64,000 bases of DNA, taken from an uncultured Treponema sp. (GTDB lineage: Bacteria; Spirochaetota; Spirochaetia; Treponematales; Treponemataceae). The notes below the pieces were generated by a model. It was not told the origin of the DNA. It searched no databases and saw only the letters and a program-made list of their open reading frames with translations. The position numbers and the translations under genes were made by a program. Of this stretch, positions 1 through 64,000 are shown piece by piece (positions within the stretch are counted from its first letter, which is position 1; every line of letters starts with the position of its first letter). The DNA is taken from positions 58,848 to 122,847 of the forward strand of contig NZ_CAMHSK010000002.1 in the NCBI RefSeq assembly GCF_946187725.1. The letters are read 5' to 3'.

Positions 1-1
1 T

Positions 2-121
2 TTAATGTACGAAGCTCCTAGCATCAAGGGTAAAAAGCACCTCACTGTTACCAAGGACATCGTTCTAGGCAAAGTAAAGCCAAACCTTGACCAGCTTCTT
101 ATTGAACAGCAGACTGCTTAG
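2..121 (+). CDS. clpX: ClpX ATPase, C-terminal fragment (5' end outside window)
   Basis: The frame ending at TAG 119-121 translates to LMYEAPSIKGKKHLTVTKDIVLGKVKPNLDQLLIEQQTA. This resembles the ClpX C-terminus (E. coli ...[22 protein letters not shown]...). Only 39 codons are visible. Confidence 0.55.
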   Translation, partial: LMYEAPSIKGKKHLTVTKDIVLGKVKPNLDQLLIEQQTA

Positions 122-166
122 AAACGGAAAGTTTAAAACGGAGAACAGAAAGCCGGCTCCGAAAAC

Positions 167-240
167 AAAATGCCTGATTCAAAAGGATATGCGAGATAAA
201 ATCAAGCACCTCAATCCTAATGAATCAGGCATTTTTTTTA
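167..240. terminator. Long hairpin with T-run between the convergent clpX and aminopeptidase genes
   Basis: AAAATGCCTGATTCA (167-181) pairs with TGAATCAGGCATTTT (221-235) around a 39-nt loop and is followed by a T8 run. The A-tract on the other side suggests bidirectional function. Confidence 0.55.
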
Positions 241-248
241 ATCCGGAA

Positions 249-294
249 ACTTTCAGCTTTCCACTTTCAGCTTTCCACTTTCAGCTTTCCACTT
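249..294. repeat. Perfect 14-bp tandem repeat, 3 copies plus a 4-bp partial copy
   Basis: ACTTTCAGCTTTCC occurs at 249-262, 263-276 and 277-290, then ACTT. It has an internal 7-bp sub-period (CTTTCAG/CTTTCCA). The last partial copy overlaps the stop codon of the minus-strand aminopeptidase. Confidence 0.9.
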
Positions 295-1642
295 ACTCCA
301 GCGTCAGGAATGCCTTGTAGGCTTCATAAGCCTGTTCGATATCTTCTCTTGCAGTGATTTCCCAAGGGGCGTGCATTGCAAGAACTGAAACGCCAGCATC
401 AAGGACATTCATTCCGTATTTTGCGGCAAGATAAGCAATAGTGCCGCCACCGCCCTGATCAACCTTTCCAAGTTCTGCCATCTGATATTTTACATTCGCC
501 TTGTCGAGCAAGCCGCGCAGTCGGGCGATGAATTCAGGATTTGCATCACTTGCACCACTCTTTCCACGGCTGCCAGTGTACTTATTGAATACGATTCCGC
601 CGTTAAGGAAGCTTGCATTATCCTTATCAAAAAGGTCTGAATTCATCGGGTCAAAAGCGGCGTTTACATCGCTTGAAAGCATATTGCAGTTTGCAAGGCA
701 GCGTCGAAGAGTTAAATCAGAATAAGCGCCGTCCATGCGGGCAATTACTTCGGCAACAGCGTTCTCAAAGAAGCGGCTTTCCATGCCGGTAGCACCAACA
801 GAGCCGATTTCTTCTTTATCGACACAGATACAGCAATTTGTGCGCTTTGAGGCATTGCTTTCAATCAAAGCGCGTGCTGAAGTGTATGCACAGCTTCTGT
901 CATCCTGACCATACGCAAGAATCAGTGAGCGATCAAAGCCCAAATCCCTTGCATTCCCAGCAGGAACAACTTCAAGCTCTGCAGAACCGAAATCTTCTTC
1001 TTCGATTTCATATTTTTCTTTTAAGATTGCAAGGATTGCTTTTTTTGCAGAAGGCTTTTCTTTTTTTTCGCCAGACTTTTCATCGTCTTTTGATGGGATT
1101 CCGCTTCCTAAAATCAAATCGAGGCTTTCACCGGTGATAAAATCGCTCGCAATTTCCTTCATTTGTTTTTGAGCGAGATGAGGCAAAATGTCAGAAATGC
1201 AGAATACAGGATCACCTGAATCCTCGCCCACACGAATATTCACAGTTGTGCCGTCTTTTTTGCAGACAACGCCATGAATAGCAAGCGGAAGAGTTACCCA
1301 CTGGTATTTTTTTATTCCTCCATAATAGTGGGTGTTTAAATAAACAAGGAAATCCTTTTCATAGAGAGGATTCTGCTTGACATCAAGGCGCGGAGAATCA
1401 ATATGGGCACCAAGAATATTCATGCCCTTTTCAATTGGTTCATTTCCAAGCACAAAAAATGCGATAGCTTTGTTCATTTTCTGAATGTAAACTTTGTCGC
1501 CGGCTTTTAAGCTGTCACAGGTCAGTGCGTTCTTAAATCCCGCAGTTTCTGCCCATGCGATAAGCTGGCTGACACATTCACGCTCAGTCTTCCCGTTGTC
1601 CAGGAATTTTTTGTAATCATTAATAAGAGATTCGTTTTTCAT
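293..1642 (-). CDS. M18-family aminopeptidase (aminopeptidase 1 type)
   Basis: 449-aa ORF. Motifs GAHIDSPRLDVKQNPLYE, YYGGIKKYQW and LAMHAPWE are typical of M18 zinc aminopeptidases. Confidence 0.8.
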   Translation of the reverse strand: MKNESLINDYKKFLDNGKTERECVSQLIAWAETAGFKNALTCDSLKAGDKVYIQKMNKAIAFFVLGNEPIEKGMNILGAHIDSPRLDVKQNPLYEKDFLVYLNTHYYGGIKKYQWVTLPLAIHGVVCKKDGTTVNIRVGEDSGDPVFCISDILPHLAQKQMKEIASDFITGESLDLILGSGIPSKDDEKSGEKKEKPSAKKAILAILKEKYEIEEEDFGSAELEVVPAGNARDLGFDRSLILAYGQDDRSCAYTSARALIESNASKRTNCCICVDKEEIGSVGATGMESRFFENAVAEVIARMDGAYSDLTLRRCLANCNMLSSDVNAAFDPMNSDLFDKDNASFLNGGIVFNKYTGSRGKSGASDANPEFIARLRGLLDKANVKYQMAELGKVDQGGGGTIAYLAAKYGMNVLDAGVSVLAMHAPWEITAREDIEQAYEAYKAFLTLE

Positions 1643-1713
1643 GGAAAAGATTTTATATCATAAGCATGACATCATCAAGACGAGAAAATTCCTCAAGATT
1701 TTTGGCATTTTCC

Positions 1714-1742
1714 TTGACTTTGCATGCTTTCATCTGTATATT
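1714..1742 (+). promoter_or_regulatory. sigma70-type promoter for ssrA
   Basis: TTGACT (1714-1719), 17-nt spacer, TATATT (1737-1742). It lies about 18 nt upstream of the mature tmRNA 5' end. Confidence 0.5.
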
Positions 1743-1759
1743 TACATTGAAAAAATAAA

Positions 1760-2139
1760 GGGGGTGCACCGGTTTCGACGATTGTGATCAAGGCACTTAC
1801 TGCATGTGGGAGTCAAGGTTCCCTAAACTGAGAAAACAATAACTGCAATTTTCGAAAGAAAAGAAGAAGAAGTTGAAGAAACTTCTTTCGCAGAAGCTCT
1901 CGCTGCTTAATTGCGCTTGAGCCGGAACTCGCGGTGTGCTGTTCCTAACATCACGACTTCCGTCACAAACAGGGACTTGCTGTGCGTAATTTTTGGGGTG
2001 CGCATGGGACTTTTACTCAAAATACGGAGGAGACGCTTGTTATGCTGCTACCTGCTCCCGACAAACACCTCGCATAACTAAACATGTAGATGTATTTGGC
2101 TTCCACTTTCGGACGGGGGTTCAATTCCCCCCATCTCCA
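1760..2139 (+). ncRNA. ssrA: tmRNA (SsrA), about 380 nt
   Basis: The 5' end GGGGGTGCACCGGTTTCGACG and 3' end GGACGGGGGTTCAATTCCCCCCATCTCCA form a tRNA-Ala-like acceptor with G3:U and a T-arm. An internal tag frame ends ...GCA GAA GCT CTC GCT GCT TAA (AEALAA*, stop 1908-1910). CCA is not encoded. Confidence 0.9.
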
Positions 2140-2148
2140 ACCCTTTTT

Positions 2149-3033
2149 ATGTTAAGCTACATTCACGCCTATCATGCCGGAAATCACGCAGACATCCTAA
2201 AGCATCTCACGCTATCACTGATTCTTGAGCATCTTTGCCAGAAAGAAAAGCCCTTCACTGTTATTGACACACATGCAGGGAGCGGGATTTACCGCCTTGA
2301 CGATGAGCGCGCACAAAAAACAGGGGAAGCATCCAGCGGCATCGAAAAAATCATGAATCAGGATTTGAGTTCTGCACTGCCCTCTCTGGCGAATTTTCTA
2401 AGCATCATCAAAGATTATTACTCGCACGGAGAATATCCTGGCTCACCGCTGATTGAAAATGCTTTTTTACGACAAGGCGATGAGCAGATTCTTTCTGAAC
2501 TGCATCCAAGGGCTTTCGAAGAGCTGAAAGAATGTGTTTATAATAGAAGAAAAATGTGCGAAGAAAGCGGAAAAATCTTTTTTGAGCCGAAATTGCACAA
2601 AAGAGACGGCTACGAACTGCTTTCTGCAATCACTCCGCCAAAAATCAAGCGCGGACTGGCAGTGATTGACCCTAGTTTTGAGGATGCAAGTGACTTTGAA
2701 AAGTGCGGTGAAGTAATCGCCAGGGTGCATAAAAAATGGAACGCGGGAATAATCGCATTGTGGTACCCGCTTGTCGCCCACCGAAGCATGGAAATCTCCA
2801 TGATGAAAGAAAAAATTGCCGCAAGCGTAGATTCAACCGAAGCAAAGATTCTTGACATACAGATGGAAATCAAGCGCAAAGAGGACATGACGGGGCTTGC
2901 TTCATTGTATGGCAGCGGAATGTTCATCGTAAATTTCCCATTCAAACTGGACGAGAAAATGCAGGAAATTCTTCCTGAACTGAGCAAAATCCTTGGCGAG
3001 ACGGCAAATAGCTGGACGGTAGAAAAGCGCTAG
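2149..3033 (+). CDS. rlmJ: 23S rRNA (adenine2030-N6)-methyltransferase RlmJ
   Basis: The internal Met of ORF 1993..3033 gives MLSYIHAYHAGNHADILKH, the canonical RlmJ N-terminus. The upstream part of the ORF overlaps the tmRNA and is discarded. Confidence 0.85.
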   Translation: MLSYIHAYHAGNHADILKHLTLSLILEHLCQKEKPFTVIDTHAGSGIYRLDDERAQKTGEASSGIEKIMNQDLSSALPSLANFLSIIKDYYSHGEYPGSPLIENAFLRQGDEQILSELHPRAFEELKECVYNRRKMCEESGKIFFEPKLHKRDGYELLSAITPPKIKRGLAVIDPSFEDASDFEKCGEVIARVHKKWNAGIIALWYPLVAHRSMEISMMKEKIAASVDSTEAKILDIQMEIKRKEDMTGLASLYGSGMFIVNFPFKLDEKMQEILPELSKILGETANSWTVEKR

Positions 3034-3096
3034 GGATAGTAGCGCACGCCGAATATAACACAGCAATCTGTCCCCTGTGCATGTACTCTTTTGATA

Positions 3097-3126
3097 TTGA
3101 CTAAGACGGTAAATTGCATATATGAT
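3097..3126 (+). promoter_or_regulatory. sigma70-type promoter for the queF leader
   Basis: TTGACT (3097-3102), 18-nt spacer, TATGAT (3121-3126). The predicted start falls at the 5' edge of the riboswitch hairpin. Confidence 0.4.
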
Positions 3127-3130
3127 GTTT

Positions 3131-3176
3131 CCCCTGTCAGTTCGTAACCATCCTGACATAAAACAAAACTAGGGGG
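3131..3176 (+). promoter_or_regulatory. preQ1 class I riboswitch
   Basis: P1 hairpin CTGTCAG/CTGACA with loop TTCGTAACCATC, followed by the tail TAAAACAAAACTAGGGGG. Compare the Thermoanaerobacter aptamer CUGGGUCGCAGUAACCCCAGUUAACAAAACAAGG. The tail runs into the SD (AGGGGGA) of queF, 8 nt before the ATG. Confidence 0.7.
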
Positions 3177-3184
3177 ACATCTCT

Positions 3185-3661
3185 ATGCGTTCAGAATCTG
3201 AACTTTCTGGCGTAACACTTTTGGGTGCAAACGGCACAAAATATGTTACGACCTACGCGCCGGAAATTCTCGAAAAATTTCCGAACAAGCATCCGGGCAA
3301 TGACTATATGGTCACATTCAACTGCCCTGAATTCACTTCACTTTGTCCAAAAACCGGACAGCCGGACTTCGGCGAAATCAGAATCAACTACATTCCTGAT
3401 GGTTTTCTCGTCGAATCAAAATCATTGAAACTCTACCTTTTTTCATTCAGAAACAACGGCGATTTCCATGAAGACTGCGTGAACATCATTATGAAAGACC
3501 TCGTAAAGCTTCTCGAACCAAAGTACATCGAAGTTGAAGGAATTTTCACACCTCGCGGCGGAATTGCAATTTATCCGTTTGCAAATTACGGAAAACCAGA
3601 CACAGACTACGAGGCAATCGCGAAATCACGGCTTTTTTCAGCCATCGACAGACGAAAATAA
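3185..3661 (+). CDS. queF: NADPH-dependent 7-cyano-7-deazaguanine (preQ0) reductase, type I
   Basis: 158 aa. Catalytic Cys context [13 protein letters not shown] and QueF motif [14 protein letters not shown]. Confidence 0.9.
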
Positions 3662-3700
3662 AGACGCGTCTCTTTTTCACTTTATAGGAGAATAATTATT

Positions 3701-4411
3701 ATGAATGAAATTTTAATGCTGGCATCGGTACCTGTTTTTTTTGGCGGACTGGTACTTTTTTTCAGACTTTTTGGTAAGCACGGAATCTTCGCATGGACAG
3801 TAATCTGTACAATCACTGCAAACATCGAAGTTTTGATTCTCGTTCACGCTTTCGGCATGGACACCACGCTCGGTAATGTGCTCTTTGCGTCATCTTTTCT
3901 TGCGACAGACATCATGAGCGAACTTTACGGCAAAAAAGAAGCAAACAAGTGCGTCAAACTCGGAATTGCGGCAAACATCACTTTCATCTTGATTTCACAG
4001 AGCTGGTTCCTTTACATTCCGGCAGAAGCTGACACTATGGCAACTCCAATCAAAACCGTATTCGCAAACACACCGAGAGTCATGCTTGCAAGCCTTTTTG
4101 CATATGTAGTGTGCGAATTGTACGATGTCTGGGCATATCATCATGTATGGGCATGGACAGAAAAGAAATTCGGTGACAGAAAACGCTTTTTGTGGCTCAG
4201 AAACAACGGTTCTACGCTCGTAAGTCAGCTTATCAATGTCGTCGTGTTCAACCTGCTCGCTTTTGCTGGTGTTTTCCCGGCAGACATCATTATTCAGATT
4301 TTAATTTTCGGATACGCAATCTTCATTGTAACTTCTATTCTGGATACGCCATTTTTGTATCTTGCACGAAGAATCGCCGAAAAACATCCTGAACTGCTCA
4401 GCAATGACTAG
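3701..4411 (+). CDS. yhhQ: Queuosine-precursor transporter (YhhQ/DUF165, VUT family)
   Basis: 236-aa polytopic membrane protein with a FLATDIMSELYGKKEA motif. It lies directly downstream of queF under the preQ1 riboswitch. Confidence 0.75.
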   Translation: MNEILMLASVPVFFGGLVLFFRLFGKHGIFAWTVICTITANIEVLILVHAFGMDTTLGNVLFASSFLATDIMSELYGKKEANKCVKLGIAANITFILISQSWFLYIPAEADTMATPIKTVFANTPRVMLASLFAYVVCELYDVWAYHHVWAWTEKKFGDRKRFLWLRNNGSTLVSQLINVVVFNLLAFAGVFPADIIIQILIFGYAIFIVTSILDTPFLYLARRIAEKHPELLSND

Positions 4412-4439
4412 AGTCAATTCTTCATTTTTAGACAGCTGA

Positions 4440-4468
4440 TTGAAAATCGACATTTGACACATTATAAT
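4440..4468 (+). promoter_or_regulatory. sigma70-type promoter for the alpha-2-macroglobulin gene
   Basis: TTGAAA (4440-4445), 17-nt spacer, TATAAT (4463-4468). Confidence 0.5.
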
Positions 4469-4470
4469 AA

Positions 4471-4502
4471 GCCCTATCAAAGTTTTGAGAGGGCTTTTTT
4501 TT
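4471..4502 (+). terminator. Rho-independent terminator after yhhQ
   Basis: GCCCTATC (4471-4478) pairs with GAGAGGGC (4487-4494) with one mismatch, followed by T8 (4495-4502) that abuts ATG 4503. Confidence 0.7.
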
Positions 4503-7500
4503 ATGAAAAAAATTCTTGCAGTTTTGCTCTCAGCTGGATTTTTGACAGTTGTTTCATGCAAAAACGAAAAATCATCACTTCAATTTCAAAGCGACATTCC
4601 AAATTCCGCACCAGGACTAACAATTCTTGATACAGGCGAACGAGTTTTTGACGCGGGCAATTTCTTTACACCTGATTACACGCCTTACGAGCCTGAAAGC
4701 GAAAGTGTCGCCGGTAAAGTCCGTCTTTCTTCACCCAAAGCAAAGGGCGCAAAAGCAGAAAGCATTGAACCGGGCTTACGAAATCTTTCAGAATACAAAA
4801 CCTCTTACAGCACAAAAAAATCTGATTTCAAATATCCTGAAATCACAAGAATGAGCGGAGATGAAAACGAATCAAAAAAATCTTCCAAAAAAGACGAGCC
4901 GTTTACAATCGTTGATTTTGGGCCGCGGGGAGCAATTCCTGCAGAAGTGCGTTTTCCGTCATTTTATGTGCTTTTTTCAGAACCAGTCGTTGCATTGAGT
5001 TCATTAGGCGAAGTAATCACGAAAAGCGAGATAATGACGATTGAACCCGAAATCAAAGGCGTTTTCAGATGGAACGGAACAAGTCTCCTTTCTTTTGACA
5101 CGACAGAAGCCGTAAATCCGATGCAGGTCTACACAATCCGAATCAATGATAATGTTAAATCTCTAAGCGGAAAATCACTTACAGGCGAAAAATCTTTTTC
5201 AACCGAAGCCGCACCTCTCAAAATCATCTGGTCAGCCCCTGGTTATTCAAAAGACAAATGGGTCGATAAAAATGATGTTCCTCCGCAGTATTCAAAGGAA
5301 TTGCGAGTTCAATTCAATTATCCCGTAAATGCCGATGAAATCAGCAAAATCTCAAAAATCACCGCAGGCAGTAAAGAGCTCAGTTTTTCCGTCAAACAGG
5401 AAATGATTGATACAGTCACTTACTTTTTGGATGAAGAGCCTCCTTTTAACACTCATGTCCTTCTTTCTGTCACACAGACACTTTCAGGAAAAACGAATAA
5501 GACGACAGCCGGTTTCAACACACTCGCTCCATTCACTTATGAATATGAATACAAGATGCATTCATACGGAAAATACACAAATCCTGTCCAGCTCTATTTT
5601 TCTCATCCGGTCGAAAAAAGTTCAGTGCTTCAGTCGATTTCTGCAAAATCAGAAAAAGGCGAAAATCTTGCATTCACAGATGAAAATTTTGAGTTTTCAG
5701 GATGTACCGTAAAAATCTTTGGTCTGCCAGTCACCTTCCACTCAAAATATGCACTTGAAATCAACTCAAATCTTAAAGATATATATGGAAGAAACATTGA
5801 ATTTTCAGGCGATAAACTCAGCATTGAAATAGAAGTTCCGGGAGCTGAAAGCAGCGCGAATTTCACTGATTCAGGCGTAAGGATGCTCGAAAGCACATTC
5901 CCGCATAAAATGATTTTTGAGTATCAGAATATTGTCAATGGCGCATACCTTCTCAAAACCACTGAAAATCCATACGAAGTCCTTGATTCAACAAAAGCAT
6001 CGGAACTGGTCTATTCTCCAGAAAACGAAGGAAGCCGCACAGAGCTTTCAGTTGAGCCGCGGGATGAGAGGATTTTTGAAATCGTAAATCTTGAGGATAA
6101 GCTTTTAGGCGAAAAGGGCTGGGTAGATTTTTACTCAGCGATAAAACTTCCTAGAAAACCGACAAACTGGGATTCATCAACCTACTACTGGAACACGAAC
6201 AAAACGAGCATTCAGGTCACGAACCTTGGTGTCACCGTGCGATATTCATACAACAAGATTGCCGCGATGGTCACGAATCTTTCAGACGGAAAGGCTGTCG
6301 AAGGTGCAAAAGTATATGCCTATGAACCAAGCGCAAATCTTTCTATAATCAAGGAAAATGCACCATGGGCAGTAACAGACAAAAACGGTCTGGCAGTCAT
6401 TAATCTAACCGAAAAGAATGTAAAATCCGTAATTTCAGGTGATTATTGGGATGCACCGTATATTTTTGTAGAAAAAGATGACGACAAAGTGATTTTTGAG
6501 CCGGAAAATCATTCGCCATGGAGAAGCGGAATCTATTCTTATTCAAAAGTACCGAATGAAATCAAAGCCGAAGCAAGGATTTTCATGTTCAGCGACCGTG
6601 GCCTTTATAAGCCGGGCGAAACAGTTTCTTTCAGGGGAATCGACCGCGACCAGATTTTGGGCACCTTCCTTCCGTATGAAGGTGATTTTACTGTCACCCT
6701 CAAAGAAGACACTTGGCGCGATGCAAAAGAATTCGGAAAAATCGAAGGAAAAACAACCGAATCTGGCGGTTTCTACGGCTCATTTGAAATCCCGGAAGAC
6801 ATTGAACCAGGATTCTATAAAATTGAATACAAACGCGAGCCTGAAGGAAAGACTCAGTTGCTTTCAATCAATGTCGCATACTTTGAACGGCTGAAATTCC
6901 AGACTGAAGTTTCTATGCCAAAAACGCCTGTAATCGCCGGTGAAAAGGTTCAGGCAAAACTTGGTGCAAGCTATCTCGCAGGTGGCGCACTTGCAAGCGC
7001 AAAATATGAAACAAACTGGTTCAGGGAGCCATGGTATTTTACTAGTGACGAACCTGAATTCAATCAGTACAAATTCGGTCCAAGCGACAAATACGAAAGC
7101 AGAAACCACATCAGGGAAGATTCAGGAGCATTGGACGCGAACGGAAGTGCTTCAATCTCATGCGAAACCAGCGGCAACAGCATAAAGGGTGCGGCCTACA
7201 GATACAGGCTCAGCGCTGATATTACAGATGTCTCAAATCAGCAGGTAACGGCAGTCGGAACAGTTCTCGTTCATCCGGCATCATTCTACCTTGGACTTTC
7301 AAAGCCAGAAATGCAGAGTTCATTCGCCCGCAAAGGTGAAAAGCTCACCTTCACTTACAAACTTGCGCTTCCTGACGGTAAGGCCATTGCAAATTCAGTA
7401 ACGGCACAGGCTTTGAGCGGAAATGCAAAAAAATTGAATGTAAAACTTACGCGCGAGGAATGGAATCTTGTTCAGCAGCAGGGCATCGATGACATTTACA

Positions 7501-10500
7501 GCCGCTATGAAAAAACCGATGTTACCGAAAGCGAAGAAAGCATAAATCTTTCAGAGAGCGGCAAAATCACAGTAACACCGAAAGAGCCGGGCTATCACAA
7601 GATTCAGGTTGCGACAACGGACAAACAGGGACGCGATGTAATCACAGAATATGAATTCTTTGTAACTGGAAGCGGTAAAGTCTCATGGTATCAGGATGAT
7701 GCAACCGCCCTAAAACTCACGCCTGACAAAAATCAGTATAATCCTGGCGAAACAGCGCATATTCTGCTTGAAAGTTCTCTTCCAGAAGGAAATTATCTGA
7801 TTACGGTTGAACGCGAAGGAATTTTCACTGAAGAAGTGCGTCATTTGGATGGTTCGGTTCATGTAATCGATATTCCTGTGGCACGAAACTATGTTCCGGT
7901 CTTCTATGTCTCAATTTCTTCTTATTCAGTACGACAGGGCGAACCTGTTCATGAATACGGAAAAGCCGATTTGGACAAGCCGAAGGGATATTATGGAGCC
8001 GCAGTGCTTTTCGTAAATCCAAGAGTCAAATCCTTCTCTGTCAAAGTTGAAAACGCAAAAATGTCTTACAGGCCGGGCGAAGAAGCCGAAATTACGCTTT
8101 ATGCAACAAAAGGCGGAAAGCCACTTGCAAATGCAGAACTTACTTTGCTTGCGGTTGACCGTGGAGTTCTGGACTTGATTGACTATCATGTTCCTGATCC
8201 GATTTCTTTCTTCTATAATGCAGGCAACTTCCCGCTTCATGTTAAAGGCGGCGATTCACGCGATTATTTGATGGATCCTGTAACTTACGAAGTAAAAAAT
8301 CTCAAGGGCGGCGACAGTTCTGATGATGAAAAAATGGAAGAACGAAGTGACTTTAATCCGACGGCAATTTTCGAGCCGATGCTCAAAACTGATGAAAACG
8401 GAAAAGTATCTGTGAAATTCAATCTTCCGGACACGCTCACAACTTATCGAATCACCGTTTTTGGTGTGAACGGCGAACTTCTTGCACTTCAGGAAGATGA
8501 AATTGCAGTACAGAATCCAATCAATGTTCAGCAGGTTCTCCCACGGCAGCTGCGCGAACGGGATACAAGTGAAGTTGGCGTGCTTCTCACAAATCTTGAC
8601 GAAAAGGCACATGAAGTATCGGTTTCCCTCTCTCTACGCGAAAACGCAAAGAAAGAAGATGAATCAGGTCTGACGCTCAAAGACGGAAAGGCCTTTGTAG
8701 ACGGAACTTCAGAGCATAAAATCACTGTTCCAGGCGGTGCAAACACTGTCGTGTACTTTGATTTGGCGGCAGTTAAGGCAGGGCTTGTAACTCTCGAATT
8801 CACGGTCAAAAGTGAAGTTTTGAATGAAAGACTTGTATGTCCGCTCAAAATCGAAAAACCTTATGTTTTTGAAACTGTCACGACGACCGGCCAGCTTGAG
8901 GAAAAAGAAGCTTCTGTCACAGAAAGAGTCGTAATTCCTTCATTGACAGAAAATGCTGACGACAGAACGGACGGCACCCTTGCAGTGACGCTTGACGCAA
9001 CCAGACTTGGACTTTTGGGCGATGCTGTAAAATATCTCTTTGAATATCCATTCGGATGCCTTGAGCAGCAGAGTTCACGCATCCTTCCGCTCGTCATTTT
9101 TGAGGATTACATTGATGTATTCAATCTCGAAAATGAAGTCACCAATATCAGAAAATGCGTAAAATCATACTTCAAGGATTGGAAAAACTGTCAGCACAGT
9201 GACGGCGGCTTTGGTTACTGGCCAACTTCGTCAAAGTCAAATCTTTTTGTCTCATCAAAAATCGCACACATTTACGCGCTTGCACTACAGAGAGGCTATA
9301 AAGAAAAAGATTTGGCAATAGACATTGACAAATTGTGCAATTACATTTACGCAGAGGCAAATTCCCTCAAAAAGCAGGCTGAGCTTCACATTCAGAGTGA
9401 TTCAGAATATGAAAGAGTTGCGCTTTTCTACAATGATTATTGCCGTGCCTACAACTACTATGTGCTCGCTCTGAACGGCAAACTTGTTTTCGATGAGCAA
9501 CTTGCTTCTATCATCCGCAGGGAAGGTCAGGACATTGCGGCCATTGCACTTTCGGGACTCGCTTCTATCGCAAAAGATGGTGCAAAATCAACTCTCGCAA
9601 AAGAGGCGGCTTCAAAAATCAGGACCTACATGAGACCTCAGACCCGAGGCGTAGACATTACAAATCCGAATGCTCCGAAATGGGCATTTGCTTACAATGG
9701 CGATGAGGCAGAAAATCTTGCCCTTACACTTCAGCTTTTCACTTTGCTTGATAAAGATGATCAGATGAATACAAAACTCATTTATTCTCTTCTTGGAAAT
9801 CAGAGAGCTGGCTATTGGAAAAATACAGCAAATACTGCCCGCGTTTTGGAATCAATCTACACCCTTATAAAAACAAACAATCTGGATAAAACGAATCTCA
9901 ATGCAACGGCCCTGTTCAATAAGGATGAACTTGCAAAATGCGATTTTAAGGGAGCGGCATCAAAACCTGTAACAGTCACTTTGCCATTCGATTCTGACAA
10001 ATTAAAAGCGCTTCCAAGAAATACGGAACTTCCTCTTGAAATCAGCAAAAAAGGACGGGGGTCACTCTACTACACCACCACGATGCGTTACACCATTCCA
10101 AACGAGCTTCAGAACGCACGCGATGAAGGCCTTGGCTTAGTCATGCAGCTGTACGACAATACGACCGGTGAAGAAATCAAAATGAAGCAGGACAATTCAC
10201 TGATTGAACTTGAAAGCGGAAAAACCTACAAAGTGAAAATCACGCTTTCTTCAAGCTATGACAGGGATTTTGTTGCGTTGCGCGCGCCTGTTCCAAGCGG
10301 AGCAGAAATTCTTGATGCTACCTTCATTACAAGCCCTGACGATGCCGAAACTTCAAGCGGAAGCGACGAATATTCAGAAGACTATGATGATTACGAGGGC
10401 TATTTCTATGGCGGCGATCATTACATGTCAAATCAGGCAATTTACAATTCAGAGATTCAATTCTTCTGGGATTCATTTGGCAAAGGCAAAACCACCGCAG

Positions 10501-10619
10501 AATTTAAATTCCGTGCCGTACGAAGAGGTGTATTCCCGACGCCTCCAGTCAGTGCAGAATGTATGTATGAGAGCGAAGTTTTCGGACGGACAGACGGCAT
10601 TCTCTACACCATAAAATGA
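4503..10619 (+). CDS. Bacterial alpha-2-macroglobulin family lipoprotein with thioester motif
   Basis: 2038 aa from the internal ATG. Signal peptide with lipobox LTVVSC. Thioester motif YPFGCLEQQ. Size and the pbpC neighbour are typical of YfhM/ECAM-type A2M. Confidence 0.9.
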   Translation: MKKILAVLLSAGFLTVVSCKNEKSSLQFQSDIPNSAPGLTILDTGERVFDAGNFFTPDYTPYEPESESVAGKVRLSSPKAKGAKAESIEPGLRNLSEYKTSYSTKKSDFKYPEITRMSGDENESKKSSKKDEPFTIVDFGPRGAIPAEVRFPSFYVLFSEPVVALSSLGEVITKSEIMTIEPEIKGVFRWNGTSLLSFDTTEAVNPMQVYTIRINDNVKSLSGKSLTGEKSFSTEAAPLKIIWSAPGYSKDKWVDKNDVPPQYSKELRVQFNYPVNADEISKISKITAGSKELSFSVKQEMIDTVTYFLDEEPPFNTHVLLSVTQTLSGKTNKTTAGFNTLAPFTYEYEYKMHSYGKYTNPVQLYFSHPVEKSSVLQSISAKSEKGENLAFTDENFEFSGCTVKIFGLPVTFHSKYALEINSNLKDIYGRNIEFSGDKLSIEIEVPGAESSANFTDSGVRMLESTFPHKMIFEYQNIVNGAYLLKTTENPYEVLDSTKASELVYSPENEGSRTELSVEPRDERIFEIVNLEDKLLGEKGWVDFYSAIKLPRKPTNWDSSTYYWNTNKTSIQVTNLGVTVRYSYNKIAAMVTNLSDGKAVEGAKVYAYEPSANLSIIKENAPWAVTDKNGLAVINLTEKNVKSVISGDYWDAPYIFVEKDDDKVIFEPENHSPWRSGIYSYSKVPNEIKAEARIFMFSDRGLYKPGETVSFRGIDRDQILGTFLPYEGDFTVTLKEDTWRDAKEFGKIEGKTTESGGFYGSFEIPEDIEPGFYKIEYKREPEGKTQLLSINVAYFERLKFQTEVSMPKTPVIAGEKVQAKLGASYLAGGALASAKYETNWFREPWYFTSDEPEFNQYKFGPSDKYESRNHIREDSGALDANGSASISCETSGNSIKGAAYRYRLSADITDVSNQQVTAVGTVLVHPASFYLGLSKPEMQSSFARKGEKLTFTYKLALPDGKAIANSVTAQALSGNAKKLNVKLTREEWNLVQQQGIDDIYSRYEKTDVTESEESINLSESGKITVTPKEPGYHKIQVATTDKQGRDVITEYEFFVTGSGKVSWYQDDATALKLTPDKNQYNPGETAHILLESSLPEGNYLITVEREGIFTEEVRHLDGSVHVIDIPVARNYVPVFYVSISSYSVRQGEPVHEYGKADLDKPKGYYGAAVLFVNPRVKSFSVKVENAKMSYRPGEEAEITLYATKGGKPLANAELTLLAVDRGVLDLIDYHVPDPISFFYNAGNFPLHVKGGDSRDYLMDPVTYEVKNLKGGDSSDDEKMEERSDFNPTAIFEPMLKTDENGKVSVKFNLPDTLTTYRITVFGVNGELLALQEDEIAVQNPINVQQVLPRQLRERDTSEVGVLLTNLDEKAHEVSVSLSLRENAKKEDESGLTLKDGKAFVDGTSEHKITVPGGANTVVYFDLAAVKAGLVTLEFTVKSEVLNERLVCPLKIEKPYVFETVTTTGQLEEKEASVTERVVIPSLTENADDRTDGTLAVTLDATRLGLLGDAVKYLFEYPFGCLEQQSSRILPLVIFEDYIDVFNLENEVTNIRKCVKSYFKDWKNCQHSDGGFGYWPTSSKSNLFVSSKIAHIYALALQRGYKEKDLAIDIDKLCNYIYAEANSLKKQAELHIQSDSEYERVALFYNDYCRAYNYYVLALNGKLVFDEQLASIIRREGQDIAAIALSGLASIAKDGAKSTLAKEAASKIRTYMRPQTRGVDITNPNAPKWAFAYNGDEAENLALTLQLFTLLDKDDQMNTKLIYSLLGNQRAGYWKNTANTARVLESIYTLIKTNNLDKTNLNATALFNKDELAKCDFKGAASKPVTVTLPFDSDKLKALPRNTELPLEISKKGRGSLYYTTTMRYTIPNELQNARDEGLGLVMQLYDNTTGEEIKMKQDNSLIELESGKTYKVKITLSSSYDRDFVALRAPVPSGAEILDATFITSPDDAETSSGSDEYSEDYDDYEGYFYGGDHYMSNQAIYNSEIQFFWDSFGKGKTTAEFKFRAVRRGVFPTPPVSAECMYESEVFGRTDGILYTIK

Positions 10620-11212
10620 GCGAAACCATAGTCCACGAAATCTCCCCTGTCTGGGATGAGGAAAGCCGTGTCCTGATTTTGGGCACACTTCCCTCCCCTA
10701 AAAGCAGGGAAAACGGATTTTTCTACATGCATCCTCAAAATCGGTTCTGGGAAGTAATTTTTACCGTATTCGGCGAGAAGTTGAACTTTCCAAACAAAGC
10801 CCTCAAAAAGATCAGCGCAAGCGAAAGATTAGAAGCCATAAATGAAAGGCGGGATTTTCTGATTCGTCATAAGATTGCCCTTTGGGATGTGCTTAAACAA
10901 TGCGATATTTCCGGGGCAAGTGACGCGAGCATTAAAAACGCCGTTCCAAATGATTTTACGGAAATTTTATCAAGGAGCAAAATCCGGCACATATTCTGTA
11001 CTGGAAAAACAGCTTTCGCGCTCTGGAAAAAACACTGTTCTTCGGTCTACGAAGAAAGATTTGCTTTAAAAGCAGCTTGTCTTCCAAGCACAAGCCCGGC
11101 AAATGCAGCCTGGTCGGTCGAAAATCTTGTGGCTGAGTACAGTAAAATCAATAATCTTGGTCAGGATTTTAGTTTTACGAGCCAATCTGATTTTTCTTCT
11201 GGTCAATCCTAA
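10616..11212 (+). CDS. Uracil-DNA glycosylase superfamily protein, DNA-deoxyinosine (hypoxanthine) glycosylase-like
   Basis: 198 aa. ILGTLPSPKSRENGFFYMHPQNRFW resembles the hypoxanthine-DNA glycosylase family signature. The start overlaps the A2M stop (ATGA). Confidence 0.6.
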   Translation: MSETIVHEISPVWDEESRVLILGTLPSPKSRENGFFYMHPQNRFWEVIFTVFGEKLNFPNKALKKISASERLEAINERRDFLIRHKIALWDVLKQCDISGASDASIKNAVPNDFTEILSRSKIRHIFCTGKTAFALWKKHCSSVYEERFALKAACLPSTSPANAAWSVENLVAEYSKINNLGQDFSFTSQSDFSSGQS

Positions 11213-11216
11213 AAAT

Positions 11217-13394
11217 ATGCGAACATCATTCAAAATCATGAAAAAAAACAAATTTCTCTATATAATTCCGATTTTTTTACTCATTACTGCCATTTTTTTT
11301 CTCTTAATACGCTTTTCTCCTTATCCCGAACTTTCTGAATTCAAAAGCCGCCCCGTTTCAACAAGAGTTTTTGACAATCAGGGCAAACTGATTCAAATCA
11401 TCGCCCTAAAAGACGGACTCCACAGGGAATTCACTCCGCTTGAAGATATTCCGCTTTTTGTACAGGATTCATTTATCAAAGCCGAGGACAGGCATTTTTA
11501 TTCTCACCACGGAATTGACTTTTCTTCGGTTTTAAGGGCAATTTTTCAAAATGTCAGGGAATTCCGCACAGTCAGCGGTGCATCCACAATCACAATGCAG
11601 CTGGCAAGAATCATCAGGCCGTCCCAAAAACGCACGATTTTCGCTAAAATCAGGGAAACCTTTGACGCTTTCAGGCTTGAAGCCCGGCTCTCAAAAAAAG
11701 AAATTCTTGAAGCCTATCTGAACAATGTGCCGTTCGGATTCAACACAGAAGGCGTTTCAAGCGCAGCACGATATTTTTTCTCAAAAGAACTTGCAGCCCT
11801 CACAGAAGAAGAAGCCAAAACTCTCTCCCAGATTCCACGCAGGCCATCCCTTTACAGTTTTTCTTCTGATTCGAAAAGAAGGCCCTTTTCATACCCTTTT
11901 GAAATGCCGCATTTTGTAAGATACCTTTCAACGCTTCCAAATTCTCCAATCGGCAAGGCAGCAGATTTACATACGACAGCGGATTTAGCTTTGCAGCATG
12001 CCGCAGAAGATATGCTCAGGCAGTCAGTTGAAAAATATGCGTCAAACAGGCTCACAAACGGAGCGATTTTGATTTGTGAAACTCAGACAGGGAAAATTCT
12101 TTCATGGGTCGGAAGTGCTGATTTTTTCGATGAATCGCACAATGGTCAGGTTGACGGAGTTCTTTCTTATCAGCAGCCGGGGAGCAGCATGAAACCCTTT
12201 TTATATGCACTTGCGCTTGAAAAAGGATTTTCGCCATCTTCTGTGCTGCCGGATATTCCGATGGAATTCGGATTCGAAAATCTCTATGTTCCACAAAATT
12301 TCAACAGGCGATTCAATGGTCCTGTCCGATTGCGGGTCGCACTTGCTTCAAGCCTGAATATTCCGGCGGTCTACCTTCTTAATGAAATCGGCCTTGATAC
12401 ATATCTTAAAAAACTCTCGGAACTTGGATTCGACTCTCTTAAAAACGCTGATTCAGGGCTTTCGCTTGCCCTCGGAGGTGCTGAAGTTTCAATTTTCGAG
12501 ATGACCCAGGCCTTTTCGGTATTTGCGCGCGACGGCTATTTTCTTCCACTCAGCATGATGCAAGACGCAGCCCTTCAAAATAACGAATCTGCCACAAACT
12601 CCCGCAAAGAAGCAAGTCAGGTCTACGATGTCAATACAGCAAGGCTGATTTGCGACATTCTTTCTGACCGGGATTCCCGTGCACTCGGTTTCGGATACAA
12701 TCAGACTTTTTTGACACCATTTCCCGCTATGTTCAAAACAGGAACGGCAAATCAATATCAGACAATCACGGCACTGGGAGCAACCCCAAAATACACCGTG
12801 GGAATCTGGATGGGAAATTTTTCAGGCGAAACAGTCATCGGAAAGACAGGAAGCTCTATTCCTGCAAAAATCGCAAGGGATTTGCTCGTGCTTCTGCAAG
12901 GGAACAACGGAAAGGATTTCAAAAAGCCCGCACAGTTCAAAAAAGAAAGAATCTGCGCACTTTCCGGCAAGAAGGCAGGAGAATTCTGCCCAGACAAGAT
13001 TTCAGAATATGTGGCAACTGGCTCTCAGGACAAAGGGGAATGCTGCAGCTGGCACACGCAGGAAGGCACGACATATCCCGCACAATACGCCGTCTGGTTC
13101 CGCATGAAGAACAGAAGCGGTGAAGTCGGAGAAAAAGGCAGCCCGTTAAAAATCATTTCTCCGAGAAACAACAGCATTTTCTATTATGATGATTCAGTCT
13201 CAGAACATCAGCAAAAACTTGTAGTCGAGGCAATTGGCGGAAAAACCGACCGTGCAGTCTTTAGCATCGACGGAACAGCCTTGAATGAAAGAAAACGCCC
13301 TTTCACAGAGCAAATTCCCCTGCAAAAAGGAAGGCACCGCATAAAAGTTGAATGTGCCGGAGAAAGTGACGAAATTGAAATCAATGTAAGATGA
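11217..13394 (+). CDS. pbpC: Penicillin-binding protein 1C (glycosyltransferase/transpeptidase)
   Basis: GT51 motifs EDRHFYSHHGID and GASTITMQLAR. Transpeptidase motifs SSMK (SxxK) and KTGTA. It has a PBP1C-type C-terminal domain. Start chosen at the first ATG after the glycosylase stop; ATG 11238 is an alternative. Confidence 0.8.
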   Translation: MRTSFKIMKKNKFLYIIPIFLLITAIFFLLIRFSPYPELSEFKSRPVSTRVFDNQGKLIQIIALKDGLHREFTPLEDIPLFVQDSFIKAEDRHFYSHHGIDFSSVLRAIFQNVREFRTVSGASTITMQLARIIRPSQKRTIFAKIRETFDAFRLEARLSKKEILEAYLNNVPFGFNTEGVSSAARYFFSKELAALTEEEAKTLSQIPRRPSLYSFSSDSKRRPFSYPFEMPHFVRYLSTLPNSPIGKAADLHTTADLALQHAAEDMLRQSVEKYASNRLTNGAILICETQTGKILSWVGSADFFDESHNGQVDGVLSYQQPGSSMKPFLYALALEKGFSPSSVLPDIPMEFGFENLYVPQNFNRRFNGPVRLRVALASSLNIPAVYLLNEIGLDTYLKKLSELGFDSLKNADSGLSLALGGAEVSIFEMTQAFSVFARDGYFLPLSMMQDAALQNNESATNSRKEASQVYDVNTARLICDILSDRDSRALGFGYNQTFLTPFPAMFKTGTANQYQTITALGATPKYTVGIWMGNFSGETVIGKTGSSIPAKIARDLLVLLQGNNGKDFKKPAQFKKERICALSGKKAGEFCPDKISEYVATGSQDKGECCSWHTQEGTTYPAQYAVWFRMKNRSGEVGEKGSPLKIISPRNNSIFYYDDSVSEHQQKLVVEAIGGKTDRAVFSIDGTALNERKRPFTEQIPLQKGRHRIKVECAGESDEIEINVR

Positions 13395-13418
13395 CCGACC
13401 TTGCAGAGCAAAAATGAT

Positions 13419-15557
13419 TTACATCGATTTTCTAATGTCGGTAATAATCAGCTGGGGAGTCTCAACGCCGTTGTATGTGTTGCGGCTAATCTGATAAAGA
13501 ACATCAACTGTGTCGCCTTTATCAAAATCTCTGTGAAGAGCCTCTGCGCCCCCCCAGAACATTGCAGGCCACTTAGTTTTCCCTAAATCGAAGGTGAGTT
13601 TGAGATGCTGCCGCTCGGTCTTTCCGATAATCATGGCATCAAAAATCCGCAGTTTTTTACTCATGAAGGTGAGCTCACGGTTTTCTTCACCATAAGGCTC
13701 AAAATTATCAACAACTGTAAGCAAATCAGGCTTTAAGTATTCAGGAGGAATTTCTGCATCGATGTTAATTTGCTCTGATTCAGAAGATGAAAGCTCAATC
13801 TGCGGCGCGAATTTTTCAAGAGCCGCAAGGAAGTCATTAAGCCGTTCCTTTTTAAAGGTGAAGCCCGCCGCATAAGCGTGTCCGCCGTAACTGACGAATA
13901 AATCAGCCATCTTGTCGAGAAGGGAAAGCACTTCAAATCCACGGCAGCTTCTCATTGAGCCGATTGCATTGTCGTCAACAAAAGTGACAGCCATGGCAGG
14001 AATGTCATAAACATTCACGAGTTTACCGGCGATTGTACCCGAAACCCCGCGATTGATTCGCTCATCGATTATAACACAGAGCTTTCCATCATATTTTTGA
14101 ATGCTTTCTTTTGCCTGAAGAACCGCGTAATTCCAGCCTTCGTTGCCAAGTGCCTTGCGCTCATTGTTCATTTCGATTACTTTCTGGGCAATCTGAGTGC
14201 GTTTTTCAGCATTTTGCTCAAGGAAAAGCTCAACGCCTATTTCAGGCTGACCAAGACGGCCTGTTGCATTCAAGGCAGGATTTATGTTCCATGAAAGGTC
14301 AGTTGCCGTGATACGCTTTCCAAGAAGATTCTGCATTGAAAGCAGCTCCCTAAGGCCTTCACGCGATTTGCCCTTGTTCATAGATTCTATGCCATGACGG
14401 ATGAAAATGCGGTTTTCGTTTTTGAGCGGCATGATGTCTGCGAGGGCAGCCAATGCAACCAGCTGAAGGTCGCGCTCATTTGCCGCTTCATTTTGAGGGA
14501 ATTGCCGTGCAATCTGCGCATTCATGAAAGTGACGAAAACATTGTAAAAACCTTTGATTTCTGAGTTGAATTCTGGATTGTAGCGGGCAAGCCGGGATTT
14601 TGACTTTAACTGAGCCAAAGAAACGGCCGCAAACGAAGGATAAATCTTTGCGACTTCGGGCCTCAAATCAAGGAAATTGAATTCGGCACCGCTTGTAAAA
14701 ACCTGCGACAATATAGAAGAAAGAGATTTTTCATCCCAAACAAAAATCTGCTGGCCCCGTAAAAAATCAACAAGTTTGGTTTCCATGATTGAGCTTCCGC
14801 ACGGAACCGATTCAGAAAAATGAGCCTTTTCAACAAGATTCTGAAGTTTGAGGACTTCTATGGTGGCAGAAGATGAATCTGGATTGACCCTGGCAGTGAG
14901 CAAGGATACTTCATTTTTATAAAGTTCTGTCTGTGCGAAGCGGAGGGCCGAAACCACCTTATACGCAACGGCACATCCTGAAATGTCTTTGAACGGATAG
15001 CCTGAATCCGCGCATTTTGGATTAATAATGATTGCGGGAGACGGCAAAACCTCTGGCGGAGTATGATGGTCAATTACGATTACATCCATGCCTTTCTCTG
15101 AAGCATAGGCAATTTCTTCAACATTAGAGATTCCACAGTCAACCGTGATTATGAGAGAACCGTAATTTTTTTCAAAATCATCGATGGCATTTTTATTCAA
15201 TCCGTAAGGGTCAGTTCCGCCGGGAAGTCGCCATGAAACATCAAGACCGAGAGAAACAAGATAATCGTACAAAACGACAGTAGAAGTGATTCCGTCAACA
15301 TCGCGGTCACCAAAAATCAGGACCTTTTCACCTTCATCCTTTGCCTGCAAAATTCTGTCAACGGCATCTTCCATATTCGCAAACAAAAAAGGATTATGAA
15401 GAAAACGCAGGTCATCTTCAAGGAAGAACTGAACTTCACTTCCTTCAGTAACGCCTCTTCTAAGCAAAATTGAGGCAGTGAGTGCATTTACTCCGAATTT
15501 GTCGTACAAAGCTCCGACATCGTTACGCGTTATATGTTTTTTAATCCAATTCTTCAT
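13419..15557 (-). CDS. recJ: Single-stranded-DNA-specific exonuclease RecJ
   Basis: 712 aa. DHH-family motifs DRDVDGITS, VIDHHTP and GGHAYAAG. Confidence 0.9.
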   Translation of the reverse strand: MKNWIKKHITRNDVGALYDKFGVNALTASILLRRGVTEGSEVQFFLEDDLRFLHNPFLFANMEDAVDRILQAKDEGEKVLIFGDRDVDGITSTVVLYDYLVSLGLDVSWRLPGGTDPYGLNKNAIDDFEKNYGSLIITVDCGISNVEEIAYASEKGMDVIVIDHHTPPEVLPSPAIIINPKCADSGYPFKDISGCAVAYKVVSALRFAQTELYKNEVSLLTARVNPDSSSATIEVLKLQNLVEKAHFSESVPCGSSIMETKLVDFLRGQQIFVWDEKSLSSILSQVFTSGAEFNFLDLRPEVAKIYPSFAAVSLAQLKSKSRLARYNPEFNSEIKGFYNVFVTFMNAQIARQFPQNEAANERDLQLVALAALADIMPLKNENRIFIRHGIESMNKGKSREGLRELLSMQNLLGKRITATDLSWNINPALNATGRLGQPEIGVELFLEQNAEKRTQIAQKVIEMNNERKALGNEGWNYAVLQAKESIQKYDGKLCVIIDERINRGVSGTIAGKLVNVYDIPAMAVTFVDDNAIGSMRSCRGFEVLSLLDKMADLFVSYGGHAYAAGFTFKKERLNDFLAALEKFAPQIELSSSESEQINIDAEIPPEYLKPDLLTVVDNFEPYGEENRELTFMSKKLRIFDAMIIGKTERQHLKLTFDLGKTKWPAMFWGGAEALHRDFDKGDTVDVLYQISRNTYNGVETPQLIITDIRKSM

Positions 15558-15579
15558 TATAAAACCACAGACTAAAAGA

Positions 15580-15629
15580 GATTAACATAGATTGCAAATC
15601 TTGACTACGGCTGGAAGTCGTGCTAAAAG
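15580..15629 (+). promoter_or_regulatory. Imperfect dyad plus sigma70-type promoter upstream of feoAB
   Basis: GATTAACA-N5-TGCAAATC (15580-15600; 6 of 8 arm positions are complementary) abuts TTGACT (15601-15606), 17-nt spacer, TAAAAG (15624-15629). The ATG is at 15636 with no SD. Confidence 0.35.
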
Positions 15630-15635
15630 ATATAT

Positions 15636-18077
15636 ATGACCTTAGATGAAATCAAAACAGGACAGACAGTTTGCGTCAAAAAGCTTGGCGGAAACGGTGC
15701 TCTCCGGCAGCACTTTCTTGATATGGGAATTATCCCCGGTACCGAAATTACACTTATAAAATATGCCCCGCTTGGTGACCCGATGGAATTCCGTCTGCAC
15801 GGCTACGAACTTACTTTGAGAATCGCAGATGCCCAGAAGATTGAAGTTGATTCTGCACCAGGGATTGGAACACCACGCGAAGCGTGTTCTGAAATGAATG
15901 AGCGAAGCGAAGGAATGGAAGAATGGAGCGCATCTGGCGCGGAAGTGTGCAAAGCCCGGCCTGCCGCAAGGCAGGGGTGCCCAGAAAAAAGCGTAACTCC
16001 TTCTCATCCTGGCCTTGGCGAAGGCGGAAAGTTCCATGACAAAAATGACGAAAATCCGCTCCCGGATGGCACAATCCTCAAATTCGCGCTTGTCGGCAAC
16101 CAAAACTGCGGAAAAACGACTCTTTTTAACCGGCTCACAGGCTCAAACCAGCATGTAGGAAACTTTCCGGGCGTAACAGTTGACCGTAAATCAGGCGCAA
16201 TCAAAGGCCATGCAGACACATTGATTACGGATTTGCCCGGCATTTACTCGATGTCTCCATATTCGAGCGAGGAATTGATTTCACGGGATTTTGTACTGAA
16301 CGAACGGCCTCACGCAATCATCAACATTGTGGACGCTACAAACATCGAGAGGAACCTTTACCTGACCATGCAGCTTCTGGAACTGAACATTCCTCTTGTA
16401 ATTGCCCTCAATATGATGGACGAAATGACGGCAAACGGCGGCTCAATTGATGTAAATACGATGGAACAGATTATGGGCGTACCTGTCGTTCCGATTTCGG
16501 CAAAAAAGAATCAGGGTATTGAAGAGCTGATTGCACATGCGATTCATGTCGCAAAATTTCAGGAACCGCCTCTAAGGCAAGATTTCTGTGACAAATCGGA
16601 TAATGGCGGAGCCGTTCACAGGGCACTTCACGGCACCTTCCATTTGATTGAAGACCATGCCGAAAAAGAAGGAATTCCGCTCAGATTTGCGGCAAGCAAA
16701 CTTCTTGAAGACGACAAAAGGATTCTTCACAAGCTCAACCTTGATGTAAATGAAAAGGAAATGCTTGAGCACATAATCATGCAGATGGAAAAAGAGAGAG
16801 GTCTTGACCGAAGTGCCGCAATCGCAGACATGCGTTTTTCGTTCATTTATAAGCTGTGTGATTCCTGCGTAAAAAAGCCAAAGGAAAGCCGTGAGCGCGA
16901 ACGAAGCCAGAGAATTGACAGGCTCCTCACAGGAAAATGGACGGCAATTCCTTCATTCATAGTGATTATGGCAGCGGTCTTCTATTTAACCTTCAATGTA
17001 ATCGGTTCATTTTTCCAGGGATTTCTCGAAACTGGAATCGATAAGCTCACAGAGCTGACGGATAAAGCGCTTACTGCAATGGCCGTAAATGAAGTCCTGC
17101 ACGGCCTTATTATAGACGGCATTTTTGCAGGCGTTGGAAGCGTTCTTTCATTCCTTCCGATTATCGTGACACTGTTCTTCTTTCTTTCAATGCTTGAAGA
17201 TTCGGGATATATCGCGCGGGTTGCCTTTTTCATGGACAAACTCCTGCGAAAAATCGGTCTTTCAGGACGAAGCATCGTTCCTCTTTTGATTGGCTTCGGC
17301 TGTTCCGTACCTGCCGTAATGTCCACAAGAACCTTGCCAAGTGAACGGGACCGAAAAATGACGATTCTGCTCACTCCTTTTATGAGCTGCACGGCAAAAC
17401 TTCCGATTTATGCGTTCTTCGTAAATGTGTTCTTTCCTAAGTGTTCTGCCCTGATTATGACTGGCCTTTATTTTCTCGGAATTTTCATCGGAATTCTGGC
17501 GGCATTCTTATATAAAGGAACGCTTTTTAAGGGTGAGGCAGTGCCTTTTGTTATGGAGCTTCCGAATTACAGGATGCCGGGATTAAGGAATACGGTGCAG
17601 CTTTTATGGGAAAAGGCAAAAGATTTCCTGCAGAGAGCATTCACGGTAATTTTTATTGCAACGATTGTTGTCTGGTTTTTGCAGAGTTTTAACTGGCATT
17701 TTCAATTCGTGGAAAACGCCGAAACAAGCATTTTAGCTTCTGCGGCAAGAATTATTTCGCCGCTTATGAAACCGCTCGGTCTTGGTGACTGGCAGATTTC
17801 GGTCGCACTTGTAAGCGGATTTATGGCAAAGGAAAGTGTGGTTTCAGCATTAGAGATTTTATTTGCCGGCGGAGTGGAAACAGTACTTTCAACCTTGAGT
17901 GCGGCAAGCCTGCTTGTATTCAGCCTGCTTTACACGCCTTGTGTCGCCGCAATTGCCTCTGTCAAACGAGAACTTGGGGCCAAATGGGCGGCTGGCGTGG
18001 TAATCTGGCAGTGTGCAATCGCCTGGATTATGGCGCTCGCTGTAAGGCTTATCGGTCTTGCAATAGGAGCCGCCTGA
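15636..18077 (+). CDS. feoB: Ferrous iron transporter, FeoA-FeoB fusion
   Basis: An N-terminal FeoA SH3-like domain (aa 1-72) is followed by a linker of about 75 aa, then the FeoB G-domain (LVGNQNCGKTTLFN, DLPG) and the polytopic membrane domain. Confidence 0.9.
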   Translation: MTLDEIKTGQTVCVKKLGGNGALRQHFLDMGIIPGTEITLIKYAPLGDPMEFRLHGYELTLRIADAQKIEVDSAPGIGTPREACSEMNERSEGMEEWSASGAEVCKARPAARQGCPEKSVTPSHPGLGEGGKFHDKNDENPLPDGTILKFALVGNQNCGKTTLFNRLTGSNQHVGNFPGVTVDRKSGAIKGHADTLITDLPGIYSMSPYSSEELISRDFVLNERPHAIINIVDATNIERNLYLTMQLLELNIPLVIALNMMDEMTANGGSIDVNTMEQIMGVPVVPISAKKNQGIEELIAHAIHVAKFQEPPLRQDFCDKSDNGGAVHRALHGTFHLIEDHAEKEGIPLRFAASKLLEDDKRILHKLNLDVNEKEMLEHIIMQMEKERGLDRSAAIADMRFSFIYKLCDSCVKKPKESRERERSQRIDRLLTGKWTAIPSFIVIMAAVFYLTFNVIGSFFQGFLETGIDKLTELTDKALTAMAVNEVLHGLIIDGIFAGVGSVLSFLPIIVTLFFFLSMLEDSGYIARVAFFMDKLLRKIGLSGRSIVPLLIGFGCSVPAVMSTRTLPSERDRKMTILLTPFMSCTAKLPIYAFFVNVFFPKCSALIMTGLYFLGIFIGILAAFLYKGTLFKGEAVPFVMELPNYRMPGLRNTVQLLWEKAKDFLQRAFTVIFIATIVVWFLQSFNWHFQFVENAETSILASAARIISPLMKPLGLGDWQISVALVSGFMAKESVVSALEILFAGGVETVLSTLSAASLLVFSLLYTPCVAAIASVKRELGAKWAAGVVIWQCAIAWIMALAVRLIGLAIGAA

Positions 18078-18108
18078 TAAGCGATTGCACTCACAGAAAG
18101 TGTGATTT

Positions 18109-18897
18109 TTAGATTTTTCCGGCTGCCTTGTCTTTAAGAATCAAAGAACGGATTGCTTCAACAGCGACTGTGATTGCAGCCTCTGTGTCATGAGCCTGCT
18201 TGTTTGGCAGGCCTTTTTTTGCCCGTTCCTGATTTGCAACGACGAGGAAGCATGAGCCAACTCTTACGCGAAGGAACTGGCCTGCAATGAACAATGCAGC
18301 ACTCTCCATTTCGCTTGCAAGACAGCCCATTCTGAGCCATGCCTGCCATTTATTTTCAAGTTCATAGCTTACAGGCATTACTTCCGGTTCATGCTGACCA
18401 AAGAAAGAATCTTTACACTGAACGACACCTGTATGATTAGGAACCTTGAGTTTTTCTGCGGCATTCATCAAAGCGTTAACACATTCAATGCTTGCAACTG
18501 CCGGATATTCAATCGGAGCGAATTCGCGGCTGGTTCCTTCCATTCGGACAGCACCGGTCGCAATTACAATGTCACCGCCCTGAACTTCTTCCTGCATACC
18601 ACCACAGGTACCAACGCGGATGTAAGTGTGGGCACCGCATTTTGTAAGTTCCTCAATCGCAATCGAAGCTGAAGGACCGCCGATTCCTGTTGAAGTAACG
18701 CTGACGGGAACTCCTTCGATTGTGCCGGTATAAGTGACATACTCACGAACATCAGCAACAAGTTTTGCATTGTCAAAGTGCTCTGCAATCTTCGCACATC
18801 GTTTAGGGTCGCCCGGCAAAATGACATATTTGCCTATGTCCTTTGGGCCAACTCCTGTATGATATTGTTTGCCAGAGCCTTCTGTGTAATCTACCAT
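18109..18897 (-). CDS. udp: Uridine phosphorylase (PNP/UDP family)
   Basis: 262 aa, colinear with E. coli Udp: [30 protein letters not shown]. Confidence 0.75.
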
Positions 18898-18998
18898 TAT
18901 TTCCTCCTTAATAGATTTCTTTTAAACTTTACCATGCTTTATCTCAAAAATCCACAAATTTCGTACATTCCTCAAAAAACCGCCTCAATATAAAAAAA

Positions 18999-19027
18999 TT
19001 GTCCAATTTAAGCCAATCTGATATAAT
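18999..19027 (+). promoter_or_regulatory. sigma70-type promoter for the binding-protein gene
   Basis: TTGTCC (18999-19004), 17-nt spacer, TATAAT (19022-19027). Confidence 0.4.
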
Positions 19028-19068
19028 AAATCAATTAAAATCATCAGTGTTAAAAACAGGAGTATCTT

Positions 19069-19854
19069 ATGAAAAATGTTCTTCTGAAAACATTTTTTTT
19101 CCTCGCACTCATCGCGCTTGCAGCTGAAAGTGCCAGTGCAAAATCAAACGGAATCGATAAAATCAAACGAGCGGGAGTTCTTACTGTCGGCGTAAAGGAT
19201 GATGTTCCAGGATTCGGCTATCTGAACCCGGATACAAAAGAATATGAAGGCCTTGAAATTGACATCGCAAAGGCAATCGCAAAACATATTCTTGGAAGCG
19301 AGTCAAAAGTCAATTTCGTTACGGTAACAGCAAAAAACCGAAGCGCATTCATCAATCAGGATAAGGTTGACATCGTTATCGCAACCTTCACGGTCACAGA
19401 AGAACGCAAGCAGGGCTATGATTTTTCGGACATCTATTACACTGATTCAGTCGGCATCATGGTCAAAAAATCTTCGGGCATCACATCCTTCAAAAATCTC
19501 GAAAACAAAAAGGTCGGCGTTACACAGGGCTCAATGACAACGAGCACAATAAAGAATGCGGCAATCAAAGAAGGCGTGTTCCTCAACTGCGTAACATATC
19601 CTTCAAACCAGACCTTAAAAGATGCCCTCAGCCATGGTGAAATCGATGCGTTCTGCATTGACAACTCAATTCTGCACGGCTACATCGATGATTCGCTTTT
19701 GATTCTGCCAGAGCACTATGACGAAATGATGTACGCAGTCGCCATTAAAAAGGACAATTCAGCCGTCACAAAGCAGGTAAATGAAGTCATCCGAACCCTA
19801 ATCAAAACCGGCGAACTAGACAAACTCCTTACAAAGCACCGGCTCAAGTTTTAG
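19069..19854 (+). CDS. Amino-acid ABC transporter substrate-binding protein (family 3)
   Basis: 261 aa with a signal peptide. LTVGVKDDVPGFGY and DIVIATFTVTEERK are typical of polar amino-acid binding proteins. No permease or ATPase gene is adjacent. Confidence 0.75.
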   Translation: MKNVLLKTFFFLALIALAAESASAKSNGIDKIKRAGVLTVGVKDDVPGFGYLNPDTKEYEGLEIDIAKAIAKHILGSESKVNFVTVTAKNRSAFINQDKVDIVIATFTVTEERKQGYDFSDIYYTDSVGIMVKKSSGITSFKNLENKKVGVTQGSMTTSTIKNAAIKEGVFLNCVTYPSNQTLKDALSHGEIDAFCIDNSILHGYIDDSLLILPEHYDEMMYAVAIKKDNSAVTKQVNEVIRTLIKTGELDKLLTKHRLKF

Positions 19855-19888
19855 CTCGAATGTCTGTGTCTGGACACGGAGCGGCCGG

Positions 19889-22800
19889 CTATGCGAGGGC
19901 TTCCAGTTTTTCGCGGATGAACTCGCTCTTCTCCTTCAGGCCGATTTTTCCGGCTGAGAGGAGAATCATGTTCGGTTTTGTCGGATCAAGCCGCACCTTT
20001 CCGGCACTTTCTTTTATCAGTTTCAAAACCCGGTCAATCTTCAAATCACTGACCTTGCTGAATTCAATCTGAATCACGCCCTGTCTTTCTTTAAGAGAAG
20101 AAATATAAAGTTTCTTTGCGATTACACGGACTTCCGCAAGACTCAATAGGCTGTACACTTCATCAGGAATCGGACCAAAACGGTCTTCAAGCTCCAGATA
20201 CATGCTTTCAAGCTCATCTTTTGATACAACCCCCGCAATCTTCTTGTAAATTTCCATTTTTGTCTGAAGGTTCGGAATGTATGAATCAGGGATAAAGCCG
20301 GAATATTCAAGCTCCATGAGTACTTCGCTCTGAGCCTCATAATTTTCGCTGTTCATAAGGCGCTCAACGGCCTCATTCAGCAATTTTACATACAAATCAA
20401 AACCGACGGAATAAACTTCACCGCTCTGGTCTTTTCCAAGAAGATTTCCGGCACCGCGAATTTCCATGTCTTTCATCGCAATCTTAAAGCCTGAACCAAG
20501 CTCGGTGAAATCAGAAATAACCTGAAGCCTCTTCATAGCAACTTCGGTCAAAACCTTGTTTTCCGGGTATAAAAGATATGCATATGCTTTTCTGTCACTT
20601 CGGCCAACCCGCCCCCTAAGCTGATAAAGCTGACTTACTCCATACATATCGGCACGGTCAATGATAATCGTGTTTACATTAGGAATGTCGATACCGTTTT
20701 CGATAATCGTTGTTGCAATCAGAATATGGAAACCGCCCATCTTAAAACGACGGAAAATGTCATCAAGCTCTTCGGCACTCATCTGACCGTGAGCAATGTC
20801 AATCATCATCTCCGGAACAATCTGCTGAAGTTTTCGGCGTGTTTCCTCAAGGCTTTCAACCCGGTTATGCAGATAGAAAACCTGCCCACCCCGCTCGACT
20901 TCCTGCCTGATTGCCTTTGCGACCCGCTCATCCGTGTAGGCATCAACAATCGTCTCAATCGGCTTTCTAGTCTGCGGCGGCGTGGTTAAAAGAGACATAT
21001 CACGGATTTTAAGAAGACTCATGTGAAGGGTTCGCGGAATCGGAGTTGCGCTCATGGCAAGACAGTCAATGTTTGCCTTCATTGTCTTGAGTTTTTCCTT
21101 ATCTTTGACACCGAATCTCTGTTCCTCATCGATAATCATGAGTCCCAAATCCTTGAAATGCACATCTTTCTGAATGATACGGTGCGTTCCAACAAGAATA
21201 TCAACCTCACCGCTAGCAACTTTTGCTATAATCTTTTTTTGCTCGGCTGGCGTTACAAATCTTGAAAGCTGTGCGATATGAATCGGGAAATTCGAAAAAC
21301 GCTCAATACAGGTTTCATAATGCTGTTCGGCAAGAATTGTGGTCGGAGCAAGGAAAGCGACCTGTTTTCCGCCCATCACGGCCTTGAACGCCGCCCTCAT
21401 TGCGATTTCTGTCTTTCCATAGCCGACATCTCCACAGACAAGACGATCCATCGGAACAGGCTTTTCCATATCAGCCTTGATTTCTCTTGAGACATTGAAC
21501 TGGTCCGGAGTGTCTTCATAAGGAAAAGCCGCTTCAAACGCAGTCTGCCACTCGCCGTCTTTCGGGAACGGATAGCCACGGCTGGCCTTGCGTCTTGAAT
21601 AGAGAGCGATAAGTTTTTCAGCAAGATCTTCAACGGCCTTTTTCGCCTTGCTCTTGCGGTTTTCCCAGGATTTTGAACCGATTCGGTCAAGTTTCGGAGC
21701 ATCGCCCTCATTTCCAATGTATCGTTGAACAAGATTGACCTGCTCAATCGGCACGAAAGCGAATTCTTCATCAGCATATTCAAGCTTGATGTAATCGCGT
21801 TCGTTACCCATTGCCTTTACGCGCTGGATTCCTTTAAAAAGACCGATTCCATAATTGACATGAACGACATAATCACCTTCATTAAGCTCGACAAAAGTAT
21901 CGATTGCCTGAGATTTCGCATGATGAAGGGATTTGGGAACATGCTTTCGACGGCCAAAAATCTCATTTTCCTGAATTACAAGCGTTTTTGTTTCGGAAAT
22001 GCTGAATCCTGAAGTAATTGCTTTTGGAAAAACGACAAGAGGATAATAAGGAAGACCTTTTTTTGCATTTTTATTCAGTCTCTCCAGATATTCGCCTTCC
22101 GCAGGTTTATCAATGAAATTCTTAAGAATTTCCTTTATGCGCAGAGACTGATTTTCATTGTCAGCAAAGACAAAAATCCGCCAGCCTTCACTCTGCAAAT
22201 CTTCAAGCTGTTCCTTGAGATAATTGATATTACCAAAAAAGCTCCTAGAAGCCTCACATTCGATTTTGAAGAAATTAACATCTTCACTTGCATACTTTTC
22301 GTCATCCGTCTCTGTATGACGCGTTCTGAACGAAATACGGTGTTCATGCGCTTTAGAAACTTCCTCAAACGGAATCAGCATGTCGCTTGGAGGAAGGACC
22401 GGCATAGTCAAACGGGCCTTACGGTAAATTCCCGCATACTCACGGTCAAAATTCTCCTTCATGTTGTTAAGACGGTCATAATCATAGAAAAAGACCGTCG
22501 TATCCGGAGATATATAGTCAAATAGAGTGTATTTTTTCTCCCACAAAGCGCCGTAAAAGAATTCCTCGCCCTCAGATTCGCGTGAAATTTTAAGTTCTGA
22601 AAGCAGTTTGTCCTTTGCCTTTGAGGCCTCTTCTGTCAGTTCAAGATAAACCGTTTTATTCGTTTCAGCACCGTCTGCATCCTCCGTCTCCAAGTTCTTT
22701 CCAAACCTGTCAAAAACGGCTTCAAGACGGGCAATCAGCTCATCATTCCAAATGACTTCCTTCATTGGATAAATCAAAAGATTTTCACGGATTTCAAGCG

Positions 22801-23578
22801 TTGACTGACTTTCGACATTGAAGGATTTTATTGAAGAAATTTCATCAAAATCAAAAAGAATTCTGGAAGGATTTTCTTCACCAGGCGTAAAGACATCGAG
22901 AACTTCACCACGGAGAGTAAATTCGCCCGGCACACCGACTTTTGGAACACGGATATAGCCAAGAGAACTAAGTTTTTCGGCAAGTTCGGCAGGGTCAATC
23001 ACAGTGCCCTTATTAAGATTAAAGACGAGCGAACGGATATACTGAGGAGAAGGAAGCGGCGCCTGTAAAGAGCGCTGAGTTACAATAAAAATCCTTGCTC
23101 TTGTGCTAGAATTTAGAGAGCGAGCCTGATATGCGAGGCGGGCAAGCACACCGGAACGCTGACCGAACACGGCAGAACCAATGGCACTCGCACGGTAAGG
23201 AAGAAGCCCCCACCACGGAAGGATAAAAATATCAACCGAATCAGCAAATGCCGTCTCAAAATCCTGACGGACCTCAAGTGCTTCCTTTTCACTTGAAACT
23301 ACAAGCACAAAATCAAGCGATGAGGCAAGAAGCCCCGCAGTTCCACCTTTTTGCTGAGACTGAGAATATCGCCCCGTAGAATTATACTGCAATGAAGAGA
23401 GAATTCGGGCACGAACAGAATCAATAAAATGTGCCGTAAAAAAAGCGGCTGAAGTTTGAGAAACACCTTCAATTTCAGCAGGAAAATATGAGCCGGAAGC
23501 TAAATTTTTGACATCAGAAAAAAAATCGGTCCATCTGTTCGTAACAGAGGATATGCAGGTTGTTAACAGTGAATTCAT
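19889..23578 (-). CDS. mfd: Transcription-repair coupling factor Mfd
   Basis: 1229 aa. Walker A GDVGYGKTE, DEEQRFGV, and helicase and TRG motifs. Confidence 0.9.
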   Translation of the reverse strand: MNSLLTTCISSVTNRWTDFFSDVKNLASGSYFPAEIEGVSQTSAAFFTAHFIDSVRARILSSLQYNSTGRYSQSQQKGGTAGLLASSLDFVLVVSSEKEALEVRQDFETAFADSVDIFILPWWGLLPYRASAIGSAVFGQRSGVLARLAYQARSLNSSTRARIFIVTQRSLQAPLPSPQYIRSLVFNLNKGTVIDPAELAEKLSSLGYIRVPKVGVPGEFTLRGEVLDVFTPGEENPSRILFDFDEISSIKSFNVESQSTLEIRENLLIYPMKEVIWNDELIARLEAVFDRFGKNLETEDADGAETNKTVYLELTEEASKAKDKLLSELKISRESEGEEFFYGALWEKKYTLFDYISPDTTVFFYDYDRLNNMKENFDREYAGIYRKARLTMPVLPPSDMLIPFEEVSKAHEHRISFRTRHTETDDEKYASEDVNFFKIECEASRSFFGNINYLKEQLEDLQSEGWRIFVFADNENQSLRIKEILKNFIDKPAEGEYLERLNKNAKKGLPYYPLVVFPKAITSGFSISETKTLVIQENEIFGRRKHVPKSLHHAKSQAIDTFVELNEGDYVVHVNYGIGLFKGIQRVKAMGNERDYIKLEYADEEFAFVPIEQVNLVQRYIGNEGDAPKLDRIGSKSWENRKSKAKKAVEDLAEKLIALYSRRKASRGYPFPKDGEWQTAFEAAFPYEDTPDQFNVSREIKADMEKPVPMDRLVCGDVGYGKTEIAMRAAFKAVMGGKQVAFLAPTTILAEQHYETCIERFSNFPIHIAQLSRFVTPAEQKKIIAKVASGEVDILVGTHRIIQKDVHFKDLGLMIIDEEQRFGVKDKEKLKTMKANIDCLAMSATPIPRTLHMSLLKIRDMSLLTTPPQTRKPIETIVDAYTDERVAKAIRQEVERGGQVFYLHNRVESLEETRRKLQQIVPEMMIDIAHGQMSAEELDDIFRRFKMGGFHILIATTIIENGIDIPNVNTIIIDRADMYGVSQLYQLRGRVGRSDRKAYAYLLYPENKVLTEVAMKRLQVISDFTELGSGFKIAMKDMEIRGAGNLLGKDQSGEVYSVGFDLYVKLLNEAVERLMNSENYEAQSEVLMELEYSGFIPDSYIPNLQTKMEIYKKIAGVVSKDELESMYLELEDRFGPIPDEVYSLLSLAEVRVIAKKLYISSLKERQGVIQIEFSKVSDLKIDRVLKLIKESAGKVRLDPTKPNMILLSAGKIGLKEKSEFIREKLEALA

Positions 23579-23667
23579 TTTTGTGTTTACTTAGAAGTGC
23601 CCGGAAAACTGAAGTTCCGAACAAGTCTATTATACTTGTCAGAGTGATTCAGTTCAAGGCTGAAAAA

Positions 23668-24447
23668 TTACAGGATTCCGATTCCTGATTCAAGTGATTT
23701 TAGTTTCGTGAGACAGGCCTGCTCAATCAAAAAATAGACAAGCTGCTTCATTTCAAGGAAAGTTTTTTCGGAAACCGTGAGTTTACGCACTTCCTTTGGA
23801 CTAAGACTCGAAACCGCCTCAAGATAAGTAATGGCTGCCTTTGAAAGAGAAAAATCGATTTTACGCTCACTCAGACTATTGCAGTCAGGGCAGACAAAGG
23901 CATTTTCCTCACGCGAAAAAACATAGCGCATGGAAAGCGAATTTCCGCTGAATCGTTCTGAATGCAGGGAAGAAGCACATATACAGCAGGATTTTGTGTC
24001 AGGCCGGACGCCCAGAAGCCCAAGATATCGCCACAAAAAGCGAACTAGCCCAAGCCGCGACTCATTTTCATCAGAAAGCTCTATTCCATCAAGAAATCCA
24101 TTGATGATTTTCCAGCTTTCCTGACTTGAACCGGCGCATTTTGTTTTAATCAGGATTTCCGTAACGAAAGCGGCCGCATAGGTTTTAAAAAGATTTTCCC
24201 GGAAAGAAAGATGATAGTTTTTTACATCGAAATCAGTGATTTTAGTCTGATTTTTGGCTTCATCACGATATAAATAAAGAAGCCCCGAATTCATCGGCGA
24301 AACGAGAGACCTCATTTTGCTTTTAGGGCCGCCATAGAGAGTAGCAAAAAAAATCCCCTCGGAAGGGGAAAAAACAGTCACCCGCCTGTTGTTTTCTCCG
24401 CTCATTTGAACAGAGAGAATCAACGCGGGTGTGGAAAAATTACGCAT
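23668..24447 (-). CDS. recO: DNA repair protein RecO
   Basis: 259 aa. N-terminal OB-fold pattern (ALILSVQMSGENNRRVTVFS) and a C-terminal Cys cluster (CCIC...CPDC). Confidence 0.75.
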   Translation of the reverse strand: MRNFSTPALILSVQMSGENNRRVTVFSPSEGIFFATLYGGPKSKMRSLVSPMNSGLLYLYRDEAKNQTKITDFDVKNYHLSFRENLFKTYAAAFVTEILIKTKCAGSSQESWKIINGFLDGIELSDENESRLGLVRFLWRYLGLLGVRPDTKSCCICASSLHSERFSGNSLSMRYVFSREENAFVCPDCNSLSERKIDFSLSKAAITYLEAVSSLSPKEVRKLTVSEKTFLEMKQLVYFLIEQACLTKLKSLESGIGIL

Positions 24448-25157
24448 TAACCGACGATTTCAACGCCTGCACTGGCACCGATTCTGCTTGCTCCGGCTTC
24501 GACCATTGCAACAGCTTCTTCCCAGTTGTGAACGCCACCGCTGGCCTTTACGCCGAGACGGTCGCCGACAGTTTTGCGCATGATTTCAACTGCATGAGTT
24601 GTAGCACCGTTCGGAAGCAATTTTCCGTCTTTGCCTTTGATGATTGCAAAACCTGTTGAAGTCTTAACGAAATCAGCACCAGCCTTTTCTGAGCATTCGC
24701 TGCACTTAACGATTTCTTCATCAGTAAGATAGCATGCTTCGATGATTACTTTGAGGCAGACATGCTCTGGAGTTTCAACTTCATCGATTGCACCGCGAAC
24801 GGCTGCAATTTCATCTGTAACAGCATCCCAGTCACCGTCCTTTACGAGACCGAGATTAATAACCATATCAACTTCCTGAGCACCGTCATCAACAACGAGC
24901 GCAGCCTGACCAGCTTTGTCATCAGCAGAATTTGCACCAAGTGGGAAACCAATTACAGTACAGACTTTAACTGAACTTCCTTTAAGAAGTGAAGCAGAAA
25001 GTGGAACATAAGAAGGGTTCACACAAACAGAAGCAAAGCTGTATTTTTTTGCTTCCTCACACAATTTTTCGATGTCTTTTTTGGTTGCACAAGGATTCAA
25101 GTTTGTGTGGTCAATCATCCCGGCAATTTTGCGAATAGATTCAGCATTTTTTTCCAT
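24447..25157 (-). CDS. deoC: Deoxyribose-phosphate aldolase
   Basis: 236 aa. IDHTNL motif and the Schiff-base lysine context DFVKTSTGF. Confidence 0.85.
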   Translation of the reverse strand: MEKNAESIRKIAGMIDHTNLNPCATKKDIEKLCEEAKKYSFASVCVNPSYVPLSASLLKGSSVKVCTVIGFPLGANSADDKAGQAALVVDDGAQEVDMVINLGLVKDGDWDAVTDEIAAVRGAIDEVETPEHVCLKVIIEACYLTDEEIVKCSECSEKAGADFVKTSTGFAIIKGKDGKLLPNGATTHAVEIMRKTVGDRLGVKASGGVHNWEEAVAMVEAGASRIGASAGVEIVG

Positions 25158-25341
25158 AAATAAATTCCTCTTATCCCTATTGTACTCCTATATTCAGGAT
25201 TTCGCAAATTTTTTTTTTCAAAAAACTGTTAGCACTGCCTAAATCGTTCGTTAGCCAAGGGTAATTCGTTAATCAGCCCCTTGTTTTTCGCTTTTTCCAA
25301 TGTTAAATTATATTAAGAATCTTTTTTGTGAGGTATCAATT

Positions 25342-25515
25342 ATGGCAATGAAAATCGATCCAAGCGTATGCGTAAACTGTGGAACTTGTGAGCCAGACTG
25401 TCCAGTCGGCGCTATCAGCGAGAATGACGGACACCGCGAAATCGATGCAGGAAAATGCGTCAGCTGCGGAACATGTGCTTCTGAATGCCCGGCTAGTGCT
25501 ATCTCTGAGGCATAA
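25342..25515 (+). CDS. 2x[4Fe-4S] ferredoxin
   Basis: 57 aa from the internal ATG, with two CxxCxxCxxxCP clusters (CVNCGTCEPDCP and CVSCGTCASECP). Confidence 0.85.
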   Translation: MAMKIDPSVCVNCGTCEPDCPVGAISENDGHREIDAGKCVSCGTCASECPASAISEA

Positions 25516-25610
25516 TCCGTAAGGTTCAGACAAGTTTTTCTATATTTTTACAAGGCTGCTGTCACGGCAGTCTTTTTTTTTTCTTCAATTTGTTTTAAAA
25601 TCTCTGCATT

Positions 25611-25973
25611 ATGGAAATGATTCTGGTTCTTATTGCCTCAGTTTTATGTGCATCCATTGCAATTCCCCTCTGCCATCTTGCAGTTAATTTTCAAAAACCA
25701 TATTCAATCGCCGTCAGCACGATTCTTATTCTTTTCATCACCTTCATAATCATAAAAAAGATTAAGCAATACGGTCTTCTCAGCACAGTCGCCTTTTTAA
25801 CTAAAATCCTAATTGCGGCAGGCGGGCTTTTCTTGACTTTCATCCTCATTCTTAACGGAAAAAGATTCCTCGCACTTTTCAGCCTGATTTTAATGTGTGC
25901 CCTGCTCTTTCTGGCAATTCGTTTCTTAAAATCTGAAGGCACGGAACTGGCAGGCGAAAATTCCCGCAAATGA
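25611..25973 (+). CDS. Small integral membrane protein, function unknown
   Basis: 120 aa with about four hydrophobic segments. The stop overlaps the start of the next gene (ATGA). Confidence 0.4.
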   Translation: MEMILVLIASVLCASIAIPLCHLAVNFQKPYSIAVSTILILFITFIIIKKIKQYGLLSTVAFLTKILIAAGGLFLTFILILNGKRFLALFSLILMCALLFLAIRFLKSEGTELAGENSRK

Positions 25974-27019
25974 ACCGAAGACATTTAATTCTGCTGATTC
26001 TGTCAATTTCCTCACTGTATAAAGGCATTGCCATTGAAAACCCGGAAATTCCTTTTACAGGCGAAGAAGCACCGCAAAAAATTACCGTGCTTTCTGAAGA
26101 GGATTTCGTTCAAATCATAAATCCCAAATTCGTTTCACCGAGAAGCGCAAAATCCCCAGAAGAAAGTGAAAAAATCCGCCGTGAAAACGAAATCTGGCAG
26201 CAGTATCAAAAAGACCTTGAACGCTACCAGAAAATCAAAAATCTTCCGAAAGACTTTCCTGAAGAAAAAATCCGGGACAAACCAAAATCTTTCTTCTATA
26301 AATACACAGTCACGCAGGATAAAGAAAAATACCTCGACACTTTTAACGGAATATACGCAAGGTTTCAAACCGGTCAAGGAACTCTGGCAACGATTAACAG
26401 ACTTTCCTGCCCGGAAGACCTTAAAACCGGCATGAGCCTCATTTTTCCAGTCATGCAGGGGATTTTTATTCCTGAAAAAGTATCATCGGCACTTGAAATC
26501 ATCATCCAGAAGGAATATGCCAAGGAAATCACAAGGCAGACAGAAATTTTTGAAATCGATGGAAAAAGATTTTACTTTCTGCCCTCAAAGACTTTCTCTC
26601 AGACGCAAAAAGCCTTTTTTCACGACAATGGGATGCAGCTTCCTCTGAGCAAAAAAATCGTCACATCAGAATTCGGATACAGGACAAGCCCTATCTCAGG
26701 AAAATGGAAATTTCATGCCGGAATCGACCTTGCCGCTCCAATCGGAACAGAAGTTTTCGCGTGCAAGAGCGGTGAAGTCACAACCGTGGGTTATAATGAA
26801 ATTTACGGAAACTATGTCGTTCTCCTTCACTCGGCAAACAGAACAAGCCTTTACGCACATCTTTCAAAAGCACTTGTAAAACAGGGCCAGAGAGTTTCAA
26901 CGGGCGAGACAATTGCCCTCACTGGCACAACGGGCGCTTCAACAGGTCCGCACCTTCATTTTGAGGTTCGGGAAGACGGAAAAGCAACTGACCCGACAAG
27001 GCAGATTAAAAATTTCTAA
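25970..27019 (+). CDS. M23 family metallopeptidase
   Basis: C-terminal HAGIDLAAPIGTEV ... GPHLHFEV metal-binding motifs and an N-terminal signal/anchor. Confidence 0.8.
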   Translation: MNRRHLILLILSISSLYKGIAIENPEIPFTGEEAPQKITVLSEEDFVQIINPKFVSPRSAKSPEESEKIRRENEIWQQYQKDLERYQKIKNLPKDFPEEKIRDKPKSFFYKYTVTQDKEKYLDTFNGIYARFQTGQGTLATINRLSCPEDLKTGMSLIFPVMQGIFIPEKVSSALEIIIQKEYAKEITRQTEIFEIDGKRFYFLPSKTFSQTQKAFFHDNGMQLPLSKKIVTSEFGYRTSPISGKWKFHAGIDLAAPIGTEVFACKSGEVTTVGYNEIYGNYVVLLHSANRTSLYAHLSKALVKQGQRVSTGETIALTGTTGASTGPHLHFEVREDGKATDPTRQIKNF

Positions 27020-27167
27020 GGAAACACTGATTAATCGCGACAAGTGTTAAGCAGCACTTACTTAACTTCTTTCATTAAAAAAACTTAAACAAATTTCAAT
27101 ATTACGGCGGCTTTCCTGTGGAAAAATAATTACTCTTATAATATAATTTGCTTAACTGTTTATATTT

Positions 27168-28193
27168 ATGCTTTCATTGAGATTCAAGGCCTTTGCCGCA
27201 AACAAAAAGAAATTTTCTCTCTGCACGCTTCTGTTTTTGGGAGCTGCTTTTTCATTTTCAGAAAATTTCCGTGTCCGAAAAGTAATTCCCATTGAACTCT
27301 CAAAAATCGACGATAAAATCACAGTTGAAAGCGGAATCAATGACGCACTTTTTGTCACCCTTCCCGAAGATTTAACATACATCAGTGCGCTTGAGCTGAG
27401 TTTCAAAATTCCTGAATTAATCGCGACCTGGCGGGACTCAGTAGCATATACTCTCTACGACAATTTAAATCCGGTTCCAAGTGAAAATAACCTCAACTAT
27501 TACGGAGAACGCATTCATCTTGATACGCTGCCGGGAAAGTTGTCACTCACGCTGCATATCCCTATATCAAACGATTTTACAATCAAGGACACGCCCTATT
27601 CCACAAAGCTCCCTGTTTTCAAAAATTATAAAAAGGGATTTTTCCTGCGTTTCATGATGGTAATGAAAGGGGTTCCTGAAAGCCTTGAAAATTCCGTTCT
27701 TGAAATTACGGCAAAACCCGTTCTCAAAAACAAAGGCAAGCTCAATCTGAGCATTGAACCGCCAGATTCTTCTGCAGCATCATCACTTTCTGAAAGCGAA
27801 AAGAAAATCTCTGTCTTCATCGATGATATTCCGGTTCAAAATTACGAAACCCAGCTCCTCAGCACAGGAGAGCATCATCTTTCTGTCGTAAGTGATTTTT
27901 TCCGAAACGAGCTCAGAACCTTCAGAATTGAACAGGCTAAAACCACTTCCCTGTCAGTAAAACTCCGTGGAATCGAGCCGCTTTTAAAAATCCTCTGCCC
28001 AAAAGATACAAAAGTTTTCCTTGACGATACGCCTGTCAGTGCTACAGAAGAGCCTATGGCAATCACTCAGGGCGAGCACAAGGTCAAATTCCTTTTGGCT
28101 GACTACGAAATCGTAAAAACTCTTTCTGTTCTCAATGGACGCACCTATTCAGTTAACCTGAATGTAGACGCAAGCGTTACCGAAGAAGAATAA
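27168..28193 (+). CDS. Secreted hypothetical protein with two PEGA-like C-terminal modules
   Basis: Signal peptide. Repeated VF(I/L)DD(I/T)PV ... GEH(H/K) pattern resembling PEGA domains. Confidence 0.4.
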   Translation: MLSLRFKAFAANKKKFSLCTLLFLGAAFSFSENFRVRKVIPIELSKIDDKITVESGINDALFVTLPEDLTYISALELSFKIPELIATWRDSVAYTLYDNLNPVPSENNLNYYGERIHLDTLPGKLSLTLHIPISNDFTIKDTPYSTKLPVFKNYKKGFFLRFMMVMKGVPESLENSVLEITAKPVLKNKGKLNLSIEPPDSSAASSLSESEKKISVFIDDIPVQNYETQLLSTGEHHLSVVSDFFRNELRTFRIEQAKTTSLSVKLRGIEPLLKILCPKDTKVFLDDTPVSATEEPMAITQGEHKVKFLLADYEIVKTLSVLNGRTYSVNLNVDASVTEEE

Positions 28194-28313
28194 ATATCAG
28201 CTTGACTTCACTTTTTCGTTAAAAAATTCTATTCACATCGGAAAATTTCAAAATCTCTTAAAAATCTTTTCAATTCCACTAAAGATTTTCGCACTTTATA
28301 GCGATAATATAAT

Positions 28314-28357
28314 AGTCGGGCACGCAATTATCCCCTCCCACCCATTGGTGCCCGACT
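28314..28357 (+). other. GC-rich 10-bp-stem hairpin with a C-rich loop (candidate sRNA or leader element)
   Basis: AGTCGGGCAC (28314-28323) is perfectly complementary to GTGCCCGACT (28348-28357). The 24-nt loop contains CCCCTCCCACCC. A TATAAT box lies at 28308-28313. Confidence 0.4.
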
Positions 28358-28373
28358 TGCCTGATGGGCAACT

Positions 28374-28402
28374 GGGCTGTCGCAAGACAGCCCTTTTCTT
28401 TT
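28374..28402 (+). terminator. Canonical rho-independent terminator
   Basis: GGGCTGTC-GCAA-GACAGCCC followed by TTTTCTTTT. Confidence 0.75.
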
Positions 28403-28440
28403 ATCTTTACACAATCTTCTATAAATTGTATTCTATATCA

Positions 28441-30993
28441 ATGCAAAAAACGAGCAAGTTTACAATCCTAATGATTTCAGGGCTTTTTTTCTGTGCGGCG
28501 GTTTTTGGTATTTCGCTCGGCCTTGCCCTTTCAAATACAAAATACATAATTGATAACGAAAATTTCACAGAATTTGATACGGCTCTTCCAACAAGAATCC
28601 TCGACATTAACGGTGAACTTATTACAGAACTTGCAAGCGAGGAAAAACGCGAGATTATAAGCATCAACAGGCTTCCTCAGCACATGATTGATGCACTCGT
28701 TTCCCGCGAAGACAGAATCTTCTACAAGCATCACGGATTTTCAGTCAAGGCACTTTTCAGAGCGGTTGTCGGTCAGGCATTGCATCTTTCGCTTGGAGGC
28801 GGCTCAACGCTCACTCAGCAGATTGCCGGAACGCTTTACTGCGACAGACGCGACATGTCATACATGCGAAAGCTAAAGGAACTCTGGTGGGCAATCCAAA
28901 TGGAGCGTCGTTTCTCCAAAAACGAAATTCTTGAGCTTTACTTAAACAAAATCTATTTCGGTGGCGGAACTTATGGTGTAAATGCCGCTAGCAAATACTA
29001 TTTCGGTCATGATGCCACAGAAATCACTCCTGCAGAAGCGGCAATTCTTGTCGTTCAGCTTTCAAACCCGGCACACTATAATCCTTTTGAATATCCAAAC
29101 CGTGCGATGGACAGACAGAAGTATGTCCTTTCAGCAATGGTAGAATCAGGCTTGATTACACAGGAACAGTCTGATACTTCCTTTGATGATTATTGGGCTA
29201 ATTTCGACTACACACGCACAGGAAACACTCAGATTCGTTCACGAGACGATAATGCTCCCTGGTTCTCGGAATATGTCCGCAGAGAGCTTTCTGACATGAT
29301 TTACGGTACCGATGATATTTATTCTTCAGGATTCACTGTAAACACAACGCTCAACCTCAAGAATCAAATTGCGGCCCAGAACACAATGGAGCGCTACATT
29401 GCATACGCAAACAGAACTTACCAGCGCTCAAGCACAGAACGACAGACCGAAGCATTTAAGGTCTATACACCGATTACAGAGCTTCTGACACTGGCATTCA
29501 ACCTCGGTGAGCTAAAAGTTTCAGAGCAGCGAAATGAAGCACTTGCACTTTCTACATATACAAAGACAATCAATCCGATTGTCGATGTCCTTTCTCTGGT
29601 GTGCGGAATCGACTCACTAAAAGTAGGTGTCGCAAACAAGGCAAATGCAGTCGCAAAATCAAATGTCGGAAAAAATGTTGTCGAAGGCACGATGATTGCA
29701 ATCGAGAATTCTACCGGTTACATCACATCTCTTGTCGGTGGAAGCAAATTTGACGGCGAAAATCAGTTCATAAGGGCAGTTCAGGCAAAACTGCAGCCAG
29801 GTTCTTCTTTCAAACCGCTTTACTATAGTGCGGCGATTGATTCAAGGCAGTACACGCCCAGCACAATCATCTCAGATACACCGGTCGTATTCCATACTGC
29901 TGACGGTAAGCCCTATATCCCGCAGAATTTCCGTGGAGAATGGAAAGGCGATGTTGAGCTTTGGTACGCGCTTGCTCATTCTATGAATGTTCCTTCACTC
30001 AAAATTCTTGACGGAATCGGTTTTGATACGGCTATAAACAGGGCAATTGATTTGCTCGGAATCCCACAAAATGAGATTCCATACAGAGGATTCGTTCCTG
30101 GCTACCCGATTGGTCTTGGTGTCTGTTCAGTCCGCCCAATCGAACTTGCCCACGCATATGCAATTTTTGCAAACGGCGGAAAAGAAGTCGTTCCTCTTGC
30201 AATCAGAAGCGTTGAAGATAAAAACGGCAATGTATTCTTAAATCCAGAAAAAGAACTCCGTCAAAGACAACAGGCAAAAGGTGATTCTACGCAGATAATT
30301 TCACCTGAAACAGCCCATGTAATGACAAAACTTCTCGAAAATACAGTTAAATCGGGTAGTTTGGCTGGTCCTACCGGCAATGGCTCAAAATTCACATATC
30401 GTGATTCAAAAGGCAAAAAATTCACGATTCCAGCCGCTGGAAAGACAGGAACAACACAGAACTGGGCCGACGCATGGACAGCATGTTTTACGCCTTACAT
30501 AACATCAATTTTCTGGTTCGGATTTGATAAGCCGGGTCAGTCACTCGGTCTTCAGCTCACAGGCTCTACTCTTGCTGGTTATGCAATGGCAAGCTACATG
30601 CAGAAAGCACATGACGGTCTTCCTTTCAAAGACTTCCCAAAGCCTTCAAACGGAACTGTTGAAGTTACGGTCTGCTCAATCAGCGGAGCACTTCCAACCG
30701 AAGACTGCGGTGAGCATAAAATCGCCCTCACCTTCCTTGATGGAACTCAGCCTACGGAGCTTTGTACTGTACATTCAGGCAATTCAACAGGAAGAATTCT
30801 TGGTATTTACAGGCTTGAACAGGAACTTTACAGGGCGGGTTTTGCAAGCGATTTGATTATCAAAGACCATGAACCGCTTTCTTTCAATCTTAATGCCGAA
30901 AATGAACTCGATGAATCAATGAAGTCTTCTTACGATTTCCTTGCAGAAGACGAATTCGGCAACGCACCTGATTACAACTATCTTTTGGATTAA
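28441..30993 (+). CDS. Class A penicillin-binding protein (PBP1A family)
   Basis: Start at the internal ATG (MQKTSKFTILMISGLFF, a TM anchor). GT51 motifs REDRIFYKHHGF and GGSTLTQQ. Transpeptidase motifs SSFK and KTGTT. Confidence 0.85.
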   Translation: MQKTSKFTILMISGLFFCAAVFGISLGLALSNTKYIIDNENFTEFDTALPTRILDINGELITELASEEKREIISINRLPQHMIDALVSREDRIFYKHHGFSVKALFRAVVGQALHLSLGGGSTLTQQIAGTLYCDRRDMSYMRKLKELWWAIQMERRFSKNEILELYLNKIYFGGGTYGVNAASKYYFGHDATEITPAEAAILVVQLSNPAHYNPFEYPNRAMDRQKYVLSAMVESGLITQEQSDTSFDDYWANFDYTRTGNTQIRSRDDNAPWFSEYVRRELSDMIYGTDDIYSSGFTVNTTLNLKNQIAAQNTMERYIAYANRTYQRSSTERQTEAFKVYTPITELLTLAFNLGELKVSEQRNEALALSTYTKTINPIVDVLSLVCGIDSLKVGVANKANAVAKSNVGKNVVEGTMIAIENSTGYITSLVGGSKFDGENQFIRAVQAKLQPGSSFKPLYYSAAIDSRQYTPSTIISDTPVVFHTADGKPYIPQNFRGEWKGDVELWYALAHSMNVPSLKILDGIGFDTAINRAIDLLGIPQNEIPYRGFVPGYPIGLGVCSVRPIELAHAYAIFANGGKEVVPLAIRSVEDKNGNVFLNPEKELRQRQQAKGDSTQIISPETAHVMTKLLENTVKSGSLAGPTGNGSKFTYRDSKGKKFTIPAAGKTGTTQNWADAWTACFTPYITSIFWFGFDKPGQSLGLQLTGSTLAGYAMASYMQKAHDGLPFKDFPKPSNGTVEVTVCSISGALPTEDCGEHKIALTFLDGTQPTELCTVHSGNSTGRILGIYRLEQELYRAGFASDLIIKDHEPLSFNLNAENELDESMKSSYDFLAEDEFGNAPDYNYLLD

Positions 30994-31070
30994 TAATTCG
31001 CTTAAATTCCTCACAGAGGGCACAGAGAGTTTTAATCAAGTGAAATCTTTCTTAAAAGCACTCAAAAAAT

Positions 31071-31140
31071 AAAACCACAGATGTAACGGATTTCACAGAT
31101 TTTAATTTTCAATCTGTGTCATCTGTGTAATCTGTGGTTT
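31071..31140. terminator. Nested bidirectional hairpin between the convergent PBP and flgE genes
   Basis: AAAACCACAGAT (31071-31082) pairs with ATCTGTGGTTTT (31129-31140). An inner TCACAGAT/ATCTGTG pairing is also present, and the CACAGAT/ATCTGTG motif occurs five times. Confidence 0.6.
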
Positions 31141-31176
31141 TCATTCTGCATTATTAATTATGCTTTATGAATTGTA

Positions 31177-32568
31177 TTATCGTTTCAAGCTCAAGACTGT
31201 CTCAAGCAGTGTATCTGCTGTCGTGATTGTCTTTGCGTTTGACTGGAAACCGCGCTGAGTTACGATCATATCAGTCATCTGCTCAGTCAAATCGACATTC
31301 GACATTTCCAATGCACCTGCCAAAAGATTTCCGGCACCAGCGATTCCTGCCGCGTTGATTTTTGCCTCACCAGAGTTGTTGCTCTTTACATAAGTGTTGT
31401 CACCAGCTTTTTCGAGACCGTTCTGGTTTGCGAAAGTTGCCATTGCGAGCTGACCGATTGTGCGGTTCGTACCGTTTGAATAAACGCCTGTAATTGAACC
31501 AGTTGAGTCAATCTTGAAGTTCTCAAGGTAGCCCAATGTATAGCCGTCCTGATAGAAAGCTTTTGTTGAACTTGCAGAAGCACTCTGTGTTACAGTGTTA
31601 ATCATGCTTCCGATTGTTCCCAAGTTGATGTTCATTGTCTGGCGGTATGGATTTCCGTCTGCATCAGCGTTTGAATCAGGAACAGTGTATGAAGCCTGAA
31701 GGATGATTTCACCATTCGGATTAGAAGCGTTTCCTGCTGAATCAGTAACAGAAGCCAAAGTTCCGTTATTGTCGAATGAAACTGTGAATGTGTTTTCTAC
31801 ACCGTCAGTTGTTCCCAATCCTACGCGAGTCTGTGTGAAATCAGCATTGTCCGGATCAATCTGAACACTTGCATTCCACTGGTTTGGATTTCCGCGGACG
31901 CGAGTGAAGTTTACATTCAAAAGATGCTCGTTACCGAATGAATCATAGATTTTGAATTCAGTGTTCCAGGTTCCTTTTGCGACATCAGCTTCAGTTGCAT
32001 TCTCAGGAATTTCAGGTGTATTTTTGTTCAAGTTGCAGGCAAAATTGATATTCTGAGTAGCTTTTGCAGGGTCTTTTGAACCTACAGGAATTGTCAAATC
32101 TGTCGGAGTTGCAGCTGTCTGAACAACCATTTCTCCGTTAAGCTCACGAGCCATCCAACCCTGAACGCGCATTCCGTTTGCAGGATTTACAAGAGTTCCG
32201 TTCTGGTCAAGTGAGAAAGCACCAGCACGAGTGTAGTAAGATTTTTCACCGCTCTTCTCAATGAAGAAACCGTTACCCTGAATTGCAATATCAGTAGAGA
32301 TACCTGTTGACTGAAGGTTTCCCTGTGTGAAAACTGTGTCGATTGCAGCAACGGTCATACCAAGTCCGACTTCTTTCGGGTTAACACCACCCTTCTCTTC
32401 AGTTGGTTTTGCTGCCCCCTGAAGCTGCTGGCTGATCATGTCCTGAAAATTAACACGACCGCGTTTGAAACCAGTTGTGTTTACATTGGCAATGTTGTTG
32501 CCGATTACATCCATTCGTGTCTGATGATTCTGCAAACCAGAAACGCCAGAATAAAGTGATCTCATCAT
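31177..32568 (-). CDS. flgE: Flagellar hook protein FlgE
   Basis: 463 aa. N-terminus [35 protein letters not shown] and C-terminus [28 protein letters not shown]. Confidence 0.95.
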
Positions 32569-32597
32569 ATAGCTACCCTCTTTTTCCTTTCTTATTC

Positions 32598-33065
32598 TTA
32601 GAAGCCGTAAACAGCCTTGATTTTATTCATATCGTAGAACATACCGTTCACCTGCACCTGTGGGGAAGTTCCTCTTGTTGCAGCCTCAACAACACCAGTC
32701 GTTGTCTGTTCTGCTCCGAGGTCAATCTGAACAGTGTGACCAAGCATACTCTGAGCTTCGCTCGAATTAAACATTGAAGTCATTCTCTCAAAATTCTGAC
32801 TCATGTTTGTCATCTGCTCCAATGATGAAAACTGTGCCATCTGTGCGATGAATTCAGTGTTCTCCATCGGACTTGTCGGATCCTGGTTCGTCATCTGAGC
32901 CATCAAAAGCTTCAAAAAGTCATCCTTTCCAAGTTCATTGCTCGCGACTCTGCCCTGTCGAAGTTCAGCGTCAAGCTTCTTGTTGAAACCATTTACAACA
33001 TTATCGACCTTGAACTTGTCCTGAGCGCTCATCGTTGTGTTGATGTTAGCTGCTGTCATTTCCAT
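32598..33065 (-). CDS. flgD: Flagellar hook capping/assembly protein FlgD
   Basis: [21 protein letters not shown] is the FlgD signature. Start set at Met6 of the ORF, which has a GGGG SD-like run upstream. Confidence 0.85.
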
Positions 33066-33106
33066 ATTTTTACCCCACATATAGCGTAGTAAACGCTACA
33101 CTTCAA

Positions 33107-33133
33107 ATATCGGCATTCAGATTCCCGACTTTA
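33107..33133 (-). promoter_or_regulatory. sigma28 (FliA)-type promoter between fliK and flgD
   Basis: The minus strand reads TAAAGTCG-GGAATCTGAAT-GCCGATAT, that is TAAA-N15-GCCGATAT. The class 3 consensus is TAAAGTTT-N11-GCCGATAA. Confidence 0.6.
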
Positions 33134-33141
33134 TAAAATTC

Positions 33142-34617
33142 TCACGCCACAATATTGATTCCATATGCTCCGTCACCATAGGAATCTGGTGTATTTTCGG
33201 CAGAAAGTGTGCCTGTTGTGACGAAATCACCGTAGGTTTTCTGAGCATAAATTGCCGAATTCTGCTGATTCTGGCTGCCATCTCCCTGCGCAAAGCCCTG
33301 CTGATTCTGATTATTTGAGAAATTCAAATCAAAACTGCCGGTTTCAAAGCCGCTTTCGGCAAAAGCCTGTTTCAAACTCGGAATACTTTCACGGAAAGCA
33401 TCCATTGCCTCTTTTGTCTGAACAGTTATCTGTGCAGAAAGATTTTTATCATCTAGGTTCAGTGAAATTTTTACATTTCCCAAGCCTTCTGGTCGCAAAA
33501 TCAGATTGATTGAGCCCTGGTTGTTGTCTTTTAGGACGATATTTCCAGCTTTTACGAATTCCGGTGCGTTTTCCTGAACTGCATTTGAAAGCATCTGCTG
33601 GAAATCAGAACCTGAAGCACCCGCAACCTGAGCAGATGAAGAAGTAATGTTCTCCTGTGCACGAGCGGCCAGTTCCATTGTCATCTGCATGGCTCCGTCA
33701 GCCTGTTTTTGCATTGAAAGATTTATCTCTTTCTTTTCAGCTGATTTCTGGACAACTTTATCCGATGCGATTTTCGCTGCATTTTTATCAGCGGCATCAT
33801 CAACGAGATGCCTTGTCCTCAAATCATGTACTGAAAGTTTTGCGCCCTTCTTCTTTTCATCTGTCTCTTTTGAAGCAAGATTTTTTCTTGTGTCATCTAA
33901 ATTCAGCTCTGTTTTTACAGTTCCGGCCGCATTTATATCAGAAAGCTCAGTGGCAATATTCTCAAGGAAAAATTGAGGGTCATTTGCCGCAAGATTCTGT
34001 GCTGATTCAAGTTTTTCGGATTCACTTTCAAATCCAGGAATGAATTCAACGGCGGCATCAATCATCTTCGCGAAATCTTCGGATGACATAGTTTCATTAG
34101 AATCATCAACTCTTGAAGATGAGAGCCATGAAATCATTTTGCTGTCAATCTCAATAGTATCTTCTAAAGCAATATTTCCATTTTCGCTGACAGACTCACT
34201 ATCAGAAAGCTCATTTTTTTGAATCATATTATTGAGATTTTGGATTCTTGCCGCGACTTCCTCAGATGAACCGAGACCAGCTGATTTATCTTCATTTTCG
34301 TCAGCGTTTTTGCCGTCTTTTTCTGCAATCTTTGAATTTTTCTCACGATTTTCAGTTTTTGCGTCTTTTTCAGAATCATCGATTTCTTTGTCAGATTCAG
34401 GACGACTTTCGTTTTTGGCGACTTTATTTTCATCGGCCGGCTTTCTTTCCTCAGTTTTTTCAGGCTCAGAAGAATTAGATTTTCTCGCTTCATCCAGTGC
34501 TTTCGCAAAGGAAGCTTTATTCGAGTCAATATTTGTATCACGCTCAGACTGAAACTGCGCTCTCGAATCTTGATGAACTGTCTGTGTCTGTAATTGAGAA
34601 ACTGAAAGAATATTCAT
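33142..34617 (-). CDS. fliK: Flagellar hook-length control protein FliK (Tap1 in treponemes)
   Basis: Acidic low-complexity N-terminal half. C-terminal Flg_hook domain (SINLILRPEGLGNVKISLNLDDKNLSAQITVQT). Start set at MNILSV, which has a GGGGGA SD. Confidence 0.75.
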   Translation of the reverse strand: MNILSVSQLQTQTVHQDSRAQFQSERDTNIDSNKASFAKALDEARKSNSSEPEKTEERKPADENKVAKNESRPESDKEIDDSEKDAKTENREKNSKIAEKDGKNADENEDKSAGLGSSEEVAARIQNLNNMIQKNELSDSESVSENGNIALEDTIEIDSKMISWLSSSRVDDSNETMSSEDFAKMIDAAVEFIPGFESESEKLESAQNLAANDPQFFLENIATELSDINAAGTVKTELNLDDTRKNLASKETDEKKKGAKLSVHDLRTRHLVDDAADKNAAKIASDKVVQKSAEKKEINLSMQKQADGAMQMTMELAARAQENITSSSAQVAGASGSDFQQMLSNAVQENAPEFVKAGNIVLKDNNQGSINLILRPEGLGNVKISLNLDDKNLSAQITVQTKEAMDAFRESIPSLKQAFAESGFETGSFDLNFSNNQNQQGFAQGDGSQNQQNSAIYAQKTYGDFVTTGTLSAENTPDSYGDGAYGINIVA

Positions 34618-34751
34618 GGCACATCCCCCATTTTTTAACAAGAAAACTATGCAACAGAGCCGTCGTTTTTATGAACAGCCTCTGATAAAATTTTCGATGT
34701 CTACTCTTCTATCATCGTATTTTTTTGAGGAAATGTTGAATATTTTTCACA

Positions 34752-35516
34752 TTATTCTGAGTGTTTTTTTATGATAATCAGCGAAAGATAGGCGTTTTCA
34801 AAATCCTCAGGACTCATGCTCAAAATCTCGTTGCCGAAAAAAGTTTTTTCATCAGGAAGGCTCGATTTTTGAACAAGCAGCGAATATTGAATCAAATCCA
34901 TCTCGCTTAAAAGTGAAATTATTTCTTTTAAATGACGGCCCATTTTCATAAGGATTTTTGTTCCTTCGCCTTCCAATGCCGATTTTAACTTTGACTCCTT
35001 GAAAAACGAATCTGCGGGAAGCACGGTAAGAGGCTCGTTTTTTTCACACAAAGAGAGCCCAAAAGAAGCCGACGCGGAAGAAAAAGAATTGACACCAGCG
35101 ATGAATTTGACTTCGAAACCAGCCTTTTTGACAATGGAAGACAGGCGGCCGGCAGTTGAATAAAGCGAAACATCGCCAATTGAGAGCATTGAAACATTTT
35201 TCCCTGATTTGAGAAAGTCTGCACATTCCGCGGCAATTTTTTCATATTCGGAATCGGATTTGGTCTTGCTGTCCGTCATTGAAAAAATGCACGGAATCAG
35301 CTTTTTGGTGGGCAAATCTATTTCATTTTCAAGAGATTTAATTGCATCAAGTGCGATTGAATTTCTTTCACTTTGCGGATAATAAATGACTTCGGATTCT
35401 TTCAAGACACGGACTGCCTGTAAGGTGAGCAACTCCGCATTTCCAGCACCGCAGCTCACAGCATAAAAGATTCCGGATTTTTTATTTTGAACAGTATTTG
35501 ATTCTTTTTTCAACAC
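34752..35516 (-). CDS. Tetrapyrrole (corrin/porphyrin) methylase family protein, CobI/CbiL-like
   Basis: 254 aa. N-terminal GIFYAVSCGAGNAELLTLQAVRVLKESEVIYYP matches the TP_methylase fold. No other cobalamin genes are nearby. Confidence 0.55.
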   Translation of the reverse strand: MLKKESNTVQNKKSGIFYAVSCGAGNAELLTLQAVRVLKESEVIYYPQSERNSIALDAIKSLENEIDLPTKKLIPCIFSMTDSKTKSDSEYEKIAAECADFLKSGKNVSMLSIGDVSLYSTAGRLSSIVKKAGFEVKFIAGVNSFSSASASFGLSLCEKNEPLTVLPADSFFKESKLKSALEGEGTKILMKMGRHLKEIISLLSEMDLIQYSLLVQKSSLPDEKTFFGNEILSMSPEDFENAYLSLIIIKKHSE

Positions 35517-35587
35517 AGAATGAGTATATCATATCCTTTAAGAAAAAAATCTACCAAAAATACATTTTCTGGCTTATACTTAAAGGC

Positions 35588-38035
35588 ATGGCAGGAAAAA
35601 AATTACCAGGATTCGCTACGAAATTTGCGATTACAGTCTCAGTTTTGCTGCTTTCGGCAAATATTTTTCTTGGTTTTATGCTTACGGATACCTCCCGCTC
35701 AGCATTAAAAATTTTGATTCAAAACCGTATGCTCGACATTTCAAACACTGCCGCAGACATGCTGGACGGAGATATTCTCAAAAATCTCAAAGCAGAAGAC
35801 AAGGGAAGCGAAGAATATCAAAAAATCAATGACACGCTCGCTTTTTTCCAAAATAATATCGACCTCAAATACATTTACTGCGTACACGATGACGGAGATA
35901 AACATTTTTCGTTTACAGTTGATCCTACTATCGAAGATCCGGGCATTTTCGGCGACCCAGTAGTATATACGGACGCACTTTATGCCGCGAGCAAAGGCAA
36001 GCCAAGCGTTGATGAAGAGCCTTATACTGATGACTGGGGGCGTTTTTACAGCTCATACAGCCCAGTATTTGATTCTGAAGGAAAAGTCGCGGGAATCGTA
36101 GCAGTTGATTTTTCAGCGCAATGGTACGATGAGCAAATTTCAAAGCAGACTCATTCAATTCTTTTCAGCAGCATGATTTCAATAGTCCTGGGCGTGCTTT
36201 TGGTTCTGATTGCAACAACAAGACTTCGAAGACAGATAAAAACCATCATTTCTGAACTTTCAGATGTCGCAAAGGATGTGGACGAACTCACACTGGAAAT
36301 AAATCCCGATGCCGTTCAGGAACCCTGTGAAACCTTCCATAAAGATGAGGTGTCTGCCCTTGCAGCGCGGATTCATCAGGTACAAGAAGGGCTTCACACC
36401 TACACCCGGAACATTCATTCTCAGGCAAACAGCATGATTACAGCCCTTTCTTCCGAGTACAGAAGCGTCTATTACATCAATCTTGACGAAAATTCTGGAA
36501 TCTGCTATCAGGCACATTCCCAGCTCGATAACGGGCTTCATCAGGGGGAGCAATTTAAATACATTGAAACCTTTACGGCTTATGCAAATGCCTATGTTAC
36601 CGAAAAATACCGCGCAGATTTCCTTAATTTCGTAAACCCGAACTCAGTTCGGCAGGCTCTAGAACATGAGAGAATCATCACTTTCCGCTACATGATAAAC
36701 CGAAATGGAATCGAATCTTACGAAATGATGCGGATTGCAGGAGTGAGGCATCCAGAAGACCGTGATGACCATATTGTTCACGCAATCGGTCTTGGATTCA
36801 CGGATGTTGATGCAGAAACACGGCGAACGCTTACACAAAGTCAGGCCCTCAGGGATGCACTTTCAGCCGCAGAAAGCGCCAACAGTGCAAAAACGGCCTT
36901 CCTTTCAAACATGAGCCACGAAATACGCACCCCGATGAATGCAATCATCGGTTTAAACAGAATTGCCCTCAGCGACCAAACTATATCGAGCGAAACCCGT
37001 GAATATCTCGAAAAAATCGGCACATCTGCGGATCATCTTCTCGATATCATAAACGACATTCTTGATATGAGCAGAATTGAGGCAGGTCGAATGGTATTAC
37101 GGGAAGAAGTTTTCTCTCTTTCCGAACTGCTTGAACAAATCAATGTAATGATTGGAAGTCAGTGCAAAGAAAAAAATCTTACATGGAAGCAGGAAATTCA
37201 AAAAAGCAGCTTCGATTACTATGTCGGCGATGACATGCGTCTAAAAGAAATCATGATTAATATCCTTGGAAATGCGGTAAAATTCACACCTGAAGGCGGC
37301 GAAGTCAGTTTCAGCGTTGAACAAATCCAGCATTATGACGGAAAATCAGTATTCCGCTTTGTGATTAAAGACACGGGAATTGGAATGAGTCAGGACTTTC
37401 TCTCAAAACTTTTCGATCCGTTCAGTCAGGAAGATTTTTCGACAAAAACAAAATATGGAAGCACTGGTCTTGGAATGTCAATCACAAAGAGCATTGTCGA
37501 AATGATGAACGGCGAAATTCAGGTAGAAAGCCAAAAAGGTAAAGGCTCAACATTTACCGTCACGCTTACACTTACAGATTCAGACAAGCAGAATTGCGAA
37601 TCAGAAGAGCAAGATAAACTTCAGGATGAAACAAAAAATAAGGCAGATTTAAAAGGAAGGCATATTCTTGTCGCTGAAGACATGGATGTAAACGCAGAGA
37701 TAATTCTTATGGTTCTTCAGATTAGGGAAATGGAAGCAGAGCGTGCACAAAACGGAAAAATCGCTGTCGAAAAATTCAACGGAAAACCAGAAGGATATTA
37801 CGACGCGATTCTTATGGATATGCGAATGCCAGAAATGGACGGACTTGAAGCCACAAGGGCAATTCGTGCCCTAGACAGAAAAGATGCAAAAACTATTCCG
37901 ATTATCGCACTTACGGCAAATGCCTTTGATGAGGATGTTCAGAGAAGCCTGCAATCAGGATTAAATGCACATCTATCAAAACCAATTGATGCAGAACTTC
38001 TCTACGAAACGCTTGAAAGGCTTATAGAAAATTAG
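35588..38035 (+). CDS. Hybrid sensor histidine kinase/response regulator
   Basis: Start at the internal MAGKKLPGF. Two TM segments flank an extracytoplasmic Cache-like region. H-box SHEIRTPMNAI, plus N/G boxes GNAVKFTPEGG, DTGIGM and GSTGLGMS. C-terminal receiver domain (ILMDMRMPEMDG). Confidence 0.85.
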   Translation: MAGKKLPGFATKFAITVSVLLLSANIFLGFMLTDTSRSALKILIQNRMLDISNTAADMLDGDILKNLKAEDKGSEEYQKINDTLAFFQNNIDLKYIYCVHDDGDKHFSFTVDPTIEDPGIFGDPVVYTDALYAASKGKPSVDEEPYTDDWGRFYSSYSPVFDSEGKVAGIVAVDFSAQWYDEQISKQTHSILFSSMISIVLGVLLVLIATTRLRRQIKTIISELSDVAKDVDELTLEINPDAVQEPCETFHKDEVSALAARIHQVQEGLHTYTRNIHSQANSMITALSSEYRSVYYINLDENSGICYQAHSQLDNGLHQGEQFKYIETFTAYANAYVTEKYRADFLNFVNPNSVRQALEHERIITFRYMINRNGIESYEMMRIAGVRHPEDRDDHIVHAIGLGFTDVDAETRRTLTQSQALRDALSAAESANSAKTAFLSNMSHEIRTPMNAIIGLNRIALSDQTISSETREYLEKIGTSADHLLDIINDILDMSRIEAGRMVLREEVFSLSELLEQINVMIGSQCKEKNLTWKQEIQKSSFDYYVGDDMRLKEIMINILGNAVKFTPEGGEVSFSVEQIQHYDGKSVFRFVIKDTGIGMSQDFLSKLFDPFSQEDFSTKTKYGSTGLGMSITKSIVEMMNGEIQVESQKGKGSTFTVTLTLTDSDKQNCESEEQDKLQDETKNKADLKGRHILVAEDMDVNAEIILMVLQIREMEAERAQNGKIAVEKFNGKPEGYYDAILMDMRMPEMDGLEATRAIRALDRKDAKTIPIIALTANAFDEDVQRSLQSGLNAHLSKPIDAELLYETLERLIEN

Positions 38036-38117
38036 GGGAGCACAGATTAACACTTAACGCGATTAATCCGCACTCCCCATCAAATTACAGGATTAGATTT
38101 TCAGGAACTGCCCCATA

Positions 38118-40889
38118 CTATCGTCCGTGGCAATTTTTGTATTTTTTCCCCGAGCCGCATGGACACGGGTCGTTACGGCCAACTTTTGGGCCACTTCTTA
38201 CGACAGTGACGCTCTGACCGGTGCTTGCTCCTGCCATTGTACGGCTTGCGGCAGCCTGAGCGTTTCTTGTCATTGCTTCACCCCTGCCCTGTGCCGCAGC
38301 TTCGCTCATGCTCTGTGCTTCAGAATGCTGTGCATTACCTTGCAATGCCTTTCGCTGTGGTTGCTGAACAGGATTAATCTGGATTCGAACCTTGAATACG
38401 CGGCCAGCGATTTCGATACGGATTTTTTCAATCATTGCATCGAACTGGTTAAAGCCGTCAATTTTGTATTCAGTAAGAGGATTTTTGCTACCATAAGAGC
38501 GCAAGTGGACTGCTTCACGCAATCCGTCCAAATATTCGAGCTGATCGAGCCATTTTCGGTCAATTGCCTGAATGTACTGATAACGGATGAACATATTGAA
38601 CTGCTCGTGTCCGACCAGAGTTTCTTTTTCGGTGATGTCATTCTGCAAAAGCGAGAGAACTTTTTCTTCATGAAGCATTTCTGGAGGAAGCATTACGCCG
38701 AAATTATTCTTGATGTTCTCTGTGAGAACTTTGACTCCCTCACCCTTTTTTGTATGTGCAAAGTCATAGAACCAGTCGTTGAGGTAATCTCTGGCCGTTG
38801 CCATGATTCTTTCGCTCAAATTATCGTCTTCAAGAATTGAGTCACGCTGCTGATAGATGAATTCACGCTGCTCATTCAAAACATCGTCATAGTCAATCAA
38901 ATTCTTACGGATTTCAAAGTTTCGCTCTTCGACTTTCTTCTGAGCCTTTTCGATTCCCTTTGTAAGCCATGGATGATAGATAGGTTCACCAGGCTCCATA
39001 CCGATTTTTGTCATGATGTTCTTCATTCGGTCGCCACCGAACAAGCGCATCAAATCATCGTCCATGGAAATGAAGAATTTTGAGCGTCCTGGATCACCCT
39101 GTCGGCCAGAACGACCACGGAGCTGGTTATCGATTCGGCGTGATTCATGGCGCTCAGAACCGATTACATAAAGACCGCCGAGAGCTTTTACTTCCTCGTA
39201 GTCCTTGAGCCACTTTTCTTTTTCGGCTTTGACAGCTGCCTGATATTCTTCTGGAGATGCCTCTGTTCCGACCTTGCTCAATGCACGCTGCTCATAGCTT
39301 CCACCGAGCTTAATATCGGTACCACGACCAGCCATGTTTGTTGCGACAGTGACGGCACCTTTTGCACCAGCCTCTGCGATAATCAAAGCCTCGCGAGCGT
39401 GATTCTTTGCGTTCAAAACTTCATGCTTGATTCCGTTGCGTGTAAGGAGTGCCGAAAGATGCTCTGACTTTTCGACAGAAACTGTACCGACCAGAACCGG
39501 CTGTCCTTTTGTGTGAGCCTCACGGATTTCCTTAACGATTGCGTTCCATTTATCAGATTCATTGAGGTAAACTTCATCCTGCTCGTCAACTCGAGCGACA
39601 GGAAGGTTTGTTGGAATTACAACACAGTCGAGCTTGTAGATTTTCTGGAACTCGACGGCCTCAGTTGCAGCAGTACCGGTCATGCCGGAAAGTTTTGTGT
39701 ACATTCGGAAGAAATTCTGGAATGTAACGGTAGCCATAGTGCGGTTTCGCTGAGCGATTTTTACATGCTCTTTGGCCTCGATTGCCTGATGCAAACCGTC
39801 TGAATAGCGGCGGCCTTCAAGGATACGACCTGTGAATTCATCGACAATCTCAACTTTGCCGTCACGGACTACATATTCGTCATCTTTATTATACAAACGG
39901 TGAGCGCGGATTGCCTGAGTGAAGTAGTGAACATATTCAAAGTTCTCTTCATCGAAAACAGTTGTTTCAGGAGCAATCAAATTATGCTGATGAAGGATTG
40001 AATCGATTTTGTTCATACCCTTGTCAGTGAAAGAAACGCGCTTTGATTTTTCATCGATTTTGTAATCACCTTTGAGCGCAGCCCGCTCTTCTGGAGTCAT
40101 TTCGACTTCATCATAGTAGTCGTCTGTTTTTGGGTCTTTTTCTGCTTCTTCGAACAAATCAACATATTTGTCAACTTCGTAGAATTTGAAAGTATCGTCT
40201 TCGCCGGCACCAGAAATGATGAGCGGTGTTCGGGCTTCATCAATTAAGATAGAGTCAATTTCGTCAACGATACAATAGTTGAATCCACGCTGAACCTTGC
40301 GAGACATTTCAATCTGCATATTGTCGCGCAGGTAGTCAAAACCGAATTCGTTGTTAGTTCCGTATGTGATGTCGCAGTTGTAGTTTTCTTTTCGGACAGC
40401 GTTGTCCATGTTAGACAGAATCGTTCCTACAGTAACACCAAGATATGAGAAAACCGGGCGCATTGTGTTTGCATCGCGCTCAGCAAGGTAATCGTTTACG
40501 GTAACGACATGAACGCCCTTTCCGCTCAGTGAGTTGAGGTAAGCCGGAGCAACAGCCACGAGAGTTTTACCTTCACCAGTTTTCATTTCGGTGATTTTAC
40601 CCTGATGTAGGTTGATTGAGCCCATGAGCTGAACGTCATAAGCACGCTCTCCACGCACGCGGAATGCAGCTTCACGACAGAGAGCAAACGCTTCCGGCAA
40701 AATATCGTCAAGAGATTCACCATTTGAAAGTCTCTCTTTGAAAATCTGTGTCTGTTTAGGAAAATCTTCTGGAGCAAGTGATTTTGCCCATTCTTCTTTT
40801 TCGTTGATTGCCTTTACGATTGGAATTAACTTTTTAACATCACGCTCATTCTGTGAGCCGAAAATTACGGATAAAACTTTGTCTAACAT
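38118..40889 (-). CDS. secA: Preprotein translocase ATPase SecA
   Basis: 923 aa. [27 protein letters not shown] and the C-terminal zinc motif [14 protein letters not shown]. Confidence 0.95.
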
Positions 40890-40927
40890 AGTTCTATAAA
40901 TATAGCAAAAATGTCAGAAGTTAGCAA

Positions 40928-43900
40928 TTAGCTATGCAGTTCCGAAATTCCGCTGCCAATCAGCTTGCTGTGACCGCCTGAAACAGGCTTTACTTCAATC
41001 CGCTGATCAATTTCTTCTATTACATCCTGCACATGCGTGATTATTCCGAGCATTTTTCCTTCTTTCTGAAGATTTTTTAGGGCATTGATTGCTTCGGTAA
41101 GAAGTTCGCCACTCAAAGTACCGAAACCTTCATCCAAAAAGAGTGAATCCACGCGCACATTACGGCTTGCGAACTCAGAAATTGCAAGCGCGAATGAAAG
41201 AGAAACAAGGAATTTTTCACCGCCAGAAAGATTTGTGATTGAACGAGGCTGCTCAAAATAGATGTCCTGAATCTCAAATTCCAGACTTCCCTGATTTTTC
41301 TGCACCAGTTTGTACCGGGATGTGATTCCGAAAAGATTCTTGTTCGCAATGGTCAAAAGAGAGTTAAACGCAAGGCTCTGAACGAAAACCGACAAATCAG
41401 CACCTTCCCTCATTCCTGCCCACTTATTCATCTGCTCCCAGACACCGAATTTTTCTTGAATTTTCTGATATTTTGCAAGAATTTCTTTTGAGCGGGTTTT
41501 ATTCTGCTCGTTATTAACAAGCGCTGACTGAATTTTTACAAGCTCTTCACCACAAGCAGTTTTTTCGTTTTCGAGGGTAGTTTTTTCAAAATCAAGTTCT
41601 TCCCTTGAACGAGTCAAATTACTGTCAGATTTATAATCTTCGAGGGATTTTTTTGCATTTTCAAGACTGGTTTTTGCCTTTGTGAGCTTAGTTTTCAAGT
41701 CCTCACTTTTTCGCTCAAGTTCTGAAAAATCCGCGTCCGTCATGCGGCCATAAAGAAATTTTTCTTCGGAATCAAAACCATTTTCGTTCAATTTTTCAAA
41801 GAAAGCTTCTTCATCAGAACGAAGTTGAGGCTCTTTTTCATCAAGATTCTTTTCAAGCTGAGTTTTCTGTGCCTCAAGCCGGGATTTGTCGTCCTGTGCC
41901 TGATTCATGGCCTTCCCTGAATCTTCAAATGCCTTTCTCAAAGCAGAAATTCTATCATTACAGGCCGTTTCTTCTTCATCAGGCGATTTTTCACCAAAAA
42001 GCTCGTTCCGTTCTGACTGGAGTTTCTGCAAAAAAGACAGAGAATTCTGATATTCTTCGAGTGATTTATTGAAATTTTCTTCCTGAGCAGAAAAATTCTC
42101 TTTTGTAAGGGCAAGTTCGGCTTTTTTGGTCTGAAGTTCTCCATCAATTTGCCTGAGCAAAGACTCTTTTTCTTCCCATTCTTGGGATTTTTTCTGAAGC
42201 AGCTCGATTTTTGAAGGCAAATCCGCAAAATCAGCAATTTTTCCCCAAAAAGAAAGCGAATCGTTTATTTCCGAAAGAATCTGAATACAGGATTTTTTTG
42301 AATCCGAAAGATTGGACTCATTGTTTTTCAGTTCAGTTTTTAAGGATTCAAGACGAGTTCTGGCCGAATTCAAGTCAGATGTGAGTTGCTCATGACGCTC
42401 AGTTAAATTTGAACTTTTTTCAGCGAGATTTTTCGCTTTTAGCGAATCATTTTCAGAAAGATTTTCATGATTTTTAAGCGACGAATGATAAACTGAACCG
42501 CAGACAGGACAATTTTTTCCATCAGAAAGATTCAGGCGGAGAATTTTCGCAAAAAAAACAGCATCGGCAGAAACAAGGCTCTGAATTTCAGAATCAATTT
42601 TTTCAAGCTCCTGCTCAATTTTTTCTATTAAACTTTCAAGAGAAGCAAAATCCTTTTGAAGCTGAGATTCTTTTTTTTCAAGCTGTTCCTGATTTTTCAA
42701 TGAAATTCCGGCAGACTTTTCCATTGTGCGGATTTTTGAAATAATCTCAGGCAATTTTTCATCATTTTTATTCTGAGTGATATAATCCGAGACCGAAATC
42801 GATTTTTCGTCAAGATTTTTTAATTCACTTTTCAGAAGTTCAATTCTTTTCTTTGCCTCAAAAGCAACCTTTTCCGATGATTTTTTGCGGTTTTCACATT
42901 CAAGAACTTTTGCCTTTTCGCTTTCAATCTGAACATCCTTTTCCCGCACGATTTTCCAGATTTTCTGACTTTCAACCAAGTCTTTTTCAGCAGTTTCAAG
43001 TTTCTTTCTGAAATCAGCTTCATTTTTTTTGGCAGAATCAAATTTTTCTTCAGCCTTGGCAATTAAATTCTTCAATTCTGCTATTTTTTGAGAGGTGTTT
43101 TTAAGTTCATTACGAAGACCGACAAGCAAAGCAAAGTCTTTTTCGCAGTTTTTTGCATTTTTTGCCACTAAAAGACGGTTTTCTTGAGGCGCAAACAGAG
43201 CCGTCTCGTTCTCAATGGCAGTCTTTATCTTCAAACTCTCATCATAAGATTTTTGGAGCCGGTCAAGTTCCTCAATTTGGGCAATTTCTTTCTGCAAAGC
43301 GGCAATTTTATTTTCAGAATCAGCAATTTTTTGTTTTAAATCAGATGATTTTTTCAAGAAATCCTTTTCAACTTCATCATCCATTATCAGATTTTCAACA
43401 TTTTCTTTTTCGGACTTTATAAGCGCAAAAGATTTCTTTATATCGCTGAATTTTTCGGCAATTTTTTTACCGATTTCACGATATCGTTCTGTTCCTGTGA
43501 GTTTTTCAAGGATTTCAGCGCGCTCACGGCCATTGCTTTCCAAAAACGCACTGAATTCGCCCTGAGCAAGCATGATTGAGCGGCAGAACTGCTTGTAATC
43601 CAGCTGTATGATTTTCTGGGTCTCTTTTTCAAGATTTGAGCCGTTTCCCGAAGCCACAACTTCACTTGTTGCCGAAAACAATTCTCCTAAATCCAAATTG
43701 TCTGAATCAATCCGCGTAATTTTATAAGAAGTTTTCTGAAGTTTTCCTTCGGCCTTTCCATTCGCACGGTTTTGCTGAAATTCAGAAACAAAAGTTCCTT
43801 TTTTACAAGAATAGGTTACCTGTGCACGACAAAAGCCGGTTCCACGAGTCATGATTTCGTTTCCGCCCTCGCCATTGTTAATCGTCTCCAGGCGGGGAGT

Positions 43901-44074
43901 TTTTCCGTACAAGGCAAGTGTAATTGCATCAAGAATCGTAGTTTTTCCAGCACCAGTCGGGCCGTGAATTACAAAGATGTCATGATTTTTCGCATAGTCA
44001 GGATGAGTAAAATCGATTGTCCATTTGCCTTTCAGGGAATTCAGATTTTCAAATTCAAGTTTCGTAATTCGCAT
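40928..44074 (-). CDS. sbcC: SbcC (Rad50-like) ATPase subunit of the SbcCD nuclease
   Basis: 1048 aa. Walker A GPTGAGKTT, long coiled coil with zinc hook CPVCGS, signature LSGGEKFLVSLSFALA, Walker B LFLDEGFG. Confidence 0.85.
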   Translation of the reverse strand: MRITKLEFENLNSLKGKWTIDFTHPDYAKNHDIFVIHGPTGAGKTTILDAITLALYGKTPRLETINNGEGGNEIMTRGTGFCRAQVTYSCKKGTFVSEFQQNRANGKAEGKLQKTSYKITRIDSDNLDLGELFSATSEVVASGNGSNLEKETQKIIQLDYKQFCRSIMLAQGEFSAFLESNGRERAEILEKLTGTERYREIGKKIAEKFSDIKKSFALIKSEKENVENLIMDDEVEKDFLKKSSDLKQKIADSENKIAALQKEIAQIEELDRLQKSYDESLKIKTAIENETALFAPQENRLLVAKNAKNCEKDFALLVGLRNELKNTSQKIAELKNLIAKAEEKFDSAKKNEADFRKKLETAEKDLVESQKIWKIVREKDVQIESEKAKVLECENRKKSSEKVAFEAKKRIELLKSELKNLDEKSISVSDYITQNKNDEKLPEIISKIRTMEKSAGISLKNQEQLEKKESQLQKDFASLESLIEKIEQELEKIDSEIQSLVSADAVFFAKILRLNLSDGKNCPVCGSVYHSSLKNHENLSENDSLKAKNLAEKSSNLTERHEQLTSDLNSARTRLESLKTELKNNESNLSDSKKSCIQILSEINDSLSFWGKIADFADLPSKIELLQKKSQEWEEKESLLRQIDGELQTKKAELALTKENFSAQEENFNKSLEEYQNSLSFLQKLQSERNELFGEKSPDEEETACNDRISALRKAFEDSGKAMNQAQDDKSRLEAQKTQLEKNLDEKEPQLRSDEEAFFEKLNENGFDSEEKFLYGRMTDADFSELERKSEDLKTKLTKAKTSLENAKKSLEDYKSDSNLTRSREELDFEKTTLENEKTACGEELVKIQSALVNNEQNKTRSKEILAKYQKIQEKFGVWEQMNKWAGMREGADLSVFVQSLAFNSLLTIANKNLFGITSRYKLVQKNQGSLEFEIQDIYFEQPRSITNLSGGEKFLVSLSFALAISEFASRNVRVDSLFLDEGFGTLSGELLTEAINALKNLQKEGKMLGIITHVQDVIEEIDQRIEVKPVSGGHSKLIGSGISELHS

Positions 44075-45387
44075 CAGTTTTCTCCCGCCGCAATCTGCAT
44101 GAAAAGAGGAAGGAATTTTTCTATGGCACGCTTTCCTTCTTCACTTTCGGCTTCCAGACCGGATTTTGAGAGAATCAGCTGCGTAAACACTTCTTTGTCA
44201 TCAAGATTCTTTATCTCACGCATTTCAAATCCGCTGAATGAACTTGAAGAAAAGGCTTTTTCAAAATCAAGGACTTTCCAGCTCACAACACTTATATTTT
44301 CACCAAGATTTTGAATTGTTTCCGCCAGATATTCCTGCACATTCACTCCGATTTCCCGCTTATAACAAAGCTCAAGATACAAAGGCTTGGTTCCATTTTT
44401 TTCTCGTGAAAGAGCTTCAAGTTCTTCCTTAATTTTGGCCGGAGTTCCACTTAGTCTTTTATAAGTAACAATTCTTGGAGTTTCAATTTTTTCGACTTCA
44501 AGGCTGCATTTTTCACCAGCACAAGGATTCAAGTCAACGCAGAGAACATAATGAGGAATTTCCGCTTCGTCAAAGCCCATCACAAAAGGAGAGCCTGAAT
44601 ATCGTATCGCGGGATTTTTTGCGACCATTGTGGAATAATGAATGTGACCGAGCGCAACATAATCAGCAGGCGGGAAAACAGAAACCGGCACATTACCCAA
44701 AGTTCCAAGAACATCAAGGACTTTTACACCGTCATCGCTTTTTTCATTAGATTTTTTTTCTGAAAGCCGTCCTTCGAGATTTGCGGCATACAAATGCCCT
44801 GTAGCTACAATCGGAATGTTCCGCCCGTCACGCAGTTTTTCGGCCTCATTAAAGACCTGAGTATATATTTTTTGATATGCAATATTATATAAATCAGAAT
44901 CAGCAATCTTTCGATTTTCAGCAGATTTTTCTTCACCAGACTTCCAGACAAGATTGCGGAGTTCAAGTTCACGGATGAAAGGAAGTGCCATGCATACGCC
45001 AGAGACTTCATCATTACAATCTTTCAATTCAAAGCACATGTCAGACGGATTAAGATTATTGATGGAACCAACAACGCGGATATTCAACACATCAAGCAGT
45101 TCTTTAGCACAATCGAGCATAACCGATGAATCATGATTTCCGCCGACAATAATCACATTTTTACAGCAGGTGTCAGAAAGGGATGCAAGAAAAGTATAAT
45201 AAAGACGCCGCGCTTCAAGAGGGGGATTTGCAGTATCAAAAATATCGCCCGAAACAATCAGAGCGGTGGCATTTTTTTTAATTATGAGAGATTTGAGGAA
45301 GCCGAAGAAAGCTTTGACTTCCTCTTTTCTGTCGATATCATGCATCTGATTGCCGAGATGCCAGTCAGCAGTATGAATAAAGCGCAT
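44074..45387 (-). CDS. sbcD: SbcD (Mre11-like) nuclease subunit
   Basis: Phosphoesterase motifs IHTADWHLG, SGDIFD, GNHD and GHIH. The stop overlaps the sbcC start. Confidence 0.85.
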   Translation of the reverse strand: MRFIHTADWHLGNQMHDIDRKEEVKAFFGFLKSLIIKKNATALIVSGDIFDTANPPLEARRLYYTFLASLSDTCCKNVIIVGGNHDSSVMLDCAKELLDVLNIRVVGSINNLNPSDMCFELKDCNDEVSGVCMALPFIRELELRNLVWKSGEEKSAENRKIADSDLYNIAYQKIYTQVFNEAEKLRDGRNIPIVATGHLYAANLEGRLSEKKSNEKSDDGVKVLDVLGTLGNVPVSVFPPADYVALGHIHYSTMVAKNPAIRYSGSPFVMGFDEAEIPHYVLCVDLNPCAGEKCSLEVEKIETPRIVTYKRLSGTPAKIKEELEALSREKNGTKPLYLELCYKREIGVNVQEYLAETIQNLGENISVVSWKVLDFEKAFSSSSFSGFEMREIKNLDDKEVFTQLILSKSGLEAESEEGKRAIEKFLPLFMQIAAGEN

Positions 45388-45406
45388 CTGTCACCACAAT
45401 CAGCAT

Positions 45407-47506
45407 TTACTGCAATGGAGCAAAATAACCTGTCTCGTCACGGCCGCTTCGGTTCATTATGAAAGCCTCAAGTTCAACAGGAAGATACCGCTGACCAAAA
45501 TCCGTTCCAAGGGATGATGTATATGAAAGGATATAAGAACCGGCTGGTATATCAATTATGTCGCTAATCATGCCAGAAAGACCTGTATCACGATAAACAT
45601 AATATTCGCCGCCTTCCGTATGGTCACAAAGATAATTCAATTCGCTGTCGGCAGTGCCCTGAGCAAGAAGCAGATTGACAAAACCAATCGAATTGTTGTT
45701 CAGATAAGCGGTTAAATCAGAAAGGCCATACTTTGAGAATGCGAGCTGGCTCACCTTTCCGTCACCGATATAAACAATCGCACATTTTTTTGCTGCGTTT
45801 ATGAGGGCATTTGAACACATTCGTACAGCGACATCCAGGGCAACATTTGAAGAAGCAGGATTTTTGAGATTTTTAAGCTTAAAATTGATTCCACCTTCAG
45901 GAGCACCTTCATATTCAATCAAAGGTACAGTTCCAGCACTTACGATTCGAAGAGTGCCCTTGTTGTTCATAGCCGCAGAAATCTCTTTGACAGCATTTTC
46001 CATGCTTTCTTCGTATCGTGATGAAGAAACGGAACGGTCAATCAAAAGAGTTATGTCTGCATAATCATTAACATAGGCAGAACCTTCAAGTTTGTAATCC
46101 ATTACAGGAGATTTGTTTTCTGTAATGAAGAAATTGTTTTCTTTGAGACCAACGATGCTCTGACGAGAGCGGTTCTCAACTTTTACTTCAAGAGTGACCT
46201 TTGGGAATGAATCTGATATGACACGCTCAATCTGAACGAAAAGTCCGCCAACGACCTCAGAAAGCTTGGCCATTACATAGATTTCGTTTGAAGAAAAATC
46301 CGTTACGAGAATGTTTCCGTTGATGTCTGGAACGGCACTCGTGAGCCTTGAAGGAGCATTTCCTGAAGAAAGATTCTCAAAGAGAGAGCCTGTATCAGTA
46401 TCGATTGAATAAACCTTGTTAGTATCGCAGATGACAAGATACTTTCCCCAGCGTTTCATTGCTTCGGGCTTTTTGAAAGTTTTGTTTTTGCAGAGAAGAC
46501 CAAGATAGTTGCCGGATACATCAAATCTGTGAACGGCACCTGTAAGGCAATCAGCGACAAAGACAGAATTTTCGTAAACAGCGATTCCCGTTGGACCTTT
46601 CAGCCCCGCAAAATCATCAGATTTTTTTCCAAAGAAAAACAGAGGATTTCCCTCAGAATCAAAAACATCAACGCGGCTGTTTCCAAAATCACTTACATAA
46701 ATGTTCCCGTCAGAATCTTCGGCCATATATTGAGGGCCAACCATTCCGCCAAGAGCACCGCCTTTTTTGCCAAAAGATTTTACGAAAGCACCTTTTGAAG
46801 TGAACATGGAAATTCTGTCACCAGCGAATTCACTGACGAGAAGATTTCCATTATGGAGGCGAATCAAATCCATAGGACGGTCAAATCCGTTGAAATATCC
46901 GCCGTTTCGGTCAATTACAAGACCGTTCAAGTCCATTTTTAAAAGTTCATTTGAACCGTATGACAAAAGCCACACCGTGCCGTCATTATTCGGCAAAACC
47001 GAAACCGGCTGACTGAAAACAAGATTGCCCTCTTCATTTTTGCCGTTATAGCTTCCGGATTCAGTGTAGCGGACAGGTTTATCAAGTGCCCCGCCAGCAA
47101 GCAGACGACGGTCACGAACAATTTCAATGCGGTTCTGCAAAAGAAGTCCGCCATATCCTTCGTTTGAAGCATACTGCCAGTGCTCAAGGGCAGCCCCTTC
47201 AATACCAGAACGATAATATGCCTTTCCGAGCCAGTCGAGAATAATCATCTCTTCGGGAAGATAAGAAAGAGCCTTTTCAAACTGAAGGATTGAGTCGTTG
47301 AATGCCCCTCGGTAATAAGCCTGAACACCACGGCGGAATTCCTGCTCAGCAAGACCTGAAGCCGCAGTCCTTGCACCGATTGAAGAGCGGGAATTTGCTT
47401 CTTCACTCTCAAAGGCACCACTCTGCTGTGCAAATACAGAAAATCCTGTAACAAAGAAGAGAATGGCAGTCGTTGCATTTTTTATTATTCGTTTTTCAAT
47501 TTTCAT
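45407..47506 (-). CDS. Secreted TPR / NHL beta-propeller / vWA-like multidomain protein, function unknown
   Basis: Signal peptide, an N-terminal TPR-like segment and repeated NHL-type blades (for example GNIYVSDFGNSRV and ILVTDFSSNEIYV). The C-terminal region has a MIDAS-like DRSVS motif (ITLLIDRSVSSS). Confidence 0.5.
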   Translation of the reverse strand: MKIEKRIIKNATTAILFFVTGFSVFAQQSGAFESEEANSRSSIGARTAASGLAEQEFRRGVQAYYRGAFNDSILQFEKALSYLPEEMIILDWLGKAYYRSGIEGAALEHWQYASNEGYGGLLLQNRIEIVRDRRLLAGGALDKPVRYTESGSYNGKNEEGNLVFSQPVSVLPNNDGTVWLLSYGSNELLKMDLNGLVIDRNGGYFNGFDRPMDLIRLHNGNLLVSEFAGDRISMFTSKGAFVKSFGKKGGALGGMVGPQYMAEDSDGNIYVSDFGNSRVDVFDSEGNPLFFFGKKSDDFAGLKGPTGIAVYENSVFVADCLTGAVHRFDVSGNYLGLLCKNKTFKKPEAMKRWGKYLVICDTNKVYSIDTDTGSLFENLSSGNAPSRLTSAVPDINGNILVTDFSSNEIYVMAKLSEVVGGLFVQIERVISDSFPKVTLEVKVENRSRQSIVGLKENNFFITENKSPVMDYKLEGSAYVNDYADITLLIDRSVSSSRYEESMENAVKEISAAMNNKGTLRIVSAGTVPLIEYEGAPEGGINFKLKNLKNPASSNVALDVAVRMCSNALINAAKKCAIVYIGDGKVSQLAFSKYGLSDLTAYLNNNSIGFVNLLLAQGTADSELNYLCDHTEGGEYYVYRDTGLSGMISDIIDIPAGSYILSYTSSLGTDFGQRYLPVELEAFIMNRSGRDETGYFAPLQ

Positions 47507-47509
47507 TTT

Positions 47510-48184
47510 TTAACTTTCCTGCGCAATACGAAGATGTTCGGCAATTTCCTCGTTATCAGGCAACATTATGCGGGCCTGATTGAGATATTTGAAAGCATCT
47601 TCCATTAGTCCAAGCTTTAGGTAAACCCAACCTACACTGTCGAGACAGGCCGGAGAATTCGGCCGTTTGTCCAATGCACGCTTACAGAATGAAAGTGCCT
47701 TTGTCAAATCGCGATTTTCACAGGCAAGAACATATCCCATTCCGTTAAGAGCCGTTGCATTTTCCGGCTCAAGCTCAATAGCCTTTTTATAAAAATCAAG
47801 GGAACGCTCAATTTCATCCTGTTTCCAGGCAATATAAGCAAGAGATGAATAAACAGAGGCTGGTCGGTAGCCTGATTCAAGCAATTTGTTCAGCTCGAAT
47901 TCAGCAAGCTTTTTTCGACCGCTGTTGGCATAAATTACCGCAAGAACATAACGGCACTGCAGAACACGCTCAAGTTCCGAGCCGCCCGTAACAACCTGTT
48001 CAAGATACAAAAGAGCGTCATTGTAACGCTCAAGCTTTGCATAGCACAGACCTATATAATATGCCATTTCAATATTATTGATTTCAGAATCATCTGGCAA
48101 AGAAAGGAAAAAAGCAAGCGCACCGTTGTAATCGGCATTCTTGTACATGCTTATCCCCTCTTTCAGAATGTCATTGTCAGCCAT
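47510..48184 (-). CDS. Tetratricopeptide-repeat protein
   Basis: 224 aa made of successive TPR-like helices (repeated A..Y......A...F..AL pattern). It lies 3 nt upstream of the NHL/vWA gene. Confidence 0.6.
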   Translation of the reverse strand: MADNDILKEGISMYKNADYNGALAFFLSLPDDSEINNIEMAYYIGLCYAKLERYNDALLYLEQVVTGGSELERVLQCRYVLAVIYANSGRKKLAEFELNKLLESGYRPASVYSSLAYIAWKQDEIERSLDFYKKAIELEPENATALNGMGYVLACENRDLTKALSFCKRALDKRPNSPACLDSVGWVYLKLGLMEDAFKYLNQARIMLPDNEEIAEHLRIAQES

Positions 48185-48211
48185 ACGCCCTCCCGTAACA
48201 GCTAAGCAAAA

Positions 48212-49003
48212 TTAAAATTTAAAGTCTACACCCTTGCCCGGCTTTTTTAACACAGGTTCAGCATAAACAAGCGAGACCGCAATCTTTCCGCTGCGTGCTA
48301 TATTGTAATCAGAATCACTCTCTCCGGAAACAGAAATTTTACTGGTATTGCAAATTCCAAAAAATGAAGCATTATCACTGCCTTCTATTGAAACTTTGTC
48401 TCCGTAATCGCGCACGCATCCCGAAGCAAAAGCTGCCTCTTTATATGTATCGGCGGAAGTCGCATTGAGACTTACAAAAACATCACCCGAACACAAAGAA
48501 ATCAGCTCGTCAAGGTTTTTCGCCGTAAAATCAGCCAAAGGCTTAAAATTGAACCCATGGTTCGCATAATCAAAAAATTCAGATTCAAGGCTCACGGCAA
48601 TTCCCGGAACCCCCATAATGACCGCCTGACGGGCCGCAGCGCAAGTACCTGAATAAATCACATCAGTGCCCATGTTTGGCCCCGCATTGATTCCAGAAAC
48701 GACCGCATCAAATTTAAATCCGAACAAAGGCGATGTGAAGGCACAAATCACGCAGTCCGCAGGCGTACCCGAACAAGAATAAGTAGATTCGCCATGTTTT
48801 TGAAAGGCAAGCCGTTTACCCAGGGTAATTTTACTTGAAACAGCCGACCTGTTAGAATCTGGAGCAAGAACATAGACATCACACACAGACTTTAAGGATT
48901 CAACAAGAACTTTCATTCCCTCGCCGTCAATTCCATCATCATTCGTAACAAGGATTTTTTTTCTTCTGGCGGCATTTAAGGTATTTTCTGAATTAAGAGA
49001 CAA
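48212..49003 (-). CDS. surE: 5'/3'-nucleotidase SurE
   Basis: N-terminal KILVTNDDGIDGEG and the SGINAGPN motif. Confidence 0.85.
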   Translation of the reverse strand: MSLNSENTLNAARRKKILVTNDDGIDGEGMKVLVESLKSVCDVYVLAPDSNRSAVSSKITLGKRLAFQKHGESTYSCSGTPADCVICAFTSPLFGFKFDAVVSGINAGPNMGTDVIYSGTCAAARQAVIMGVPGIAVSLESEFFDYANHGFNFKPLADFTAKNLDELISLCSGDVFVSLNATSADTYKEAAFASGCVRDYGDKVSIEGSDNASFFGICNTSKISVSGESDSDYNIARSGKIAVSLVYAEPVLKKPGKGVDFKF

Positions 49004-50171
49004 TGTGAACTCCCTTTGCAGGCTCTACTTCGTAACTTGAAGTTTTGAAGCCGAAAATTTTTGTGAATTCGGAAAGTTTGTTGTTGAATTCGGGAACATC
49101 CTTTTCGTCGAGGATTGCATAAAGACAGCGGCCGAAGCCTTTACCGGTGATGCGCCCGCAATTAAAAGGATTTCGCGAATCATCGTTATTCGGATTGATT
49201 TCTGCAAGCCGTTTTAAAATCCAGTCGATTTCAGGACAAGAAATTTCGTATTCATCACGCATGTTTTCATGGCTGTGATTGACGGCCCGCGCAAATTGAC
49301 CGAAAGATTTTTTGGCAAGCGCATCCCAGGCATCAAGAACATATTTATGCTCCATCATTACGCTGTGAAGCTTTTTATGAATCATCTCCGGGGCGACCGA
49401 AAGGACTAAATTGACTTCGTGAGGATTTTCTTCATAACGCCAGCCACCGCGAACATAAGACTTTCGCTCTTTTAATTCACCGATGAGAAGCGCGCTTTCA
49501 GGCTCACGGATTATATCTTCGTTCCAGATGCTGACTCTTGGAACTTTGGTATCAACAAGAATGATTTTTTTCTCAGGATAGTCGAACGGAATAAGCTCGC
49601 AATTCTTTGTCGCATGGTCCGTAAGAACCAGGGATTTTTCATCAGAGTGGATTGCGGAAAGAATGTCAGAGAGATAATTGTTTGTATTGAGGAAATGAAG
49701 GTTACCGTTGGCAATTGCCCTCAGGATCTGACTTTCATCACAATCAAAATGATGAAGTTCTTTTATTGCGTATGCAGAACCGACTTTGATTGCCGTGGTG
49801 ATTCCGAAGCCAGCAGAAGGAAGGATGTCAGAATAAATCGTGAAATTCATGCCCCGGACCTCAAAACCAGCAGCATTGAATCCATAAATCATTGCCTTGA
49901 TGGAATTTGCCCAGCGGTCTTCCTTGCGGAACTTCATGCCCATCATAGAAATCTTTTTGCGGTCTTTGAGCTGAGGAAAATAGAAATGAAAATTGTTATC
50001 GTCACGGGAAGAAACGGCCACATAAACAGGAATATTTATACCCATGGAAAGAGTCTTATCACGGAAAAACCAGGAATGTTCCCCGATAAGATGGAATCTG
50101 CCGGGAGTGCAGACAAGCACATCAGGCTGCTGACCGTATTCTGACTTGTGAATATCCTTTACTAGTTCCAT
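48993..50171 (-). CDS. GHMP kinase superfamily protein, galactokinase-like with a degenerate P-loop
   Basis: PGRFHLIGEHSWF (compare GalK PGRVNLIGEHTDY) and TGKGFGRC (compare GalK TGGGFGGC). Motif II reads LPSAGFGITTA rather than PxGxGLSSSA. Start set at MELVKD, which has a GGGGGGA SD. Confidence 0.5.
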   Translation of the reverse strand: MELVKDIHKSEYGQQPDVLVCTPGRFHLIGEHSWFFRDKTLSMGINIPVYVAVSSRDDNNFHFYFPQLKDRKKISMMGMKFRKEDRWANSIKAMIYGFNAAGFEVRGMNFTIYSDILPSAGFGITTAIKVGSAYAIKELHHFDCDESQILRAIANGNLHFLNTNNYLSDILSAIHSDEKSLVLTDHATKNCELIPFDYPEKKIILVDTKVPRVSIWNEDIIREPESALLIGELKERKSYVRGGWRYEENPHEVNLVLSVAPEMIHKKLHSVMMEHKYVLDAWDALAKKSFGQFARAVNHSHENMRDEYEISCPEIDWILKRLAEINPNNDDSRNPFNCGRITGKGFGRCLYAILDEKDVPEFNNKLSEFTKIFGFKTSSYEVEPAKGVHIVS

Positions 50172-50229
50172 ATATCCCCCCACAAGTGTAATTGCTTTTT
50201 TAAATGCAACTTAATAGAATGATAACACA

Positions 50230-52062
50230 ATGTCTCGATTTTTACAAATTTTTTGTACGCTTCTGTCAGCATTACTTATTGCGGCAGCCATTCCTAATGA
50301 ATTACTCAAATTTGGCTCACCACTCATCGGTCTTTTTGCACTCTATCCTTTCTATATAGCTATCCGACGCTCAAAAAGCCTGCCAGAAACATTTATTCTC
50401 TGTTTTCTACACGGCGCCGTCGCACATCTTCTTTCAAGTTTCTGGCTCGGAAATTTTCCCGGTTTCGCAATTTTCACGCTCGGCGCCTCTGATTTGGGCA
50501 CTGGCTTCTTTGAGGGATTTTTCGCACTGGCGTTTTACTTTCCTGTTCTTTTTGCATCAAAATCTTACCGTCTTCAGGAACTGGCAGGGAACAAGGCATT
50601 TGCCATTCCATTCAGAATTTTCTGGTTCTCTTCTATATATATAATCTGGGAATACTGCAAGTCAACAGGCTTTCTCGCCTATCCATGGGGCACGCTCTCA
50701 ATGACAGCTTACCGCTGGGAATCACTCACACAGATTGCAGACATCACCGGTGTTTACGGAGTCACTTTCCTTTTTGCGCTTTTTTCTTCAATCATGGGCG
50801 AAGGCACCCTTCTTCTTTCAGAAATTTCAAATTCCCGTCAAGGTAAAATTCGATTTTCTTCATATAAAACGGCATGTTTTACCTGCCTTGCACTTTTTGC
50901 AATTTCCTTTGCGTATGGAATCCATCAGCTTTCAAAAGAGATTTACCCTGAAAAACTGATGAACACAATTCTCGTTCAGCAGAACCGAAATCCGAACCGC
51001 CGCGACGAAGAAGAAAACATCACGCTAGCACAAAAAATCACACAAGAAAAACTGGATGAAATCATCAAAAAGGGTGAAAAATGCGATCTCGTTGTATGGA
51101 GTGAAGCCGTTCTTTCAAAACGGTTCCCAATCGCAGAAACCTATTACAATTTCTATCCATCAGAAAATCCACTCATCAAATTCATAAAGAATAACCACAC
51201 GCCCTTCATTATCGGTGGTCCAATCATCTTCAACGACGAGCTGCATGAATACGGAAATTCCGCACTTCTCTTCGACAAGAGCGGCAAATTTTCAGGCTCA
51301 TACACAAAGATGCACCTCGTTCCTTTTGCGGAAGCCATTCCTTTCAGGCAGTATGAACCCGTCCGCCGTATAATCAAGGGCATGATAGGATTCTCTTACG
51401 GCTGGACTCCAGGAAAAAAGCCTGTTCTCTTTGAAATTCCGCTTGAATCAAAACTTCAGCCCGAAAAAGCATTCGATATCATCTCAATCATGCCGGACAA
51501 GAAAAAAAAGCAGGAAGAACCTCTCAAAAGCGTGATTATCTCAACACCAATCTGCTTTGATGATTCAGCACACGAAGTCTGCCACGCACTCTACCACTCT
51601 GGAAGCGAAGTTTTCGTTAACATCACAAACGATTCCTGGTCAAAGACCGATTCTGCCGAAATTCAGCATTTTGTTGTCGCGCATTACCGCTCAATCGAAT
51701 ACAGAACGACCACAATCCGCGCCGCAAATGCAGGATACACCGTCGTCATTGATCCAAAAGGCAAAGTCATTGCTGATTTACCGCTCTTCAAAGAAGGCGC
51801 ACTGACTTACAAAGTGCCTGTTTACAAGCGAGAAATGACAATTTATGCCCGCTTAGGTGACTGGCTTCCATATTCGCTCCTCATGCTTGTTTTCGCATAC
51901 ATCGCAGTTGTAGTAAAACACAAAAAAGAAGAAGAATTTGCCGCACGAAAAATCGAAACAACGCTCTTACCGCACAGAATCGAATGGTACGAACTTCTTG
52001 AAAGAGTTATGGCAGTCTACGACCGAGATTTCGCTATTGACTGGAACAACTGGAATATGTAG
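50230..52062 (+). CDS. lnt: Apolipoprotein N-acyltransferase
   Basis: N-terminal polytopic region plus a CN-hydrolase domain with E/K/C contexts (VVWSEAV, KMHLVPFAE, PICFDD). At 610 aa it has a C-terminal tail of about 50 aa after the last TM segment. Confidence 0.8.
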   Translation: MSRFLQIFCTLLSALLIAAAIPNELLKFGSPLIGLFALYPFYIAIRRSKSLPETFILCFLHGAVAHLLSSFWLGNFPGFAIFTLGASDLGTGFFEGFFALAFYFPVLFASKSYRLQELAGNKAFAIPFRIFWFSSIYIIWEYCKSTGFLAYPWGTLSMTAYRWESLTQIADITGVYGVTFLFALFSSIMGEGTLLLSEISNSRQGKIRFSSYKTACFTCLALFAISFAYGIHQLSKEIYPEKLMNTILVQQNRNPNRRDEEENITLAQKITQEKLDEIIKKGEKCDLVVWSEAVLSKRFPIAETYYNFYPSENPLIKFIKNNHTPFIIGGPIIFNDELHEYGNSALLFDKSGKFSGSYTKMHLVPFAEAIPFRQYEPVRRIIKGMIGFSYGWTPGKKPVLFEIPLESKLQPEKAFDIISIMPDKKKKQEEPLKSVIISTPICFDDSAHEVCHALYHSGSEVFVNITNDSWSKTDSAEIQHFVVAHYRSIEYRTTTIRAANAGYTVVIDPKGKVIADLPLFKEGALTYKVPVYKREMTIYARLGDWLPYSLLMLVFAYIAVVVKHKKEEEFAARKIETTLLPHRIEWYELLERVMAVYDRDFAIDWNNWNM

Positions 52063-52064
52063 AA

Positions 52065-52097
52065 TTGTCAACATCTTTAATAAAAGAAGGTTAACAA
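52065..52097 (+). promoter_or_regulatory. BirA-operator-like inverted repeat upstream of bioY
   Basis: TTGTCAAC (52065-52072)-N17-GTTAACAA (52090-52097) ends 3 nt before ATG 52101. Compare E. coli bioO TTGTAAACC-N16-GGTTTACAA. Confidence 0.45.
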
Positions 52098-52100
52098 TCC

Positions 52101-52679
52101 ATGCAAAAACGAAAATATGTCTTTTCAGCGCTGTTCGCCGCACTCATCAGTATCGGCTGTGTAATAGCAATCCCGCTTCCGGGCGGAGTTCCTGTCACCG
52201 TACAGAATATGTTCAGCATTCTCGCAGGTGCAATTCTCGGAAGCTTTTACGGTGCAGTTTCAGTTCTTATATGGCTTACGATTGGTGCCGTTGGAATTCC
52301 GGTCTTCGCAAACGCACACGGTGGAATCGCAATCATTCTTGGACCAACAGGCGGTTACATGCTCGGTTACGCACTCGCCTCGCTTTTTCTGGGGCTAATG
52401 CTCGGAAAACCAAATCTTACCGAAAACAAAAAGGACATTAAATTTCTCGCAAAAATCGCCGTATTCTCACTTTTAGCATATGCTTTAGTCTACTTGCCAG
52501 GAATTCCGTGGTTCATGCATGTCATGGCCGGCAAAGGAAAGCCCGTTTCATTCACGGCGGCATTAAAACTGACATTCATTCCGTTCATTCCGGGGGATTT
52601 AATCAAATGGCTTGTCACGATTCCACTTTCAGCAGCAATAAGACCTGTCGCAGCAAGATATCTGGAATCTGAAAATTAA
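52101..52679 (+). CDS. bioY: Biotin ECF transporter S component BioY
   Basis: 192 aa with six hydrophobic segments. VPVTVQNMFSILAGAILG and GPTGGYMLGY are BioY hallmarks. Confidence 0.85.
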   Translation: MQKRKYVFSALFAALISIGCVIAIPLPGGVPVTVQNMFSILAGAILGSFYGAVSVLIWLTIGAVGIPVFANAHGGIAIILGPTGGYMLGYALASLFLGLMLGKPNLTENKKDIKFLAKIAVFSLLAYALVYLPGIPWFMHVMAGKGKPVSFTAALKLTFIPFIPGDLIKWLVTIPLSAAIRPVAARYLESEN

Positions 52680-52703
52680 AACGAAGAGCCTTTTTACGCA
52701 ATA

Positions 52704-53438
52704 ATGAAAACAATAATAAAACTTCAAAACATTTCAAAGACATTCCCATCAAGCTCTCCAGACGGAAAACCGAATGCAGCCATCTCGAACATATCGTTTG
52801 AAGTCGAAAAAGGCTCTCTTACAATTGTCGGCGGAGCCAATGGCAGCGGAAAAAGCGTTCTCATGATGCTGATTTCAGGCCTCATGAAGCCCTCAACAGG
52901 GAAGATTGAAGTCGATTCAAAACCAGGTCTTGTCTTTCAGGACGCTTCCATGCAGATTTTAGGTGATACAGCCCGCGAAGATGTTTCTGTTGGTCCAAAG
53001 AACCTGAAATTCAGCAAAAAAGAAATTCCGCAAATTGTAGAAGAATCCCTCAAAAGCGTGCATCTGCTCGAAAAAGCCGACTTTCCGGCAGAATTTCTTT
53101 CAGGTGGCGAAAAAAGACGGCTCGCGGTAGCATCAATCCTTGCAATGAAGCGGGAAATCATCATTTTTGACGAACCTTACGCAAATCTTGACTACCCTGC
53201 CGTTTGCGATGTAAACCGTCTCCTAAAAGAACTTCACGATGAAGGCAAAACAGTAATCCTTCTGACTCATGAACTCGAAAAATGCCTCGCACTGGCCGAC
53301 CATTTCATAATCCTCCAGAACGGAAAGCTCGTTTTTGACGGAAAGCCGGAAGAAGCGTTAAAACTCCCGCTGGAAAAATGGTCAATCAGAAACCCTCTCG
53401 CCCGCTACGAAAGCGTAAGTGATTTGGTATGGAAATAA
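52704..53438 (+). CDS. ECF transporter ATPase (BioM/EcfA type)
   Basis: Walker A GANGSGKS, signature LSGGEKRRLA, Walker B IIIFDEP. Confidence 0.85.
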   Translation: MKTIIKLQNISKTFPSSSPDGKPNAAISNISFEVEKGSLTIVGGANGSGKSVLMMLISGLMKPSTGKIEVDSKPGLVFQDASMQILGDTAREDVSVGPKNLKFSKKEIPQIVEESLKSVHLLEKADFPAEFLSGGEKRRLAVASILAMKREIIIFDEPYANLDYPAVCDVNRLLKELHDEGKTVILLTHELEKCLALADHFIILQNGKLVFDGKPEEALKLPLEKWSIRNPLARYESVSDLVWK

Positions 53439-54127
53439 GAAACATGGATGCCAATTTCTTTCATTATAAAGTTCAGCGCACTTTCCTGCATACTCTTTCA
53501 CCGGCACTAAAGATTCTTCTGATTCTCGTGCTTGCACTGCTTGCGTTCTATCTTCCTGTCAGAATCTGCATTTTCGCTTACCCGGTTTTGATTCTTTTTT
53601 CAGCAATTTTTCTCAAATTCAGCGTCTCAGAGATTTTCTCCGATGCAAAACCCACGCTCGCGTACATGATTCTTCTATATATTGCGGGCCTTATCCTGAA
53701 TCTTTCAAATCACTTTTCTTCAATAAATTTCCCAGCAGAATCATGGGAAGATGTTTACGCAGGGATTTCAAAGATTTTCATTCCCAACCTGACATACCTT
53801 CCGCTGCTTGCTCATCTTGCGCTCTCACTTGAAATCACATCGATTTTCTACAGGACGACCAGTACAGGCCAATTCAAAGACGGATTTTCTTCAATAGAGA
53901 TGTTTTTAACACGAAAGGATTCTGCTCCGCTCTCAGACACGCTTGCGCTGGCAATTTCTTTCATTCCAAGAATCTCAACTTTCTGGAACAGGCTTGAACG
54001 GGCATGGATTTCCAGAGGCGGAAAAGATTCCATTTTTAAAGCGATTTATCTTTTTCCAAAACTTTTTCATGTCTCATTACGGGAAGGCTACGAGAAAACT
54101 CTTGCAATTCAGAATAGAAGTCTGTAG
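53429..54127 (+). CDS. ECF transporter T component (BioN/CbiQ type)
   Basis: 232-aa polytopic protein that overlaps the ATPase gene and completes a bioY-M-N arrangement. Confidence 0.65.
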   Translation: MEIRNMDANFFHYKVQRTFLHTLSPALKILLILVLALLAFYLPVRICIFAYPVLILFSAIFLKFSVSEIFSDAKPTLAYMILLYIAGLILNLSNHFSSINFPAESWEDVYAGISKIFIPNLTYLPLLAHLALSLEITSIFYRTTSTGQFKDGFSSIEMFLTRKDSAPLSDTLALAISFIPRISTFWNRLERAWISRGGKDSIFKAIYLFPKLFHVSLREGYEKTLAIQNRSL

Positions 54128-54151
54128 AGTTAACTATTAAGGAAGAAAAAG

Positions 54152-54655
54152 ATGAGATGTCCATATTGCGGAAGCCTTGATGACAAGGTGCTTGAATCAA
54201 GAACAATGGCCAACGGTGAATCTATCCGCCGCCGCCGGGAATGTGTCAGCTGCGGAATGCGCTTTACAAGCTATGAGCGTATTGAAGAAAAGCCTTTTAT
54301 GGTCGTAAAGCGTGACGGCCGAAGACAACCCTTTGACCGCACAAAAATCGAAAAAGGTATCGAACGCGCACTTGAAAAACGACCAGTTTCATCAAGCACA
54401 AAAGACAACATTATAAATGACATAGAAGATGCGGCATTCATGAAGGGCAAGTCCAGCCGTGAAATTTCAACTACTGAACTCGGTGACATCATTCTCGAAA
54501 GGCTTCATGATGTGGATAAAGTTGCCTACATCCGATTCGCATCCGTTTACAGAAATTTTGAGAATTTGGACGAATTCATCAGCGAAGTTAAAAAGCTAAA
54601 AAAAGCAAAAAACAGTGAATCCGTAAAATCAGAGCCAAAAAACGAAAAAAAATAA
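54152..54655 (+). CDS. nrdR: Transcriptional repressor NrdR
   Basis: MRCPYCGS...CVSCGMRFTSYE zinc ribbon followed by an ATP-cone. Confidence 0.9.
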   Translation: MRCPYCGSLDDKVLESRTMANGESIRRRRECVSCGMRFTSYERIEEKPFMVVKRDGRRQPFDRTKIEKGIERALEKRPVSSSTKDNIINDIEDAAFMKGKSSREISTTELGDIILERLHDVDKVAYIRFASVYRNFENLDEFISEVKKLKKAKNSESVKSEPKNEKK

Positions 54656-54686
54656 AGAAAAAATCAATTTTTTCGTCATCAGGCAC

Positions 54687-54715
54687 TTGACATTATCCCA
54701 TCAATTACATAAAAT
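54687..54715 (+). promoter_or_regulatory. sigma70-type promoter for the tRNA
   Basis: TTGACA (54687-54692), 17-nt spacer, TAAAAT (54710-54715), 14 nt before the tRNA 5' end. Confidence 0.55.
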
Positions 54716-54728
54716 AGATACATCTTTT

Positions 54729-54801
54729 GGGGGCATAGTCCAGCTGGTAGAACACCGGACTCATATTCCGTATGTCATAGGTTCAAGTCCTATTGCCCCT
54801 A
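54729..54801 (+). tRNA. tRNA with CAT anticodon (elongator Met, or lysidine-modified Ile2)
   Basis: Hand-folded cloverleaf: acceptor GGGGGCA/TGCCCCT, anticodon loop CTCATAT, T-arm ATAGG-TTCAAGT-CCTAT, discriminator A, no encoded CCA. It lacks the three G:C pairs of initiator tRNA. One mismatch each in the D stem and the anticodon stem. Confidence 0.8.
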
Positions 54802-55345
54802 CTTTTTAGAACCCACGCTATTTGATAGTGTGGGTTTTTCTTTTTATACGATATATTTTTTATGGACTTGAACCTACGCTTCAAGCGGTTCAGGCATAGC
54901 CTTCACCGAGACTCGTCTAAAAACTTGCCTCGCAAGTTTTTTCGCTTCGCGACCGACTCGCTACCTATTGCCCCCTGCTTACTTAAACAAACTATTTTAT
55001 AAGTCGTGGGGCTTTCTTTTGTACGGTATATTTTTTACGGACTCGAACCTACGCTTCAAGCGGTTCAGGCATAGCCTTCACCGAGACTCGTCTAAAAACT
55101 TGCCTCGCAAGTTTTTTCGCTTCGCGACCGACTCGCTACCTATTGCCCCTACCTACTTAAACAAACTATTTTATAAGTCGTGGGTTTTTCTTTTGTACGG
55201 TATATTTCCTACGGACTTGAACCTACGCTTCAAGCACAGCCCTCAGCGAGACTCCCCTAGAAACTCATCTCACGAGTTTCTTCGCCTTTGGCGACCGGTT
55301 CGCTAGGTTCTGCGCGGTTCGAGCCTAGCTCTCACCGAGAGTTAC
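54789..55345 (+). repeat. Tandem triplication of a 175-bp unit that begins inside the tRNA 3' end
   Basis: CCTATTGCCCC(T/C) occurs at 54789, 54964 and 55139, an exact 175-bp period. Units run 54789-54963, 54964-55138 and 55139-55305 (the last with an 11-bp deletion), and a partial sub-copy follows at 55306-55340. Confidence 0.9.
54811..54845 (+). terminator. Rho-independent terminator after the tRNA
   Basis: ACCCACGCTA-TTTGA-TAGTGTGGGT (one G:T pair) followed by TTTTCTTTTT. Confidence 0.8.
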
Positions 55346-55391
55346 TAACGGTACTGATTGACCAAAAATAATCTTAATTATAGAATACTTT

Positions 55392-56345
55392 ATGATTCAA
55401 GCAGAAAAATTTGACACGCCTTTTAAGGGGCGCTCTCTTCTAACATGGCTTGACTGGGAGCCGGAAGAGATTTTACAGATTCTTGATTACGCATTTCTGG
55501 TAAAAAAACAGGCTCATGCGGGTGAAGTCCACCAGCGTTTTCTGGGCAAAACAATTGCATTGATTTTTGAAAAGCGTTCCACACGCACACGCTCATCTTT
55601 TGAAACTGCCTTTGGAGAAGAAGGCGGTCATCCTGTTTTCATGTCAACGGACGACATCCAGCTCGGCGGAAAGGAAAGTGTCAAAGACACAGCACGAGTT
55701 CTGGGCCGCATGTTCAGTGCAATCGAATTCCGTGGTTTTAAACAGGAGCATGTTAAGCAGCTCGCAGAATTTTCAGGAGTTCCGGTCATCAACGGGCTCA
55801 CGGATGATTTTCATCCTACTCAGGCACTTGCAGACATAATGACACTCAAAGAGAATTTTGGAACTCTCAAAGACTTAAAATGGGCATTCTGTGGTGACGG
55901 ACGAAATAATGTTGCCCGCTCACTTATGATTATTTCAGCCAAACTCGGAATTGATTTTGCGATTTACTCACCTAAAGAACTTTTCCCGCCAGCCGACATT
56001 CAGGAAATCTGCGCTCCAATTGCAGCAAAAAGCGGCGCAAAAATTGAAATTTCTGATCAAATTTCAGTTGTAAAAGGTGCCGATTGCCTTTATACTGATG
56101 TATGGGTTTCGATGGGCGAAGAATCGCTCAAAGAAGAACGAACGCGTCTTCTTTCACCGTATCAGGTAAATTCAAAACTCATGGCAGCCACAGGCAAAAC
56201 CAGCACAATTTTCATGCATTGTCTGCCAGCTGTTCTTGGGCAGGAAGTTACCGAAGATGTTTTCGAAAGTCCTGCAAGCAAGGTGTGGGATGAAGCCGAA
56301 AACCGCAAGCATACCATCAAGGCTATTATGCTCGCTCTAATCTAG
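55392..56345 (+). CDS. argF: Ornithine carbamoyltransferase
   Basis: STRTR, HPTQ and HCLP motifs; 317 aa. I cannot separate anabolic, catabolic or putrescine specificity from the sequence alone. Confidence 0.8.
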   Translation: MIQAEKFDTPFKGRSLLTWLDWEPEEILQILDYAFLVKKQAHAGEVHQRFLGKTIALIFEKRSTRTRSSFETAFGEEGGHPVFMSTDDIQLGGKESVKDTARVLGRMFSAIEFRGFKQEHVKQLAEFSGVPVINGLTDDFHPTQALADIMTLKENFGTLKDLKWAFCGDGRNNVARSLMIISAKLGIDFAIYSPKELFPPADIQEICAPIAAKSGAKIEISDQISVVKGADCLYTDVWVSMGEESLKEERTRLLSPYQVNSKLMAATGKTSTIFMHCLPAVLGQEVTEDVFESPASKVWDEAENRKHTIKAIMLALI

Positions 56346-56390
56346 GACATTGAAACACAAAAGACCATTTGGTCAAAAAGGAGATTCTAT

Positions 56391-56822
56391 ATGAAAAAAT
56401 TATTCATCTTGACAATGCTTCTTGGCATAGGCGTTTTGTTCTCTGTTTCTGCAAAGGATAAATCACATTACAAAAATGAATATCAGGAAGCAGAAATCAC
56501 TTATCACAATGTACAGGTTTACAAAGTCCTTGACCACAAAGACGCATACATTGTTATGTACGCAAAAGGTCATCGTGAAGTCGGTACAGTTACCATTCCC
56601 AAAAAATGGTACTCATCTGCTATGACAGCAGACTCAAAACTTCACTTCCGTGCATTGCCAAACGGAATGAATCCATACATGACTGTTGTAAAGCGCGCTG
56701 GTGCATTTGAACGAGTGTTCCTCACACTCCCAACTTCAAGAGCACTTCCAGTATGGGGCGTTGCAGATCTTACTGTAAAAGTTGACGATTTGGACAAAGA
56801 ATCTCTCGAAATCGTCTACTAA
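56391..56822 (+). CDS. Small secreted hypothetical protein
   Basis: 143 aa with a signal peptide (MKKLFILTMLLGIGVLFSVSA). GGAG SD upstream. No motif recognised. Confidence 0.4.
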   Translation: MKKLFILTMLLGIGVLFSVSAKDKSHYKNEYQEAEITYHNVQVYKVLDHKDAYIVMYAKGHREVGTVTIPKKWYSSAMTADSKLHFRALPNGMNPYMTVVKRAGAFERVFLTLPTSRALPVWGVADLTVKVDDLDKESLEIVY

Positions 56823-56847
56823 TAAAACACATTTTCCCGTCAAAAAA

Positions 56848-56890
56848 GGGCTGTAAAATGGAGCTTGCTTCATACAGCCCTTATTTTTTT
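56848..56890 (+). terminator. Rho-independent terminator
   Basis: GGGCTGTA (56848-56855) pairs with TACAGCCC (56873-56880), followed by TTATTTTTTT. Confidence 0.65.
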
Positions 56891-56913
56891 CTATGCCAAA
56901 GGATTAAACTATT

Positions 56914-57894
56914 ATGCAGATTATTTCTGACGAAAAAATCACAGAATTCAACAATTTTCTCAACAAACATGATTTTTTTTATGTAATCGGACACAAAGAC
57001 CCTGATGGAGACGCAATTTACAGTTGTCTAGCCATGAGAGATTTACTCGAAGCAAAGAACTTAAACTATCAGCTTTTGTCGGCAGGGCCTTTCAAGAGAC
57101 AGGAAATCCGCGCTCACGCAAAGCTCTTCTCAAATCAGATGACCTTTCTTTCAGAACCGGAGCGTAAAAAGGCTGCACTTATAATTCTCGACTGTTCGGA
57201 AATGCTGCGTCTTGGAGAAATAGACGGCGATTTAAAAAATCTCGATACATTCATAATCGACCATCACAAAACGGCAGATGTAAAAGGAAACTGTATAATC
57301 GATCCGACATCCCCAGCCACTGCATGTCTCGTTCAGCAGCTTTACGAAAAAATTGTTGGTAAAATCCCTGAAAAAACAGCTCAGAATTTGTTTTTCGGTC
57401 TTTCAACGGACACAGGTTATTTCCGTTTCTTAAACACTGATTCAGCGGAAGTCTTCAGAATGGCAGCTCGTCTTGTAGAATCAGGAGCAAATCCACGAAA
57501 GACATATGATGCAATAACAGGCGGAAAACCTTATTCTACACGAAAACTTCTCGGACTAATGCTCGAAAGAACGGAACGACGCTATGGAAACCGGCTTGCA
57601 GTCACATACGAAACAATGGAAGATACAAAGCAATGGGGGCAGGAAGGAAGAGATTCAGATGCACTATACTCACTGCTTCTTTCTGTAGACGGAATTGATG
57701 CTGTGCTGTTTGTGCGTCAGGATACAGAACTTACCTGCACATGTGGATTCCGTTCCCGTGACAAGGTTGATGTAAGTGCGATCGCGGCAAAATTTGGCGG
57801 TGGCGGCCATAAAAATGCGGCAGGTTTAAGCATAGACGGAAAACTTCCTGATATCCTCGAAAAAATCTGTGCTGAGTTCAAGAAAGTCCTATAG
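56914..57894 (+). CDS. nrnA: DHH-family phosphoesterase, NrnA-like oligoribonuclease/pAp phosphatase
   Basis: Motifs HKDPDGDA, IIDHHK and GGGGHKNAAG (DHHA1). Confidence 0.75.
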   Translation: MQIISDEKITEFNNFLNKHDFFYVIGHKDPDGDAIYSCLAMRDLLEAKNLNYQLLSAGPFKRQEIRAHAKLFSNQMTFLSEPERKKAALIILDCSEMLRLGEIDGDLKNLDTFIIDHHKTADVKGNCIIDPTSPATACLVQQLYEKIVGKIPEKTAQNLFFGLSTDTGYFRFLNTDSAEVFRMAARLVESGANPRKTYDAITGGKPYSTRKLLGLMLERTERRYGNRLAVTYETMEDTKQWGQEGRDSDALYSLLLSVDGIDAVLFVRQDTELTCTCGFRSRDKVDVSAIAAKFGGGGHKNAAGLSIDGKLPDILEKICAEFKKVL

Positions 57895-57916
57895 GTTAAA
57901 CGCTAGATAATTAGAA

Positions 57917-57945
57917 AGCTGTCCATTCATCGGGCAGCTTTTTTT
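57917..57945 (+). terminator. Rho-independent terminator after nrnA
   Basis: AGCTGTCC-ATTCATC-GGGCAGCT (one T:G pair) followed by a T-run that merges into the repeat array. Confidence 0.7.
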
Positions 57946-58073
57946 GTTGGATTTTGTTGGATTTTGTTGGATTTTGTTGGTTTTTGTTGGTTTTTGTTGG
58001 TTTTTGTTGGTTTTTGTTGGATTTTTGTTGGATTTTTGTTGGATTTTGCTGGATTTTTGTTGGATTTTGCTGG
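57941..58073 (+). repeat. 13 head-to-tail 10/11-bp T-tract repeats
   Basis: Eight 10-bp units (W)TTTTGTTGG at 57941-58020, then units of 11, 11, 10, 11 and 10 bp (ATTTTTGTTGG / ATTTTGCTGG) to 58073. Confidence 0.95.
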
Positions 58074-58102
58074 AAATCCTGTTTTTTTTCAATAATTAAG
58101 AC

Positions 58103-58119
58103 TTGGCACGCATATTGCT
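58103..58119 (+). promoter_or_regulatory. sigma54 (RpoN) -24/-12 promoter
   Basis: TTGGCACG-CATA-TTGCT matches YTGGCACG-N4-TTGCW at every conserved position. GG is at 58105-58106 and GC at 58117-58118. SD GGAGG lies at 58131-58135 and the ATG at 58140. Confidence 0.6.
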
Positions 58120-58139
58120 TTAATAAAAGTGGAGGCAAT

Positions 58140-59099
58140 ATGAAAAAGATTGACATTGAAGATTTACCTGAATATGTACGGGAACACAAACTTACAAAAA
58201 AGGAAGCCACAAAAATCATCTGGGAAGAAATTTACATGAATCCGAACAGGTACGGACTTATGTACTTTTCGGAAGATCAGAAAAGCGACCTGCTTATATT
58301 CATGCAAAAACACTTCGAAAAACTCTTTGATAAGTTCATACCGGGAACAATCACTTTCAGGACATTTATAATAGGCTGCATAACAAATCATAAAAAGCAG
58401 TTTTTGAAAAATCAGATGATGAACGAGGTAGAAAGACGGAGCTTAATAGCTTATTTCGAAACAAAACTTGAAGAAGATTCCCAAAAATACCTCATTAAAA
58501 TCGCAGAGGATGATGAAATCGAAACTTGCCCAAAAAACAAGACATTTTCGGACATCACAAACCAGGAACTAGGTAAGCTGGACAAACGCAATAAGAGGAT
58601 TGCCGAACTGACAGCCCTTGTCCTTATGATGAAAGCCTGCAAGGACATCGACGATGACATGTTAAAATCAATAAGCGACTTCACCGGAATCCAGAAAAAT
58701 GTGCTTTTTAAAACGATTGAAGAACTGAAAGAATCGATGGCCAGAAAAGATGAAAGAAGCCAGGTTTTGATACAGAAAAGAAACAATGCGTTCTTTTTCC
58801 ACCGCAAATACATGCAGGAGATGAGAGCACCAAATGCGAACGAAAAAAGACTGGTAGAACTAAGAAAGAAATATGCAAATCAAACGAAAAAATGGGAAAA
58901 TCATAACAAAAATCTTTCTATCCGTTCAAATTCTCCCTCAAATGAAGAAATCGCACGAATCATCGGAATAAAACCAAGAACTGTTTCTTTCTATATTAAC
59001 CACGCAAAAAATGAATCAAACAGGCTGAGGATTCAAAAATTCTTCAATAAAGAAAGAACCGACGATGTTCCAGAAAATGAGAATACACAAGACTACTAG
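58140..59099 (+). CDS. Hypothetical protein with a C-terminal HTH and weak sigma70 region 2/4-like features
   Basis: Start at MKKIDIED with a strong GGAGG SD. The C-terminal SNEEIARIIGIKPRTVSFYINHAK looks like a sigma region 4.2 HTH. ITFRTFIIGCITNHKKQFLKN resembles region 2. The composition is K/E/N-rich. Confidence 0.55.
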   Translation: MKKIDIEDLPEYVREHKLTKKEATKIIWEEIYMNPNRYGLMYFSEDQKSDLLIFMQKHFEKLFDKFIPGTITFRTFIIGCITNHKKQFLKNQMMNEVERRSLIAYFETKLEEDSQKYLIKIAEDDEIETCPKNKTFSDITNQELGKLDKRNKRIAELTALVLMMKACKDIDDDMLKSISDFTGIQKNVLFKTIEELKESMARKDERSQVLIQKRNNAFFFHRKYMQEMRAPNANEKRLVELRKKYANQTKKWENHNKNLSIRSNSPSNEEIARIIGIKPRTVSFYINHAKNESNRLRIQKFFNKERTDDVPENENTQDY

Positions 59100-59143
59100 A
59101 CAAGATTCATGGTATTCAGTATGATTTTGCTGAGGTAAAAAAA

Positions 59144-59782
59144 ATGAGCTCAAAAAAACGACTTTATCTTGCATCTGGCAATAAGCATAAACGCGCAGAA
59201 ATGCAGCAAATTCTCCCTGATTTTGAGATTAGAATCCCAAGTGACGATGGAATTAATTTTGACCCGGTTGAAGATGGCAAATCTTTCTATGAAAACTCAC
59301 TGATAAAAGCACGCGCCCTCTGGGAACTTGTTCATGAACCAGTTATTGCTGACGATTCAGGAATTTGTGTTGACGCGCTGAATGGCGAACCAGGCATTTT
59401 CACTTCACGATATGCTGGTCCGTCCTTCATGCACGGAAAGCCTGACGGAACCAAAATCTCTCAGGAAGAGCAGAACCGCTTTCTGATTGAACAACTGAAT
59501 GCAACAGGCTCTTCTGACCGTTCCTGTCACTACACATGCGCAATGGTCCTTCTTTTAAATCCAGACAGATTTTTTGTCGCACAGGAAACCTTTGAGGGTG
59601 AGTTGATTACTTCAATCGAAAAACAGGCAGGAACAGGCGGATTCGGCTACGATCCAATTGTTTTCCTTCCTCAATATAATAAAACGGTTGCTGAAATTTC
59701 CGCAGATGAAAAAAACAAAATCTCGCACCGAGGAAAAGCTGTCAGGGCAATTGCTCAGATTCTTGAAAAGCTCGATTTTTAA
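59144..59782 (+). CDS. rdgB: Non-canonical purine NTP pyrophosphatase (dITP/XTP), RdgB/HAM1 family
   Basis: LASGNKHKRAEM, ADDSGICVDALNGEPG, GGFGYDPIF and SHRG motifs. Confidence 0.85.
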   Translation: MSSKKRLYLASGNKHKRAEMQQILPDFEIRIPSDDGINFDPVEDGKSFYENSLIKARALWELVHEPVIADDSGICVDALNGEPGIFTSRYAGPSFMHGKPDGTKISQEEQNRFLIEQLNATGSSDRSCHYTCAMVLLLNPDRFFVAQETFEGELITSIEKQAGTGGFGYDPIVFLPQYNKTVAEISADEKNKISHRGKAVRAIAQILEKLDF

Positions 59783-60003
59783 TCAAAAAAGCATCTAATG
59801 GCAGCAAGAACTACAGCGATAATGCAGACGATTTCTGACAAAACTGGGTTAGAAACATGTCTTATTATCCTGTTGCGGTAAATTCATCAAATCAATAAAA
59901 TAGAAGAGAAAATTAAACACGGATAAATGCCGATACACTTGAATTACAAAAATTTCAACTGAGTTCATCTGCTTATATCCGCGTCAAAAAAAGGACAAAT
60001 AAA

Positions 60004-61332
60004 ATGCTTGATTATCGATTTATTAAAGAACATCTTGATGAAGTAAAAAAGAACATCTCTGACCGAAATATGGTCGCAGATGCAGATCTTGTCGTAAAAC
60101 TGTTTGACGAACGCACAGCACTCACAACAAAACTGCAGGCATTGCAACAGAAAAGAAACGAAAATGCAGCTTCAATGAAGCAGAAACTCGATGCCGAAAC
60201 TCGTGCAAAATATATCGAAGAAGGCAAAAAGATTAAGGATGATGTTACTGCCGCAGAAAAAGAACTTGCTGAAGTCGAAGCAAAACTTGATGAAGCAGGT
60301 CGCCAAATTCCGAACATGCACCATCCTGACACTCCAATCGGAAAGCTCGATACCGAGAACCTTGAGGTCAAAAAGGTCGGCACTCCTCGCAAATTTGATT
60401 TCCAGCCAAAAGATCATGTTACTTTGGGCGAAGAGCTTGACATCATCGATTTTGAACGGGGAACTAAAGTAAGCGGTCCGAAATTCTACTATCTTAAAAA
60501 CGAAGCAGTTTTCCTTGAACAGGCACTTATCATGTATGCATTGGGTGTTCTCCGCAAGCATGGATTCACACATTTTATTACTCCAGATGTTGCAAAGCAG
60601 GAAATCTTGCAGGGCATTGGTTTCAATCCGCGTGGAAACGAATCTAATGTATACTGCATCGAAGAAGAAGGAACATGTCTTGTTGCAACAGCAGAAATCA
60701 CTTTGGGTGGCTACCACGCAGGCGAAATTCTTGACAAATCATCACTTCCGCTTTTCTACTGCGGTCTTTCTCACTGTTTCCGCCGAGAGGCAGGTGGAGC
60801 CGGTCAGTTCTCAAAAGGCTTGTACCGAGTTCATCAGTTCGACAAGGTTGAAATGTTCGTCTACTCTCTTCCAGAAGATTCAGACAAAATCCATGAAAAA
60901 CTCCGCTTGATTGAAGAAGAAATTTTCGAGGGACTGGGCTTGCCTTTCCATGTCGTTGACACTTGTACAGGCGATTTGGGCGCACCAGCTTACAGAAAAT
61001 GGGATTTGGAAGCATGGATGCCTGGCCGTGCAACAGAAGAGCATCCGGAAGGTGATTACGGCGAAGTTACATCTACATCAAACTGCACCGATTATCAGGC
61101 TCGCCGTCTGAATGTTAAATATCATGACGATGACGGAAAAAACAAGTATGTCCACATGCTCAACGGAACTGCTATCGCCGTTGGACGAGCTATGCTTGCA
61201 ATTCTCGAAAACTATCAGAATGCAGACGGTTCTGTTACAATTCCTGAAGTTCTTGTTCCTTACTGCGGATTCGACAAAATCGTTCCAAAAGCACAGAAAA
61301 AGGATCCGATTTATCATCCGGCAAAAAAATAA
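60004..61332 (+). CDS. serS: Seryl-tRNA synthetase
   Basis: N-terminal coiled-coil arm (MLDYRFIKEHLDEVKKNI) and class II core motifs (FRREAG, GTAIAVGRAMLAILEN). Confidence 0.95.
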   Translation: MLDYRFIKEHLDEVKKNISDRNMVADADLVVKLFDERTALTTKLQALQQKRNENAASMKQKLDAETRAKYIEEGKKIKDDVTAAEKELAEVEAKLDEAGRQIPNMHHPDTPIGKLDTENLEVKKVGTPRKFDFQPKDHVTLGEELDIIDFERGTKVSGPKFYYLKNEAVFLEQALIMYALGVLRKHGFTHFITPDVAKQEILQGIGFNPRGNESNVYCIEEEGTCLVATAEITLGGYHAGEILDKSSLPLFYCGLSHCFRREAGGAGQFSKGLYRVHQFDKVEMFVYSLPEDSDKIHEKLRLIEEEIFEGLGLPFHVVDTCTGDLGAPAYRKWDLEAWMPGRATEEHPEGDYGEVTSTSNCTDYQARRLNVKYHDDDGKNKYVHMLNGTAIAVGRAMLAILENYQNADGSVTIPEVLVPYCGFDKIVPKAQKKDPIYHPAKK

Positions 61333-62430
61333 ATGGAAAACAGCAGATTTTTGAGAGGCATTTTCTTCTTTCTCATCTTCATGAGCATTGTTCTGGCAGG
61401 CTTCCTGCTCAAGCTCATGGAGAGTTTTTTCAAGCCTGTAGTCCTCTCAGTTCTGCTGGCCTGTGTTTTTTATCCTTTCATACGAAAACTGAACACAAAA
61501 TTCAAAATTCCTTGGTTTCTGGGAATTTTGATTGTCTACACCACTTTTCTAGTCATCTTTTCAGGTCTTGTAAACATCTTAAGTTCAAGCCTTATGTCAA
61601 TCGTGGAGTCTTATCCAAAATACGAAGAAAGATTCCGCACAATTTACCGTACAATGCAGGAAAGTTTTGCTGCAAATTCAGATTCCAGTCTGCTCAATTT
61701 TTTCTTCGATTTCAATCAGGATCAGACTCTTCTCGAAAATATCAGCAATCAGCTTAATATCCTTTCACTTCTAAAGAATTTTGCTGTAAATTTCACCAAT
61801 TCGCTTGTTTCTTTCATGAAAAGTACTTTTTTGGTTCTTCTCTTTTCAATTTTTCTTCTTCTTGAAATGAAATTCATAAAAATCAAGATTTCAACGGCTT
61901 TTTCAAGCGAAAACAGTACCAAAATTCATGACATAATGAGCAGAATAGCAATCGATACAACGCATTATGTTTCAATCAAATTCTTAATTTCACTTGCGAC
62001 TGGAATTCTCATGATTCTCAGCTGTCTTGTTGCAGGGATTGACTTTCCGCTCGTGTGGGGCTTTATTGCTTTTCTGCTGAATTTTGTGCCAACTTTTGGT
62101 TCAATTATCTCAACAGGGCTCACAGTGGTTTTTGCATTCATGCAGTGCTATCCTTCTGTCCTTCCTGTTATTTTTCTTGCGATTTTTCTTGCAGTAATGA
62201 ATATCTTTTTGGGAAATGTGGTTGAGCCAAGAATCGAAGGCGAAAATCTTGGAATTTCTCCTTTTGTGATTCTTGTAAGTCTTTCTCTCTGGGGATGGCT
62301 CTGGGGTTTTTTGGGCTTAATTATCGCAGTTCCGCTCATGGTAATCATCAAAATTTTCTGCGAAAACATCTCCTACCTTCGGCCAATCGGGATTCTTTTG
62401 GGAAGCGGCAAAACTGCACGACAAGATTAA
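61333..62430 (+). CDS. AI-2E family transporter (PerM/UPF0118)
   Basis: 365-aa polytopic protein with the C-terminal pattern PFVILVSLSLWGWLWGFLGLIIAVPL typical of the family. The start abuts the serS stop. Confidence 0.75.
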   Translation: MENSRFLRGIFFFLIFMSIVLAGFLLKLMESFFKPVVLSVLLACVFYPFIRKLNTKFKIPWFLGILIVYTTFLVIFSGLVNILSSSLMSIVESYPKYEERFRTIYRTMQESFAANSDSSLLNFFFDFNQDQTLLENISNQLNILSLLKNFAVNFTNSLVSFMKSTFLVLLFSIFLLLEMKFIKIKISTAFSSENSTKIHDIMSRIAIDTTHYVSIKFLISLATGILMILSCLVAGIDFPLVWGFIAFLLNFVPTFGSIISTGLTVVFAFMQCYPSVLPVIFLAIFLAVMNIFLGNVVEPRIEGENLGISPFVILVSLSLWGWLWGFLGLIIAVPLMVIIKIFCENISYLRPIGILLGSGKTARQD

Positions 62431-62432
62431 GC

Positions 62433-62467
62433 GAACGGCACTCATAAGAATGCCGCCCGTTCTTTTT
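62433..62467. terminator. Hairpin terminator between convergent genes
   Basis: GAACGG (62433-62438) pairs with CCGTTC (62457-62462). An inner GGCA/TGCC pairing is possible. Followed by TTTTTG. Confidence 0.5.
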
Positions 62468-62486
62468 GCATTTCAATTAGCAAGAC

Positions 62487-63854
62487 TTAGATTTTTGGAG
62501 TTTTTGCAAGACTTGCGGCAATTTCATCATCAGTCGGAATATAATCGCTCATTGTGCCGTCGTTGAATGCCTTGTAAGCGTACATGTCGAAGTAGCCGGT
62601 ACCAGTGAGACCGAAGAGAATTGTCTTTTCTTCGCCTGTTTCTTTGCACTTCAATGCTTCATCGATTGCAACGCGGATTGCATGGCTTGATTCAGGGGCA
62701 GGCAAGATTCCCTCTACTCGGGCAAATTCCTGTGCTGCCGCAAAAACAGCTGTCTGTTCGACAGAGCGTGCTTCCATGAGACCGTCATCGTAAAGCTGAG
62801 AGAGAATTGAGCTCATACCGTGATATCGCAAGCCTCCCGCATGGTTTGGTGAAGGCATGAATTCGCTTCCGAGAGTGTACATTTTTGCAAGCGGACAGAC
62901 ATGGCCTGTATCGCAGAAGTCATAGACATATTTTCCGCGAGTGAGTGAAGGACAGCTTGCAGGCTCTACAGCGATGAACTGATAGTCAGCTTCTCCACGA
63001 AGTTTTCGGCCCATGAACGGAGAAATCAATCCGCCAAGGTTTGAACCGCCACCAGCACAGCCGATGATTACATCAGGTTTGATTCCGTATTTATCCATTG
63101 CGGTCATCGTTTCAAGACCGATTACAGTCTGATGAAGAAGAACCTGATTCAAAACGCTTCCGAGAACATAGCGGTAGCCTTCCTGCTTTGTGGCAGCCTC
63201 GACAGCCTCAGAAATGGCACAACCAAGACTTCCGCCAGTGCCAGGGAATTCAGCCAAAATCTTTCGGCCAACTTCAGTCGTGTCGCTTGGAGAAGGAGTG
63301 ATTTTGGCACCGTAAGTGCGGATTACTTCACGACGGAATGGTTTTTGCTCATAAGAGACTTTGACCATGTAAACCTGACAGTCCAAATCAAAGTACGAGC
63401 ATGCCATTGAAAGAGCCGTTCCCCACTGACCAGCACCAGTTTCAGTCGTAACGCCCTTTAAGCCCTGTTTTTTAGCATAATAAGCCTGTGCTATTGCGGA
63501 ATTGAGTTTGTGACTTCCGCTCGTGTTGTTACCTTCGAATTTATAGTAGATTTTAGCAGGAGTGCCAAGCTTCTTTTCGAGACAGTAAGCGCGCACAAGA
63601 GGAGCAGGACGGTACATTTTGTAGAACTCACGGATTTCGGCCGGAATAGGAATATTTGCAGTTGTATCGTCAAGTTCCTGTTTTACAAGCTCGTCACAGA
63701 AGACATGAGAAAGTTCTTCGGCTGTGCAAGGCTTTCCTGTGCCGGGATTCAAAAGCGGTGCCGGCTTGTTCTTCATGTCGGCACGCACATTATACCATGA
63801 TGTTGGAAGTTCGTTTTCAGCAAGATAAATTTTGTAAGGGATTTTTTCAGACAT
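62487..63854 (-). CDS. trpB: TrpB-like PLP enzyme, tryptophan synthase beta type 2 (TrpB2)
   Basis: 455-aa long form. N-terminal LPTSWYNVRADM, PLP-lysine context GSHKLNSA, and GCAGGGSN. Confidence 0.8.
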   Translation of the reverse strand: MSEKIPYKIYLAENELPTSWYNVRADMKNKPAPLLNPGTGKPCTAEELSHVFCDELVKQELDDTTANIPIPAEIREFYKMYRPAPLVRAYCLEKKLGTPAKIYYKFEGNNTSGSHKLNSAIAQAYYAKKQGLKGVTTETGAGQWGTALSMACSYFDLDCQVYMVKVSYEQKPFRREVIRTYGAKITPSPSDTTEVGRKILAEFPGTGGSLGCAISEAVEAATKQEGYRYVLGSVLNQVLLHQTVIGLETMTAMDKYGIKPDVIIGCAGGGSNLGGLISPFMGRKLRGEADYQFIAVEPASCPSLTRGKYVYDFCDTGHVCPLAKMYTLGSEFMPSPNHAGGLRYHGMSSILSQLYDDGLMEARSVEQTAVFAAAQEFARVEGILPAPESSHAIRVAIDEALKCKETGEEKTILFGLTGTGYFDMYAYKAFNDGTMSDYIPTDDEIAASLAKTPKI

Positions 63855-63892
63855 TGATTTTCTCCAAAATATTTCTATTTATAGTAACATCA

Positions 63893-63921
63893 ATTATACA
63901 GTTAAAATCCCTATACAGCAA
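63893..63921 (-). promoter_or_regulatory. sigma70-type promoter for trpB2
   Basis: The minus strand reads TTGCTG, 17-nt spacer, TATAAT, about 40 nt upstream of the start. GGAG SD present. Confidence 0.4.
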
Positions 63922-63931
63922 GACTAAAAAA

Positions 63932-64000
63932 CTACTCGCACTGCATTTTGATTACATAGCTTTCGTTTGCCGGAATCTCCACGATGAGAGAATCCCCTTC
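63932..64000 (-). CDS. 3' end of an unidentified minus-strand gene (truncated by the window)
   Basis: Open frame of 22 codons, ...EGDSLIVEIPANESYVIKMQCE, ending at TAG (complement of 63932-63934). Too short to name. Confidence 0.3.
   Translation of the reverse strand, partial: EGDSLIVEIPANESYVIKMQCE

Follow-up and report, generated by a model that had tools for sequence, protein, structure and literature searches.

Introduction

The insertion sequences IS1397 and ISKpn1 insert in the loops of REP palindromes, and IS621 and IS1111, of the IS110 family, insert in REP or attC sites. The hairpin repeats of ~100 nt named Rickettsia palindromic elements (RPE), attributed to Ogata et al. in 2000, reportedly have no known transposase and are said to lie in frame within protein genes without destroying them. 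Williams, in 2002, is said to have placed integrase junctions at anticodon or T arm sublocations. The nearest analogues of the element described here are found in a survey of palindromic repeats with GTAG or CGTC tags, which includes copies within repair genes (PMC3733652). In particular, the REP/BIME repeats and the REPINs of proteobacteria are GTAG-tagged palindromic repeats that are mobilised by RAYT Y1 transposases. The hosts of GTAG repeats in the survey are Proteobacteria, Cyanobacteria, Chloroflexi and members of the PVC group, and Treponema is not among them; RPE are mentioned in the same work (PMC3733652).

Here, we describe a tandem array located between a tRNA-Met gene and argF in a stretch of 64,000 nucleotides (the window) from an uncultured Treponema sp. 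Each unit of the array contains a copy of an 81-83-nt element with three hairpins, which we name T83. T83 resembles the REP/BIME repeats in being short, structured and mostly extragenic, with a copy number that varies widely among relatives; it also shares with them paired changes in the stems, mosaics with other repeat modules and occasional intragenic copies. The complement of T83 starts with (G)GTAGGGAGC, similar to the GTAG tag of REP, the invariant part being TAGGGAG and the full GTAG being present in ~66% of copies. However, T83 has three hairpins and a junction within 81-83 nt, whereas a REP is one palindrome of 20-40 nt; T83 dimers abut head-to-tail, whereas the mobile unit of REPINs is an inverted dimer; and the genome studied here, unlike those with REP/REPIN-RAYT systems, has no RAYT/Y1 transposase. 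The position of T83 as an in-frame palindromic repeat in open reading frames (recG, two ABC-F genes and others) is reminiscent of RPE, but T83 comes from an unrelated lineage, most of its copies are intergenic, it nests within a further repeat and it is tied to tRNA fragments, and no sequence resemblance to RPE was noticed.

Like the insertion sequences that target hairpin loops, T83 is inserted in the loop of a repeated palindrome, in this case the first hairpin (H1) of a repeat that we call F. Those insertion sequences are 1-1.5 kb long and encode a transposase, whereas T83 is a non-coding 83 nt and the genome has no IS110-type gene. The locus resembles the scraps of tRNA genes found at attL and attR in that direct repeats of the tRNA 3' end lie beside the intact gene, with junctions at anticodon or T arm; it differs in the lack of cargo and integrase in the window, in the 175-bp tandem unit, in the T83 within each partial tRNA and in the additional inverted T-arm. 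The integron attC sites are alike in that structure is kept over sequence, a folded single strand is likely the active form, the pairs are strictly Watson-Crick and there is reassortment of halves round a core, but T83 comes with no integron integrase, no R''/R' cores and no gene cassettes, and is dispersed rather than gathered in one array.

We propose, with a probability of roughly 0.7, that each 175-bp unit consists of a partial tRNA-Met copy plus one T83, that T83 is a non-autonomous, hairpin-seeking DNA repeat, and that the unit was tandemly amplified.

Results

Layout of the tRNA-Met/argF locus

The features of the locus are as follows; positions are those of the window, and contig coordinates (C2) and bit scores of T83 refer to the covariance model described below.

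54687-54715, plus strand: promoter-like site of the tRNA-Met gene, TTGACA-17-TAAAAT
54729-54802, plus strand: intact tRNA-Met(CAT), by ARAGORN and Rfam tRNA (62 bits); its last 12 nt (54789-54800) are copy 1 of the direct repeat
54808-54838, plus strand: intrinsic terminator of the tRNA, 14-bp stem and T run
54864-54876, plus strand: inverted copy of the tRNA-Met T-arm, unit 1 (13/13)
54885-54965, plus strand: T83 copy 1 (C2:113732-113812, 96.8 bits)
54964-54974, plus strand: copy of the tRNA-Met 3' end, CCTATTGCCCC, the right-hand piece of a partial tRNA copy split by T83
54975-55038, plus strand: decayed trailer copy, after the second copy of the tRNA-Met 3' end
55039-55051, plus strand: inverted T-arm copy, unit 2 (12/13)
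55060-55140, plus strand: T83 copy 2 (C2:113907-113987), identical to copy 1
55139-55150, plus strand: copy of the tRNA-Met 3' end (12/12), followed by trailer copy 3
55213-55225, plus strand: inverted T-arm copy, unit 3 (13/13)
55225-55307, plus strand: T83 copy 3 (C2:114072-114154, 78.3 bits)
55314-55341, plus strand: left half of T83 only, P1 hairpin GCGGTTCGAGC-CTA-GCTCTCACCG plus GAGAG, ending at the invariant linker
55358-55386, plus strand: argF's own promoter-like site, TTGACC-17-TAGAAT, kept in relatives
55392-56345, plus strand: argF, ornithine carbamoyltransferase (TIGR00658, 409 bits)

The array is placed between the tRNA terminator and the argF promoter. Tandem Repeats Finder reports a period of 175 bp with 2.4 copies and 92% matches over 54818-55235. 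In accordance with the initial annotation, which was made from the sequence before this analysis, the tRNA-Met 3' end is triplicated at a spacing of 175 bp, CCTATTGCCCC being present at 54789, 54964 and 55139. The further statement that all copies carry the full 12-nt end is correct for the third copy (12/12); the second matches at 11 of 12 positions and ends in C instead of T. The reverse complement of the T-arm is present in each unit as claimed: GGACTTGAACCTA is exact at 54864-54876 and 55213-55225 and matches at 12 of 13 positions at 55039-55051. An inverted T-arm match of 13 nt within ~600 bp is not a chance event. The A-tract/T-tract hairpins AAAAACTTGC-CTC-GCAAGTTTTT at 54919-54941 and 55094-55116 are real, the version in unit 3, AGAAACTC..GAGTTTCT, reads as described, and the partial sub-copy after unit 3 is likewise real, at 55314-55341. 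Unit 3 is diverged and shortened, but the loss is ~10 bp (a spacing of 165 instead of 175) rather than exactly the 11 bp given before. In T83 copy 3, P1 lacks ~10 bp, lost between the direct repeats TTCAAGC and TTCAGGC. The terminator is intact only after the real tRNA and is decayed in units 2 and 3, also as first described. No promoter-like site was found inside the units, no integrase gene lies at the locus within the window, and there is no cargo between the units.

The inverted T-arm and the TACGCTTCAAGC that follows it make up a palindrome of inverted T-arm, TAC and direct T-arm remnant. In relatives, the palindrome reads GGACTTGAACC-TAC-GGTTCAAGC (also given as GGACTTGAACC-TAC-GGTTCAAGTCC). 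The inverted T-arm is one arm of this palindrome and the T-arm of a partial tRNA-Met copy is the other, and T83 splits the partial copy just ahead of CCTATTGCCCCT. We also considered that each unit is a degenerate tRNA on the minus strand, and rejected it: ARAGORN finds none, and the relatives show that the flanks are tRNA-Met fragments.

T83 is a dispersed element with three covarying hairpins

BLAST of one unit against its own genome, an assembly of 3.27 Mb in 80 contigs, gives matches elsewhere on many contigs, all of them confined to unit positions 85-167. This part is T83. It starts with P1, a 10-bp hairpin with an AYA loop, followed by an invariant linker, GAGACTC. A closing helix of 2-3 bp encloses the other two hairpins, namely P2, with 10 bp, an A tract, a T tract and a CTC loop, and P3, which is GC-rich and has ~5 bp. 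The element ends with the tail CTCCCTA (or TCCCTA), which is invariant in the family consensus, and both invariant motifs are unpaired. T83 copy 1 of the window contains all these parts in this order, with a CTCGCTA tail. Copy 3 belongs to a different subfamily from copies 1 and 2, with AGAAACTC.. in P2 and a P3 of TCGCC/GGCGA.

Among 13 copies from this genome, 19 of the 28 pairs carry changes on both sides, and 93% of the cells are paired, compared with 29-47% in slid controls. A covariance model was built from these 13 copies and used to search genomes. In 90 distinct foreign copies, double changes are present at 26 of the 28 pairs, 92% of the cells are Watson-Crick and none of 500 shuffles reaches the score, the alignment being fitted to the model and thereby favouring the modelled pairs. 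The consensus adopts the modelled shape when folded as single-stranded DNA (z = -5.5); the T83 copy in the window folds well on either strand. The working form of T83 would most likely be such a folded single DNA strand, with three hairpins round a small junction and with GAGACTC and CTCCCTA unpaired.

Searches with Rfam 15, tRNA-like motifs, TD-1/TD-2 and Flavo-1 included, match no family to T83 or to the GC-rich repeat F even at E = 1. The scans were run at permissive thresholds and covered the locus and four other T83 copies; at the locus, where the initial annotation had proposed such a scan, only the tRNA scores. With no Rfam match and no description found in the literature, the T83 family appears to be undescribed. 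T83 lacks the marks of a MITE: its ends (GCGGTTCAGG... and ...GGCTCCCTA) are not inverted complements, and the flanks of 121 copies contain no constant target duplication.

T83 occurs in one genus of rumen and gut Treponema as far as sampled

BLAST and the covariance model find 31-32 copies of T83 in this genome, on many contigs. Of 101 genomes of the genus that were sampled, 42 contain T83; their copy numbers run from 1 to at least 45, and abutting pairs, arranged head-to-tail, are common. It was found in none of 148 other genomes of the phylum, which represent 86 other genera. A pattern scan of named genomes assigns T83 to assemblies of rumen and gut Treponema as well as to T. ruminis RU1 and T. 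saccharophilum DSM 2985, and the pattern matches outside Treponema do not exceed the chance expectation for a 16-mer. No T83 is present in 50,697 phage records, and six pattern matches in viral contigs all fail the covariance model. One weak match lies on a 424-kb replicon of T. saccharophilum. As far as sampled, T83 is confined to one genus of rumen and gut Treponema.

T83 is nested in hairpins of another repeat and in partial tRNA copies

The repeat F, which has at least 25 copies in this genome, is GC-rich and ~95 nt long; it reads GGGGCGTTGCGGGG-TGT-CCCCGCAGAAGGGGTAGCG, continues with a second hairpin and ends with GAGGGGAAGGCTTTCCCC. Among 120 unique T83 copies, T83 takes the place of the loop of H1 in both orientations (12 vs 11); in other copies, it takes the place of the second hairpin of F. 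In 14 copies, T83 abuts a second T83. Comparison with close relatives shows T83 present at some orthologous sites and absent from others while the flanking genes are kept, although intergenic divergence blurs the ends at the base level. Judged from these differences between species, T83 probably moves. At another locus, shared by this genome (G000) and the close relative G110, the flanks are ~95% identical and the T83 copies differ at one base (~99% identical), indicating that T83 does not mutate unusually fast in place.

T83 is also associated with tRNA genes. Four of 28 T83 loci of this genome lie within 200 nt of a tRNA, compared with 2.1% expected (p = 0.0026), and the other 24 are remote from tRNA genes and integrases. 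The foreign loci, 445 kb in total, contain 8 tRNA genes, each of which has a T83 within 200 nt. In each case that can be read, T83 lies inside a partial copy of a tRNA, beside the intact gene of that tRNA. For tRNA-Val, one partial copy is split by T83 at the junction of the anticodon stem and loop, and a further copy, in another species, is split in the D loop by a T83 in reverse. For tRNA-Leu, the break in the partial copy falls between variable arm and T stem, and the tRNA-Leu partial copy in this genome lacks the right half. The partial copy of tRNA-Thr is split in the anticodon arm, in one case as a two-unit tandem array. For tRNA-Met, the partial copy with T83 is the case in the window.

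In the reading that we prefer, that of a hairpin-seeking DNA repeat, T83 would land in or near stem-loops, namely the loops of F in both orientations and, in fragments of tRNA genes, the D, anticodon and T arms; it would also insert at the end of a resident T83, which would give head-to-tail dimers. Cells would not survive insertion into an intact tRNA gene, which would leave only insertions in partial copies beside the gene. The tRNA association of T83 could reflect retention rather than targeting. At the locus in the window, one T83 would have inserted downstream of the tRNA-Met gene, into a partial copy of it. One component of each unit is the 3' part of tRNA-Met with its trailer (T-arm remnant, CCTATTGCCCCT and terminator remnant), preceded by the inverted T-arm copy, and the other is one T83 copy, which splits the partial tRNA copy in its T-arm. 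With T83 placed between direct copies of the tRNA 3' end and trailer, unequal crossing-over or replication slippage could amplify the unit.

The halves of T83 reassort, probably at the invariant linker

The same P1 types are paired with both types of right half, and these two types are distinguished at several positions of P3 and of the closing helix, indicating that the halves of T83 reassort. Truncated copies end or begin at GAGACTC, as observed at 55314-55341 of the window, in C27, at C30:29291 and in C12. These breakpoints point to recombination or cleavage at the invariant linker. It is conceivable, though in our judgement unlikely, that T83 is the folded single-strand recombination site of a site-specific system that attacks stem-loops (loops of other repeats and the D, anticodon and T arms of tRNA genes), with strand exchange at GAGACTC and partial duplication of the target; tRNA loci would in this way gather gene fragments with T83, the 175-bp units being the smallest "cassettes" of the system. 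If this were true, it would represent a new mode of DNA mobility, without the transposase and integrase families tested here.

We searched for a gene that could mobilise T83 and found none. The genome, which is 98% complete, has no Y1 HUH transposase (PF01797, Y1_Tnp) and no IS110-type transposase. Among 11 T83-rich genomes of the genus, a Y1 transposase is present in 2, and its presence does not follow the copy number of T83. No integron integrase was found in this genome, TIGR02249 giving only XerC/D-like matches below the cut-off. Two matches to reverse transcriptase are present, one in C18, on an unrelated tRNA-linked island, and one in C8, and seven ordinary tyrosine recombinases are present, none of which was seen beside a T83. 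When the open reading frames within 400 nt of 80 foreign T83 copies are clustered, no recurrent neighbour gene emerges, translations of the repeat itself aside.

Three further assignments do not fit T83. An IS200/IS605 derivative would call for a Y1 gene and for similar hairpins at both ends, but there is no Y1_Tnp match and P1 is unlike P2 and P3. A REP-RAYT element does not fit in that no Y1 transposase is present in this genome and the dimers of T83 are not inverted. Nor does an integron attC site fit, as the TIGR02249 matches are below the cut-off and the core sites R''/R' (RYYYAAC ... GTTRRRY) are absent from the consensus.

The tRNA-Met/argF locus in relatives

In three more distant species, the locus consists of nrdR, tRNA-Met, the terminator and argF, with a gap of 65-85 nt between the tRNA and argF and no T83. 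In G259, which belongs to a closer clade, the terminator is followed by the palindrome GGACTTGAACC-CAT-GGTTCAATCC, again with no T83. The inverted T-arm copy therefore predates T83 or is independent of it. The number of units is one in G178, G127 and G049, two in G110, three plus a truncated fourth in the genome studied here (G000), and at least three in G054, where the array is split over two contigs. In all six species, the unit is 175-180 nt long and has the same order: tRNA 3' end copy, trailer and terminator, inverted T-arm, TAC, GGTTC(AAGC or TGC) and T83.

The trailers are 70-89% identical between species, and the T83 copies at the locus are 59-81% identical. The similarities of T83 do not track those of the trailers; for G000 and G110, they are 0.59 for T83 and 0.89 for the trailer. 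Because the T83 copies of these two genomes are ~99% identical at the other locus, T83 at the tRNA-Met site appears to have been replaced or re-inserted rather than slowly mutated or compensated in place. In the window itself, the T83 subfamily found in units 1 and 2 differs from that of unit 3. The compensatory changes that the initial annotation saw in the hairpin of unit 3 are consequently to be read at two levels: the argument holds for the T83 family overall, but it fails within the locus, where unit 3 has a member of another subfamily and not a copy compensated in place.

In G054, a Phage_integrase gene lies directly after the inverted T-arm of the second unit, and in G127, ~28 kb lie between the unit and argF, indicating that the tRNA-Met/argF locus is also an integration hot spot. 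The earlier alternative of att scars is partly supported by these findings, and also by two others: the copied tRNA 3' ends derive from a partial copy of tRNA-Met, and relatives have from 0 to at least 3 units. In its full form, this alternative takes the array as the att-site scars of repeated integration and excision of integrase islands at the tRNA-Met 3' end, with T83 as an attC-like folded site with its crossover at GAGACTC, not an independent repeat. Elements that integrate at tRNA genes classically leave the tRNA 3' end directly repeated, and elsewhere in this genome a tRNA-linked island contains an integrase and a direct repeat of 42 nt. The halves of T83 reassort, its truncated copies break at GAGACTC, and its strictly Watson-Crick structure, kept over sequence, is attC-like. 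However, most T83 loci of this genome (24/28) are far from tRNA or integrase, many copies lie inside genes or another repeat, and no integron integrase scores above the family cut-off. At the locus itself, the window has neither an integrase nor cargo between the units, and near-identical tandem copies of the trailer within a genome fit unequal crossing-over better than they fit island ends. In this full form, we consider the att-scar explanation distinctly unlikely.

DNA element or RNA gene

The initial annotation had proposed three paralogous small RNAs of ~85 nt, or RNAs derived from the tRNA trailer. This reading is not supported. The core of the unit is a dispersed repeat, with ~30 copies here and hundreds in the genus, and a dispersed repeat is one of the outcomes that the initial annotation had named as refuting its proposal. 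More broadly, the T83 copies might be genes or cis-elements for a structured small RNA, with the fold selected as RNA and with the copies near tRNA genes co-transcribed or processed with the tRNA. Such a role would be consistent with the very strong covariation and the invariant unpaired motifs, with the resemblance of P2 to a two-way intrinsic terminator (A tract, stem, T tract) and with the clustering of T83 by tRNA genes.

Several observations argue against it. In foreign T83 copies, G-T pairs make up 0.6% of cells and A-C pairs 1.1%; both are rare, indicating that neither strand is favoured, and the strand-specific wobble pairs of an RNA are missing. The orientation of T83 is mixed with respect to the neighbouring genes, and both orientations also occur relative to the host repeat and to the adjacent tRNA. 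In-frame copies are present within coding genes, namely recG, two ABC-F (ATPase) genes and two other ORFs. In RecG, a linker of 58 aa is made up of the GC-rich repeat and T83, where relatives have ~20 aa, and the recG insert is absent from 10 relatives. At the locus in the window, the units lie behind a strong terminator and contain no promoter-like site. T83 has no Rfam match, and its number varies from 0 to at least 45 among close relatives. We regard an RNA gene as very improbable, although T83 might act as RNA in addition to its role as DNA.

Taken together, the mixed orientation, the few G-U pairs, the in-frame copies and the lack of a promoter in the units lead us to read T83 as a DNA-level element. 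These sequence features point to a REP/RPE-like selfish element rather than an RNA gene. The strict pair changes could come from selection on a folded single strand, or could arise when mismatches between the two arms of a DNA hairpin are corrected.

That the tandem units are a mis-assembled repeat has practically no probability: repeats often break or collapse in metagenome assemblies, and the array of G054 lies over two contigs, but units 1, 2 and 3 differ in defined segments, and orthologous arrays of 175-180-nt units are present in five other assemblies, one of them a single-contig genome of 2,895,582 bp.

Discussion

The array shows that a hairpin beside a tRNA can have paired substitutions without being part of an RNA gene; in this case, they belong to a strictly Watson-Crick DNA repeat family. 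Three features of T83 are unusual for small bacterial repeats: it lies, in either direction, in loops of a second repeat; it recurs in partial tRNA copies by four intact tRNA genes (Met, Val, Leu and Thr); and its halves reassort, probably at one invariant 7-nt linker.

T83 adds peptide segments to proteins such as RecG, and it accounts for broken contigs and for spurious ORFs in assemblies of rumen Treponema. Cultured hosts of T83 exist (T. ruminis and T. saccharophilum) and can be used to seek the mobilising activity.

Repeat F and the T83 copies nested in it

A second, GC-rich repeat, F, hosts many copies of T83, the 81-83-nt hairpin-forming repeat, and is present in at least 25 copies in the organism's own genome (G000). 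F is about 95 nt long and comprises three hairpins with the architecture GGGGCGTTGCGGGG-TGT-CCCCGCAGAAGGGGTAGCG ... GAGGGGAAGGCTTTCCCC. T83 is positioned either in the loop of the first hairpin or in place of the second hairpin.

Examples of F copies in G000, all outside the window (C, contig)
C4:48683
C8:2001
C10:54136
C41:10559
C57:3881

Repeat DNA within protein-coding genes

Several protein-coding genes of G000 contain repeat DNA in frame, which consists of F plus T83 or of T83 alone.

Genes of G000 with in-frame repeat DNA
C62:3908-6250, recG
C10:35046-37145, ABC-F ATPase gene
C5:10422-12392, ABC-F ATPase gene
C12:53424-55004, further gene
C30:26574-27308, further gene

The in-gene copies use three different reading frames and strands, and the T83 copies among them are all of the subtype that lacks TAA or TAG after the linker. 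In particular, RecG gains about 38 extra residues from repeat DNA, immediately N-terminal to the Walker A motif. This segment is absent in ten relatives.

Other dispersed repeats

Relatives carry dozens of copies of a third repeat family (..GGGCG..CCGC..CTTCGCTAACGCTCAT..), which T83 abuts at two loci. A 101-nt member is present in the related genome G110 and absent from G000, a precise difference at a site that is otherwise 95% identical.

Coordinates for the third family
G000 C3:28900-29010
G000 C1:64570-64660
G110 C58:5373-5473 (locus L231)

G000 also contains about 25 copies of a further dispersed sequence, at least 33 nt long (e.g., k-mer GCAGGTTGACCGGACAAATTAATCAGTTATAAT). This sequence includes TTGACC ... 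TATAAT-like hexamers and may represent either a repeated promoter module or the end of an insertion sequence.

Start of argF

In the window (55358-55392), the promoter-like -10 hexamer TAGAAT of argF has its last base at 55386. The ATG follows at 55392 and is not preceded by a Shine-Dalgarno sequence. In the more distant relatives (loci L017 and L024), GGAGG precedes the start codon and there is no such promoter. Judged from these start regions, argF may be leaderless in the window's clade.

tRNA genes, insertions, and trailers

An island of about 36 kb adjoins a tRNA gene elsewhere in G000 (C18:1-36036).

Features of the C18 island
C18:227-1285, tyrosine integrase gene
C18:2113-2712, reverse-transcriptase gene
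C18:35995-36036, 42-nt direct repeat of the 3' portion of the tRNA

In the related genome G127, about 28 kb lie between the tRNA-Met unit and argF (C1:941647-971000). The junction on the argF side retains GGTCAGC-GCGGTCCGGC, which looks like a T-arm remnant followed by the start of a T83.

Upstream of tRNA-Val in another relative (G052 L046:1375-1453), the 5' part of this tRNA occurs in three successive copies. A reversed T83 splits the first in its D loop, and a T83 in forward orientation splits the second at the anticodon arm. The third copy belongs to the intact gene.

The terminator stem of tRNA-Met (window 54808-54838; orthologous trailers L206-L210) carries paired changes between species (AACCCACGC.., CGCCCCAT.., and ACCCTCATG..), an ordinary case of covariation in a terminator. 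Successive units of any one genome have near-identical trailer copies, which suggests ongoing homogenisation.

Follow-up and report, generated by a model that had tools for sequence, protein, structure and literature searches.

Organization of the locus

The locus lies within a 64,000-nucleotide stretch of DNA (64 kb, hereafter the window) from an uncultured Treponema sp. Here, a gene for an NrnA-like phosphoesterase and a gene for a helical protein of unassigned function are read in the same direction, separated by a terminator, a tandem array of T-tracts, a short spacer, and a sigma-54-type promoter element (Table 1). The upstream gene matched the NrnA equivalog model below that model's cut-off. 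It is the conserved left neighbour at most orthologous loci, and in the orthologues the same C-terminus (...EFKKVL, stop) precedes the intergenic region. The terminator hairpin has a predicted folding energy of -17 kcal/mol (z = -3.5, RNA fold) and was also recovered as inverted repeat I1. A similar hairpin followed by a T-run is present in most orthologues.

Table 1. Features between the NrnA-like gene and the end of the downstream regulator gene (window coordinates)
Feature	Position	Strand	Evidence or details
NrnA-like DHH/DHHA1 phosphoesterase gene	56914-57894	+	Pfam DHH 5e-13, DHHA1 3.5e-11
nrnA intrinsic terminator	57913-57949	+	stem 57915-57924 / 57932-57941, T-run 57939-57945
Tandem array, 13 units of TTTTGTTGGA	57942-58074	+	ten units of 10 bp and three of 11 bp, mean period 10.23 bp
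Non-repeat spacer continuing the lattice	58075-58102	+	sequence reading and tract distances
Sigma-54-type -24/-12 promoter TTGGCACGCATATTGCT	58103-58119	+	GG 58105-58106, GC 58117-58118
Shine-Dalgarno GGAGG (58131-58135) and start codon ATG (58140)	58131-58142	+	direct reading
Regulated gene, 319-aa all-helical protein with C-terminal HTH	58140-59099	+	homologues P0002-P0040

The downstream protein belongs to a family of 668 clusters at 50% identity, in which all members with a named source are from Treponema and are called 'hypothetical protein'. Its similarity to sigma factors is weak and recurrent. The TIGR02937 model scored 24.4 bits against a cut-off of 42.9, and sub-threshold matches to this model were found in 11 of 27 family members (best 4e-8). 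GerE and Sigma70_r4_2 were matched by 20 and 13 of the same 27 members, respectively, both falling below cut-off for the downstream protein itself, in which no sigma region 2 or region 4 domain exceeded its curated threshold. An AF2 model (mean pLDDT 80.7) returned nothing at E <= 0.001 in a Foldseek search of the PDB. The sub-significant matches heading the list were mostly ECF sigma factors, and the alignment to sigma-E region 2, also sub-significant, had a target-normalised TM-score of 0.66-0.68 with an rmsd of 3.1-3.5 A. A profile of the protein family, searched against PDB sequences, gave no matches. Taken from sequence and model together, the protein is probably a highly divergent sigma-70/ECF-like factor of a Treponema-specific family.

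A conserved sigma-54-type promoter

The element TTGGCACGCATATTGCT matches the sigma-54 consensus YTGGCACG-N4-TTGCW with zero mismatches and with the consensus spacing of GG and GC; within it, an exact TGGCAC-N5-TTGCT occupies 58104-58119. The first-pass annotation of this DNA had proposed a full-consensus promoter here, and its motif, GGAGG, and ATG all fall where it had placed them. An exact TGGCAC-N5-TTGCW occurs once in the 64-kb window, where 0.07 would be expected by chance and 7 of 100 shuffles contained at least one match. Taken alone, this single match is only suggestive.

The promoter call is solid because the element is conserved in orthologues. Of the 46 loci fetched, 35 have a -24/-12 element in the corresponding place, including orthologues with 31-34% protein identity. 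The distance from TGGCA to ATG is 36 nt in the window and 36-39 nt in most orthologues, such that the same element stands at a fixed distance from the Shine-Dalgarno sequence and start codon down to 31% identity. Mean pairwise identity was 0.84 across the 18-nt promoter core and 0.42 across the 58 bp upstream of it. Only one additional sigma-54 motif was found in all fetched loci (position 6701 of L001); it lies inside the coding sequence of a flagellin (flaB) gene and was dismissed as a chance match rather than a second promoter. Conservation strongly supports TTGGCACGCATATTGCT as a sigma-54 promoter, from which we infer dependence on sigma-54 itself.

From the usual distance between the -12 element and +1, transcription is predicted to start at about 58129-58131. 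A start near 58130 would be one base before the Shine-Dalgarno sequence, implying a leader of only ~10 nt. Six-frame motif searches of the window and the first 22 orthologous loci found no GAFTGA, no RpoN box, and no Walker A motif of the sigma-54 activator type. Predicted sigma-54 activators have been reported for Treponema denticola (PMC12070737, PMC3914990).

A phased T-tract array fills the intergenic region

Tandem Repeats Finder (TRF) identified a single array between the terminator and the promoter (period 10, 13.0 copies, 92% matches, score 197) with the consensus TTTTGTTGGA. Its units start at 57942, 57952, 57962, 57972, 57982, 57992, 58002, 58012, 58023, 58034, 58044, 58055, and 58065. 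In this frame there are seven units of 10 bp followed by units of 11, 11, 10, 11, 10, and 10 bp; the pattern described earlier (eight of 10 bp, then 11, 11, 10, 11, and 10) is the same 13-unit array read one base earlier. Each of the 13 units carries a T4-T5 tract, giving phased A/T-tracts of at least 4 bp at the helical period, and the array periodogram peaks at 10.4 bp (z = 16). The terminator T-run extends into the first unit and doubles as the first T-tract, and the downstream end of the array is separated from the -24 GG by 31-32 bp. Both boundaries agree with the first-pass annotation, which had set the array start inside this T-run and its end 32 bp before the GG. The spacer contains a T8 tract (58082-58089) whose centre is 20 bp upstream of the GG centre. 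A weak sigma-70-like site is present on the minus strand at 58092-58064, directed into the array.

No further tandem array (period 9-12, at least 4 copies) was found elsewhere in the 64-kb window. Across the 282 kb of Treponema sequence covered, all such arrays lie directly upstream of this promoter.

Open reading frames crossing the array, comprising a 381-aa frame (57954-59099) and minus-strand frames, are low-complexity repeat translations and not real genes. The 381-aa frame was rejected because homologues begin at the MKK... methionine with its conserved Shine-Dalgarno sequence. Long database versions of the protein (P0012, P0017, and P0197) are read-through of the array and promoter, and public gene calls that translate the array (e.g. 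proteins starting ...FVGFCWILLD...) are annotation errors.

Candidate sites for an activator or an architectural protein were sought in the same interval. Inverted repeats were absent from the array. Elsewhere in the region they were limited to the terminator stem and to one in which the -12 region pairs with the start-codon region, leaving no inverted-repeat activator site between terminator and promoter. An inverted-repeat upstream activating sequence was likewise not found ~80-150 bp upstream, where the -80 to -150 region consists of the array. An activator site concealed in the terminator stem was considered, as eight loci share a GCGTGG...CCACGC stem. It was rejected as a general feature because the stem is missing from the window and several other loci. 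No E. coli-type IHF site (WATCAANNNNTTR, up to 1 mismatch) was found in 57910-58103, with the caveat that this consensus may not suit a spirochaete HU/IHF-like protein, and a motif search of the window found no HU/IHF-like gene.

Tract register is conserved across lineages

Arrays of T-tracts spaced by ~10 bp were found at orthologous loci in ~19 non-redundant lineages, with 5 to ~25 units spanning 60 to ~270 bp and with downstream proteins 33-63% identical to that of the window. In the main array loci, best periods were 10.05-10.4 bp (z = 6-19). The unit sequence following the T-run differs by lineage (GTTGGA, GAGAGA, ATTGGA, AATTG, CGTTGG, GCAAGA, or GTCAGA), while T4-T5 and the ~10-bp period are kept. 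The T-run is the sole well conserved part of the unit; the G before it is conserved more weakly, and the remaining positions vary between lineages. Phasing counts more than unit sequence.

Measured from the centre of the -24 GG, T-tract centres lie at ~20, 30, 41, 51, 61, 72, 82, 92, 102, 112, and 122 bp, distances that hold in nearly all 19 non-redundant loci and that include tracts of the non-repeat spacer. In other loci an A-tract 6-13 bp upstream of the GG falls on the same lattice. Phase coherence of T-tracts relative to the GG was R = 0.80 across loci and R = 0.73-0.79 when proximal, middle, or distal tracts were each taken alone (p about 1e-5), persisting out to 100-200 bp from the promoter. 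When the profile was folded at 10.2 bp, T reached 0.69-0.80 in the tract bins and G was enriched just before each tract (0.32-0.44 vs a background of 0.20). A register fixed across ~19 gut and rumen Treponema lineages suggests a built-in DNA bend of variable length. Phase conservation could be partly a by-product of whole-unit indels, and the loci counted share ancestry.

Five distant orthologues (L016-L018, L037, and L043) lack an array; in these, 5-7 nt separate the nrnA stop codon from the promoter. The array is therefore dispensable for promoter function.

Winged-helix response regulators bind direct repeats with a 10-11 bp period, and a similar interaction could be envisioned here. The array might be a periodic platform that presents one face of the helix per turn to a nucleoid-associated or HU/Hbb-like protein, the alpha C-terminal domains of RNA polymerase, an OmpR/PhoB-type response regulator, or a sigma-54 activator, which would deliver an activator or silence the promoter while curvature played a secondary part. 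The direct repeats themselves are suited to such a regulator. Furthermore, TTTTGTTGGA or variants with one mismatch recur in many lineages (the window, L001, L002, L003, L005, L007, L009, and L012), G is enriched before T-tracts, and a protein filament in contact with polymerase would be served just as well by a lattice in register with the promoter. A precedent exists in BosR, which binds a 10-bp direct repeat at the Borrelia rpoS sigma-54 promoter (PMC3037356). We nevertheless regard a platform as fairly unlikely. Beyond the T-run the unit is poorly conserved, with whole arrays built from other units (TTGTTTTTAA x 9 in L002, TTTTGCAAGA in L015); the lattice runs on through the non-repeat spacer by T- and A-tracts alone; and the array lacks inverted repeats of the kind typical for activators. 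On these grounds the multimeric activator platform offered in the first-pass annotation is not supported. A further difficulty for any platform is that 5 to ~25 sites are hard to square with a defined oligomer.

A role for the array as RNA is so improbable that we give it little weight. The transcript would be either nrnA read-through, rich in U and G and bearing GGA, or an A/C-rich antisense, and could serve as a sponge (e.g. for CsrA). The units of the window do contain GGA, and the minus-strand sigma-70-like site would fire into the array. Against this, the terminator lies upstream of the array, GGA is missing from many orthologous arrays (L004, L005, and most of L002), and a phase lock to the -24 element would be meaningless for RNA. 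No Rfam match was found at the array or leader, the sole RNA family found being a tRNA-Met at 54729. A CsrA or Hfq sponge was rejected because GGA and the other non-T positions are unconserved and a terminator precedes the array.

The array is predicted to be strongly curved

We modelled curvature with three wedge models (Trifonov, AA-wedge, and De Santis). For the window array these gave an end-to-end/contour ratio of 0.52-0.64, compared with a background median of 0.95, and a nearly planar net bend of 155-166 degrees, which ranks the array among the top 0.1-0.2% of segments in the window. The modelled helical repeat of the array sequence is 10.26-10.33 bp per turn, a value matched by the actual mixture of 10- and 11-bp units. 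In the models, this real mixture bends more strongly and in a more planar manner than arrays made purely of 10-bp or 11-bp units.

Modelled curvature was less uniform among orthologues. With the Trifonov model, 13 of 19 orthologous arrays were in the lowest 5% of background for the end-to-end/contour ratio; the other six fell outside it, four of them at the 45th-88th percentile. Net bends ranged from about 25 to 165 degrees. Precise loop geometry is not conserved, because modelled angles vary this widely, and an exactly conserved bend angle is ruled out by the same spread. The direction of the bend was more constant. Using a path-based axis with shuffled sequences and a +5 bp insertion as controls, we found that upstream DNA leaves in a conserved direction with respect to the GG major groove (R = 0.82-0.84, as opposed to 0.21-0.28 for shuffled upstream DNA), and that insertion of 5 bp flipped the direction of the modelled bend. 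A built-in bend, one of the roles first suggested for the array, is thus favoured by a ~10.2-bp lattice locked to the GG together with strong, planar modelled curvature of conserved direction, although the curvature component is that of the models.

Unit number differs between near-identical strains

Three pairs of strains at orthologous loci (L003/L026, L004/L027, and L014/L030), with flanks 98.6-100% identical, differ solely by 1, 2, and 1 whole 10-bp units, respectively. These counts come from short-read metagenome assemblies, and the pairs are orthologues of the window locus, whose protein has a best homologue only 63% identical. As the whole array is located upstream of the -24 element, unit indels preserve helical phase and leave core spacing and reading frame unaltered. 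This polymorphism is in agreement with the earlier suggestion of a length-variable spacer that keeps phase.

Rapid unit turnover also raises the question of whether the array has any role. It could be a minisatellite under little or no selection, seeded by the T-run of the terminator in which it begins and kept by slippage, with a real promoter beside it and phase arising as a by-product of ~10-bp indels. Consistent with this are the copy-number differences between near-identical strains, the unconserved array length and predicted bend, and the distant orthologues without an array. We nevertheless think neutrality very unlikely. Arrays have been kept at one site in ~19 lineages and occur nowhere else in 282 kb. 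Phase holds to 100-200 bp even though spacings of 9, 11, or 12 bp are frequent (51 of 129), and with spacings of this kind so common, random unit loss should blur the register. The tracts of the non-repeat spacer, which do not belong to the repeat, are likewise in phase, and the 10/11 mixture in the window fits the modelled helical repeat.

A model for promoter-phased curvature

We propose that 57913-58142 forms one compact control module for the gene of a Treponema-specific sigma-like regulator. In this model, TTGGCACGCATATTGCT would be a genuine sigma-54 promoter starting transcription at about 58130. The entire intergenic DNA from the nrnA terminator to the -24 element constitutes a lattice of T-tracts one helical turn (~10.2 bp) apart, made mostly of the tandem 10/11-bp repeat and held in fixed rotational register with the -24 GG. 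The phased tracts would produce a strong, nearly planar intrinsic bend (modelled at ~160 degrees), from which upstream DNA, as modelled, always exits opposite the GG major groove, the promoter face free of polymerase. The orientation of a bend between an activator site and the -24/-12 region is known to matter, with the activator approaching the unbound face (PMC3900584). Since upstream DNA would exit at this polymerase-free, activator-approached face, we propose that the array acts as a protein-free architectural element, a part that IHF takes at many proteobacterial sigma-54 promoters. It may either loop back upstream DNA or wrap the closed complex and place it correctly for the activator. 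Whole units would be gained and lost by slippage or unequal exchange, changing length and total bend while phase stays. As length and bend would vary without a change of phase, heritable tuning of expression is possible.

An intrinsic bend phased to the promoter, formed by a slippage-prone repeat and taking the role played by IHF at other sigma-54 promoters, stands in our view about an even chance of being the correct explanation. Real curvature of the array and any effect on transcription are inferred, as is its replacement of IHF. A bolder version holds that the array is a heritable dial of expression working through DNA shape, with slippage steps of exactly one helical turn altering how large the promoter-phased bend is and thereby setting the output of a sigma-54 to ECF-like cascade. 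Under this version neither IHF nor a sequence-specific enhancer would be needed, because curved DNA would itself place the closed complex where an activator could act on it from solution. We consider the dial distinctly unlikely.

Relation to known systems

A text search of the literature found no description of this architecture, a weak negative, and several known systems share parts of it. At the Klebsiella nifLA promoter, phased A/T-tracts between the NtrC sites and the promoter provide intrinsic curvature in place of IHF, and at Pseudomonas putida Pu, curved inserts replace the IHF site. Our locus similarly has phased A/T-tracts upstream of a -24/-12 promoter and no IHF consensus site. Unlike in those systems, the tracts belong to a tandem 10/11-bp repeat, 60 to ~270 bp long, which takes up the intergenic region as far as the -24 element. 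Between strains it changes by whole units, it has been conserved within a clade, and its bend is predicted from sequence and models.

Phased A-tracts are also found upstream of the sigma-70 promoter of Clostridium perfringens plc. As with these and other UP-element-like tracts, the A/T-tracts here are in helical phase and directly upstream of core elements. In contrast, plc-type promoters have 3-5 tracts (vs 13-25), act on the sigma-70 holoenzyme via the alpha C-terminal domains, and are not tandem arrays with unit polymorphism.

In the phase-variable promoters of Neisseria, Haemophilus, and Mycoplasma, repeats alter the spacing of promoter elements or the reading frame, resulting in on/off switching. 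The present array resembles such contingency loci and promoter VNTRs as a tandem repeat in a promoter region whose copy number differs between near-identical strains. It departs from them in having a unit the length of one helical turn and a position upstream of all core promoter elements, and on/off switching was not indicated. Because phase is kept when units change, a graded effect is the most that would be expected.

The closest spirochaete parallel is the Rrp2-RpoN-RpoS pathway of Borrelia (PMC1976401, PMC3037356), in which, as proposed here, a sigma-54 promoter drives the gene of a (probable) sigma-type regulator. The activator of that pathway, Rrp2, does not require an enhancer (PMC1976401). 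Both the rpoS promoter and ours leave little room for a classical enhancer, and both adjoin short direct repeats (the BosR site TAAATTAAAT in Borrelia). However, the present gene encodes not RpoS but a member of a Treponema-only family whose similarity to ECF-type sigma factors is sub-threshold, and its genomic context is nrnA and rdgB. The rpoS promoter, for its part, lacks a long phased T-tract array.

Implications

Whether a sigma-54 promoter is activated depends on how the DNA linking activator to polymerase is shaped. To the best of our knowledge, nearly all that is understood of this dependence was learned from engineered bends or from IHF-using promoters of proteobacteria. The loci described here appear to form a natural series, in which dozens of lineages carry the same promoter behind 5 to ~25 phased T-tracts in one rotational register. 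Strain variants one helical turn apart extend it to a series for testing the effects of bend size and phase on sigma-54 initiation. Such a series could show whether curvature alone replaces an architectural protein, or even an enhancer. If the dial version were true, the array would be a contingency locus operating via curvature, rather than spacing or reading frame, and conserved across a clade of gut spirochaetes. More broadly, the locus points to an unstudied cascade of rumen and gut Treponema in which sigma-54 would control a divergent sigma-like protein. This cascade may parallel RpoN-RpoS of Borrelia, and Treponema ruminis RU1 (NZ_CP031518) and T. saccharophilum provide cultured entry points to it.

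A conserved, very probable sigma-54 promoter upstream of a putative regulator gene

The first-pass annotation, made from the sequence alone, had described a full-consensus sigma-54 promoter behind a 13-unit, helically phased T-tract array. All of that description is present in the window sequence (see table). Its unit count refers to the single array detected by TRF, with the frame shifted one base earlier; in the frame of the TRF consensus, seven units of 10 bp are followed by units of 11, 11, 10, 11, 10 and 10 bp. The closing T-run of the upstream gene's terminator hairpin doubles as the array's first T-tract. Between this terminator and the ATG, no sigma-70-like promoter was predicted on the + strand.

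Features of the regulator locus and other elements in the window
Feature	Position	Strand	Description
14-bp tandem repeat ACTTTCAGCTTTCC	249-294		Perfect, 3.3 copies; near the 3' end of a minus-strand ORF (293-1642)
tmRNA gene	1760-2139		Tag peptide AIFERKEEEVEETSFAEALAA
tRNA-Met	54729-54802		
175-bp tandem repeat	54818-55235		2.4 copies, 92% identity; directly follows tRNA-Met
Upstream nrnA-like gene	56914-57894		DHH + DHHA1 domains
Terminator hairpin of upstream gene	57913-57949		-17 kcal/mol, z = -3.5
T-tract array	57942-58074		Period 10, 13.0 copies, 92% matches, consensus TTTTGTTGGA
381-aa ORF	57954-59099	+	Spurious; reads through the array like the overlong orthologue calls
sigma-54 element TTGGCACGCATATTGCT	58103-58119	+	
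-12 region CATATTGC	58111-58118		Perfectly complementary to the start-codon region
GGAGG (SD)	58131-58135	+	
Start-codon region GCAATATG	58135-58142		
ATG, regulator ORF start	58140	+	
Regulator ORF	58140-59099		319-aa all-helical protein

The window contains a single copy of the exact motif TGGCAC-N5-TTGCW, where 0.07 would be expected by chance, and 7 of 100 shuffles contain at least one; looser sigma-54 matches are at chance level (35 against 36.5 expected). We compared orthologous loci from genomes (22) and metagenomes (24). TGGCA[CT]-N5-TTGCW stood at the equivalent position in 35 of the 46. Its sole further match across all fetched DNA lay within a flagellin gene. Among the loci lacking a match are L011 and L013, whose contigs break off in or close to the promoter, and L044-L046, whose proteins match most weakly. 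Mean between-locus identity was 84% for the 18-nt promoter core and 42% for the 58 bp upstream of it, and the element lies 36-39 nt from the ATG across most of the main clade. Orthologues of only 31-34% protein identity (L016-L018, L037, L043) retain the element, which there begins 5-7 nt past the nrnA stop codon. Such intergenic conservation would be difficult to account for if the site were not used by sigma-54 holoenzyme, and the promoter is very likely real. Predicted sigma-54 activators have been reported in Treponema denticola (PMC12070737, PMC3914990), so the genus plausibly possesses the sigma-54 machinery.

The most distant orthologues (L016, L018 and L043), as well as L017 and L037, have neither terminator nor array. 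Any activator site in these loci would therefore have to lie inside nrnA, if one exists at all. Elsewhere, terminator stems with GCGTG(G/A)...(C/T)CACGC occur in eight loci (L003, L004, L005, L006, L008, L023, L025 and L029), while those of the window and several other loci are unrelated to it; the shared stem could be inherited from a common ancestor or could be a terminator that also serves as a protein site.

Predicted leader and putative downstream regulator

A predicted start at about 58130 would give a leader of about 10 nt beginning at the SD. Complementarity between the -12 and start-codon regions also occurs in L004, L005, L006, L008 and L014 and is confined to the sub-clade with 36-nt spacing; no covariation supporting this pairing was found. 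In the predicted fold of a read-through RNA from the window, the SD and AUG are paired with P = 0.88, against 0.44 when the upstream sequence is shuffled. A transcript initiated at the sigma-54 site would have no 5' arm, and no structure is predicted for it. Translation might thus be limited to sigma-54 transcripts, a situation resembling that of Borrelia rpoS with its long and short mRNAs. An array that itself acts as RNA is an unlikely reading of the locus. Two distant orthologues, L019 (2905-3000) and L038 (1826-2000), have a long leader after the promoter in which a ~40-nt module (CCTCCCTGCACGACCGCTAACGCGGAGTTTCATAAGGAGG) occurs twice, both copies terminating in an SD-like GGAGG; in L038 about 100 nt of extra sequence separates the copies.

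All matches of the window protein to curated models were sub-threshold, with TIGR02937 (sigma-70/ECF) at 1.9e-5 and GerE and Sigma70_r4_2 mapping to the C-terminal HTH. Weak matches recur across the family: TIGR02937 in 11 of 27 members (best 4e-8), GerE in 20 and Sigma70_r4_2 in 13. The AlphaFold model (mean pLDDT 80.7) had no significant structural neighbour in the PDB. Mostly ECF sigma factors headed the non-significant list, and sigma-E region 2 gave a target-normalised TM-score of 0.66-0.68 within this non-significant search. The family comprises 668 clusters at 50% identity, and every source-named cluster member is a Treponema 'hypothetical protein', T. ruminis and T. saccharophilum being among the sources. 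The best homologue has 63% identity. The protein is probably a highly divergent, putative sigma-like regulator. Public gene calls for several orthologues (P0012, P0017, P0197) are annotation artefacts. They begin within the repeat, so that 60-80 surplus residues are translated from the array (...FVGFCWILLD...) and from the promoter (...LLAQILL..., ...VGTVFA...).

A T-tract lattice in register with the promoter

In some 19 non-redundant lineages the promoter has an array of ~10-bp T-tract units upstream of it, from ~5 to ~25 in number. Across 282 kb of Treponema DNA, all tandem arrays with a period of 9-12 and four or more copies sit at this one site. The sequence following the T-run differs by lineage (GTTGGA, GAGAGA, ATTGGA, AATTG, CGTTGG, GCAAGA or GTCAGA), and T-run periodograms of the main array loci peak at 10.05-10.4 bp (z = 6-19). 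Counted upstream from the middle of the -24 GG, T-tract centres in almost every locus fall at ~20, 30, 41, 51, 61, 72, 82, 92, 102, 112 and 122 bp. Tracts in non-repeat spacers occupy the same lattice, and in many loci an A-tract precedes the GG by 6-13 bp. Phase coherence across loci was R = 0.80, and 0.73-0.79 for proximal (14-60 bp), middle (60-130 bp) and distal (100-200 bp) tracts taken separately (Rayleigh p ~1e-5). When the 150 bp upstream were folded with a 10.2-bp period, T was 0.69-0.80 in the tract bins and G was 0.32-0.44 in the two bins preceding them.

The array is thus conserved, on comparison of these sequences, as a phased lattice and not as a sequence. A protein platform contacted once per helical turn is one rival reading of this lattice, for which the direct repeats of BosR at rpoS in Borrelia are a loose precedent (PMC3037356). 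Another is a neutral minisatellite, which would keep phase only through whole-unit indels. Of 129 intervals, 51 have spacings of 9, 11 or 12 bp, so the register would drift if nothing held it. Selection for helical phase is very likely.

Whole-unit changes do occur. Three independent pairs of near-identical loci differ solely by clean 10-bp unit indels within the array: L003/L026 (CDS identity 100%) by one unit, L004/L027 (99.5%) by two and L014/L030 (98.6%) by one. These counts come from short-read assemblies, in which assembly error is possible, although runs of identical units are short (40-50 bp). The proposal of a length-variable spacer that preserves helical phase is supported by these strain pairs. 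Separately, L007 (2860-2965) and L031 (560-845), likewise from short-read assemblies, have 96% identical CDSs and identical promoters with ~6 and ~25 units, respectively; upstream, nrnA is also dissimilar at its 3' end, suggesting that the site has recombined or expanded rapidly.

Modelled curvature and a candidate mechanism

Three published dinucleotide wedge models (Bolshoy-Trifonov, AA-wedge and De Santis), in our own implementation and with its parameter values and sign conventions, gave the window array an end-to-end/contour ratio of 0.52-0.64 (background median 0.95) and a net bend of 155-166 degrees. This modelled curvature ranks in the top 0.1-0.2% of equal-length window segments. The modelled helical repeat of the array (10.26-10.33 bp) is close to its real mean period of 10.23 bp; 13 units of 10 bp would bend ~100 degrees and 13 of 11 bp ~20 degrees, the actual mix being stronger and more planar. 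Across 19 loci, the modelled upstream DNA departs at -150 to 180 degrees relative to the GG major groove (R = 0.82-0.84, against 0.21-0.28, maximum 0.62, with upstream DNA shuffled), and a 5-bp insertion reverses the modelled exit direction. Under the Trifonov model, the end-to-end/contour ratio places 13 of the 19 arrays in the lowest 5%; some others do not stand out, and the net angle differs widely between loci. In these models, bend phase and direction are conserved and magnitude is not. The built-in bend proposed in the first-pass annotation gains support from this phase and modelled direction.

The best-supported explanation, to which we give about an even chance, is such a bend. The phased T-tracts would form a protein-free architectural element whose bend direction is fixed relative to the sigma-54 closed complex, carrying upstream DNA toward the promoter face that polymerase leaves free; unit slippage would alter the size of the bend and leave its phase intact. 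This agrees with reports that a sigma-54 activator has to reach the promoter from its unbound face, and that the direction in which the DNA is bent between the activator site and the promoter is of critical importance (PMC3900584). The window locus is in line with this too, since neither an IHF-type site nor a palindromic activator site was found between the terminator and the promoter. The bend reading is weakened by the wide variation in array length and modelled angle, by the absence of any array in distant orthologues, and because no cargo was found for the loop to deliver. Borrelia Rrp2, which activates rpoS without an enhancer (PMC1976401), is a spirochaete precedent for enhancer-free sigma-54 activation. 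If the Treponema activator were likewise enhancer-free, the bend might wrap or position the closed complex or, alternatively, set the promoter at a supercoil apex; in either version it would deliver no bound activator.

Each element is known separately: sigma-54 promoters, phased A-tract curvature, promoter VNTRs, and curvature in place of IHF. Text searches of the literature returned nothing like a long T-tract repeat lattice phase-locked to a -24/-12 promoter. The combination in these Treponema loci, a lattice that fills the whole intergenic region, is conserved in the clade and is polymorphic by single helical turns, was not found described in these searches.
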